Part shown: positions 1 through 64,000 of the stretch, one piece after another
Numbering within the stretch: the first letter of the stretch is position 1
How the letters are laid out: each line of letters starts with the position of its first letter
NCBI GenBank assembly: GCA_951406725.2
Contig: OX597833.1
Location: forward strand, 15,934,001 to 15,998,000
Length of the DNA stretch: 64,000 nt
Reading direction: 5' to 3'
Source: Octopus vulgaris
Taxonomy: Eukaryota
The notes under the pieces: model-generated
Databases searched by the model: none
What the model was told of the DNA's origin: nothing
What the model saw: the letters and a program-made list of their open reading frames with translations, nothing else
Made by a program: the position numbers and the translations under genes

Positions 1-320
1 TAAGGGAAATAACTATATAAGCATTTTTAGAGATGTAAAGTATAATAGCCATCTCAATATGGCTAACCACTGTAGCTTTTTACGTTTTTAGAGAGTTTAC
101 TTCCCTTATATAATAGCAAAGAAATGCATTTAAAATGGGAAAAAATTATGGTAAATTTTTTTCTTAATTGTAGACTCATCGTAGACGCGCACTAATACCC
201 AGAAGGGCTCGATATGAATCACGACTATAAGATACCCGCTTTTGGTTACACTGCACCGCAAAATGTGGGAGTAGTTAGGAATCTAAATCGTAGGAGACAG
301 ACACACTTCACTTTTATATA
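1..320. mobile_element. Interspersed repeat, possibly Helitron-like
   Basis: Shares GTAAAGTATA.TAGCCATCTCAATATGGCTAACCACT with 39246-39282. It ends in ACTTCACTTTTATATA, resembling the end of the Helitron-like copies. Confidence 0.4.
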
Positions 321-1430
321 CAAAGATTTTCACAACCCTTTATTACGAGGAAGGACGCAAGAGTTTCCAAAGTGCCCGCCAAACATACAATTACTCCCAG
401 GAATTCTACATCTTTGGTTAAATAGACAGCAAAATCCTGAACACACAACAACAAAAAGACCAGACGGCAAGAAGTTCACACTAACGGGAATTATTACCAA
501 CACAACAATAAACATAGCAACACATTATGACTCCCCTGTCTCTCAAAACGAGTACGCAGGGGATAGAGTACAGAGAAGCAAAAAGAACAAGAACATATAA
601 ACACGGCTGTTGGAGGTGTTGAAGAATTCATCACAAAACCCTTTGGCACATCCAGGACCACAATTCTATTACGACATGCAAAAACTGTTTTCAGAGGACG
701 TGGTACGTTTTCGACAATACAATGGGTTAACAGTTACAAAGTGCTTTTGAGAATCTTAAATGCTCTCGATTGTTCTTTGTATTTAAGTTAGAAGTAACCA
801 TTCTAGTTTCATGTATTTTATATATTTCCCCCCTCCATAGAACTAAGAAAGGGTTGTGTAAGCGTTCATGCTCTCGGATCCGACTGAGAAAGATTGCATG
901 CTTAACAACCTATAGACCCTCCACAAAAAATCTATGATTCCAGGCCAATGTTAAAAGAAAAATCGTTTGTTCTTATTCCTTTTATCATTATCATTTCTGC
1001 ATTATGTATTTTCTTATTATTAGGGTGCGTACTATAAGAGGAGCAAGCTGTAAACCAGACAGGGGCGAGATAATTGCCGCACAACTTCGATTCGTGACGT
1101 TAATCTTTTGCAGTTTCTAGAAATATGGGAACATTGCAGAATTTCAGTGCCATAAAGTGTGACTTATTTCTCAGCTTGAATAAGAGAGGTCATGAACATT
1201 ATTTAACGCCATTCTCTTGTTGCAGTTAATGTTCTTGTTGTTGCTCTTGTTTTTAGTTGTTGTGGGTACTGGTGGTAGGGGCGTGTTTAGCCACAGGTTC
1301 GCTTTGATTAATAGACTTACGACAGTTCCAGCAGTTAACATACCATACCACCTCTGTTTATATATTCAGTGACGAAAGTGTTGAATACTCAATTCCGTAT
1401 TTTTTTAAATGACAGTGTGAATATATACTT

Positions 1431-1482
<52 letters not shown>

Positions 1483-1525
1483 GGCGGTGCATCAGCATGG
1501 CCGCAGCTCTGAGCTGCAACAAGAG

Positions 1526-1578
<53 letters not shown>

Positions 1579-1591
1579 AAGTATATATATA

Positions 1592-1759
1592 GGCGCAGGA
1601 GTGCCTGTGTGGTAGGTAGATTGCTTACCAACTACATGGGTCCGGGTTCAGTCCTACTGCGGAGCACCTTGGGAAAGTGTCTTCTACTATAGCCTCGGAC
1701 CGACCAAAGCCTTGTGAGTGCATTTGGTAGACGGAAACTGAAAGACCGTCGTATATATG

Positions 1760-1797
<38 letters not shown>

Positions 1798-2009
1798 TGT
1801 GTGTAAGTTTGAGTGTCTATGTTTGTCCCGCTAGCATTAATTAACAACTGATGCTGATATGTTTATATCCCCGTCACTTAGCGGTTCGACATAATAGACC
1901 GATAGAATAAGTACTCGGCTTACAAAGAATAAGTCCCCGGGGTCGATTTGCTCGACTAAAGGCGGTGCTCCAGCATGGTCAATGACTGAAACAAGTAAAA
2001 GAGTAAAAG
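1592..2009 (+). mobile_element. Family C tRNA-derived SINE with an internal (TA)/(TG) microsatellite
   Basis: GGCGCAGGAGTG..TGTGTGGTA...GGGTTCAGTCC head, CORE-like CACCTTGGG.AAGTGTCTT and a (GAGTAAAA)n tail. Confidence 0.88.
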
Positions 2010-2435
2010 ACAGAGTACAAGAGAGTAATTAAATGAAAGACAGGTACATTTGAAAGACAGGTACATTTGAAAGACAGGTACATTAATTTAAATTCGTACA
2101 AATTATAAAAGGCTTGGGTTTATCAGTGTCCGGAAAATCGATCTGATTCTTGTATTTAATTACAAAAAAGAAACACAGTTTGAATTCTGAGATCAGTTTA
2201 CCTTTTATCTCTTTAGATGTCACCTATTTAGGTACCACAGTACCTGGGATGTAATTTGATTCATTTTATCAATCGATTATTTACCTCTGCTAGCAAATGC
2301 GAGTAGATTCTTTTATTGGATGTTTCCAACTGAAAATTTACGTATTTACTAAAACTGTGAATTATGGAAACGGCAATTGAGATAAGCAGCGCGAAAGATA
2401 AAAGCACACAAACAGAGCTCGCAGGTAGACACTCA

Positions 2436-2603
2436 AACGTACGGACGTACACCAGTGTCCCTAAATCCAACAACGTTGCTAGGAGATGATAAAGGACGTT
2501 TATATATATGCATGTATGTATGTAAGTATGTATGTATGTATGTATGTATGTATGTATGTATGTATGTATGTATGTATGTATGTATGTGTGTATGTATATA
2601 TAA

Positions 2604-2656
<53 letters not shown>

Positions 2657-2663
2657 TGTATAT

Positions 2664-2701
<38 letters not shown>

Positions 2702-2712
2702 AAGAGAGAGGA

Positions 2713-2752
<40 letters not shown>

Positions 2753-3385
2753 TATATACATATACATATATATATATATGTACACACAAATATATATATG
2801 TGTGTATATAGATAGAGAGAGAGAGTTACATACACACATGCATTCACACATACATGCATACAAACATATATATTCATATACATAAATGTATACCCACACA
2901 CACACATACATACGTATATATTCATATGTATATACATATATATATGTGTGTGTGTGTGTGTGTACATATATACATATATATATATATATACACACACACA
3001 TATATATATGTGTGTGTGTGTGTGTATGTATATATATATATATATATATAGATATAGATATATATATAAGAACATACATATATACGTATTTATACATATG
3101 TATGTATTATGTAAGCGTATGTGTGTGTGCGTGTGTGTGTGCGTAGGAACACAACGTATTTTCAAGCAAAGTTTCCATGTTTCCAGGCGTACGTGTATAT
3201 GCATATATGATTGTATGTATTCATACATACCTACATACATACCTACATACATATATATATATTATATATTTATATGTATATATATATACATTATAACGTA
3301 CGGACGTACATATATAGATATATATATGTATGTATATATAGTATAGATGTATGTATGTATATATAGATATGATATGTGTGTATAG

Positions 3386-3430
<45 letters not shown>

Positions 3431-3496
3431 TATATATATATATATATATATATAGTGAAAGAGAGAGGATATTTATATATATATATATATATAGGT

Positions 3497-3530
<34 letters not shown>

Positions 3531-3713
3531 ATATATACACACAAATATATATATGTGTGTATATAGATAGAGAGAGAGAGTTACATACACACATGCATTC
3601 ACACATACATGCATACAAACATATATATTCATATACATAAATGTATGTACCCACACACACACATACATACGTATATATTCATATGTATATACATATATAT
3701 GTGTGTGTGTGTG

Positions 3714-3753
<40 letters not shown>

Positions 3754-4455
3754 TATATATATATGTGTGTGTGTGTGTGTATGTATATATATATATATAT
3801 ATATATAGATATAGATATATATATAAGAACTAATATATACGTATTTATACATATGTATGTATACATATATACGTATTTATACATATGTATGTATTATGTA
3901 AGCGTATGTGTGTGTGCGTGTGTGTGTGCGTAGGAACACAACGTATTTTCAAGCAAAGTTTCCATGTTTCCAGGCGTAGTTGTCTTCCTCTCGATGATCA
4001 GGCCATAAAAAACGTCTTCAGGCTGTTTATACACTTTGAATATTTAATCTGTTTCCAAACAGCAATCTTAGGTTTGCTGGGAGACGGTGTATTGTACTTA
4101 AGAAAGACAAACAACCACGTTTCTTTGATAGACATTAAGTGGGGGCGATGATACAGCTGGGGATCCAGGCGGTATCGTGTAACGATTTGGGATTGCGATG
4201 CCGTGTTACACTGCGTAGTTCAAGTGGAGGGTTCGATGGTTCTGCTGAAGTGGACGGTGGTGAAATAAAGATAGATCGATCGCGAGATGGTTCTGTAAGA
4301 CTACTAAAATACATTCAGAACAAGATAAAACGTTTAAGTGTTGGATACACAAGTATATCGTACTCATACACGTGATTACAAATGCACACACACGTGTATA
4401 TGCATATATGATTGTATGTATTCATACATACCTACATACATACCTACATACATAC
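2436..4455. repeat. Imperfect tandem duplication of a microsatellite-rich block
   Basis: Unique anchors recur: AACGTACGGACGTACA (2436, 3295), GTGAAAGAGAGAGG (2698, 3455), GGAACACAACG...CCAGGCGTA (ends 3191, 3978) and ACGTGTATATGCATATATGATTG (3191, 4392). Confidence 0.85.
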
Positions 4456-4647
4456 ATATATGTTTCTTTTATGTATGCATATTTGATAGATAGATAGATA
4501 GATATATAGATAGACAGATACAGACAGACAGACAGATAGATAAATAGGTATATAGATAGGTAGAAAGATGTGTTTCTTTATTAACCACAAAGGGCTGCAC
4601 ACAGACTGGACAGATTACAAAGTAGAGCTTTTCTTATTGGGGGAGAG

Positions 4648-4721
<74 letters not shown>

Positions 4722-4791
4722 AAGAAGCAGATAAGGTTTGTCCGTGGGAAGAAAAGCCAACGGAAAAGATCACAGATAGATACATAGATAA

Positions 4792-4900
<109 letters not shown>

Positions 4901-5821
4901 TAGATAAAGTGGATGAATAAATTGGACACACGGATGTATATACCTATATAAACCCATGAATGTGCATTTAAATACTAATATGTGTGCTTCGGTGGTGTGT
5001 GATCGAATGTGAGAAATATTTTCTTCTCAAGCATGTAGTCTCTGGTTCGATGTCACAGCGTGGCATCGTGAACATATGCCAATTTTGAGAGTTAAGCGTT
5101 TACCATACATCATGATTGAAATTGCGTTGATGGAATCTGTACAAAAAAACAAAAACAAATACAAAAAAAAAAAAAAAAACACAACAAAAACACACAGGAC
5201 AAAATGCTTAGAGATGTTTCGTCCGTTCTGAGTTCAAATTCCACAGAAGTCAACTTTGCTATTCATCCTTTCAGAGTCAATGAAATAATACAAGTCAAGT
5301 TCTGGAGTCGATCCAGTCAACCAGGCCTTGTGCCTATGGGTGAATCGATTATTGTTTCAAAAAATACATGAGAGAGAGGGGGAAGAATAGAATGAGAAAA
5401 ATCATTAAAACGAGAGATGCTTTAAGAAGTCTGGGGTCAAATAAGCCAGCGTACAATCAGCGACGTCAAAGAGGCAGCGCTAAAAAGGTTCATGTCCAAG
5501 TGAGTGGCCTATCTGGGTCTCTGATACGGGTGGTCTCCGGGGAAGCGGAGGACAAGAAGCTGATGAAATTAAGTTGGATGCAGCACTTAATCCGTTTGTC
5601 TGTCCTTGTTTGTCCCCTCTGTGTTTAGCCCCTTGTGGGTAGTAAGGAAATAGGTATTTCGTCTGCCGCTACGTTGAGTTGAAATTCCGCCGAGGTCGAC
5701 TTTGCCTTTCATTCTTTCGGGGTCGGTAAATTAAGTACCAGTTACGCACTGGGGTCGATATAATCGACTTAATCCGTTTGTCTGTCCTTGTTTGTCCCCT
5801 CTATGTTTAGCCCCTTGTGGG

Positions 5822-5875
<54 letters not shown>

Positions 5876-5878
<3 letters not shown>

Positions 5879-6075
5879 ATCCAAGCAAGAAAGCACAAAA
5901 AAACACAACAACGCGAGGACATGGAACAAATATAGTATTATTGAACGCTCAGGAAAGAAGGAGGGTTTCACGTTTCGAGCGGAGCTCTTCGTCGGAAACA
6001 TAGGAGAAGGAAAGATCCCGAGAAGGGAAGACAGAGGAAAAAAAATCACCAACGGTACACACGCGGTCACATTTA
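5876..6075 (-). mobile_element. Short PLE-like element with a minimal hammerhead variant
   Basis: The reverse complement of 5965-5999 reads GTTT-CCGACGA-A-GAGC-tcc-GCTC-GAAA-CG-TG-AAAC, the same architecture as the 56715 motif. It abuts a (TA)n run. Confidence 0.5.
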
Positions 6076-7007
6076 GGAGGAAGGAGAGGTGGGATTCAAC
6101 ATAGTTTCCCTGTACCAAAATTATTCGCGAGGTATTGGTCGGCTCGGGGCTATAGTAAACAACACTTGCCTAAGATACCACGGCATGGAATTGAACCCAA
6201 ATTCACGATGCTGCAAAGGCGAGTTTGTTAACTGCACAGCCATTTCATTAGATATGATGTTAAAAGAAACTATTATTTATGTATCGTTATTGCTATTTGA
6301 TTTGATTATTTCAGATGTGGGAAATAAGAGCAATAATTTTGTTCTATGTTATCTTCAACGTCTTTCGGTGTCCAGTTATGTCGAGGACAGAAGAATTAAT
6401 AACTATTTTAATTACATATTTAAGAAAGGAGCTAACTGAATTATAACGTGGTCTTGTATTGTTTTAATCCTTCAAAAATTCCCTTTCCCAATTAATCAAA
6501 CTACTGCATTGTCCACCGGTTCCCCCATTTCATTTTCATTTCTTTAATTCAATTTATTTCAATCTTCATATCTTGACAGCACCAAATATAGCAAAGCCTC
6601 CTGAGGGGAGGAGGAGGAGTGACGACTATGACGAAGATCCACTGAGTAAGACGCAAAGAAAGATGAAGAAATGTGAATATACAAAAATAAATTGTGACGC
6701 AAGAGAATGAAGAGAATGAAAATAGAGAAAGACAAAATGAATTATCTGAATGATATTCTTCTCTCTTTGGTCATTTTCAAGGCTTCAATTAAAGACAATA
6801 TCTTCGAAAAATTCTATAAATCTCACCTCCGTGATGCTTCTTTCTATTTTCTCCTCTTATATTTCTCCGTCTCTCTCTCTATAAGCGCAAGTCTGTCTTG
6901 CCTTGGTTGTTCAAATTGAAGAGAAAAATAATATTATTATTTAATTATGAGTAATATACCACGTGTTGCTGCTGGTTAACAACATTGTAGAAATGTCAGA
7001 GTGACAA

Positions 7008-7399
7008 CTCTTTTACTCTTTTACTTGTTTCAGTCATTTGACTGCGGCCATGCTGGAGCACCGCCTTTGGTCGAGCAAATCGACCCCGGGACTTATTCTT
7101 TGTAAGCCCAGTACTTATTCTATCGGTCTCTTTTGCCGAACCGCTAAGTTACGGGGGCCGTAAACACACTAGCATCGGTTGTCAAGCAATGCTAGAGGGA
7201 CAAACACAGACACACACATATATATATACATATATACGACAGGCTTCTTTCAGTTTCCGTCTACCAAATCCACTCACAAGGCATTGGTCGGCCCGGGGCT
7301 ATAGCAGAAGACACTTGCCCAAGATGCCACGCAGTAGGACTGAACCCGGAACCATGTGGTTGGTTAGCAAGCTACTTACCACACAGCCACTCCTGCGCC
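7008..7399 (-). mobile_element. Family C SINE
   Basis: Full-length reverse copy. Confidence 0.88.
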
Positions 7400-7521
7400 T
7401 ATTAAGTTTAAGTTATTAATTCTTTATTATGAGTTCAGTTCCCCGTGGGGCTATTATTCTAGGGGTTGAATGAAATAAACACCAGTCATGCAATGAAGAC
7501 TACATAATCAAATATAGTACT

Positions 7522-8089
7522 TTTCTACTCTACGCACAAGGCCTGAAATTTTGGGGTAAGTGGCCAGTCGATTAGATCGACCCCAGTACGGAACTGGTAA
7601 TCAATTTATCGACCCCGAAAGGATGGAAGGCAATGTCGACCTCGGCGGAATTTGAACTCAGACCGTAAAGACAGACGAAATACCTATTTCTTTACTACCC
7701 AGAAGGGGCTAAACACAGAGGGGACAAAGGGGATTAAGTCGATTATATCGACCCCAGTTCGTAACTTGTTACTTAATTTATCGACCCCGAAATGATGGAA
7801 GGCAATGTCGACCTCGGCAGAATTTGAACTCAGAACGTAGCGGCAGACGAAATACCTATTTCTTTACTACCCAGAAGGGGCTAAACACAGAGGGGACAAA
7901 CAAGGACAGACAAAGGGATTAAGTCGATTATATCGACCCCATGTCGTAACTTGTACTTAATTTATCAACCCCGAAAGGATGAAAGGCAAAGTCGATCTCG
8001 GCGGAATTTGAACTCAGAACGTTACGGCAGACGAAATACCGCTAAGCATTTTGCCCAGCATGCTAACGTGTCTGCCAGCTCACCACCTT
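7522..8089 (-). mobile_element. Family A SINE trimer with 15-bp TSD
   Basis: ATCAAATATAGTACT at 7507-7521 and 8090-8104. Confidence 0.9.
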
Positions 8090-8833
8090 ATCAAATATAG
8101 TACTACTGCCTATATAGTACTATACTATTAAAAAAAAATAATAATAAATGTTCCTTCCCGAGCCATGCCAGGCTCATAAGGGCCAGTTTCCCGGTTTCAG
8201 TGGCGTAGAAATTCCCCACCTGGACGGAACGCCGGTCCGTCGCAGGATTACTCATTTTTGCCAGCTGAGTGGACTGGAGCAACGTAAAAATGATGAGTTT
8301 TGCTCAAGAACCCAACGCATCGTCCGGTGCAGGAATCGAAACCACAACCTTACGATCATGAGTTCACCACCCTAACCACTAAACCACGCAACGTCCACAT
8401 ACTATACAATACTATTGTATATAATACCACGTGGAGGCGCAATGGCCCAGTGATTAGGGCAACAGACTCCCGGTCGTGGGATCACGGTTTCGATACCGAG
8501 ACCGGGCATTGTGATTATTTATTGAGCGAAAACACGTAAAGCTCCACGAGGCTCCGGAAAAGGGTGGTGGGGAACCCTGCTGTACTCTTTCACTACAACT
8601 TTCACTCACTCTTTCTTCCTGTTTCTCTTGTACCTGTATTTCAAAACGAGCCAGCCTTTTCACACTCGGTGTCACGCTGAATCTCCCCGAGAACTACTAA
8701 ATAATGAACTACTAAATAATTCAAAACGAAAGAGGAACATTCACCTGCACTACAATGTAACAACGGGTGCAGGGCGGTGTTACCTGCACCATTCGTTGCA
8801 TTTTATTGACGGTGAATTATAAATATACATACA

Positions 8834-8904
<71 letters not shown>

Positions 8905-11121
8905 TTATATTATATAGAGGGTACTATTACACATAGGGACTTTAAGAGTCCCTCCTAGCGTGAGGCATCTATATGTAAGAGTGCCCTCTATATAATATAA
9001 ATAAATAAATTTCAAGGAAAAAAACATCAATTTTTTTCTCTTATGAGGTTTTTCACGCTAACTACTTGAAAAATTCTTATGAAGATTTTATCCTATTTTA
9101 AAATTCTATATATATATATGGTCGTAATCTATCGTTTTTGGTAAACACTGTGCGCTATCATATTTGCAATATCAAATATACATAATTAAGCCTTTCACTC
9201 CTTAAGGACCATGGCGCATCGACGACACTTCTCAACTGTCCTTGATTCCGGAATGTTTTTCCGCTTCTCTGTTGATGGATCACTTTTTTTTGCAGCTGTG
9301 GCAGCTCCCTTTCGGATTTTGCTACATCAACCTGTAAGTTTCCCTGGGGGAAGGTATTTCTCTCCTAGATTTGCCCGTTTAAATTGACATGCGTAATTCT
9401 GTAATATTGTTCCTTTTCTTCTAGGTAGGTCTGTTGGTTCTATAAAAACCAATGTCTTACCTCTGCAAGAGGGGATCCATATTAGCAATGGCATATCTCT
9501 CAAGGTCACTGAGACACACAATCATCACGGGGTAACAAGGACTAGACCATATGGTGGACTTTCTTACATAGGGTTGTAATCTATCGTTTGGAGGCTTTCT
9601 GGACGCTCTATCACATTTACGATATCAAAAGGGTATTATTAAATACAAGTTTAAGGCGGCGAGCTGGCAGAATCGTTAGCACGCTGGACGAAATGCTTAG
9701 TGGTATTTCGTCTCCCGTTACGTTCTGAGTTCAAATTCCGCCGGAGTCGACTTTGCCTTTCATCCTTTCGGGGTCGATTAAATAAGTACCAGTTACGTAC
9801 TGGAGTCGATGTAATCGACTTAATATCATTGTCTGTCCTTGTTTGTCCCCTCTCTGTTTAGCTCCTTATGGGCAATAAAGAAATAGGTATTTCGCCAGTC
9901 GCTACGTTCTGAGTTCAAATTCCTACGCGGTCGACTTTGCCTTTTATCTTTCGGGGTCGATAAAATAAATACCAGACGAACACTGGGGTCGATATAATAG
10001 ACTCACGGTGTATTTTTCCGATATAATAAACATTGTTAACGGAATCGGTAATTAATGTATAATGAAATATATGGGAAGAATAAGATTCGTTCTGAGACTG
10101 AAATATTGCTCTGAGCATTGTGGATAGTTGCTGGAATCGGTCGCGCATTTCCTAATGTGTGTACCATGTTATCTTGGATCCGCGAAGAAAGAATCAGTGA
10201 TAAATGGAGGTATGTGTATGTAAGATCATCAAAGTGAGACTCAAATAACTCAGCGCACTGTTAGCTTGCTATTATATATAAAGACAACGAACAGATGAAA
10301 GGTAGTGTTTTCCTCAGCAGATTTGAAATCAAGGGACTAAAAACAAATACCGCAAAATATCTTAGTCGATACCCAACACATGTGCTTGATATTTACTCGT
10401 CCAGTGTACATGTATCGTTAAGAAATGCTTACAGTTATATTAATTACAGAGAATGTCACTTCTCTTCTAAGTGGTAGTTAAGACCATTGTTAAATGTTTC
10501 GTACACAGCTGTTTCTACCACCAAGAACTACAATTCCAGTATTTTAATTGACTACTTAGGTATTTAATGAGTTATAAAATTATATTTAAGACGATACCAA
10601 GTTTGCTAGAATATTACACTTTTACCTACAAAACACACAAGGAATGAAATATGGTTATTGTCATTATTCCTATTTCCCATCTTCCTTCAAGCAACATGAA
10701 GTATACGATTCTTCAAACCACTCTCATTATAATTCTTTCATTTTCACTCTTACCCTATTTGTCAATGAGAGCAGTATCATAAGCATTTCATCCTTTCGCC
10801 AAATACAGGTATAGCAAATACCATATAACATAAATTCGTGTCTCTCATTGTATTTGATGTACGTGTATTTCGTTAGTGTTGTTCAAATGTATGCCACTCG
10901 CCACTGAGATTATTTTACTTAATTCTGTTTAAATTTGTAAACCCCAGTTCTTATTTTTTAAATTTATTTTATCTCTCCAACTGACTTTAACTCATATTTT
11001 ATTCATCATTAAACAGAATTCTTCCACCTTTCAGTTTCCTAACTATGACAGCAAATGAATACACCACACTAATTCATTTATTCCGATAGTACTTACTACA
11101 TAAAAACTGGATTTAAAGTAC

Positions 11122-11503
11122 ACTAGCAGTATCGCCCGACTTTGCTCGGGTTTGTTTCGACCCTTTAGAATTGTAAATTTTGAAAAGTAAAAATTTTGCA
11201 TTTTGTAGCTTGTTATTCTCTTTAAGTGAACATTTTTCTGGTTGAAATACACCGAAAAATGGCGACACAGCAGTCAAAAAATCGTAAAAAATAGGGATTT
11301 TCATAGAAAAAAAACATCTTTTTAATGTAAATAATAATTGGTCTTAACATGGTCCGATTTGAATTTTTTCTTCTACGAAAGGAAGAGCATGTCTTCTTCT
11401 ATCATAGTCTCAATTTTGGGCAACTTGCGCCGCAGGGTCTCGGAGGATATAGTGTTAGTTGAAGGCTACCAAAGCTGCCATATACAGACAACTTCAGCTT
11501 TAT
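11122..11503 (-). mobile_element. Non-autonomous Helitron-like element, copy 1
   Basis: The minus strand ends in a GC hairpin (CCCGAGC...TCGGG) followed by CTAGT. No TIR or TSD is visible. Homologous to 46975-47358. Confidence 0.6.
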
Positions 11504-11960
11504 AGAGAGAGAGATAAACACATAAATTTGAACATAAAATTTATAAATTCGAAATGATATAAAAAAAAAATCTAGCATTAACATTGTGAGATAAATGCCC
11601 ACTAGCTTAAATGCCCACTAGATATATACCAATGCATAGTATATATCCATATACACGTTCGTATGTCGCTGAGTGTTCATTGTGTGAATGTGTGTGTGTA
11701 TGTGTGTGGTTACGTGTCTAAAATGTTAGTTGTTGCGACAGCATAAAATTGGTATAAGTAGGGTCCGCAAAAATGCAGTTATTCATCAGGAATAAACACC
11801 ACAAGGATAAACATTGTGGACAAGATGTTCTATAGTTACGGTCTTTTTACAATAAAAACAAAAATGTTATGTATAACTGTACGTGTGCGCACGTGTGTTT
11901 AGATGTTCAACTATTCGCACGAATATAAAACATGCATAACATAAGTATTTGCATATATAC

Positions 11961-12154
11961 AGGTGTAGAAGTGGCTCTGTGGTAAGTAGCTTGCTTACGG
12001 ATCACGTGGTACCGGGTTCAGTCTCACTGCGTGGCACCTTGGGCAAGTTTCTTCTACTATAGCCTCGAGTCGACCACAGCCTTGTGAGTGGATTTGGTAG
12101 ACGGAAACTGAAAGAAGCCCGTCGTATATATATATATACGACGGGCTTCTATAT

Positions 12155-12208
<54 letters not shown>

Positions 12209-12447
12209 GTATGTGTGTGTATATATTTGTGTGTCTGGGATTATCCCCCACCCAACATCACTTGACAACGGATGGTGGTGTGGTTACGTCCCCGTAACTT
12301 AGCAGTTCGGCAAAACAGACCGATAGAATAAGTACTAGGCTTACAAAGAATATGTTCTGGGGTCGATTTACTCGACTAAAAGCGGTACTCCAGTATGGCT
12401 ACAGTCAAATGACTGTAACAACTAAAAGGGCAAAAGAGTAAAAGAGT
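11961..12447 (+). mobile_element. Family C SINE
   Basis: Full length. It contains a small internal palindrome AGAAGCCCGTCG(TA)nCGACGGGCTTCT. Confidence 0.85.
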
Positions 12448-12478
12448 ACGTGTGTGTATGTGTGTCTGTCTGTGTGTG

Positions 12479-12532
<54 letters not shown>

Positions 12533-13106
12533 TGCCAATATAAAACGGACGGTGCTTTATACAGACGTCTCGTACCTTTGTATGAGACTTCGAACTAATG
12601 CTAGTAAATAATATATAATAATATATGTGGTATATGGTTAAGGTATAACGATAGCATAAATTAACATAAAGTTACATATATAATGTAATAATGCATATAA
12701 TTAATGTTGACATGCACACAATAGCACATTAGTGGAAATTTGTTTTCTGTGAATTATTGCTAAATGGGAATGGTGATTTCATAACCTATAAAATTAAACT
12801 CATGAAGTTTAATGTAAAATAATAACGAAATCTATATGATAGAATAAATCTGATATCCAGTAATAGGAGAATAATCAAAGAATGGTTGGTAACACCATGA
12901 CTTGTACAATAATTGCTAGGATCAAAACTTCTGTCCAATAGAAAGTAGTAATTGTCAATAGTTAGTGGTGTTAATAAAGTACAAGTATGGCAGTGTATTT
13001 AAAAAGCTCGATTTGCAGCGATATATTTTCAGGTTCAGTTCCTCTGCTCGACGCGTTGGGCAAGTATCAACTTTTGTCAGACAGGATGCTAGAAAAAGGA
13101 ATATGG

Positions 13107-13499
13107 TCACCGTGGAGTTTGCTTATTAAGAAGCGTTTGGAATTTTTCAATAAAAAGATTCTCCTTGTTGATTCTTTCTTTTGTAGAGATTCTGTCTTTA
13201 CATTGGTAGAAAGGGAATATATGAAATTTGGGATTTTTATCTCTAGCGCAAGAGTCTATGTGGCTACTGAGTGGAATTTGACGGTATTGTGGTAGATTTA
13301 TCTGTTCTTTATGGACTCCTACTCTTCTGCGTAAGGGAAGGCTCGTTTGTCCGACATAATTTTGTTGGCAACCGGCGCATGTAAGAGCGTAGACGACGTT
13401 CTCGGAGGAACAGAAGTTGGTCTTGATTTTAAAATGTGTTCCTTGTTTGGAAGTAAATTCAGAGTCTTCAAGTAGGAAGGAGCAGGCAACATAAATTTT
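13107..13499 (-). mobile_element. Penelope-like retroelement (PLE) C-terminal GIY-YIG endonuclease fragment, 5'-truncated
   Basis: Manual translation of the stop-to-stop minus frame (no ATG): YVACSFLLEDSEFTSKQGTHFKIKTNFCSSENVVYALTCAGCQQNYVGQTSLPLRRRVGVHKEQINLPQYRQIPLSSHIDSC...ERINKENLFIEKFQTLLNKQTPR*. The NVVY..C..C...YVGQT...LRRR...H...E...LN layout is the PLE GIY-YIG signature. Confidence 0.88.
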
Positions 13500-13600
13500 T
13501 CAAAAAAAATCTCTTAACAAATGCCAAACTTCACACACCACATCCACCCCATCAGTTAAAAAATGTGCACGCCCTGACTGCACATGCAATATATATGTAT

Positions 13601-13681
<81 letters not shown>

Positions 13682-13698
13682 AAGAAAGAAAGATAGAT

Positions 13699-13782
<84 letters not shown>

Positions 13783-14639
13783 TGTATATATACGTGTTTG
13801 CATGTTTTAATGATATGTACACATTTGAATATGGCATGGTTGTATCGATGTACGAGCGTTTGTATACGTGTGTGAATGTGCCTGTGCTTGTGTGTGAGCG
13901 TGAGTGTGTTTGTGCCTCTGTGTATGTTTTTGTGTATATGCGCTTGTACGTTTGTGTGTGATTGCGTGTGTATTTATACGTAGTTGTATTTTAGACATGT
14001 AATACTTTACGAAAGAAACTTCGCTGAAAGCAATTCAAATGGTCGGCTGATGAGCTATTGAATTTAATTAAAGTAGATCTTCTTTGGTAGAAGATTAAAG
14101 CTGTTAGACACGTTATCTTCATTTTAATGACTCTGAAATGGAGATGCTACAATTTGATACAAGCAATTAGAGTAAGATTCAAAGAAGCAATTTCCATAAT
14201 GTACTTATTTCTATAAAGTTGCAAATATTTATCTATCAGGCAAAATTCAGTTGCATCAGGCAAAATAGGAAACATATACAGTATAGAGAGACATACATAT
14301 ATTGCTAAAATCAAATGAATAGTGTTGAATTATATAGGTAGGAATGAGTTAGCAAACGAAAATGGCACGTTTATGAAATATAACTTTATCTAACAGACAG
14401 AACAGGATGCTTCATTCTGAATACTTCAAGATTTAAGCTTACGCATCACATACCTAATTCTAAGGAAAATTCTCTAATTTGGTTAATAAGTTGTTTTTTT
14501 TATAAATGAGATTTAGGTAGAATTAGTAAAACAAAAATACTTCACCGTATAATGTCTAAAGTAAAGAAAAGATATATCAAACTGATTCTGCGAGATTATG
14601 CAGATGAGGTGTTACAAATCGTTGTGTAACCCAAGTTTG

Positions 14640-15050
14640 GAAAGGCGGCAGTTTTGTTCCAGTATATTTATTCTATTCAGACAGCTTCAAACTTCGTCTA
14701 TATAGTTCCATTTACGCCAGGGAAAGCTTGGAAGACCACATAAAGGATAAATAGAAAAGTAAATGCGTTTCATGAAGTATACTTCTGAAAGATCCTGAAA
14801 TCGATTGGTGGGTCTGCATCAGTAATGAAGATATTCTGAGAAGATTGAGTTCCCAACCATTGCAAGATGTTGATCTCGGCGCTGATTGGCTATATTCTCC
14901 GTCTAGCCTATCAACGGCACACAACAACTGCCATGATTTGGGCATCACGTAAAATGAGCAAGCCAATGATGGACTGGCAGCGAACATTTCAAGATGACGC
15001 GAAGACATGACATGAAAACCTTGCACGAAAATCTTCTATGTCATGGTTGG
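14640..15050 (+). mobile_element. Highly degenerate RTE-like LINE 3' fragment
   Basis: Broken frames give YA.ESWKTT...NAFH...L.KILKI.W...ISNEDILRR...LIGYILRL. Confidence 0.6.
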
Positions 15051-15929
15051 ATCATCAGATGGGGTACAGAATACGGATTTTGTTGGTTTATTTCTTCTGT
15101 TTAGGTTAAAAGACAATTTTCACAAGAGGATTACAGCAGAAAGATACTATCACGAATTTTATTTTTTCACCTCTACAAATTTTCAGCAAGAATCTGCGTT
15201 AATCTTTTAGCAATCATTTTCTATACTGTACTTGGAAAACTGCAAAATCGTAAATATTCTTGTTGTTATATTAGAATCTAGCATTCTATCCACCATTCCC
15301 CCTCAATCTATAATTGCGATTGGAACTGCTTAGAATCATTTTTATTAGAATTGCTAAGCTTTCTGCTAATGAGATAATCTTTCAGGAACATGCCTGATGT
15401 TATAACAAATCATTAAAAGAGTGAATAGGAAGAAAATACACAGGATACCAGAAACAAAATAGAAATATTCAGTGACTTGATGTATTTTTCGTTATGATAC
15501 TAACGAGCGAAACATATGTAGGAACATCATTAGAGACACAGTGAAAAGACAAATATTAATACATAAGATAATAGTACACTAGATATAACAAAGAAATAGA
15601 CAGCTAATTTTCTACGCTTTTATGACTGGACAAGCAAAGATTAAAGAGTAAAGACCCCCTTTCGGTCACGAGTGACCATGGAGTTGCACCTAGAAAGTTC
15701 CCCTTCGAGGAACAAGTCCGAGCAAGGTTGCTTAGGGAAGACCAGCCGTCACTTATGCTTACCACCCAAGGATGTTATCCAAGGGAAAGGCAAATGCCGA
15801 TACAACTTGGCACCAGTAAGGTCGCAAAGTATTTCTAAAGCTGAATCAGCTGGAACAACGTGAAATAAAGTGTAATATATTTTATAGTCTATTTCTTTTA
15901 ACTTGTGTGTTAATATAGCTACATCTCCT

Positions 15930-16890
15930 GAGACGGCGAGCTGGCAGAAACGTTAGCACGCCGGGCGAAATGCGTAGCCGTATTTCGTCAGCCGTTACGT
16001 TCTGAGTTCAAATTCCGCTGAGGTCGACTTTGCTATTCATCCTTTCGTGGTCGATAAATTAAGTACCAGTTACACACTGGGGTCGATGTAATCGACTTAA
16101 TCCGTTTGTATGTCCTTTGTCTACTCTGTGTGTAGGCCCTTGTGGGTAGTAAAGAAATAGGTATTTCGTCTGTCTTTATGTTCTGAGTTCAAATTCCGCC
16201 GAGGTCGACTTTGCCTTTCATCATTTAAGGATCGATAAATTAAGTACCAGTTACGCGCTGGGGTCGATGTAATCGACTTAATCCGTTTGTCTGTCCTTGT
16301 TTGTCCCCTCTGTGTTTAGCCCCTTGTGGGTAGTAAAGAAATAGATATTTCGTCTGTCTTTACGTTCTGAGATCAAATTCATTCTTTCGGGTTCGATTAA
16401 ATAAGTACCAGTTACGCTTTGGGGTCGATATAATCGACTTAATCCGTTTGTCTGTCCTTGTTTGTCCTCTCTGTGTTTAGCCTCTTGCGGGTAGTAAAGA
16501 AATAGAAATAGATATTTCGTCTGCTGCTACGTTCTGAGTTCAAATTCCACCGGGGTCGACTTTGCCTTTCATCCTTTCGGGGGGGGGCGGTATAAATTAA
16601 GTACCAGTCGCGTACTGGTGTAGATCTAATCGACTGGCCTCTTCCCCCAAAATTTCGGGCCTTTTGTCTAGAGTAGAAAATAATATAGCAACATGTACTG
16701 AGACGGCGAGCTGAGAGAAATGTTACAACGCCGGGCGAAAGCTTCGCAGTATTTTGTCTACGTTCACGTTCTGAGTTCAAATTCCGCCTCGGTCAACATT
16801 GCCTTTCGTCTTTGTAGGACCGATGAAAGAAGTACCAGTTACTCACTGGCATCGAAGTAATTGACTCACCCTTTCCCCATAATTTCCGCT
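15930..16890 (+). mobile_element. Family A SINE multimer inserted directly in front of an older family A copy
   Basis: TAATATAGC.ACAT.T.CTGAGACGGCGAGCTG occurs at ~15911 and ~16681. Confidence 0.85.
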
Positions 16891-16955
16891 ATATTTCTTC
16901 CTACTATAGTAGCATGGTCTCCTCCTACTACTACTACTATAGGAGAAAGGAATAA

Positions 16956-17368
16956 GGATCTTTTCGGTTTGAACGGCAGTTTTTAACATAATTTCTAGGT
17001 AACTAAAAATTTTTAAACTTCGTATACTGGTAGAATGTGTTTATAAAACATCTTTTTCTCTTGGCTTTATTGAGAAAATTCTATAGTTTGTAAGATATTT
17101 GTTGTTGTTTTTTTCTTCAATTTCTGCAATTTCAACCAATCAGTGACGTGTATTGACTTAAAAAGCATTCTGTGCCGTATGAATATGTCCCTCCTTTAAG
17201 AAACAGATTGGGTTTATTTACATTTGTGAAGAAAGAAAAGGATACCCTTCCCCCACCCCAACCCTAAAAGAGATTGAAATGCAATAGATCGATAGTAGGG
17301 TCATAATTATGGGTGACAATTTCATATGACACCGCTAGAAAACACTGCCGTTCAAACCGAAAAGATCC
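16956..17368. mobile_element. MITE (non-autonomous DNA transposon), GG..CC termini, 8-bp TSD (Merlin- or hAT-like)
   Basis: 25-bp TIR GGATCTTTTCGGTTTGAACGGCAGT at both ends, flanked by AGGAATAA (16948-16955) and AGGAATAT (17369-17376). Confidence 0.85.
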
Positions 17369-18126
17369 AGGAATATAGTTGCATGTATTAATTATAAATT
17401 TCCTGTGAAGAATAATATTTATAGCGTGAATACAAACACTAAAATTGCATCTAATCTCGAAACTAAAATGGACGTGCAAGCTACATTTCAAGTAAAACAA
17501 AACAGACAGCTAGATGTAGGAAGTATGAACCTAGGGTTTTAGGTTATATCAGATTCCAATAAAATAGCTACACCCTACCTAATAATATTCGTTCGGAATC
17601 TAGTTTGCAGCAAACATTTCTCCAAGATTCCCTATGGCTACTAATACCGTATCTAATAAAGTTTTGTTTTCTAATAACCCACGTGGTAAAATATTCTACA
17701 GTTGTATGTGTAGACATGTTGAGATCTGACTTCTAGATAAAAATTTCTTAGAGAAATCTCAAATATATCTATGGTTAAGTTATATCCACAACATATCTTT
17801 TCTTTTCTTTTTCTGTTTTTGTTATATAAAAAGAATATTGCATGCATTTTTTTTTTAATTCAAGACACACACTCTACATCATTAATTGTTCACTTCTGGA
17901 AGTTAAAATATAAGAGTACAAATCATAAGCGAGAATGGAGAACAATTCTTCAAAACTTTATCAAGTTTTACGGTGCGGTTTTTCCAGCAGTTTTCAGGGA
18001 AGGGATAAATCTATTACATAGACCCAGTGCCCGACTGGTACTTTCTTTTATCGAACACGTAAAGAGGAAAGGCAAAGTCGACGGATAAAGTAGAGTTAAG
18101 CTCTTCGTACAGCGTGCTAACGATTC

Positions 18127-18872
18127 TTTTCTACTCTAGGCACAAGGTCCAAAATTTTGTGGGGAGGAGGCCAGTCGATTAGATCGACCCCAGTACGCAA
18201 CTGGTACTTAATTTATCGACCCCGAAAGGATGAAAGGCAAAGTCGACCTCCGCGGAATTTGAACTCAGAACATAAAGATAGACGAAATACGGCTACGCAT
18301 TTCGCCCGGTGTGCTAACGGACAGACAAACGGATTAAGTCGATTATAACGACCCCAGTGCGTAACTGATACTTATTTAATCGACCCCGAAAGGATGAAAG
18401 GCAAAGTCGACCTCGGCGGAATTTGAATTAAGAACGTATCGGCAGACGAAATACCTATTTCTTTACTGCCCACAAGGGGCTAAACACAGAGAGGACGAAC
18501 AAGGACAGATAAACGGATTACGTCGATTATATGGACCCCAGTGCATAACTGGTACTTATTTAATCGACCCCCAAAGGATGAAAGGCAAAGTCGACATCGG
18601 CGGAATTTGAACTCAGAACGTAACGGCAGACGAAATACCTATTTCTTTACTACCCACAAGGGGCTAAACACAGAGAGGACAAACAAAGACAGACAAACGG
18701 ATTAAGTCGATTATATCGACCCCAGTGCGTAACTGGTGCTTATTTAATCGACCCTGAAAGGATGGAAGGCAAAGTCGACCTCGGCGGAATTTGAACTCAG
18801 AACGTAAAGCCTGACGAAACACCGGTAAGCATTTTGACCGGTGTGCTAACGTTTCCGCCAGCTCGCCGCCTT
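18127..18872 (-). mobile_element. Family A SINE multimer
   Basis: Repeated 184-bp units ending in GCCAGCTCGCCGCCTT. Confidence 0.9.
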
Positions 18873-19006
18873 AGGTGTAAACGTAATATCATTAACATAC
18901 TTTAGGCATTTAAATATTACATGATTAGCATCAAAAATGATGCTGTATTCATCTTGCATTTTGACACTGTGCTAACGATTCTAACAGCTCGCCCCATAAT
19001 TTGGGA

Positions 19007-19388
19007 TGGAAGCACTCCGTCGGTTACGACGACGAGGGTTCCGGTTGATCCGAATCAACGGAACAGCCTGCTTGTGAAATTAACGTGTAAGTTGCTGAGC
19101 ACTCCACAGACACGTGTACCCTTAACGTAGTTCTCGGGGATATTTAGCGTAACACAGAGAGTGACAAGGCCGGCCCTTTGAAATACAGGTACAAGAGAAA
19201 CAGGAAGTAAGAGTGAGAGAAAGTTGTGGTGAAAGAGTACAGCAGGGATCACCACCATCCCCTGCCGGAGCCTCGTGGAGCTTTAGGTGTTCGCTCAATA
19301 AACACTCACAACGCCCGGTCTGGGAATCGAAACCGCAATCCTATGACCGCGAGTCCGCTGCCCTAACCACTGGGCCATTGCGCCTCCA
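19007..19388 (-). mobile_element. Family B SINE
   Basis: Full-length reverse copy with TSD GCCCCATAATTT. Confidence 0.9.
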
Positions 19389-19754
19389 GCCCCATAATTT
19401 ATACACATAATGGTCTTCAAAATTATTTATATAAATCCAATAAGCTAAATCAGGGGGTATTTGTCTCCCCTTCGTAAATATATAAGGACACAGGAAATGT
19501 GTCAAGGCCGACAGGAAGCGTCGATGCTTCCTAGGGCTAAACAGCGGCGGTGTAATTCCCTTACAGGACTGTCACGTTAAGTTGACAGTATACAACCACT
19601 CCAATAAGCTAACTTTTTAATAACAATTCAGAGGGTACTAAGCATTGAAACCTGGCTTCCATCTCACGTGTGGCACAAATATGAGCAACACATATTTACA
19701 TAAATTTAAAGAGGTTCAATTGGGAAATGTTTAAAATAAGCACACATATATACA

Positions 19755-19818
<64 letters not shown>

Positions 19819-20724
19819 TATATATATATATAAAGATAGATATATATATGTGTGTGTGTGTGTGTGGATGTGTGTGTGAATGTGCATTTGGGTAGCTGTA
19901 CAAATATGTATGCATGCACACACATATATACACACAGGCCTATATGTATTTATATATATATATATAGTAGAAATATGTTACGAAAAGAAAATATAAAATA
20001 CACTCGGAAATGTAAGGGTAAAATATGAAAAATCAACGAAAATGCATGTTGCAAATAGAAAAAGGCTATTTATGACAGGTAACGACAGATATATACATTT
20101 AGATTGACTGAGGTAGTAATATGAGTCATAAAAGTCATTATTATGAGATGATTATAAGATGATAATGTTTTGTTCTCTTACTTTATTATAATCTTATAAT
20201 CATCTCATAATAATGACATTTATGACTCGTATTATATATATATTAATGATATATGTGCGTGCGTGTGGGTGTGCTTGTGTGTGGAGGGGTCGGTAGCTGG
20301 GTGTATATTCCCATACTTGTACTTTTATTAATTTACTTATCAGAAGTTTTGGAGTTGAATAAAACTTTCACTCTTTTAAACATCCACTTTCACTGACATT
20401 AATACGAAGTACATTTATTTCTTCTCATTTCGAACAATTTTCTGAAATTTGTATGTATTTGTACATAGCACCATGTAGTTGCATGTTTTTTCGTAATCAT
20501 ATAATGAAGGAGAACTATACATGAAGAAAAACTATACATGTTGATGGATGTGACAATTTCTACTGTTCTAAAATACTTTCAAATGCAAAGCCCAAAATCT
20601 CTTTCACTATATCTCTCATACCCACTCTTTTATACTCTCTCCATCTCTCTCTTTCTCTCTCTTTCTAACCGTATGCATATGTGCAGATGGATAGATGATA
20701 GATAGACAGATAGATGCATATGGA

Positions 20725-20782
<58 letters not shown>

Positions 20783-21145
20783 CATTTCTTGAGTACAAAT
20801 ATACATATGTATTTATGAAAAGTGAGCAGAAAAACAAAAAAGTCTCCAGGTAGGCGGTGGCATGCATAAAAATAACAGATAAATACAAATATTTTCGGTC
20901 CAGTACAGAATAAATTCTTAATGTCTTAAAAATATCTCCACTATGGGATGATGCACTGGAGTTATTATATGGCAATAATCTTAAAGAATTACAATTCTCT
21001 GAAGTTCAGTGGTATTTTACATACATACATCCAAATATATATATATATATATATATACATGTGTTCATACATTAGTACATCAATATTCAGACATGCGAAA
21101 ATAACTCGATATATAGTTTTGCATGTATGTATTGTATATATATAT

Positions 21146-22942
21146 AATCAAAATAACCAATAAGGTTATCCAGAGGTAATGCAGTATGATCGTTTCATGC
21201 AACTCCATTTTATTGAAGAATGCAATCATTACACCTGTTTAAATGCAGAGCAATCCTCAGCTGCACAAAGACATAGAATTTAATTAAATTAAAGAAAAAG
21301 AAAACAAGACAATATTTTTTAAAATTTCGTTTTTGGATTTGGTTTGCAAGATTCTTTACATGAGTTCGTGTGTTGAAGCATATTCTGTTGTTTTCTCGGG
21401 AAAGTCATTTTCTTTTTGTGCCTTATTATTTGATACACTCACCGAAGGCACAAAAAGAAAATGACTCTCTCCAGACACAACAGAATTTTTAAAAATTATC
21501 TTTAGAAATTACTTGATTTATCCCTTTCTTAAATGTGTCACCTTCCTGATCTTAGTATTTATAAGGGCCCTTATATAAATAACCCTTCTAAACAAGTGCC
21601 ACTAAGAAACTATAAATATCATGTAGAGAGTAACAATAATAACTTCTTAAATCTATAATATATCTCTTAGTTTTAAAGCATTAGTGTAAAATGTGAATGT
21701 CCCATAACTTAAATATTCCTTTAGCTCATACCAGGTATCAGTCTTTTATTGATATTAGCTAAATAAGTAAATATATAATTTTTAGTCTAATATGTTTTGT
21801 ACTATTAAACATTTTCTATAAATCTTCTCTATAGGTGTTAATAAGCTACATATACTTTATCATAGTTTTAGTGATTAAGCTATTTTATTCCTTTTCTATG
21901 GTATTCTGCCCTACTTGATTATTTTATTTATTATTTTATAATTAGCCTTTATTTATTTATAAAATTAATCTAATCTGTGTACCTCTATAAATTCATACGT
22001 AGCGTACATACAACTATACTGTATATTCACTAATAAAAAAACTGCTTAGGTTATAATTTTATCAATACATAATTAGCATGTTCTTTTACCTCAATACGCC
22101 TTTATTAATACCAGTTTATACCAATTAATCAATATTCATAGACACCATCTGATGAGTTAGTATTTAAGTGTACAATATGTATAAATATTAAACTATTTCT
22201 GGATAATTTCTTTTCCTCCCTCTATTGTGATAAAAGTTTGGTATATACTCAAAAGTATTCAAAATTTCGAGCCTTTTGTTATAATATTCTTCTTAATAAT
22301 CCTCTGAATTACCCTAAACTTTAACTGTATACAATATAGCAACATTGTTTAAAATATTTTAGCTATAGTACTACATGATAAGACTTCCCCTGTTTCATTA
22401 TCAATGGACTGCTAGTGGGCGACAGCCTTAATTATCAGCTAACATCTTGTTTTAAGTTTAAATTTACCAGACTTCAGGATATTGCTTCTAATAAATCTTG
22501 ATTTTTATGGCTACACCAAATATGATTTCTGTCTACTCCCTCAGCCCTACCCCTAACATATACTACCCCTTTGTTCTCTCAGCCTTAGATGTACAAGGTT
22601 TTGATAAACTAGTTTATAAATGGAAACCGACACCCAAAAAAACATAAAATCAGTGACAGGCAGAGTCTGTAACAATGTACATATTCTTTATACCTCAGTA
22701 GCTTCTATACTGAAGTGAACACAGGATGTTCTTTGCTTATCTCCTTAACGTCTTGGAGATTTTAGATAAAATTATACTGATGTGTCCATCTGTTTTAATT
22801 TAATTAAATTCTATGTCTTTGTGCAGCTGAGGATTGCTCTGCATTTTAAATTGATGTAATGATTGAATTGTTCAATTAAATGAAGTTGCATGAAACGATC
22901 GTACTGCATTACCTCTGGATATCCTTGTTGCTTATTTTGATT
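21146..22942. mobile_element. Degenerate PLE-like element bounded by ~150-bp inverted repeats, each containing a hammerhead motif
   Basis: 21146-21293 is the reverse complement of 22794-22942, with some divergence. The minus-strand hammerhead copy at 21179-21266 has a stem III mismatch. The interior has frameshifted RT-like remnants (VTFL-DL-SIYKG near 21537-21570 on +; RRII-TKGSKF near 22262-22295 on -). Confidence 0.6.
22821..22909 (+). ncRNA. Type I hammerhead ribozyme motif with palindromic stem III
   Basis: GTGCAG-CTGAGGA-(T)TGC...GCA(T)-GAAA-CGATCG-TA-CTGCAT. Stem I is TGCAG/CTGCA, stem III is the palindrome ACGATCGT, and the cleavage triplet is GUA. Stem II is long and imperfect. Confidence 0.65.
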
Positions 22943-23033
22943 TTAATCACCTTACTAGATTCTGGTGCCTCAACTTAAGTACCATATTCTTCTGAATCTC
23001 TCTCTTTATCTCTCTTTCTCTCTCTCCCTCTCT

Positions 23034-23136
<103 letters not shown>

Positions 23137-23299
23137 GGGCAGGCTGGCCTGCTAGGTAGCCGGCCAGAATGCTAGAAATAGATCATAAACGATCAAACTA
23201 CAAGGGAAATTCTCTAGAGGAAGAATTCAGCGAACACCAGAACCAAATTTGGCGGGCAGGACATATGAAAAATTAAATAAAACAGACTTAAATGCATAC

Positions 23300-23930
23300 C
23301 TCGGTTTCGGTCTTAACAAAAGAATTACTTGCATAATTCAAGTGTCCGTGACTTCTTCAGTACATTCGGTCCTCGAGATGCAAACCGCAAGACTAACCCC
23401 AGCTCTCTGTGTCAAGACAGACACGTGCTTAGTCTTACTGATTACATCGGGAATAAAATTTCAAATGTCTTGGTTCCGGCGCGCTAAGAGACTCCTGAAG
23501 CGAAGGGCTGCAGTGAATAATTCACGGTGGAGGCGACGGCGGCGGTGGAGGCGATGGCAGCGGTGGAGGCGATGGCGGCGGTGGAGGCGACGGCGGCGGC
23601 GGCGGCGGCGGGCGAGGTGGGACGGTGTTGGTGGGGGTGTTGTTGCTTGCTGTTCTTTGTTTTGTTCTCTTTGATTACCGGTAGCGCTGGTGTAGCTATT
23701 TTAGTCTTTATTGTCGAGAGGTGTGGGAATTTCCGATTGTTGTCGAAGGGACACTCGGTAGCAGCAGTCTACACCCACTATTCAAAACTCACCTCCTCTT
23801 ATCCTTTCAAATGGAGCGAAATTAAGAAGAAGCAAACATATTTAGAATTTTATACTTGATTATCTTCGCAATGCGAATAACAGAAAAATAACATTTATAG
23901 CAGAGCACTAGCGAACGCGTTTGTTGTACA
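23300..23930 (-). promoter_or_regulatory. Candidate promoter and 5' exon region of a minus-strand gene
   Basis: CpG-rich unique sequence. The minus strand has TATAAAT (~23893-23899) and consensus donors GAG|GTGAGT (~23792) and GAG|GTATGC (~23300). Confidence 0.3.
23525..23610. repeat. GC-rich 18-bp tandem x4 plus (CGG)n
   Basis: CGGTGGAGGCGA(C/T)GGC(G/A)G at 23525, 23543, 23561 and 23579. Confidence 0.9.
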
Positions 23931-23984
23931 AGAGGGACAACAACAAAAAGGCTACCACCACCATCACCAACAACAAGTTCAATA

Positions 23985-24020
<36 letters not shown>

Positions 24021-24023
24021 ATG

Positions 24024-24095
<72 letters not shown>

Positions 24096-24164
24096 GTGAT
24101 GATAATGATAATAAGAATAATGATGATGATGATGATAATAATGATAATGACGATGATGATGATG

Positions 24165-24252
<88 letters not shown>

Positions 24253-24272
24253 TAATAATAATAATAATAATA

Positions 24273-25528
<1,256 letters not shown>

Positions 25529-25602
25529 TGATGATGATGATGATGATGATGATAACAATAATAATGCTGCTGCTGCTGCTGATGCTGATGATGATGATGA
25601 TG

Positions 25603-26238
25603 ATATTGTTGGTACTTGTGAAAGTCATACGCAGAAAGAGTACAAGCGTAGATACGACAAGCAAGCCCAAAACCTCCACTGGCTACTATACCGTAAGTAT
25701 GGATATGAGGGTACGGAAAATACACTGCGAAAGGTAATGGACGAAAAGAGGAAGGCAAAAATCCTCTGGGTCTTTGATTTCCAGACAGACAAGGTGTTAG
25801 AGCGTCGAAAGTCGGATATAGTAACCTTTAGAACGGCAAACAAGCGTGTCTAATAACTGACGTGGCAGTGCCAGGAGATCAACATATCATCATGAAAGAA
25901 AGAGAAAATGTTGACTAATATGGAGAAGTGAGAATTGAGATCGCTAAGATGTAGAAGCTGCGGGAGTCAAACATAGAGGTTATCCCTATTGTCATCGGAG
26001 CATTGGCTTCAATACCACCTTATCTGAGAAAAAAAAAAACATCTGAAAACCTTACAGATACCCTACAATCTAGATGTATTGCAAAAGTCGGCGTTACTTG
26101 GAACTGCACGCATATTCCGTAAAGTACTGTGTGTCTGAGGTCCTTGTTGTGTGACTTGACAAACAGTACAAACCCCCCTGGTAGACACAATATATTCAAT
26201 GAACAACCTCACAATACTGTATAATGTGCGACGTCTAT
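25603..26238 (+). mobile_element. Second, diverged R4/Dong-clade family 3' end (degenerate)
   Basis: Frameshifted QKEYKRRYD..LHWLL..KYG...KILWVFDFQTDKVL.RR.SDIV...LITDVAVPGD...EVIPIVIGAL...LQKSALLGTARIFRKVL, ending in (TAA)n. Confidence 0.8.
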
Positions 26239-26276
26239 AATAATAATAATAATAATAATAATAATTAATAATGATT

Positions 26277-26313
<37 letters not shown>

Positions 26314-26397
26314 TAATAATTAATAATAATAGTAATAATAATAATTTCAACTAGCAAGAACCACGCCTCGGATAACCCTCATTGACTATGGTACCAT

Positions 26398-26465
<68 letters not shown>

Positions 26466-27220
26466 TGATGATGATGATGACAATGATAATTATCCTTTCT
26501 ACTATACGCACAAAGCCTGACATTTTTGAGGAGCGATTATCCCACACGGCCATGATAGATGGTTTCAAATTTTGGCACAATGCCAGCAATTTTAGGAAGT
26601 GGGTCTTAGTCGATTACATCGACTCTTTTACAAAATTAGTATTATATTCTACCGTGCCCTAAGGTATGAAATGCAAAGTTGACATCGGTGGAATTTGAAC
26701 TCAGCACGCAAAAAGCCGAAAAGAATGCTTGCACTGCAATTCTTCCTATGCTCTCACGGTTCTGCCAAGGTCGTTGACTCCAGAAAAAAAGAGGGGGAGA
26801 ACAACAACAGCATCATCGACAAAAGATGCTAAAGATACATTTTAAAAAAACAAAACCTGCTTTGTCAAAGTAAGATTAATATTTAATCACTGGTAATGAA
26901 TATAGATTAAAATATTTAAAAGAATTATGGATGCCGGAATAACACTATAAGAAGCTTAAAAAGACTTCGACACGGATTATATTTTGCAGTAAGAAAGTAA
27001 ATTATCTGTTGCTAAACATACAATTAAAGGCATCGGTGACGCTGTTGAATTGTGGAGCTGAAGCTGTCAGTAAAATAATTGGTGGTGAAGAAAAATAAGA
27101 TCGAGAATTGCTTGAGAGATATAGGAATTAGCTGAAAAGTGCATTGTCCTAATTAACGTCAGTTTAGAGTGCAAGTCTTTCGAAACAGCATTGCCCCGTT
27201 GATATGTCATGTTTTACTTA

Positions 27221-28357
27221 AAGGCGGCGAGCTGGCAGAAGCGTTAGCACGCCGAGCGAAATGCGTAGCCGTATTTCGTCTGCCTCTACGCACTGAGTTC
27301 AAATTCCGCCGAGGTCGACTTTGCCTTTCATCCTTTCGGGGTCGATAAATAAAGTACCAGTTACGCACTGGGGTCGATATAATCGAATCGATCCCTCTGT
27401 CTGTCCTTGTTTGTACCCTCTGTGTTTAGCCCCTTGTGGGTTGAAAAGAAATAGGTATTTCGTCCGCCGCTGCGTTCTGAGTTCAAATTCCACCGAGGTC
27501 GACTTTGCCTTTCATTCTTTCGGGGTCGATTAAATAAGTGCCAGTTACGCACTGGGGTCGATATAATTGACTCAATCCCTTTGTCTGTCCTTGTTTGTCC
27601 CCTCTATGTTTAGCCCCTTGTGGGTAGTAAAGAAATAGGTATTTCTTCCGCCGCTGCGTTCTGAGTTCAAATTCCACCGAGGTCGACTTTGCCTTTCATC
27701 CTTTCGGGGTCGATAAATAAAGTACCAGTTACGCACTGGGGTCGATATAATCGAATCGATCCCTCTGTCTGTCCTTGTTTGTACCCTCTGTGTTTAGCCC
27801 CTTGTGGGTTGAAAAGAAATAGGTATTTCGTCCGCCGCTGCGTTCTGAGTTCAAATTCCACCGAGGTCGACTTTGCCTTTCATTCTTTCGGGGTCGATTA
27901 AATAAGTGCCAGTTACGCACTGGGGTCGATATAATTGACTCAATCCCTTTGTCTGTCCTTGTTTGTCCCCTCTATGTTTAGCCCCTTGTGGGTAGTAAAG
28001 AAATAGGTATTTCTTCCGCCGCTGCGTTCTGAGTTCAAATTCCACCGAGGTCGACTTTGCCTTTCATCCTTTCGGGGTCGATAAATAAAGTACCAGTTAC
28101 GCACTGGGGTCGATATAATCGACTCCATCCCTTTGTCTGTCCTTGTTTGTCCCCTCTATGTTTAGCCCCTTGTGGGTAGTAAAGAAATAGGTATTTCTTC
28201 CGCCGCTGCGTTCTGAGTTCAAATTCCACCGAGGTCGACTTTGCCTTTCATCCTTTCGGGGTCGATAAATAAAGTACCAGTTACGCACTGGAGTCGATAT
28301 AATCGACTCAATCCCTTTGTCTGTCCTTGTTTGTCCCCTCTATGTTTAGCCCCTTGT
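27221..28357 (+). mobile_element. Family A tRNA-derived SINE, ~6 tandem 184-bp units
   Basis: Head AAGGCGGCGAGCTGGCAGAA (A box-like), then repeated units with B box GTTCAAATTCC and GACTTTGCCTTTCATCCTTTCGGGGTCGAT. ORF-track translations repeat identically at a 368-bp offset. Confidence 0.92.
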
Positions 28358-28683
28358 TTCACATATACGACAGCGGCCATACTGGGGCACCACTTGAATT
28401 GAGTCCAGTGCTTCTTTTATATTTTAATCGTGTCCAGATAGATGAAATATGAAGCTGCTCTGGTAGGATTTGAACTCAGAATATAAGACAACAAAGCTAA
28501 ATAACACACGGTATTTTCCAACTCGGCCTACCTATGACGTTTTCCAAATGCTTTGATGAGAAAACATAAAAAAATTATTAAAAAATTGTTATCTTTGATG
28601 GATTGAGTATGTAGTCAACAGAATTCGAACATGTAGTTATTGACTCATATATAAACAGACCTTGTTGTACAGAAAGAAGGGGG

Positions 28684-29053
28684 GAAGCATTCCGTCGATT
28701 ACGACGACGAGGGTTCCGGTTGATCCGATCAACGGAACAGCCTGCTCGTGAAATTAACGTGTAAGTGGCTGAGCACTCCACAGACACGTGTACCCTTAAC
28801 GTAGTTCTCGGGGATATTCAGCGTGACACAGAGAGTGACAAGGCTGGCCCTTTGAAATACAGGTACAACAGAAACAGGAAATAAGAGTGGGAGAAAGAGT
28901 ACAGCAGGGATCACCACCATCCCCTGCCGGAGCCTCGTGGAGCTTTAGGTGTTTTCGCTCAATAAACACTCACAACGCCCGGTCTGGGAATCGAAACCGT
29001 GATCCTACGACCGCGAGTCCGCTGCCCTAACCACTGGGCTATTGAGCCTCCAC
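28684..29053 (-). mobile_element. Family B SINE
   Basis: TSD TACAGAAAGAAG at 28668-28679 and 29054-29065. Confidence 0.9.
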
Positions 29054-32000
29054 TACAGAAAGAAGATACAAGCACTAGCTAGATTCATATTGGCTGCAAC
29101 TGTTTCAGCCGTCAAACATGAGCCCAACGAAAACACATCTTCGGATCAAAGTCCCCTTCTACACCTATCTTATGGAGTGTTGAATGAATCTCATAGGAAC
29201 TACCCAAATTTGTGATGCCTGAATGACACGACGTTTGACAAGCCTAATGCAGTTCGTGAGCTCCGCAGCTTAAATACTCAAGTCAGTATTTATTTCATTT
29301 CAGATTTGAACTTCTTCCTAAGGTTCTCCTAGAACTGGTCAACAATCTTTAAGATGACACAGTTTCAAATAATCCAAACTGCAACAAGTTATTTCATACA
29401 TCTGTCAAGACACCAATGAATAAGTCTGCCACATCGCTACACGCAATAAAACTTGTAGGCATTATTACCCATTTCCGCTTCATTGTACCTCGTACAACTT
29501 TCAGATATTTCCTGTATCTCAAATGCCATTTTAGGCGTTTTGCAACACTTCATTTTCATTTCGTTGATGGGATTATTGGAATATTGTTGCCGAAGGAAAG
29601 AATGTTTATTTCTTCCCGCAAAGCACTCGGGGGATGCATTGCTAAAAAGCTGTACACGTTTGCCTAAAATAAGATAGCACGGCCTTGCTGTTACGTCAAC
29701 GGATGCCTCGATATTTATGTTTCAAATGAAAGAAACCTCTTATGGCGAGCAAATAGTTTATGATGCATGTCCTAATAACCTATTTTAAACTCACCACTAG
29801 CTTCGCCCTAATATACGGTTTCCTATCATTGTAGTCTTGCTAAACCTAATCGGTTGTTCTCTAAACCGTCTTTATCATTATAGGGAAAGCTTAGTTGAAA
29901 CAGAGAAGAAATAGCCTAAATTTCATGAGAAAAATGTTTTTAATTAATCCATATTTGCTCAATTATATAGCTTATCTTCTTCCTATAAATTTTCTGTACC
30001 AGGAACGACAAGTTCTTTGTAGCCAATCCAAGTTTTAACTGTCACCTTTTAAAATATGTTTGCTACAATTATCTTAAAATCTGCTGAGGGAATAATTCAT
30101 TTCCTTAAAGAAGTACAAAAAAGAAATTGAATAAATTCCCCGCTCCCAATAAAGTCTTCAAATATATAATTAATTTCATTATTCACATTAAAGAAGGTAT
30201 CAAATAAATAAACTCATATACAATTTATGATATGCTGTATATAAAATGGGCAACGAATTATGTGAGAGCATAAATATACAAAAACATGGACTGGGGTTCA
30301 ATCCCAGTATGTGCGTTCGATATGTTCGAATAGCTGTCAAATCTCCCTCATTTCATTTTCTATTATGTAAAATGTGGGGAAAACATACTGGGTAATACAG
30401 TTACATGTAACCTTAAATTTTGTAGGATTTTCTTTGATCATGACCTTCTCCATTATAGCAGTGCTGGGGCAAAACAATAGCAACATCTATAAAATTAGTG
30501 GTGTAGAAAGTAACAAATTTATAAAATATGCAACGAAAGGTAATCTCTCTGAACGTACGGCACCTAGGTAGGATCAGAGTGTCTTAAAACCTCGACAACT
30601 TTCAGCTGCAAAATATAGACCAAAATTTAAAGAAGACTCTCCATTTTCCTACATTTCAGTTTTGCGACTTGAGGCAAACAACATCATTCCTGCCTGTGTC
30701 ATTGCCAAAGGAAAGCGAAAGAATGAGCATTATACATTACTCAGCTGACACCGGTTTGGACTACATCCTGGTGGAACAGTCGTTCATCTTCTGTGCACAT
30801 CATAACCAAGCCCGAATCCTAATTTACATACATCTACGTATGGATTTTTAAATTCAGTTTAGGATTTCAGAAATTTGTCCTTAGTCTCTGGACCAAAGAT
30901 TATCTGGAATACACGAATTAGTTACTCTACTCACGTTTTCCCTGTCAACGTCATCGCTCGTGCACACCACTGATCATTCCTAGAGAGAAAATTGCTACTT
31001 GAATGAAGTATATATCATACATACATAGCAAAATATATTCCTTACCATAGAACTTTACAGTAATGATGAACCTGTTATAACCAATATATGCTCGGTGTGG
31101 CAAGGTTAAAATCATGAAAAAAGATATTTTAATTATTATAAATGCACACATTCAAATAATAAATGTCGTTTGAGCAACACTAGGCTTAAACACCGGCAAT
31201 TGCAGCCCTAGAGTATAACAAGCGACAAAAATTATATAAACAGGGGCTTCAACCATCCGCTCACTATCATACACAATATGACAGAGAGTATTTGACAATG
31301 AATATCTAAAATTCTATCTACCTTTGTCATATGTTTAAATGATCACCCAATACCACAACAGAAATCGAGTTAGTGGTGGTTTTAACAGCAAACAGAAATA
31401 CAAACTACAACCCACAGCAAATAACTCCAAACTTCAGAAGGGAGAATTACCTGCTTTAATCTTCAATGGAGTTAAAGCAAAACTATTCCTTCCACTAAGT
31501 AGTCATTCCCTTTCTTCAAAATTGACATGATGAAAACTTCGAAATATTCTAAAGTCAGTCAGAGTTATATAGGTATCACCGAAATTCAAATCTCTAACCA
31601 TAGCCATAAATTTAGAAATACAAGAAAATTAAGATTACAGAGAACAGGTGTAGAATTGGTAGAATGTATTGTAAAGAAACATCAATCAGAATAAGCGATA
31701 ATTCCTTTAACTGTAACGAAGTTTTGAAAATATATGTGATTTCCGAAGTGCGTAGATAGCAACTCCAAAATAAAAGAGACGATTGTAGTAAAAATTAAAA
31801 TAATATAAAGTCTGTGAAGGACATTGTCAACTGTGCGTAACTGAAAATCTCCAGATTAGACTCAAACGGGTCTCTTTTTATATAGAAAATTAGACATCTT
31901 CATGTCTTTACGTTAAACTAAAGAAATATAAACTAAAAGCTTACCGGGACTATTCCAGTACCAGAAAATTTCGAACTATGAGCTGTGTCGTTACGCATAA

Positions 32001-33513
32001 ATTTAATTGGGTCCATCATACCTATTTCTTTACTACCCACAAGGGGCTAAACACAGAGAGGACAAACAAGGACATACAGACGGATTAAGTCGATTACCCA
32101 GTGCGTAACTAGTACTTAATATATTGACCTCGAAAGGATGAAAGGCAAAGTCGACCTCCGCGGAACTTGAAATTAGAACGTAACGGCAGACGAAATACGG
32201 CTGCACATTTCGCCCTGTGTGCTAACGTTTCTGCCAGCTCGCCACCTTACTTGGGTCCATCATATTGACCACACATGCACATACAAACACAGGCTCAAGC
32301 CATGGGCTCCTATTTTCCTCCCTTTGCTGTGGTTATGGCTGTTATCAAATTATCGAATGCATTATCAAATTACATTATCAAATATCGTGTAATAATTTTA
32401 TTTTCTTTGCAAATCGATGTTGTTTTCTAGCATTTTAAAAACATTTTGTTTTAAATTCCCAGCTAAGCTGCTTCATAATCTTCTTATTCTTTGAAGACAC
32501 GTTTGAGATGCTGATGGTTTGGTCACCCAGAGAGGAATTTAGATTAAGTTTGTTGCTTTCATATTTCATGCGTTGTGGCTAACCTCTAGCTATTATCCAT
32601 GTTCAAGTCATCTTTTGATATTTCATTCATTTCTTGTGATAAACACATCGAAAAGTTATAAAGAGTTTTTAACGCATGAGAAATAATTAGACTGGAGTTT
32701 TGTTGGCGATTTTGTTTATTGATTGTTTGATTGGCTGATCTCCAGTTAATTCAGATGTGAAGTCTTCTAACGTAATATTTAGTCACCATTTCGTTTCACA
32801 ATTTACTCAGTGTTGTATGCTTCATAAACACAGCGGTCGATTGATGAATTACAATAGATGGCCTCGATTAGTGTTGAAACAGCTTTATACCAAGGTTTCA
32901 TTCTGTTTCTCTTTTCAAACAAAGTCCAAAGTTTCGTTTATTTTCATATATTTATCGATATATTTAGCTAGTAAGTCAATCCTGTTTTGCTAAGCTACGT
33001 ATCTCCTCAAGGAAAATATGATCGCACAGAACTGTATTCTATAGAAACAGTAATATTTCTTTATCATGCATTTTTATGACCAATGGCTAACATTAAATAC
33101 AATGAACGTCACTGTTTAATAATGACAGATGGCAACGATTTGGGGGAAATGATATTTGAAAACAGAATAATAATGTTCAAAATGGTCTGTGGCTGAACAA
33201 ATAGTTGTCTTTCGGGACGAAAATTACAGCAGTAATATTTATCATTTTGAACACAGGATATTGTCCTATGTCTTTATATGTTTAAAGAATATTGGCGAGA
33301 AAAACATACAAACATTTGTAAAATCGAATAAAAGAACAGGGACATGTCCACCGTCATACGGACACACGGGCACACACATATGTGTGTACATAATTGCAGC
33401 TATAAAAATATATATGAGTATGTATGTCTGTGTGTGTATCGGGAGAAATGAGAAGGAGAGAGAGAGAGAGGGGGGAGCAGATACACTGACACAGGAACAG
33501 ATAGATGGATAGG

Positions 33514-33545
<32 letters not shown>

Positions 33546-33555
33546 TATATAGATC

Positions 33556-33638
<83 letters not shown>

Positions 33639-34013
33639 GACTTTCTTTATAGGCCACACATGGCTGAACACAGAGGGGCCAAATACAAATGTAGAGTTTT
33701 TCTTTTCGAAAATGGAAAAGAAAAAAGAAAAAAGGGAACTAATGTAAAATTTGGGATCGGGGGAAAAACAAGAAAAAAAGAAAAGAAAAAAGGGATCAAA
33801 AGGGATCGTGTATCACAGAAGAAAGTTTTAAAATGTAAGAAACAAGATTAGGCTTATCTGTGGAAAGAAAAGCCTACGGAAAAGACCACGGTAACCTCAG
33901 GCAGGGAAGAAATAAACACATGAGAACAAAGTGCTCTCTCTTTCTCTCTCTCTTTTTACGATTTACAGAATTATGCTCAAAGTGGTTTCTTTGCTACATT
34001 AACCCACCTTCAT

Positions 34014-34107
<94 letters not shown>

Positions 34108-35015
34108 TTGGCGGCAATAGTACCAGGTAATAATAGTAATTTAAGTTACATTTAATGGACGCGTGAAAATATATCTCAAAACGAGTCGAGCTACATAAAA
34201 CAACGATTGAAAGAAGCTGAAAATATTTATTTCCTTATTTTCATATTATTCTTAATTATCATTTAATTAATTTCGTATTATTCTCAGTTATTATTTAATT
34301 AATTTCGTATTATTCTTAATACTTTCAGAACATTTTTTATTGATATTTTATGTTGCTTCTAACTATATGAATAGCCTTCTATATGAATAGCCTAGTGGTT
34401 AGGGCAGCGGACTCGCGGTCGCAGGATCGCGGTTTCGATTCCCAGACAGGGCGTTGTGAGTGTTTATTGAGCTAAAAGCTCGACGAGGCTCCGGCAGGGG
34501 GTGGTGATCCCTGCTGTACTCTTTCACCACTCTTTCTTCTGTTGGCCTGCTCGCTTAGCCAGCGGGGTGGCATCATTCGAAGGCTAAAACAATGCGAACG
34601 CATTGTGACCAGCGATGTGTAACAACATCTGGTGGTCTGGTCGGTCACGTGATCACGTGATATATATATAAATATATACATATATATTCATACAAAATTT
34701 AGAGGAATGACCCCTAAAGTGGACACCTAATATGCTAAACATAGACGTCAAATCGCCAATACCACGAATAACGTCTATGTTTAGCATATTTGGTGTTCAC
34801 TTTAGTGGTTATTCCTTTGAAATTTCTATTTCATTCGTAAACCCCCATGTACAACAAGGAATAAAATCTTCTAAAGAAAATATGGATTTACAATAGGTTC
34901 AATGTCATGATTAGTGCAAGCGAAACCTGTCGACACACACAATAACTTTTTACTTATAAAATATATTTTTTAAAAATTAAAACTATGTAAACTGGGTGCA
35001 TTTCCCTTCTTTTAT

Positions 35016-35091
<76 letters not shown>

Positions 35092-36298
35092 CGTGTATAT
35101 GAAGCGTGTGTGTATGTATATATTATATATACACACACGGCAACGCTTTGGTAGGCCCAAGGCTATAGTGGAAGACACTTGCCCAAGGTCTTCGCAGTGC
35201 TACTGAACACGAAAACATGTGGTTGAGAAGCAAGCGTCTTACTACACAGCCTCTCCTACCCCCTTTCTAAATACGTTTCTCCCAAAACATTTTATAGCAC
35301 GTGGTGTGCTTGGAGATAATCACTTCTAGATAAATCAATAGAATGGATAGATGTTTGAATTCTAAACCCAAGAGTAACAAACAAAACGCACCGAATACAT
35401 ATATGTATATGTTTCTTTATTACCCACAAGGGGCTAAACACAGAGGGAACAAACAAGGACAGACAAAGGGATTAAGTCGATTACATCGACCCCAGTGCGA
35501 AACCGGTACTTTATTTATCGACCCCGAAAGGATGAAAGGCAAAGTCAACCTCGGCGGAATTTGAACTCAGAACGTAACGACAGACGAAATACTGCTAGGC
35601 ATTTTGCCCGGCGTGCTAACGATTCTGCCAGCTTGCCGCCTTCTTTTGCCCGTATATGTATATGTGAGTGTGTGTGTTTGGGTGTGTTTAATATTGTTCT
35701 ATTTACTACAAAGATGATATAATACTTTATTTCCTTTATCGGGGGAAACCTGCATCATATGAATGTCTGTGTGTTTGCATGAACTTGGGTGTAAGACTGT
35801 GTACATCATTCTGATTTTCTTCCATCATCACTCTCTTCGTTTCTTCTTCACCTTCACTTTATCTTTCACCCTCTCTCTTTCTCTCTGTCTTAAGAGATTA
35901 ACCCTGGTATTTTCCACAAATTTCTTTCTTACATCGTTGTTAAATGCAATGATGAATCAAACAGAAACGTCCTTATCAAGCTTATCAGAGAAACTCAATT
36001 AATAATCTCTAATTTATACGCCATGACAGAACTGAAGTGCGCAACCCTTAAGATCTATACTTCCCTTATAAGAAGCATGAGTTTAATTGCGATAGTAAGA
36101 TTTCTGTTTCACTAATTAATTACGCGGAATCGTCAAAAGAAACATAACTAAACCGTTATTAGAGAAAATCATTCCCTACCTCAATGCAATAAGTATTATT
36201 ACTGTTGAACAACAAATATGTTGTCATTGAAAATCTTCTATCACCTTTTTGACTCTATTACAAATATTAGAGAGAAAGAAAAGGAAATTATTTTACAA

Positions 36299-36471
36299 TA
36301 GACGCAGGAGTGGCTGTGTGGTAAATAGCTTGCTTACCAACCACATAGTTCTGGGTTCAGTCCCACAGCATGACATGTTGGGCAAGTGTCTTCTACTATA
36401 GCCTCGGGCCGACCAAAGCCTTGTGAGTGGATTTGGTAGACGGAAACTGAAAGAAGCTTGTCGTATATATG

Positions 36472-36502
<31 letters not shown>

Positions 36503-36711
36503 ATTTGTGTGTCTGTGTTTGTCCCCCAACATCGCTTGACAACTAATGCTGGTGTGTTTAAGTCCCCGTAACTTAGCGGTTCAGCAAAAGAGACCGATAG
36601 AATAAGTGCTAGGCTTACAAAGAATAAGTCCTGGGATCGATTTGCTCGACTAAAGGCGGTGCTCCTGCATGGCCGCATTCAAATGACTGAAACAACAAAA
36701 GAGTAAAGAGT
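36299..36711 (+). mobile_element. Family C SINE (others at 38806-39143, 47555-47690, 56221-56617 on -, 63722-63885)
   Basis: Same head, body and tail as the other family C copies. Confidence 0.88.
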
Positions 36712-36932
36712 AAACTATGACAAAACAGTCTATGTTACAGAACGGTGAAATATCCTTTTTACTTTGAGCATGGGTGTCACTGCCGCCGCAGAGATTTGTA
36801 AACAAGTTGGCTGGTTTTTGCTAACTTAAAATCTAAATCTGCTTTTAGGACCGCGTTTGTCTATTCATACATTTACTAAAATATTACCCTACTTGAACCA
36901 ATGCAATAATTGTGTCGAGGATACAGAGCGCC

Positions 36933-37280
36933 TTATGAGATACACTCGCCTCTTTATGAGAGCTCAAAATCTCTCGTGGAAACGTCATCCAACCAAAATG
37001 CAAATATATGGGAAACTACCACCTGTATCATCTCTTGTGAAAGGTAGGGGAGTCTAGTTTGCTGGACATTATTGTAGAGCTGAAAACGAGATAATTTCTA
37101 CTCTTTTCCACTGGAAGCCATCTACTCGCAATACCAGAGGGCGCACACTCTCCTACCCTGATGTAATCTCCAGGGATACAGGCATCCAGCCACAGGACCT
37201 CCGTAATGCTATGATGGACCGGTAAGTCTGGCGTAGCATGGTAAATTCCATTGTCTCGACCACGGTCGAACAATGATGAT
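36933..37280 (+). mobile_element. 5'-truncated RTE-group LINE 3' end with TSD
   Basis: YTRLFMRAQNLSWKRHPT..IYGKLPPVS..VKGR.V.FAGH..RA...LFHWKP...RGR.LSYPDVISRDTG...AMMDR..WR, then a (TGA)n tail. A 13-bp direct repeat GATACAGAGCGCC lies at 36920-36932 and 37281-37293. Confidence 0.85.
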
Positions 37281-37358
37281 GATACAGAGCGCCATTGTAA
37301 CCTGTATTCCTTGTATGACTTTCTCAGGAAGTTAGCCCTTTGAAATTATTTCGAAATA

Positions 37359-37894
37359 TTAGGTTGTCCGGAAAGTTCGTGCCGATTTTTAAAGGAAAGA
37401 AAAAGGTCAAAAAATACTTGCCATTATATTTTTAATCAACCAAATATGAACCATTTTGTTGCACAATGCGTCTCCATCTTTCATTTAACTCTTCCCAGAA
37501 CTGAGGTGGTTTCATGGCAAAGAATTCATCAAGGTATCTTTTTACGTCTTCCAAGGAATTGGAATTTTTACCATTAAGACTATTCTGCAGAGACCAGAAT
37601 AAGTGAGGAGCAATATCTGGTGAATATGGAGGGTGGGGGTTACACATCCCAGCCGAGCTGCAGCAATTTTTGTCTGGTTCCCAAAGCATCAAGAGCGGAA
37701 AATGAATTTTCTTATCTTCCATTTTAAAGGGTTACAGAATTAATACAGGTTATAGGAACATAAACCTTCTTGCAACAAAAGATAGCTTAAACAGTGCTTT
37801 AAACGGAGGTGTAGTCAAATCCTATTTTATGGACTCAACCATGTTCTAAAATAAGTCGAAAGATAAATCGGCACGAACTTTCCGGACAACTTAA
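37359..37894 (-). mobile_element. Internally deleted mariner DNA transposon
   Basis: ~30-bp TIRs TTAGGTTGTCCGGAAAGTTCGTGCCGATTT at both ends, flanked by TA. ORF 37432-37722 carries HPPYSPDIAP..HLFWSLQNSL.GK...L.ERW..IV..NG.Y, the mariner transposase C-terminus. Confidence 0.92.
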
Positions 37895-38059
37895 TATTTA
37901 GGGTTGCAGTAGCGTCTAGATAGTTACAACAGTTATAGTAGTCCCAAATATTTAGAGTAGTCACGGTGTTTAGAGCGGTTGCAGGATTTGAGCAGTAACA
38001 TTCAAAATTCAAAATGATTGTCAGTTACGTTAATCATTTTAATGATTTCTAGCATTCAC

Positions 38060-38275
38060 AGAAAAACCAGCGAAGCAGTTACGATAGGAATACATTGACA
38101 TTAGCGAAGAAGACATACTATTAGCCAAAGATAAGTGGACACAAACTCAAATGCCGGTCCTGAGGGTTTCCCAGCAATCCTCCTCAAATCGTGTAAGCAT
38201 GCCCTGGCAAAACCCATCCAGATTCTCTTCCAGAGCTTTCTTACAAATGGCAAACTGCCAAGCAAGTTGAAGTGG
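38060..38275 (+). mobile_element. CR1/L2/Jockey-type LINE RT N-terminal fragment
   Basis: IDISEEDILLA..KVDTNSNAGPEGFPAILLKSCKHALAKPIQILFQSFLTNGKLPSKLK resembles the 'GPDG.P..LLK.C...LA.PL..LF..S...G..P..WK' motif. Confidence 0.75.
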
Positions 38276-38897
38276 GGGTTTAGGAGCCCATTGACCCAAA
38301 GGCGGCGAGCTGGCAGAAACGTTAGCACGCCGGGCGAAATACGTAGCCGTATTTCGTCTGCCGTTACGTTCTGGGTTCAAATTCCGCCGAGGTCGACTTT
38401 GCCTTTCACCCTTTCAGGGTCGATAAATAAAGTACCAGTTGCGCACTGGGGTCGATGTAATCGACTTAATCCCTTTGTCTGTCCTTGTTTGTCCCCTCTA
38501 TCTTTAGCCCCTTGTGGGCAATAAAGAAATATATATGTGTGTATGTATGTGTGGGCGTGCGTGTGTCTGTGTGTGTCTGTGTGTGTCTATTAATGTTGGT
38601 GTGTGTGTATGTCCGCGTGTGTTCCTCTGTGTGTTTGTGTGCATGGGTTTGTGCGTACGTGTCTCTTGACGAGGAAGGTATTCGCTTTGAAGGATGAACC
38701 ATAGCTAACCAAGATGTGGTGTAGCCAGTTATACCGCCACTTTGAATCTGTGTACTGTAAAAGACTTTGTCTTCTTTAGATAACCAGTTGCCATGTTGAT
38801 TAGTAATGTCGGCCAACCAATGCCTTGTGAGTGGATTTCGTAGACGAAAACTGAAAGAAGCCTGTCGTATATATGTATGTATATATATATATATATA

Positions 38898-38950
<53 letters not shown>

Positions 38951-39245
38951 CTGTGTTTGTCCCCCTAGCATTGCTTGACAACCGATGCTGGTGTGTTTAC
39001 GTCCCCGGCACTTAGCGGTTCGGCAAAAGAGACCGATAGAATAAGTACTGGGCTTACAAAGAATAAGTCCCGGGGTCGATTTACTCGACTAAAAAGGTGG
39101 TACTCCAGCATGGCCGCAGTCAAATGACTAAAACAAGTAAAAGAAAAAAAATTCTTCAAAATTTTGACCTAGTTTCGGACGTTTCAAATGAGTATCGTAC
39201 CCTGTCAGCAAAGCATTTACTTTTCTTATAATAGACTTTAATGTC

Positions 39246-39737
39246 GTAAAGTATACTAGCCATCTCAATATGGCTAACCACTAGGGGTGGGTGTTACTGT
39301 AGCTTTAAGCCCCAGGAGATCATCGTCTCCAGCTGGCTTTAGGCAAACTTTCAGAGATTTACTATTGGGGCTAAATCTCGTTCAGAGATTTATTACTGGG
39401 GCTAAAAGCTACAGTAACACCCACCCTTAATGGTTAGCCATATTGAGATGGCTAGTATACTTTACGTTGTCGAGCGGTTAATGTTTACATCTCGTTCAGA
39501 GATTTATTACTGGGGCTAAAAGCTACAGTAACACCCACCCTTAATGGTTAGCCATATTGAGATGGCTAGTATACTTTACGTTGTCGAGCGGTTAATGTTT
39601 ACATCTCGTTCAGAGATTTATTACTGGGGCTAAAAGCTACAGTAACACCCACCCTTAATGGTTAGCCATATTGAGATGGCTAGTATACTTTACGTTGTCG
39701 AGCGGTTAATGTTTACATCTCGTTCAGAGATTTATTA
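39246..39737. repeat. Complex insertion: forward fragment + inverted 114-bp tandem x3, with a 13-bp flanking direct repeat
   Basis: Units start at 39375, 39489 and 39603, with a partial at 39717. AGACTTTAATGTC lies at 39233-39245 and 39738-39750. Confidence 0.9.
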
Positions 39738-40351
39738 AGACTTTAATGTCATACACGGAAAATCAAATTTTTTCCATAGATTCTCTAGTTCCTGAGGAAT
39801 TAGCTAATTTCTTGCAAGTCTGGATTTTTAAACTTTTGCTAATGCTTTATACCTTCCAATGATACTGGATTTTCTGGGGACTCTAATTAGTTCAGTCAAC
39901 TCATGTTCCGCATTCGTTATTATTTTTCGCTTTTTAACAGACTTTTCAAAGTCAGATGTTTTTGCCAGTTCTTCTTGTTTGCTGCGACTGCTTGACTTGA
40001 CTGCTTAAACGACATGATTGATGTTTGCATTTCACTGATTAAAGCAATATATTTCAATATCTGTAATAGAAAGAATAATGCATTCGTGGATTATCTCAAT
40101 AACAAATAATACTACTCAAGATGTGAAACAACTTTTTACATAATGTATATCTCGTTATTGTTATTTGGCCAGGAGGTAACTTCCGTCATAAATTCTTTAG
40201 AATCTAATAAAACAGTGTGAAGCAATAATACCGGATGTAATGTCAGTTTAACTAAAGCAATGCAAGGGTGACGCATTTGAAAATAAAAATATTAACTGGT
40301 GGGGGAGGTTTTTGAAGGTTTTAAAAAATGAACCCTAATACACACACACAC

Positions 40352-40472
<121 letters not shown>

Positions 40473-40503
40473 TATAATAATAATAATAATTATAATAATA
40501 ATT

Positions 40504-40534
<31 letters not shown>

Positions 40535-40626
40535 TAATATTATTATTAATAATAATAGGGAATATTCCAAATTTACAGGGAAAAATCCAGTTTGGAAATA
40601 CTAAATCAAATTTCACAAAATATAAC

Positions 40627-40660
<34 letters not shown>

Positions 40661-41843
40661 CTGTGACCAACGGGATCGGCTAGGCTATCAGATATTGCTA
40701 CACATCGCTGGTCACAATGCGCATTGCATTGTTTTAGCCTTCAAATGACGCCACCCCGCTGGCTAAGCGAGCAGGCCAACAGAAGCAACAGTAAGAAAAA
40801 GTTGTGGCGAAAGAGTACAGCAGGTATCTCCACCACCCCCTTGCCGGAGCCTCATGGAGCTTTAGGCGTTTTTGCTCAATAAATATTCACAAGACCCGGT
40901 CTGGGAATCGAAACCGCGATTCTACGACAGCAAATCCGCTGCCCTGATCACCGGGCCATAGTCATTATAAACGTATTATAGTTATGCTATTTAGGTTTCT
41001 TTAGTTTTGGGTCGCAACTCCAATCAACCCTCCGGAGGAGCTAACTTAAAAATCCACCCGGAGGTGCGACTCTTAAGCTATTGATTTATAAAGTTAACGA
41101 ATATTTATTTTAATGTATACGTATTACAGGTGTAGGTATAGCTGTGTGGTTTCGAGCTAAATTACTTTTAATATAGCCGGCCATGGTTTGTAAGGGAATT
41201 TTTGACAACTGCGGCGTTTAAGACGACGGAGAACACATGAGTTCTCGTAAAGGGAACTCAATTTCATAATATTCTTTTCTACTCTAAGTACAAGGCCCGA
41301 CATTTTGGGGGAGTGGGCCAGTCGATTAGATCGACCCCAGTACGCAACTGGTACTTAATTTATAGAGCCCGAAAGGATAAAGGCAAAGTCGACCACGATG
41401 GAATTTGGACTCAGAACTTAGCGGCAGACGAATATATATATATATATATATATATATCGTCTATGGTACGAAAGGGCATCAAACTTGACACCAAAGGGCA
41501 GGTCTATAAAATACCCATTTTTATTTCTTTACTGCCCACAAGGGGCTAAACATAGGGGGTCAAACAAGGATAGACAAATGGATTAAGTCGATTAGATCGA
41601 CCCCAGTGCGTAACTGTTACTCATTTAATCCACCCCGAAAGGATGAAAGGCAAAGTCGACCGCGAAGGAATTTGAACTCAGAACGTAAGGACAGACGAAA
41701 TCTCGCTAAGCTTTTCGCCCGGTTTGCTAACGTTTCTGCCAGCTCGCCGCCTTAACGCAATTACATGATATGCCCACCCTAGGCAACAGCTGATACCCTT
41801 TTTAACTTTTATAGTGTAACAGAATGAGGAGTTATGTGCCTCA

Positions 41844-42226
41844 AGGAGGCGCAATAGCCCAGTGGTTAGGGCAGCGGACTCGCGGTCATAGGATCGCGGT
41901 TTCGATTCCCAGACCGGGCGTTGTGAGTGTTTATTGAGCGAAAACACCTAAAGCTCCACGAGGCTCCGTCAGGGGATGGTGGTGATCCCTGCTGTACTCT
42001 TTCACCACAACTTTCTCTCACTCTTACTTCCTGTTTCTGTTGTACCTGTATTTCAAAGGGCCGGCCTTGTCACTCTCTGTGTCACGCTGAATATCCCCGA
42101 GAACTACGTTAAGGGTACACGTGTCTGTGGAGTGCTCAGCCACTTACACGTTAATTTCACGAGCAGGCTGTTCCATTGATTCGGATCAACCGGAACCCTC
42201 GTCGTCGTAACCGACGGAGTGCTTCC
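41844..42226 (+). mobile_element. Family B SINE
   Basis: Full length, with TSD TAT(G/A)TGCCTCA. Confidence 0.9.
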
Positions 42227-42571
42227 TATATGCCTCACGCAAGGGGAAAAACAAGCTACCCGTTCCTGTATTCGAACTCACAACTTTATGAATTGGAGCC
42301 AAGGGCAATAATCCCCGACACGCGCTATTTCAGTAAATGTGTGTATGTATGAGTATATGTATGTATGAGCGATAAAATGAACCGAGGATGCATATTAAGA
42401 AATCCAAATGCACGGAGTTTGATGATTAAGCTAAATCCAAGAAGCGTAGAATTACATCAGGTTTGTACTTAATCTGGAATAAGCCGTTCAATGCGTTCAA
42501 CGTAAATAAATTGCTTTCTGCCAGATAAGCGTAATGCGGTTCTATATTTAAGAGCGGAGGAATCATGTACA

Positions 42572-42872
42572 TTATTTACATTATTTACATTTGACGGGCA
42601 TATGGCGTAGTGGTAACTAGCCAGGGCTATTAACCCCAAGATTCCGAGTTCGATTCCAGGCAGTGACATGAATAATAATAATAATAACAACAATAATAAT
42701 AATAACAAAGATAATAATAATGACATCGAAAAATACCTTAGAAATGAGAACCCAGGTTTGAAATTTCCCCCCAAGACACCTGATGAAGGCTGGAGGGTAT
42801 ATCAGCCGAAACCTGTGTTTACAACAAACAAGATGAGCGCAAATATCCGTCAAATGTAAATAATGTAAATAA
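42572..42872 (+). mobile_element. Short element: tRNA-like Pol III promoter + (AAT)n + hammerhead core, bounded by 26-bp inverted repeats
   Basis: IR TTATTTACATTATTTACATTTGACGG at 42572-42597 and 42847-42872. A box TGGCGTAGTGG at 42603-42613 and B box GTTCGATTCC at 42648-42657. GACAC-CTGATGA-A-GGCTGG..TCAGCC-GAAA-CCT-GTGTT at 42775-42819. Confidence 0.75.
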
Positions 42873-42989
42873 GCATTATACGTTTCCCACTAAATTCGGT
42901 ACTTTAGAAAGTTTTCCAGCTTCACCATTTTAATTTAAAAAGTGAAAGTTTTCTCCTACCCTTAGTGGTTTGCTAAATGAAGTAAATGA

Positions 42990-43950
42990 TTTCAAATTTT
43001 GGCACAAGGCCAGCAATGTTGGAGGCGAGAGGTTAATCGATTACAGTACTCAACTGGTGCTTATTTTATCGACCTCAAAAGGATGAGAGGCAAAATAGAC
43101 CTCGACACGATTTGAACGCAGAACATAAAAATGGACGAAATACCGATTAGCATTTGGCACGGCTTACTGAAGATTCTTATATCTTTATTGCCCACAAGGG
43201 GTTAAATATAGAGGGGACAAACAAGGACATTATGTCGATTACATCGACCCCAGTGCGTAATTGGTACTTAATTTATCGACCCCGAAAGGATGAAAGGCAA
43301 AGTCGACCTCGGCGGAATTTGAGCTCAGTAGGTAACAGCAGACGAAATACCTATTTCTTTACTATCCACAAGGGGCTAAACACAGAGAGGACAAACAAGG
43401 ACAGAAAAATGGATTAAGTCGATTATATCGACCCCAGTGCGTAACTCGTACTTAATTTATCGACCCCGAAAGGATGAAAGGCAAAGTCGACCTCGGCGGA
43501 ATTTGAGCTCAGTAGGTAACAGCAGACGAAATACCTATTTCTTTACTACCCACAAGGGGCTAAACACAGAGAGGACAAACAAGGACAGAAAAATGGATTA
43601 AGTCGATTATATCGACCCAAGTGCGTAACTCGTACTTAATTTATCAACTCCGAAAGGATGAAAGGCAAAGTCGACCTCGGCGGAATTTGAACTCAGAACG
43701 TAGCGACAGACGAAATACCTATTTCTTTACTACCCACAAGTGACTAAACATAGAGGGGACTAACAAGGACAGACAAACGGATTAAGTCGATTACATCGAC
43801 CCCAGTGCGTAATTGGTACTTATTTAATCGACCCTGAAAGGATGAAAGGCAAAGTCGACCTCAGCTAATTTGAACTCAGAACGTAGCGGCAGACGAAATA
43901 CCGCTCAGTATTTTACACGGCTTACTAAAGATTCCGTCAGCTCAACACAT
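42990..43950 (-). mobile_element. Family A SINE multimer plus an older copy
   Basis: Four or five ~184-bp units. Confidence 0.88.
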
Positions 43951-44589
43951 TAACCGCAGTAAATAGTAATTAAAATTATTTTAGTGACAATTCATTTTTT
44001 CATTTCATTTCATCTAGTTTCATTCAGCTCACTAGCTGTGGCCATGCTGGGGCACCGCCATTCAGTTCATTTTTTTTATACAATCCTTATTGTCGTAGCT
44101 CAAAATATCAATTTTTAGAAGTATTTCCTGCCGTATAGTCCTTAAGGGTAAAGTATAGAATATTATGCCACGTATACATTTCCAAGAGCAATTCGTTACG
44201 CGAATGAAATGATTGTCTTCCAACTAAAATTGGAACTACATAGGTTGGCCTCATAACGCCGGCGGGGTGACATCTTGCTATAAGCTGTACTCAACATTTG
44301 CTCACAAACTTTTGGATAATTGTCAGGTATTATCTGTTGCCCTGCTTCACAGCTTGATTTATATTGTTCACGCTTTTATAATTGAAAGCTACATTACTAA
44401 TCTTTCCTTCGCAGAATGTCTTAACATTCTCAGCCGAAGATTGATAGCGGTTTAAATACAGTTTTCTTAGCGTTCTATGGCTTACAGCATAATCTTTTCA
44501 AACATGTTGGCAGAATATGTTTTAACGATTTACATATTCATATTTTTGTATGTGTTTTATTCGATTCGTTATAATATCCAAAATATTTT

Positions 44590-44605
44590 GATGATGATAA
44601 TAATG

Positions 44606-44666
<61 letters not shown>

Positions 44667-44684
44667 TGATGATGATAATGATTA

Positions 44685-44718
<34 letters not shown>

Positions 44719-44735
44719 GGTGGTGGTGGTGGTGG

Positions 44736-44769
<34 letters not shown>

Positions 44770-44953
44770 GATGATGATGATGACGATGATGATGATGATG
44801 ATGATGATGATGCTGATGGTAGTGATGGTAGTGATGGTGGTGATGATGGTGATGATGGTGGTGATGGTGGTGATGGTGGTGATGATGATGATGATAATGA
44901 TGACGATGATGATGATGATGATGACGATGATGATGATGATGATGATGATGACG

Positions 44954-44987
<34 letters not shown>

Positions 44988-44994
44988 CGACGAC

Positions 44995-45028
<34 letters not shown>

Positions 45029-45040
45029 ATCATGATAATA
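44590..45040. repeat. Compound trinucleotide microsatellite (AAT/GAT/GGT/GAC)
   Basis: Directly visible. It explains the poly-M/H/I ORFs. Confidence 0.97.
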
Positions 45041-45700
45041 AATAAAGTTAATACAGTTCATTTTCTTTATACTTTCCGGATAAGCTGGTAAAGCTGAGCT
45101 AATCATTTTTCTCAATTCAAAGAGTTATTCTAAGTTTAAAACATTTGGCATTTTAATAATTTGGGATTCGAATAAATAACCGTTGTTGATATATATATAT
45201 ATATATCCCGGAAAGAAATATAATAAAATTCCTGTGGACTGTTATATCTCTATTGAGATATATACATGCGTGGTATTTTTATGCTGGATTGTAATATGAA
45301 TGTGACGACCACACCTGATGTGAACATTTCCTATGTTTCAATTGAATAACGAGATTTTCATGCTGCATGTTTTAAAGCCATTGAAAAGATTTTTAGTGTG
45401 GCGTTTTTTGGTTTTTGCATGTGTGAACCAAAACCACCAGAGAGCATTTTAGCAGCATAAAGAGGAGAATGGGTCGAGTTCATTAGATGCCCTAGAGGGA
45501 AGCTAGGGCTTTGAAACACATAGTGGCAACAGTGAGAGTCAAAGGAAGAAAAAGAGGATAGGGAGAATGTGTGCGAGAGAGAGAAGGGGCATGGAGTGGG
45601 AGAGAGAGGGAGTGGGGAGAAGAGAGTGAGAGAAGATAGAGGGATATGTTAGTGTTATACGTGGATCCATTAACGTGCTGTATTGCGTACAGGGGAGAAT

Positions 45701-46118
45701 AAGGCGGCGAGCTGGCAGAAACGTTAGCACGCCGGGCGAAATGCTTGGCAGTATTTCGTCTGTCGATACGTTCTGAGTTCAAATTCCGCCGAGGTCGACT
45801 TTGCCTGTCATCCTTTCAGGGTCGATAAATTAAGTACCAGTTACGCACTGGGGTTGCTGTAATCAACTTAATCCCTTTGTCTGTCCTTGTTTGTCCCCTC
45901 TGTGTTTAGCCCCTTGTGAGTAGTAAAGAAATAGGTATTTCGTCTGCCGCTACGTTCTGAGTTCAAATTCCGCCGAAGTCGACTTTACCGTTCATCCTTT
46001 CGGGGTCGATAAATTAAGTACTAGTTACGCAGTGGAGTCGATGTAGTCGACTTAATCCGTTTGTCTGTCCTTGTTCGTCTCCTCTATGTTTAGCCCCTTG
46101 TTGGCAATTAACAAATAA
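45701..46118 (+). mobile_element. Family A SINE dimer (further copies at ~5585-5822, 9653-10003, 32021-32248, 35411-35642, 38298-38531, 41272-41753, 54636-54865, 60189-60421)
   Basis: Same head and unit. The monomer at 32021-32248 has the TSD TTGGGTCCATCATA. Confidence 0.88.
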
Positions 46119-46199
46119 ATGGCTTATAAACACCTTCCACGCTGCAAATGTTTTTGTTTCAGCACCCGATCTCAGATCAGGTCAATTGTTATGCAAGTT

Positions 46200-46564
46200 G
46201 GAAGCACTCCGTCGGTTACGACGATGAGGGTTCCGGTTGATCCGAATCAACGGAACAGCTTGCTCGAGAAATTAACGTGTAAGTGGCTGAGCACTCCACA
46301 GACACGTGTACCCTTAACCTTCAGCGTGACACAGAGAGTGACAAGGCCGGCCCTTTGAAATACAGGTACAACAAAACAGGAAAAAGAGTGGGAGAAAGAG
46401 TGGTGAAAGAGTACAACAGGGATCACCACCATCCCCTGTCAGAGCCTCGTGGAGCTTTAGGTGTTTTCGCTCAATAAACACTCACAACGCCCGGTCTGGG
46501 AATCGAAACCGCGACCCTTTGACCGCGAGTCCGTTGCCCTAAACCACTGGGCCATTATGCCTCC
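46200..46564 (-). mobile_element. Family B SINE
   Basis: TSD TGTTA(T/C)GCAAGT. Confidence 0.88.
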
Positions 46565-46974
46565 TATGTTACGCAAGTAATTATTCACACTCCGTAATTA
46601 TTCATACACTGAAAATTCATTAGTGATGCAAAACTAGAAAGTGTTCTTTGAATACACCCTCTACCAATTTCCTAACAATAAAATCCGTATACTCTTTCCA
46701 GATTTAGCTTGAAGTATTCTTGAACATCGTCCAAATATCTGATTGTTTAAGATAACTGCCAATCATTATGAAAATCTACAAGCAAAGAGCCTGATAACTT
46801 CCGGTTGTTATAGTACGGAATAAAAGCTTCTATACTCAGGTCGTCTGATCGTTTGTATCAATTACAATGAATTTTGCTACTTGCTTCGTTGAGAAAAAAC
46901 ACAGAGGAATGTCAGGTTGACTTCACTTGGTCTTCGTTTCCTAAAATAATGTTATCGACTAGATTTTAGACATA

Positions 46975-47557
<583 letters not shown>

Positions 47558-47699
47558 TGCAGGAGTCGCTGTGTGGTAAGTAGTTTGCTTACCAACCACA
47601 AGGTTCCGGGTTCAGTACCACGGCGTATAGTATCTTCTACTATAGCCTCAGGCCGACCAAAGCCTTGTGAGTGGATTTGGTAGACGGAACCCAACCAAA

Positions 47700-48630
47700 T
47701 TCACAGAAATGTCAATGTAGAAAGGGAAAACAGATTAGGTTTATCCGTGAAAAGAAAAGCCTACGGAAACACCACGGTAACCTTGGGCAAGAATGACATA
47801 GAAAAAGCACATTACAGTAAATGTCTCTCTTTTTCCTTTCTTTTTTTCGTTCATAGGATCATGCTCACGGTGGCTTCGTCATTCATACGTGCCATCCTTG
47901 CTACATTCACCCATCTTTTTTAAAACATTCGCTAGACAAAACTTGCCTCTTTACTCTCAATTTCCTCTTCAAGTGATACTTGAAGAAGTTGATGAGAGGT
48001 TGACCAGAGAGGAAGTGTTTGTCTCCAATCCTTTCAGATGCGTCCACCAGTTACATTATTTCGCCATAGTTGGTGGTGGTCGTGGCAGAGTTGTCCGTAG
48101 TAGTCGTTGACTGTGAAGCTGACGTCTGGCTTCTTCCAATTCTTCGTGGGTCGGCGTCCATGCTCGCACGTGCACCTGTCTCGCTCCTCCCCTTCTTTCC
48201 CTCCCTCGTGAAGCAGTGGGGAAGGGGAGGGTAGGGAGATCAACGTCGTAAGCGTTGTCAAGGAGACCACCGTTCTTCTCGAAGAACGACTTCATGGCTT
48301 TGAAGTCGCCATGCTCAAAGCAGAAAATGGCTAGGAAAGCCGAAGACGAATTTACAAAATGGGGAAACACGCCACACAAAGGCAGGTTTCCCGTGCAAAG
48401 AATTTGCACAACCGAATGTATTTATTACTTGTTGCACAATAGACGTCATTGATTAGTTGAAATTGCAGAAGAAAAAACAGCAAATATCTTACAAACACTA
48501 GAATTTTCTGAATAAAGCCAAGAGAAAAAAATGTTTTATTTTGACACATTCTACAAGTATACGAAATTTAAAATGTTTTTGAGAAGAACGGTGGTCTCCT
48601 TGACAACGCTTCACAGGTGCATGTGTGAGC
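47700..48630 (-). mobile_element. Internally deleted Tx1/L1-like LINE remnant; related 3' pieces at ~4570-4770 and ~33640-34010
   Basis: Minus frame, with frameshifts: LKGLETNT..GQPLINFFKYHLKRKLRVKRQVLSSECF..RWVNVARMARMNDEATVSMIL*. The 3' UTR AGAAAAGCCTACGGAAA.ACCACGGTAACC recurs at the other loci. Confidence 0.55.
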
Positions 48631-49217
48631 CTGGACGCCGACACACGGAAAATTGGTGGTGTTGGTTGTGGTGGTGGTGGTGGTGGTGGTGATGATGATG
48701 GTGGTGGTGTTGATGATGGTGGTGGTGATGATAATGGTGATGGTGATGATGTATTTGGTGGTGGTGGCGTTGGTGATGATGGTGGTGGTGGTGGTGATGA
48801 TGGTGTGAAAATTAAAGGTAGAATGTGTGGTACCGAAAGACCAAGTAAGGAATGAGAGCACACATAAATTGACAAAAGAAAGTATATACCGCTCTGGAAT
48901 AAGATTCTTATAATCTATACAGAACCCATTTAGAAACTTAGAAAATAGAATTATTTGTGTACTAAATTCAGAATGAACAAAACTTCTGTATATAACATAT
49001 AAGTTATTTGTGAAAGCTAAGTTAAATAACTTTTACGACATGTAGAAAATTACTATACAGTTATTATACAAGACACGTATTTTCGGTTAAGAAGTGTTAT
49101 TAAGTTCCCATAGTAGAAAATTGGAAAAACTAATGGAGTCTATTTGATCGTGTTTGTGGTGTTCTCAGTACGGACACTAGCTTATTAGGGCTGCTATGCT
49201 GGAAAGTAAAATGGAAT

Positions 49218-49602
49218 GGAAGCACTCCGTCGGTTACGACGACGAGGGTTCCGGTTGATCCGATCAACGGAACAGCCTGCTCGTGAAATTAACGTGTAAG
49301 TGGCTGAGCACTCCACAGACACGTGTACCCTTAACGTAGTTCTCGGGGATATTTAGCGTGACACAGAGAGTGACAAGGCCAGCCCTTTGAATTACAGGTA
49401 CAACAGAAACAGGAAGTAAGAGTGAGAGAAAGTTGTGGTGAAAGAGTACAGCAGGGATCACCATCATCTCTGCCGGAGCCTCGTGGAGCTTTTTTAGGTG
49501 TTTTCGCTCAATAAACACTCACAACGCCCGGTCTGGGAATCGAAACCGCGATCCTATGAACGCGAGTCCGCTGCCCTAACCACTGGGCCATTGCGCCTCC
49601 AC
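49218..49602 (-). mobile_element. Family B SINE (variants with other tails at ~34392-34656, 40663-40960, 55000-55275; truncated copy at 8431-8697)
   Basis: TSD GAAAGTAAAAT at 49202-49212 and 49603-49613. Confidence 0.9.
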
Positions 49603-49837
49603 GAAAAGTAAAATACTTCAAAATTGGTTAGATATAGCACGGTGGATGTGTACAGCATACTGCATTCGAAAGTAGGGTGGTTAATAGAGGTGTTACTTAG
49701 TTAAACGCTTCGAAGTTAACGTTCTGAAATCAAATCCAGTCCGGGATTTGATCTAGGAGCATTAAGGATTATGTGCATGTCAATAAGAGAGCTGATAATC
49801 AAGGGGCAGGAAACTGATTGTAATGTAGTGCGGATCC

Positions 49838-50640
49838 AAGGCGGCGAGCTGGCAGAAACGTTAGCACGCCGGGCAAAATGTTTAGCAGTATTTTGTCTGC
49901 CTTTATGTTCTGAGTTCAAATTCTGCAGGGGTCGACTTTGCCTTTCATCCTTTCGGGGTTGATTAAATAAGTACCAATTACGCACTGGTGTCGATATAAT
50001 CGACTTAATCCGTTTGTCTGTCCTTGTTTGTCCCCTCTGTGTTTAGCTCTTTGTGAGCAGTAAAGAAATAGGTATTTCGTCTGCCACTATGTTCTGAGTT
50101 CAAATTCCGCCGGTGTCGATTTTGCCATTCATCCTTTCGGGGTCAATTAAATAAGAACCAATTACGCACTGGTGTCGATATAATCGACTTAATCGATTTG
50201 TCTGTCCTTGTTTGTCCTCTCCGTGTTTAGCCCTTGTGGGTAGTAAAGAAATAGGTATTTCGTTTGTTTTTACGTTCTGAGTTCAAATTCCGCTGAGGTC
50301 AACTTTGCCTTTCATCCTTTCGGGGTCGATTAAATAAGTACCAGTTACGCACTGGGGTCGATACAATCGACTTAATCCGTTTGTCTGTCTTTGTTTGTCT
50401 CCTCTATGTTTAGCCCCTTGTGGGTGATAAAGAAATAAGAAACGTTAGAACACCGGGCAAAATGTTTAGCAGCATTTTACCTCTGTCTTTACGTTTTGAG
50501 TTCAAATTTCGCCGATGTCGATTTTGTCTATTATCCTTTCGAAGGTGGATGAAATAAGTACCAGTTAAGTACTAGGATCGCCGTAACTGGCTTAACCTCT
50601 CCCATTAAGTTCCTGGACTCGTGCTAAAATTTGAAACCAT
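49838..50640 (+). mobile_element. Family A SINE multimer
   Basis: Head, three units and an older short-tail copy. Confidence 0.88.
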
Positions 50641-50894
50641 TCTTGTGTGAAAGTAAAAATATATGCTAAATACGCAGTTTGGAAATTCATAATGTCTATT
50701 GTCTTCAATCTCGTATACATAAATAATGCTGTTAATTGGAAAAACCGTTATCGCATCGGATAAAATGCTTTACGATATGAGTTCAAATGCTGCCGAGGTC
50801 GTCTTTGCTCTTCATCATTTCAGCATCAATAAAATAAGTGCCATGTTATTACTGGAGTAGATGTAATTGACTTACATAAGTAAAAAATGCACGC

Positions 50895-51139
50895 GCCCTT
50901 TTAAAGCCTAGCCAGGCTCATGGGCCCGGTTTCTCGGTTTCAATGGCGTATGTGTTACCCAACTGGACGGGATGCCAGTCCATCGCAGCGTTACTCATTT
51001 TTGCCAGCTGAGTGGACTGGAACAACGTGAAATGAAGTGTTTTACTCAAGAACATAACGCGTCGCCCGGTCCTGGAATCGAAACCACAAACTTACGATCA
51101 TGATGCTGACACCCTAACCACTAAGTCACGCGCCTCCAC
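50895..51139 (-). mobile_element. Family D CORE-like tRNA SINE (also 8149-8398 on -; B/D chimeras at 62190-62464 on - and 62957-63260 on +)
   Basis: The reverse complement reads GTGGAGGCGCGTGACTTAGTGGTTAGGG...GTTTCGATTCC...GTTCTTGAGTAAAACACTTCATTTCACGTTGTTCCAGTCCACTCAGCTG. Confidence 0.8.
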
Positions 51140-52774
51140 ATTTGACTTACCTACAACACTGAAATTGCTGGACTTTTGCCAATATATGAAATCAATGTCG
51201 TATAATTAAATGACTTGGCGACTGGGGTGTAAAGTTTCGGTGTAGATATGTAGATAGCTATACCCTAGAGGGTTGAAATAAGTTACATATTCCAGCGACC
51301 AGCTTGAAATTTTTGATGAACTATCATATTAACGACCGTTTTGTTTTTATTCTAAAACTGCTCTAAATTAAATTATAAAACGGTCGTTAATTATGCACAA
51401 AATCAATAATATATTTGGAATCTGAAACGAATGATTTGATCAGAATGGAAAGCGGATGTGTTACTGAATGGTTGTTGTGAACCAATCAGTGCGTGAAACA
51501 CAAAGAATAGTAACCTATGCTTAACCGAAAAGTTATATATCAACCTTGTTAGTGAACTCGCTTTGTATAAGGAAAGTAACGTTTTTCGTTTGCTGACAAA
51601 CGAAATGCACAGGAAAAGTTTTAAGACACCCCGGGTCCATTCGAACTGCAAATCCAATATGGTTAACCAGATTTTTAGCCCAATACAACACATAGCCCAT
51701 AGTATTAACAGCACAATATACGCACTATAATAATTGACAAAATATTTTATGAACTACTTATGTGAAGAAGGAGCAAACAATTCGACCGGATTCGACCTCA
51801 AAACATCCTCTTCATTCCTACTTGCTGCATGCTCACACACACAAACCACACACACACAAACCTCGCACACACACAAAAACACACACATACACAAATACAC
51901 ACACAAAGACGCGCGCACGCACACATACACACACGCACAAACCACACACACACACAAACACAGGCACACAAACCACACACACAAAACACACACACAAACA
52001 CACGCACATACACACACAAACACACACACAAGGATGCACGCACACGGACACACACACACACACAGACAAACAGACACACATACACACACAAGGATGCACT
52101 CACACAGACATGCAACGACGCACGTACACAGACCCAGTCGCAAACCACACACACACACTTACACACACACAAGTATGCACGCACACAGACACGTACATAC
52201 ACACACACATGCACCCATACGCATACATACACACGTACATTTATGAAGCATCATTCACACATACACTACCCATAACTATAAAACCATCAGATTAGTATAA
52301 CTGTTATATTTATATCTTTATTTTTAATATCGCTCGATATAATAATTCTTCAGTCACATAAGGAAACAGAAGATTTCGCTCATTGCATAAATGCAATCAA
52401 AATGCATGTGTGCATACGTACTTAGACACAAAGCTTCTGTTGCCATAATTTCCTCACACATAACACACTTTAACAAACACACACACTTTCACACACATAG
52501 AATCGTGCCGCACCGGAAAAAGTGCTTAGCAGCATTTTTTCCGAGTTTATGTTCTGAGTTCAAATGCCTCCGGGAGTTTTGAGTTTCATCCTTTGAAATC
52601 TGGAGTCAATTTAATCAACTTGACCTGTTCCCAAAATTGCTGGCTTTGTGCCAAACTTTAAAACCATTATTTATACATAGTAAGTATATGTCCTGACGTA
52701 GCTGATTCATAATCAAAAACCTGCCGACCGTGACTATCTCTTGTATTCGTATATCTATGAAAACATTGATCATC

Positions 52775-53375
52775 TATTTCTTTACTACCCACAAGGAGCT
52801 ACACACAAAGAGGACACACAAGGACAGACAAACGGATTAAGTCGATTATATCGACCCCAGTGCGTAACTGGTAATTATTTAATCGACCCCGAAAGGATGA
52901 AAAGCAAAGTCGACCTCCGCGGAATTTGAGCTCAGAACGTAACGGCAGACGAAATGCCTATTTCTTTACTACTCACAAGGGGCTAAACACAGAGGGGACA
53001 AACAAGACAGACAAACGGATTAAGTTCGATTATATCGACCCCAGTGTGTAACTGGTACTTAATTTATCGACCCCGAAAGGATGAAAGGCAAAGTCGATCT
53101 CGGCGGATTTTGAACTCAGAACGTAGCGGCAGACGAAATACCTATTTCGTTACTACCCACAAGGGGCTAAACACAGAGGGGACAAACAAGGACAGACAAA
53201 CGGATTAAGTCGATTACATCGACTCCAGTGTGTAACTGGTACTTAATTTATCGACCCCGAAAGGATGAAAGGCAAAGTCGATCTCGGCGGATTTTGAACT
53301 CAGAACGTAGCGGCAGACAAAATACCGCTAAGCATTTCGCCCGGCTTACTAACCTTTCTGCCAGCACTCCGCCTT
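52775..53375 (-). mobile_element. Family A SINE trimer with 14-bp TSD
   Basis: AAACATTGATCATC (52761-52774) and AAACATTAATCATC (53376-53389). Confidence 0.9.
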
Positions 53376-54104
53376 AAACATTAATCATCGTCTTCTATTG
53401 TAATTTAGAGAGATTTGTCCAGGTTTTGCAGCAGGTTACGCAAATACCCAGACGTCCCCACGTCGGTTCTTTTCCAATTTCATGAAGCTGAACAAAATTC
53501 TGTACATAAATGGTATTAACTTGCTAAATATTAAGCGAAGCTACGAAACGAAATATGAATTGATGCGCCATAAGTCCGATACTTCTTGGTATTATTTAAA
53601 ATACTAAACAATGCAGAAATCAATTCAAAGTTATCACAAACATTTTAACTTCAACTTGGGATTAATTATAGCCAAAAGTTTGCTCGAAACGTCAAATCTA
53701 TTGCAGGATTAATTAATCATTTTCACACAAATACCTTCGTGATGTTTAGATCATATTACCTTTTCAATTCTTGTGTGAAATGCATCTCCTGATTTGTTGG
53801 AACAAAAGGCTTTCTATTCCTATTATTTGCTTTTTTTCTCTTGGATTGATCATAGCCGCGAGGAGTCATTCAGTAACGTGTGCTGGTTAGTTTGTTAATA
53901 TCGTTTCCTCACTGATTTTCATTTCCAATAAGCTTCAGGCAAAATGCATTTTAACTATTTAAAGAGAAATAAAAAAATAATTGTGTACAATTTATAAAAT
54001 GAAGAAAGCAAAGGTTTCTATATCAATGAGCTTGTAATTCAAAATTTAGTTTTGCAAATGTGATTCGGGTTTTGTTAGTTGTTTGTAAGTGTAAATGTGC
54101 GTAG

Positions 54105-54491
54105 GTGGAGGCGCAATGGCCCAGTGGTTAGGGCAGCGGACTCGCGGTCATAGGATCGCGGTTTCGATTCCCAGACCGGGCGTTGTGAGTGTTTATTGAG
54201 CGAAAACACCTAAAAAAGCTCCACGAGGCTCCGGCAGGGGATGGTGGTGATCCCTGCTGTACTCTTTCACCACAACTTTCTCTCACTCTTACTTCCTGTT
54301 TCTGTTGTACCTGTATTTCAAGGGGCCGGCCTTGTCACTCTCTGTGTCACGCTGAATATCCCCGAGAACTACGTTAAAGGTACGCGTGTCTGTGGAGTGC
54401 TCAGCCACTTACACGTTAATTTCACGAGCAGGCTGTTCCGTTGATTCGGATCAACCGGAACCCTCATCGTCGTAACCGACGGAGTGCTTCC
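54105..54491 (+). mobile_element. Family B tRNA-derived SINE (tRNA-Arg-like head), full length
   Basis: GGAGGCGCAATGGCCCAGTGGTTAGGGCAGCGGACTCGCGG...GTTTCGATTCC (A/B boxes), ending CCGACGGAGTGCTTCC. TSD AAATGTGCGT. Confidence 0.9.
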
Positions 54492-55286
54492 ATCAAATGT
54501 GCGTGTATGTATCTGGGCCTGTTTACATGTGTACACGTTTGCATCGATTTTTTATGTTTTTGTCTTGGTATTTGAAAATCTGGTATTCGATAAACTGTAA
54601 AATAGCAACACGATAAATGTGGAAAAATATATACCTATTTCTTTACTACCCACAAGGGGCTAAACACAGAGGGGACAAACAAGGACAGACAAACGGATTA
54701 AGTCGATTACATCGACCCCAGTGCGTAACTGGTACTTATTTAATCGACCCCGAAAGGATGAAAGGCAAAGTTGACCTCGGCGGAATTTGAACTCAGAATG
54801 TAGCGGCAGACGAAATACCGCTAGGCATTTCGCCCGGCGTGCTAACGTTTCTACCAGCTCGCCGCGTGGAAATATATATACCGCAATGAAATACTACGGT
54901 TGATGTGATTAAGTTCTAGAGGTCGGTACCCTATCATGGTCGAAGATTAATGACTGAAAGCAGAAAGAATTTTACAAATTGTAAGAATATATGATCGTGA
55001 TTACCGTAACCGACCAGGTTATCAGATGTTGCTACACATTGCCGGTCACAATGCGCATCACATTGTTTTAGCCTTCAAATGACGCCACGCCACTGAAGAA
55101 AGCGTGAGAGAAAGTTATGGCGAAAGAGTACAGCAGGTATCGCCATCATCTCCTGCCGGAGGCTCGTGGAGCTTTAGGCGTTTTCGTTCAGTAAACACTC
55201 ACAACGCCCGCTCTGGGAATCGAAACCGCGATCGTGCGACCGCGAGTCCGCTGCTCTAACCACTGGGCCATTGCGACTCACCTTAT

Positions 55287-55381
<95 letters not shown>

Positions 55382-55551
55382 GAGTCCGCTGCCCTAACCA
55401 CTGGACCATTGCGCCTCCACACATATATATATATATATATATATATAGCACTAGGCCGCTGGTGGCAAATAATTTTCTGCTGAATTTTTTGCCACCCTAT
55501 ATTGATTAATATATATATATATATGTGTGTGTGTAAATATATATATGTATG

Positions 55552-55615
<64 letters not shown>

Positions 55616-56412
55616 TGTTATGTTACGTTATGTTACGGAAGATGCATCCGTTGTACTTTCGAAACAATTGTAGAACTCGACAATCCCCGCCATCTGTTTT
55701 ATTTACAGATCTGTTTATTGCATTGTAAGCAACGGTTACTGCTTTCAAAATATAATTGTATAGCACCTGTCATCTTATTCGAATTTTCTATCTAAACTCT
55801 ATAGAGGAAGAAATATATTTCATACATTTATTAATAAATGTAATTCATCAATTATCAAAATATCATTGTTTTCTCTACATGCCGCCTTTATGCTAAAAGT
55901 TAAGAAACCGCGTTTTATTATCACTCACCTGATCATACTACAGTATACTCACACACACACACACAGACACACAGGCGCGCGCGCGCACACACACGCACAT
56001 ACACACACACACACACACACGCACACACACACACACGCACATGCACATTTTTCATTCTCTCTCTGTTTATTTTCTCTTATTCCTTTCTGTTGAAGAGCGT
56101 AGCACTGAAATGTAAAAAGCTTTTTTCATTTCTCCGGGCGTCAAACTAATACACTTGCTTGTTGTTCATACACCTGTCTTCGTCTTTCGTTTTTCTATAA
56201 ATTTCCCACATATATATATACTCTTTTACTCATTTACTTGTTTCAGTCATTTGACTGCGGCCATGCTGGACCCCGGGACTTATTCTTTTGTAAGCCCAGT
56301 ACTTTTCTATCGGTCTCTTTTGCCGAACCACTAAGTAACGGGGACATAAACACACCAGCATCGGTTGTCAAGCAATGCTAGGGGGACAAACACAGACACA
56401 CAAACACACACA

Positions 56413-56447
<35 letters not shown>

Positions 56448-56659
56448 ATATATACGACTGACTTCATTCAGTTTCCGTCTACTAAATCCACTCACAAGGC
56501 TTTGGTCGGCCCGAGGCTATAGTACAAGACACTTGCCCAAGGTGCCACGCAGTGGGACTGAACCCGGAACCATGTGGTTGGTAAACAAGTTACTTACCAC
56601 ACAGCCACTCCTGCGCCTATATATGTAGATGATATATATATATCTATCTTCCCCAAGAT

Positions 56660-56840
56660 AGATCGCTAGCCACTACACATTTTTTATTTTCTTTCCTTGT
56701 TTCTTTCTGTGTTCCTTTCTGTGGAAGAGCGTAGGCTCGAAACGTTAAAGACTTTTTCACTTCTCGAGCGTTAAACTAATACATCTGTTTGTTGTTCATA
56801 CGCCTGTCTTCGTCTTTTGCTTTACTTTAAATGTAAACTT
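56660..56840 (+). mobile_element. Short PLE-like element with a minimal hammerhead variant; diverged direct copy at ~56047-56207
   Basis: CTTT-CTGTGGA-A-GAGC-gtag-GCTC-GAAA-CG-TT-AAAG at 56715-56750. The degenerate copy is at 56083-56119, and both share the downstream AAACTAATACA...CCTGTCTTCGTCTTT. Confidence 0.55.
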
Positions 56841-57569
56841 CAGCTACAAATTCCTGGTGTCGATTTGTTCGACAAGAGGCGGAGCTCCAGCATGGCCGCA
56901 ATCAAATAACTGAAATAAATAATAGAATAATAGAATGCAATATGTATGTATGTATGTATGTATGTATACACAGACACATGTGGAAACTGCATTGTCACCT
57001 GTGTTCATCATATTCTTTCTTACGGATTTTTCTTTCCTTTTCATATATTCTACACTAAATCCGTGTAGGTGCTTGGATCAGTAAACTTCCTTTATGTATG
57101 TATTCAACATTCCAGTATATTCATAGCTATATCTGCATGCGGAAATTATGTTGGCGTATTTTCCTGTAAGTTATATAAGACAAAGTCAATGTAATTTTAT
57201 AGATATTACAACTGTATTATGAATTTTCAACGTGAGGTTTGTATGCCATTGTACGCCGTTTGTAAACCTAAGTTTCTTGCATTTTAGCATTGTTTTGTGA
57301 ATATCACTTCGAACGTCATTCGTCTATTATTGCGACGTATTTTATAGAATATTGTCCGCTAATATTTTCCTGTCTAACTTTGGTTTGAATTATGTGTTAT
57401 GTGCTATATTATATAGAATTCAACAAAAATGTTTTTTAAAATCTAAAAAAAATATATATATAAACCTTTTTCAGATACAAAAGCGTCGAGTTTTTTCATA
57501 AAACGTGTGATAATGTGTGTGCATGCGTGTGTGTATGAAAGTATATAAATAAATAGGTAAATAAGTAAG

Positions 57570-57574
<5 letters not shown>

Positions 57575-57634
<60 letters not shown>

Positions 57635-57755
57635 AAATATATATATATATATGTGTGTGTATATGTATATATATACATATATATATGTATATATATATAT
57701 ATATATACATATATATATGTATGTAAATATATATATATATATGTATATGTGTGTG

Positions 57756-57800
<45 letters not shown>

Positions 57801-58330
57801 GTACATATATACACACACACACACATATATATATATATAAACAAGTTGAAGAAAGTAAGTCATCGTTATATATATGTATATATATATGTGTGTATATATG
57901 TATGTATATATGTATATATTTTTAGATATATACGTGTGTGTGAATGTACATAAGTATTTATGCATGTATGTACGCACGTATGTATGTATATATGTGTGTG
58001 TTGGTATGTACGCATGTATGTATGACTGTATGCATGCAAGTGCGTAAGCATGAACGCATGTATGTATGCATGTAAGTATGTATGTATGTATGTATGTATG
58101 TATGTATGTATGTATGTATGTATGTATGTATGTATGTATGTATGTATGTATGTATGTATGTATGTATGTATGAATGTATGTACGTCTGTATGTATGTATG
58201 TATGTATGTATGTATGTATGTATGTATGTATGTATGTATGTATGTATGTATGTATGTATGTATGTATGTATGTATGTATGTATGTATGTATGTATGTATG
58301 TATGTATGAATGTATGTACGTCTGTATGTA
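57575..58330. repeat. Compound (TA)n/(TG)n/(TATG)n microsatellite block, representative of many others in the window
   Basis: Directly visible. Confidence 0.97.
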
Positions 58331-58566
58331 TGCGTGTATATATACGTGTGTGTTGTCGATATGACCTCATTACAGTAAAATGTAGTTTATAGCAAAGCAA
58401 AAAAAAAAAGATGCAATAAAATGCCAAAGTATTAAAACTATAAAAAGAAATTTATAGAAATTTCAAACTACTATGACAATGGTTGTTTTATTGCTGGTTT
58501 ATACTAAAATCTATAACCGTATTGATGGACGTGGCGTCATACATAGGTCGGTATTTAAAAAAATGG

Positions 58567-58606
<40 letters not shown>

Positions 58607-58723
58607 TAATAAATAAGTAATCTTTATAGGCGATGAAGGAGAAATTAACGGTAGTGGGTTTGGACAAGAACGGATATAAAATATGAAGAATATGAAAAGA
58701 TAAGTAATGTACCATATAATGTA

Positions 58724-58958
<235 letters not shown>

Positions 58959-59021
58959 ATGATTGATATATATATATATAGATATATGTAAATATAGTAT
59001 GTGACAATTATTCGTAGCCAT

Positions 59022-59082
59022 GATAAAACTCCGAGTTTCGGATGTCGGGACGGAAACCCACGCCGCCATCTCTTCAGTTATC
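59022..59082 (-). ncRNA. Type I hammerhead ribozyme motif (left arm of a foldback)
   Basis: The reverse complement reads GATAA-CTGAAGA-GATG...CATC-C-GAAA-CTCGGAG-TT-TTATC, with a perfect stem I (GATAA/TTATC). Confidence 0.75.
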
Positions 59083-59103
59083 CGGCCAATTTTTTCGATG
59101 GGC

Positions 59104-59166
59104 TGATGACTGAAGAGATGGCAGCGTGGGTTTCCGCGCCGACATCCGAAACTCGGAGTTTTATCA
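59104..59166 (+). ncRNA. Type I hammerhead ribozyme motif (right arm of a foldback)
   Basis: TGATGA (stem I) - CTGAAGA core - GATG...CATC (stem II, plus one extra C) - GAAA - stem III ACTC-G-GAGT - GUU cleavage triplet - TTATCA (stem I'). Confidence 0.75.
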
Positions 59167-59699
59167 TGGCTACCGAATAATTGTCACGCATTATATTTAC
59201 AGATAAATTCCTCTATTTACATAATATCGAGGTCTCTTTCATTCTTTTGTTGTCTTACCATTTTCTATCAATATATATATATATATATATGATGTGTGTG
59301 TATGAATGTACGTGTCTGTGCGTGCATATACGCGTGTGCACACTAGTAGGGATCAATGAGAACGAGTGGTCAACACCGTATTGGTGGAAAATTATTATTT
59401 ATTTGTGTGTTAACGTGGCAAACATCTTGGTACTCTCATTCAAAAAGGTGAGGAGAACCCACGCTTGACCAATTGTGAAAACCTTTGTACATGAAAACAT
59501 TGGTTGCTTTGTTTACCCACAAACAATGTTTATATACAAACACACACACTCACACCCATACATATATATATACATAGATGTGTGTGTGTGTGTGTGTGTA
59601 TGATGGACTCTCCCGTCGGTTTCGATGTTTGAGGCTTCGACAACGTGCTTAATGCTTTTGTGACGGTTAAGTTCCGCCAGCGATTTTCAAAGAAGACCA

Positions 59700-60487
59700 C
59701 AAATGTTGCAAGTTTAAGGATTACGGGTCAGTGTAGGTGGTATATTTGCAGTCGCTTTTCTCCTTTGCCTTGAAACCCGAGGCCTGTTAATGCTGGTTGC
59801 AATAACGGTTTTTAATACCATTTTGACACAACAATCTCCATTTTGTTCGTACCAAGGTTGTTCGCTCAAAGGAGTTGTGAGCTATCTGAGGCATGGGAAT
59901 TCCTGTGTCCACTCTCAAGCTGGCTGTACATGAGGAATTTGGGTATTCTTTCGTCACTCATTCTGATGACATGGTCAGCCCAGCGCAATTGCTATTGTAT
60001 AAGGAAGCTCTCAATTCCACGAATCTTACACATACTAAACAAGTCGGCATTAGGATTTTTGTCTTTTAGTGAATAACCGTAGATTGTCCTCAGACAGTCT
60101 TTGTGGAAGATGTCTAGTTGGTTAATGTGTTGTCTATAAGGTCTCCACGATTCTGAGCAATGCAAGAGAGTATTAAGAATGGCTTTTTTAAGGCGGTGAG
60201 CCGGCAGAAACGTTGGCACGCCGGGCGAAATGCTTAGCAGTATTTCGTCTGTCGCTACGTTCTGAGTTCAAATTCCGCCGAGGTCGACTTTGCCTTTCAT
60301 CCTTTCGGGGTTGATTTAAAAAGTACCAATTACGCACTGGGGTCGGTGTAATCGACTTACTCCCTTCGTCTGTCTTTGTTTGTCCCTTCTGTGTGTAGCC
60401 CCTTGTGGGCAATAAAGAAATATGAATGGCTATTTTAAAGACCTGCACTTTGGTGTCAAGTTTGATGCCCCTTTCATTCCATAGACG
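59700..60487 (-). mobile_element. RTE (BovB-like) LINE fragment interrupted by a family A SINE at 60189-60421
   Basis: RLWNERGIKLDTKVQVFKIAI | LNTLLHCSESWRPYRQHINQLDIFHKDCLRTI...QLRWADHVIRMSDERIPKFLMYSQL. The duplicated GAATGGCT flanks the SINE. Confidence 0.85.
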
Positions 60488-61178
60488 ATATATATATATA
60501 TATATAAAAGCACCCAACAGTTTGTCCAGATGCCCACCCACCCTCAAAAGCAATTCCCCATATCCTAGTCAACTATCGTCAAATGAATCTCATTTTTAAC
60601 ATCGCCAAAATAGTGGTGGGTTACCCACAATATCGTTATCCAACACCTTGAGCCTATCTATCTCTCTTCCCCTCTCACTCCCACCCTACATCCATCCATC
60701 TTTCCCTATCCCTCTCTTCTCCTCTCTCAGTCTCTCCTTCTCTCTTCCTCTCTCCTCAACGAGCATCTGAAAATCTAGAGCCACTGGAAACCTAGTTTTT
60801 TTTCTGTCACTCACCAGTCCACCCTCGTCTTCCAGAACTTAGTAAATGCAAGGTTGTTAACCTTCAGCCGTGACTGGAATGCGCGTCTTTAGTATGACTT
60901 CTCTGCTTACGGGCTCCGTCTACTTTTCTTCAATTGGTTTTCCCAGCTTCCCAAAATGTTTCGCTATCATTTATGTAAATTTAATTATATAGCAATACAC
61001 AACTTTATCAGTTATACCTGCAGCTGTAATTTCAAATTACAACTCCGACTTTCTCTGTCACCCCCGCTCCCTCTTTCTCTCTCTCTCTCTCTCTCTCGCT
61101 CTCTTGCATACAAGCTATCTATCACTATAAATATTATTATACATATATATATATATATACACATACACAAATATATAC

Positions 61179-61223
<45 letters not shown>

Positions 61224-61347
61224 CATGTGTATATATACGTCTGTGTGTGCGTGTGTTTGTGTATGTATATATATGGTTATATTTATATGTATAAATATAT
61301 CTAGATAGATAGATAGATAGATTGAAAGATAGATAGATAGATAGATT

Positions 61348-61448
<101 letters not shown>

Positions 61449-63612
61449 GCAGAACATCCGGCGCAGCTGCGGTCGAAAACTAGTAATAAAATCTCAGATA
61501 TTTATTCTTGAATGACTATATTTTATACTTAATATGCAATAATTCTTAAACTAATGGGAAAATAAGTGTTGGCAAGTAAAGGACACGTACAAATATAACC
61601 ATTCACATAACCAATGGAAACCGGAGTAAATATTTGGAGAAAATTCGAACAACCGGATATCCAAACTGCAAGTGATTAAGAAATTATATAATGTGTTGTG
61701 GTGGTGAACCCCGACCTACTGCAGCGATCTCCTCTGCTGTCACAGTCATACGTTTTAAACCCAGAGGTGCCATCACATTTGGGTGTTACAATCGCTCTAA
61801 TACCCATTGCGTGGAGTGTCTCGGAGTCCTAGTATCACGATCCACGTTGTTGGCCGTATATCGAACTATTTCACTGTCTGAAGAATGTTTCCGCATTGAA
61901 CCGTTCTGTTTCACTCGGATGACCAAATTACTTTCTACATTCTCTGTGAACAACATCACCCGGTTTCTCCACAATATTAGATCCACGTTGAAGACGTGAT
62001 TTTGCTATGCCTTTACAACCTTTGTCACCCAGTGTGACTGTTGCACCATTTCTCTGTTTCTTGTTATAAAATACGCAGTCTGCTACGATGACTCTGAAGA
62101 AAAAATGGTTGATTATTAATATAGACTTAAAGACAGACATTATGAGAAAACCTGCATGTGTTGTGTTGTGTTGTTGCTTTCGTTTTTTGTTCCTTCTCGA
62201 GCCATGTTTGGCTCATAAGAGCCGGTTTTCCAGTTACATTGACGTATAGGTTCCCCGTCGCAGGTGAGCTGCAAGATGCAGGAAGAAAGAGTGAGAGTAA
62301 GTTGTGGCGAAAGAGTCAGCAGAAGATCGCCATTACCTTCTGCCAGAGCCGCGTGGAGCTTGTGTGTTTCGCTCATAAAAACACACATCGCCCGATCTGA
62401 GACTCGAAAAAACGTTCCCTCGACCGCGAGTCCGCTACTTTAACCACTAGGTCATGCGCCTCCTCAAACCTGCATGTAGTTATGAATATTACTACCTATA
62501 ATGATGCAGCACAGACATCCAAACTATAGAATCCAATACTTGGACATGCCATATCATACACACTTCTTATACCAATCATATAGAACATACAATGCCCGTT
62601 AAGAGTTAAAATGGGATGAGGGTACCCCTGGTAAATGTATAAGGCAGCCCCAAATCTCTTGGCAGACATTTCCATGGGAAAGATATACCAGAAAAACATA
62701 GGTTTCAACACAAAAATGGTTTGATAGCTTCATGAAAAGTGTTGCTGTGCCTGTCTGTACCTTGGTTGTCTAATCCTGAAATCCAAAAGTTCTCCACTGA
62801 AAAAAAATATCGTTATATTCAAAAGATTTTGTGAGGCTTTTAGTCTATCATAAATGGTACCCTACTGAACAAATTCCAACAGGTTTCGTTTCTGTTGGAA
62901 TTAGTGGTGGGTTCTGGGGAATAGCAACTAATTTGACTGGACTATATGCATATATTGTGGAGGCACATGGCCTAGGGGTTAGAGCAGAGGACTCGCAGTC
63001 GAGGCTTCGTAGATTCGAATCTCAGACCGGGCGATGTGTGTGTTTATGAGCGAAACACCTAAACTTCACGTGCCTCCTGCAGAAGGTAAAGGCGAACTTC
63101 TGCTGACTCTTTCGCCATAACTTTCTCTCACTCTTTCCTCCTGCATCTTGCAGCTCACCTGCGACGAACCGGCGTCCCGTCCATTTGGAGAACCTATACT
63201 CCAAGGAAACCGGGAAACCGGACCTTATGAGCTAGGCGTGGCACGAGAAGGAACAAACAATATGTACATATTACATTTATGTCCGTCATAGATTTGAGAA
63301 TTTTGAAACGTATCATATTAATCCCTCAATGTATGAAATGTCAACAAATTTAAGAGAACAAAAGGTCTCTGGCAACCCTTGAGAAACCTACATAAAATTG
63401 GCCTCTTGAGATATGCATAAATCAGCAAATTAAGAAATTAAGAGGGAATACAACTCTTGAAAAACCTATTTAAAATTGGCCTGTGTCAAAGTGTTTGTCA
63501 AGTGGACGCCTGTAATTATCAATGTCTGCTCTTGGAATTTGCTAATTGACCGAGGCGAGGCTTAAAATTCTTAGAAACTGGAGTCATCTAAATAAAAGTA
63601 GTCTATCAATCA

Positions 63613-63675
<63 letters not shown>

Positions 63676-63883
63676 GAGCTATCTATATATTCCACATATA
63701 TGAAAGTGGCCACTCCTACAAGCGTAGAAGTGGGTGTGTACTAAGTAGCTTGCTTATCAAGTATATTGTTCCGGGTTCACTCCCACTGGGTGGTACCTAG
63801 GGCAAGTGTCTTCTACTATAGCCTTGGGCCAACCAAAGCCTTGTGAATGGATTTCGTAAACGGAAACTGACAGAAGCCCGTCG

Positions 63884-63953
<70 letters not shown>

Positions 63954-64000
63954 TATAAATATATGAGTGTATTTTTACCTTGTTAACAATTAACACGGAA

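Follow-up and report, generated by a model that had tools for sequence, protein, structure and literature searches.

Head-to-head ends of a Penelope-like element as the probable source of a hammerhead-bearing foldback in octopus DNA

Why should a short piece of octopus DNA carry a palindrome with a hammerhead ribozyme motif on each strand? The locus lies towards the end of a 64,000-nt stretch of genomic DNA, which we refer to as the window. The original prediction read it as a potential cleavage switch, in which transcription from either direction would yield a ribozyme competing with a long double-stranded RNA (dsRNA) hairpin, or as a substrate for ADAR or for siRNA production. We asked what the foldback is made of, where related copies occur, and whether its arrangement is compatible with a functional device.

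Anatomy of the foldback and its hammerhead motifs

The 187-bp palindrome described at 59001-59187 held up as a foldback, with 79 of 85 aligned positions identical between the arms and two gaps, but its extent had to be redrawn. The palindrome covers about 223 bp (58983-59205; the arms agree at 93 of 103 aligned positions), and the right arm is 66 bp longer, continuing as an unpaired one-sided tail to 59271. Both ends of the foldback run into (TA)n, where a target-site duplication would be hidden. The foldback is real but ordinary: it consists of two short, ribozyme-bearing Penelope-type ends arranged head to head. Its parts are as follows.

58966-58982: left (TA)n target tract
58983-59086, minus strand: left arm, an inverted and 5'-truncated pLTR copy that enters (TA)n at a short 3' end (about +44 relative to the predicted cut) and belongs, by end class, with the family's short arms
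59022-59082, minus strand: type I hammerhead motif, from sequence, with C3 at 59077 and U17 at 59027
59080-59095: junction at which the two 5'-truncated ends meet head to head (near 59086/59087); its sequence differs from locus to locus in the family
59087-59271, plus strand: right arm, a 5'-truncated pLTR copy whose 3' end is long (about +110), placing it in the end class of the family's long arms
59105-59165, plus strand: type I hammerhead motif, from sequence, with stem I at 59105-59109/59161-59165, CUGAAGA at 59110-59116, stem II at 59117-59147, GAA at 59148-59150, stem III at 59151-59159 and U17 at 59160
59206-59271, plus strand: one-sided tail of 66 bp, found between the ribozyme and the ORF start in a near-full-length copy
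59271-59290: right (TA)n target tract

The claim of an intact-looking hammerhead on each strand was confirmed, as both arms contain the full type I motif. The type I core (C3 U4 G5 A6 N7 G8 A9 / G12 A13 A14, A15.1-U16.1, H17, G10.1:C11.1) is complete in each, being represented by C3-U4-G5-A6-A7-G8-A9, G10.1:C11.1, G12-A13-A14-A15.1, U16.1 and U17, and stem III is ACUC-G-GAGU with a 1-nt loop in both. C3 falls at 59110 in the plus arm, with the predicted cut after 59160, and at 59077 in the minus arm, with the predicted cut after 59027. The GAAA element named in the original prediction is present, except that its last A already opens stem III. In stem II, a C bulges out next to G10.1:C11.1 and there are internal mismatches.

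The Infernal search that had been proposed as a check gave no support: neither arm was matched by any Rfam hammerhead model. No Rfam family reached its gathering score in the 64-kb window, and an E-value scan of 58900-59300, which took both arms together, returned 14 rows, hairpin-type and weak, with 0 hammerhead models. At the level of the family, the hammerhead is probably genuine.

The arms had also been said to differ in the 5' strand of stem I while pairing in both. The 3' strand of stem I is indeed identical in the two arms and only the 5' strand differs, but pairing is kept only in part. In the plus arm, a private A>G, seen in 0 of 81 sampled arms, gives a G-U wobble; a T at a CpG-prone site, shared with 7 of the 81, pairs by chance; and a C>G disrupts a distal pair. 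The difference between the arms is private mutation, with no covariation.

The repeat family and the decay of its ribozymes

The genome searched is 2.8 Gb in size and microsatellite-rich, and the locus has many relatives in it. A single-arm query gave 47 scored matches from 954 candidates, while a 23-mer taken from just 3' of the ribozyme had 2,086 exact genomic matches, compared with 0 for a control, so that the family comprises at least 2,086 arm copies. The foldback pattern itself, with a spacer of 10-40 nt, had 176 exact genomic matches, compared with 0 for the reversed control. The pattern is thus not due to chance, and equally it is not special to this locus.

The coding part of the element could be followed at locus L023 (extended as L031, on contig C2), where the ribozyme and tail are followed by about 2.1 kb of decayed ORF containing the motifs RMRWK, SDKT, FDIVDFY, GSYDG, YKDD and CSCRDKNLC and a C-terminal endonuclease-like region. 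The RWK motif, which replaces GxKF/Y, was found as RMRWK in the translations of L023/L031, L002 and L006, and the change from DKG to DKT as FSDKTKNLY in L031. The RT motifs are followed by CSCRDKNLC, a CxCX5C linker, and then by a region that aligns with the C-terminus of protein P0017 over 135 aa at 31% identity. Searched with the RT piece, 26 proteins among 241 candidates matched at E<=1e-10, with 42-55% identity; RW[KR], DKT and the CxC linker were present in the three RT relatives examined, and one relative (P0015) matched Pfam RVT_1 below the curated cutoff. Pfam reported neither RT nor GIY-YIG in five decayed ORF pieces or in proteins P0001, P0017 and P0024, and the clade call therefore rests on motifs and homology. 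Runs of (TA)3 or more lie near 74 of 88 sampled family ends, compared with 377 of 1,780 background windows, and the window locus has (TA)n on both flanks.

RWK, DKT, CxCX5C, a length below 3 kb and (TA)n targets define the Hydra clade in the available portion of Craig et al. (2021, PMC8557442), and on motifs and homology we assign the element to Hydra-clade Penelope-like elements (PLEs). It resembles the members described there (Hydra-1_Obim, Hydra-2_Amil and Penelope-13_HM) in the RWK, DKT and CxCX5C signatures, the (TA)n target, the size of <3 kb, and a 3' hammerhead whose stem III has 4 bp and a 1-nt loop. It differs from them in that stem II is longer, interrupted and has a bulged C next to G10.1:C11.1, and in a tail of about 66 bp as against 30-40. 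The family is distinct from Hydra-1_Obim, as stems I-III differ and the N-terminal protein differs by eye; it may already be catalogued in Repbase or Dfam.

The likeness to dimer-type PLE hammerheads noted in the original prediction was borne out, the motif being a Hydra-clade pLTR hammerhead. In the part of PMC8557442 concerned, Hydra-2_aMil and Penelope-16_HM appear with the same ACTC-g-GAGT stem III, the stems of Hydra-1_oBim differ, and Penelope-13_HM is given with an inverted 5'-truncated copy and a hammerhead on both strands. The minimal or dimer-type hammerheads of Cervera and de la Pena (2014, PMC4209133, as far as available) share the type I topology, palindromic stem III, long stem II and G10.1:C11.1 pair; the motif here differs from them in having no unpaired base between A9 and 10.1, an extra base on the 3' side of stem II, and a GUU triplet (GUC in part of a second subfamily). 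The same source describes opposite-strand hammerhead pairs 100-700 bp apart in Schistosoma. Like the non-LTR retrozymes of bioRxiv 10.64898/2026.07.22.740005 (in the portion available), the repeats here are non-coding, PLE-derived and hammerhead-bearing; unlike the direct tandem arrays of retrozymes, the foldback is an inverted pair with no tandem unit.

Among 81 sampled arms, 52 have an intact core; two intact arms are therefore expected in about four of ten twin inserts, and their co-occurrence at the window locus is unremarkable. Non-CpG core positions in the 81 arms carry 28 changes in 798, compared with 125 in 2,891 elsewhere (30.5 expected; Fisher p=0.37). In dispersed copies the core erodes at the rate expected under neutrality, with no sign of copy-level selection. 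Covariation within the main family amounts to 6 two-sided cells against 129 broken ones.

A second subfamily (L137-L166) had 56 exact anchor matches, of which 30 were fetched and 22 were indel-free, its 5' side being fixed by the search anchor. The subfamilies differ by two changes that affect both sides of a pair, three that affect one side only and one pair that is broken. A distal stem I pair goes from G-U in the main family to U-A in the second, and one stem II pair, U-A in 47 and U-G in 27 of the 81 main-family arms, is C-G in 20 of the 22 second-subfamily arms. Another stem I pair becomes a wobble in the second subfamily and another stem II pair is broken (A-C in 17 of 22 arms). The core is unchanged, and H17 is U (GUU triplet) in 12 and C (GUC) in 10 of the 22 indel-free arms.

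Twin inserts and the mechanism of integration

The arrangement of family members was examined in the first 100 listed 23-mer matches, which gave 89 loci on contig C1 after 11 pairs were merged (L047-L136, plus L034); this sample spans the first 144 Mb of one contig and required an exact 23-mer. An inverted partner lies directly upstream, head to head, at 62 of the 89 loci (70%), and the other 27 are single arms; no tail-to-tail pair occurred among the first 100 matches listed. Sixty of the 61 scorable pairs combine a long and a short arm, one is short/short and none is long/long. In unequal pairs, one 3' end lies at about +112 and the other at about +41 to +48; where BLAST alignments end at +67, they have run on into a TA repeat. 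Because the single arms divide into 14 short and 13 long, only about half of the pairs would be expected to be unequal if the ends were independent. The window locus matches the family pattern, its left arm being short and its right arm long.

In both arms of the twins the 3' ends are fixed and the 5' ends variable. Junctions vary between loci and many overlap by a few bases; since they differ at each locus, the palindrome was likely built at insertion. Twin arms share their subfamily haplotype: in the 21 twins that have two complete ribozymes, the distance is 8 compared with 37.4 under permutation, and 0 of 20,000 permutations gave so low a value. They also share 11 of 126 variant sites, compared with 5.4 expected (244 of 20,000 permutations), which may reflect finer subfamilies or some conversion between arms. 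The two arms in the window carry the same subfamily markers, one CpG-prone site excepted.

At three loci (L047, L097 and L131) the 13-nt palindrome of stem III forms the exact centre of the junction, and the resulting palindromes lack the ribozyme core. At four others (L112, L132, L088 and L108) ORF fragments lie inside the inserts, at or between the inverted arms, which suggests extra template jumps. Of 89 anchored arms, 37 have a 5' end that lies 61-90 nt before the cut site, within a U-rich tract preceding the ribozyme, and only 13 reach further upstream; this cluster may mark a site where transcription starts, where the RT stops or where microhomology is concentrated.

A pile-up of 5' ends at the ribozyme cut site would be a genomic sign of cleavage in vivo. 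Matches to the junction patterns numbered 32 for the cut site, 30 for -2 and 13 for +3, and no clear peak stood out among these three positions in what is a weak test. The 30 cut-site loci, judged by eye, comprised about 12 microhomology joins and about eight internal mutants, the rest being blunt or unclear.

The general shape of such inserts is already published (Arkhipova 2013, Cervera 2014, Craig 2021), while the long/short rule is counted here (60/61). The insertion unit of EN+ PLEs (Arkhipova et al. 2013, PMC3846280; Craig et al. 2021, Fig. 2 legend; available portions) is likewise head to head, with the tail on one arm and microhomology or a palindrome at the junction. Its inverted 5'-truncated copy at the 5' end and its tail at one end only are found at the window locus and in 60 of 61 scorable twins. 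Compared with that unit the window insert is a minimal form, with both arms <200 bp and no ORF left. The relevant sections of PMC3846280 describe an inverted pLTR, a one-sided tail and head-to-head junction palindromes, and read the junctions as self-priming on an antisense template; PMC8557442, where it illustrates a typical PLE insert, draws an inverted pLTR and a one-sided tail. Searches judged by title returned no paper on twin priming in Penelope elements and, for octopus Penelope hammerheads, Craig et al. as the only one concerned with PLEs.

We consider it very probable that the foldback represents two 5'-truncated, hammerhead-bearing Hydra-clade PLE ends that sit head to head within a TA repeat; a single insertion event is the likely origin, and the decay that followed has likely been neutral. 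The element endonuclease would cut both strands of the (TA)n target, and each 3' end would then prime reverse transcription on uncleaved element RNA, beginning at a far site (about +112) for one cDNA and at a near site (about +45) for the other. Both cDNAs would halt shortly past the ribozyme, and their truncated ends would be joined, often via short microhomology. The hammerhead would be the element's own, maintained by selection in source elements, and read-through RNA at the present locus would form a hairpin of about 100 bp that masks the ribozyme. We infer this priming model from the end positions and from the enzyme of another clade: for the Poseidon element, the available text of PMC11167929 reports cutting and extension on both strands with a predicted protein dimer, two RT start sites that bound the tail, and ribozyme cleavage that is dispensable in vitro. 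The 70% of twins, the 60 of 61 unequal ends, the matched haplotypes and the lack of a clear cut-site pile-up fit two-start copying of uncleaved RNA, as seen in vitro for that other clade.

The same origin could be reached by other chemistry, in which one cDNA folds back, self-primes and is recopied, and the endonuclease resolves the second end to leave a one-sided tail. This route is possible, if somewhat unlikely: self-priming was proposed in PMC3846280 and endonuclease-mediated resolution of the tail in PMC8557442 (portions available), and the short overlaps at many junctions, the three junctions centred on stem III and the shared haplotypes of the arms are all in its favour. It is opposed by the mapping of the tail between two RT start sites in the available part of PMC11167929, by fixed 3' ends with variable 5' ends, as expected from two primed cDNAs, and by unrelated or extra ORF pieces between the arms at L112, L132 and L088. 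The chance that the foldback is itself mobile (MITE-like, foldback or retrozyme-like) and copied as a palindrome appears close to negligible, even though hundreds of similar foldbacks occur in the genome, as essentially every locus has its own spacer and arm lengths, 27 of the 89 loci are single arms, the ends are unequal, unlike terminal inverted repeats, and the 89 loci include no tandem ribozyme array of this family. A MITE, a foldback DNA transposon and a retrozyme were accordingly set aside, the sampled copies having no common internal junction, equal ends or direct tandems.

The 60/61 long/short rule and the single subfamily of both arms lead us to speculate, as a long shot, that one asymmetric complex serves both cut strands. 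Two element RNAs would be held together by the palindromic stem III and each copied once, from a different start, by a protein dimer, so that the hammerhead would act as an RNA-pairing scaffold and not as a cutter. The locus is a common transposon scar, and its family offers a large natural sample for studying PLE integration and the role of the hammerhead, with the counted one-long-one-short rule as a handle on the former.

Folding, transcripts and neighbouring repeats

The minimum free energy of the foldback is about -153 kcal/mol, and the ensemble constrained to the hammerhead lies above the free ensemble by 94.6 kcal/mol on the plus strand and 95.4 kcal/mol on the minus strand. Owing to the head-to-head order, the antisense arm is transcribed first in either direction, and the hairpin partner is thus ready when the ribozyme emerges. 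Together, the gap of about 95 kcal/mol and the early antisense arm predict no competition between hairpin and ribozyme, which gives no support to the proposed cleavage switch; in these models the hairpin is predicted to silence the ribozyme instead of switching it. The motif could be used only by an RNA that initiates between the arms. For a lone arm, the monomer hammerhead fold lies 8-10 kcal/mol above the ensemble by nearest-neighbour energies only, and a double hammerhead lies about 8 kcal/mol above an inactive dimer that pairs GAAA with UUUU, in a nearest-neighbour model that ignores core contacts. Published PLE hammerheads cleave slowly, as dimers or aided by protein, in the available portions of PMC4209133, PMC6765202 and PMC11167929.

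A locus acting as a functional switch, with ribozyme and hairpin competing in transcripts from either direction, is for these reasons very improbable. Both cores are intact and the family's ribozyme shows compensatory change between subfamilies, as such a device would favour, but the antisense arm precedes the ribozyme whichever way the locus is transcribed, the ribozyme fold is less favourable than the hairpin by about 95 kcal/mol, and the motifs sit on opposite strands, which makes a double hammerhead in cis impossible. Moreover, an intact core is common (52/81 arms, with both intact in about 4/10 twins expected) and copies decay neutrally. We hold a by-product reading to be doubtful but less so: read-through would give about 100 bp of dsRNA for ADAR editing or Dicer, which would contribute to silencing the family. 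In favour of this, the hairpin is long, with about 90% of it paired, contigs from 7 of 7 probable RNA runs contain family sequence, and small RNAs from Penelope copies are described in a rotifer in the available part of PMC3846280. Against it, the variants listed at the arms showed no excess of A>G (in contigs, where rare variants are lost and copies become mixed), inspection by eye of the window's long ORFs revealed no host exon, and hundreds of sister foldbacks are equivalent, so that this locus is not singled out. The runs compared were eight, all in the form of contigs, and seven of them are probably RNA. Among the listed contig pieces of these seven, none spans the locus junction into unique flank, and contigs cannot show editing or RNA ends. 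The 74 long ORFs of the window, inspected by eye with one scanned against Pfam, included no obvious host-gene exon. A role as ADAR or siRNA substrate is plausible for any such foldback if transcribed, and the foldbacks would then be hundreds of potential dsRNA sources in the genome.

Several other repeats lie in the window. A 130-aa open frame at 13107-13499 (minus strand) has a GIY-YIG match above the Pfam cutoff (25.7 bits) and, by this similarity, is likely to be what remains of another Penelope-like element. A different repeat is represented by two diverged copies, at 56044-56202 and 56676-56832 (plus strand), which have a minimal hammerhead-like core (GAAGAGCGTAG...GAAAC/T) with core bases altered in both, and are probably another PLE end. 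A repeat family of 172-184 bp forms about eight arrays, as short tandems of two to six copies in both orientations (for example 18319-18823, 27271-28357, 43229-43902 and 52774-53326). Finally, a dispersed repeat is found at 54116-54196, 55192-55271, 62376-62455 and 62967-63047; its start looks tRNA-derived by eye, and it may be SINE-like.
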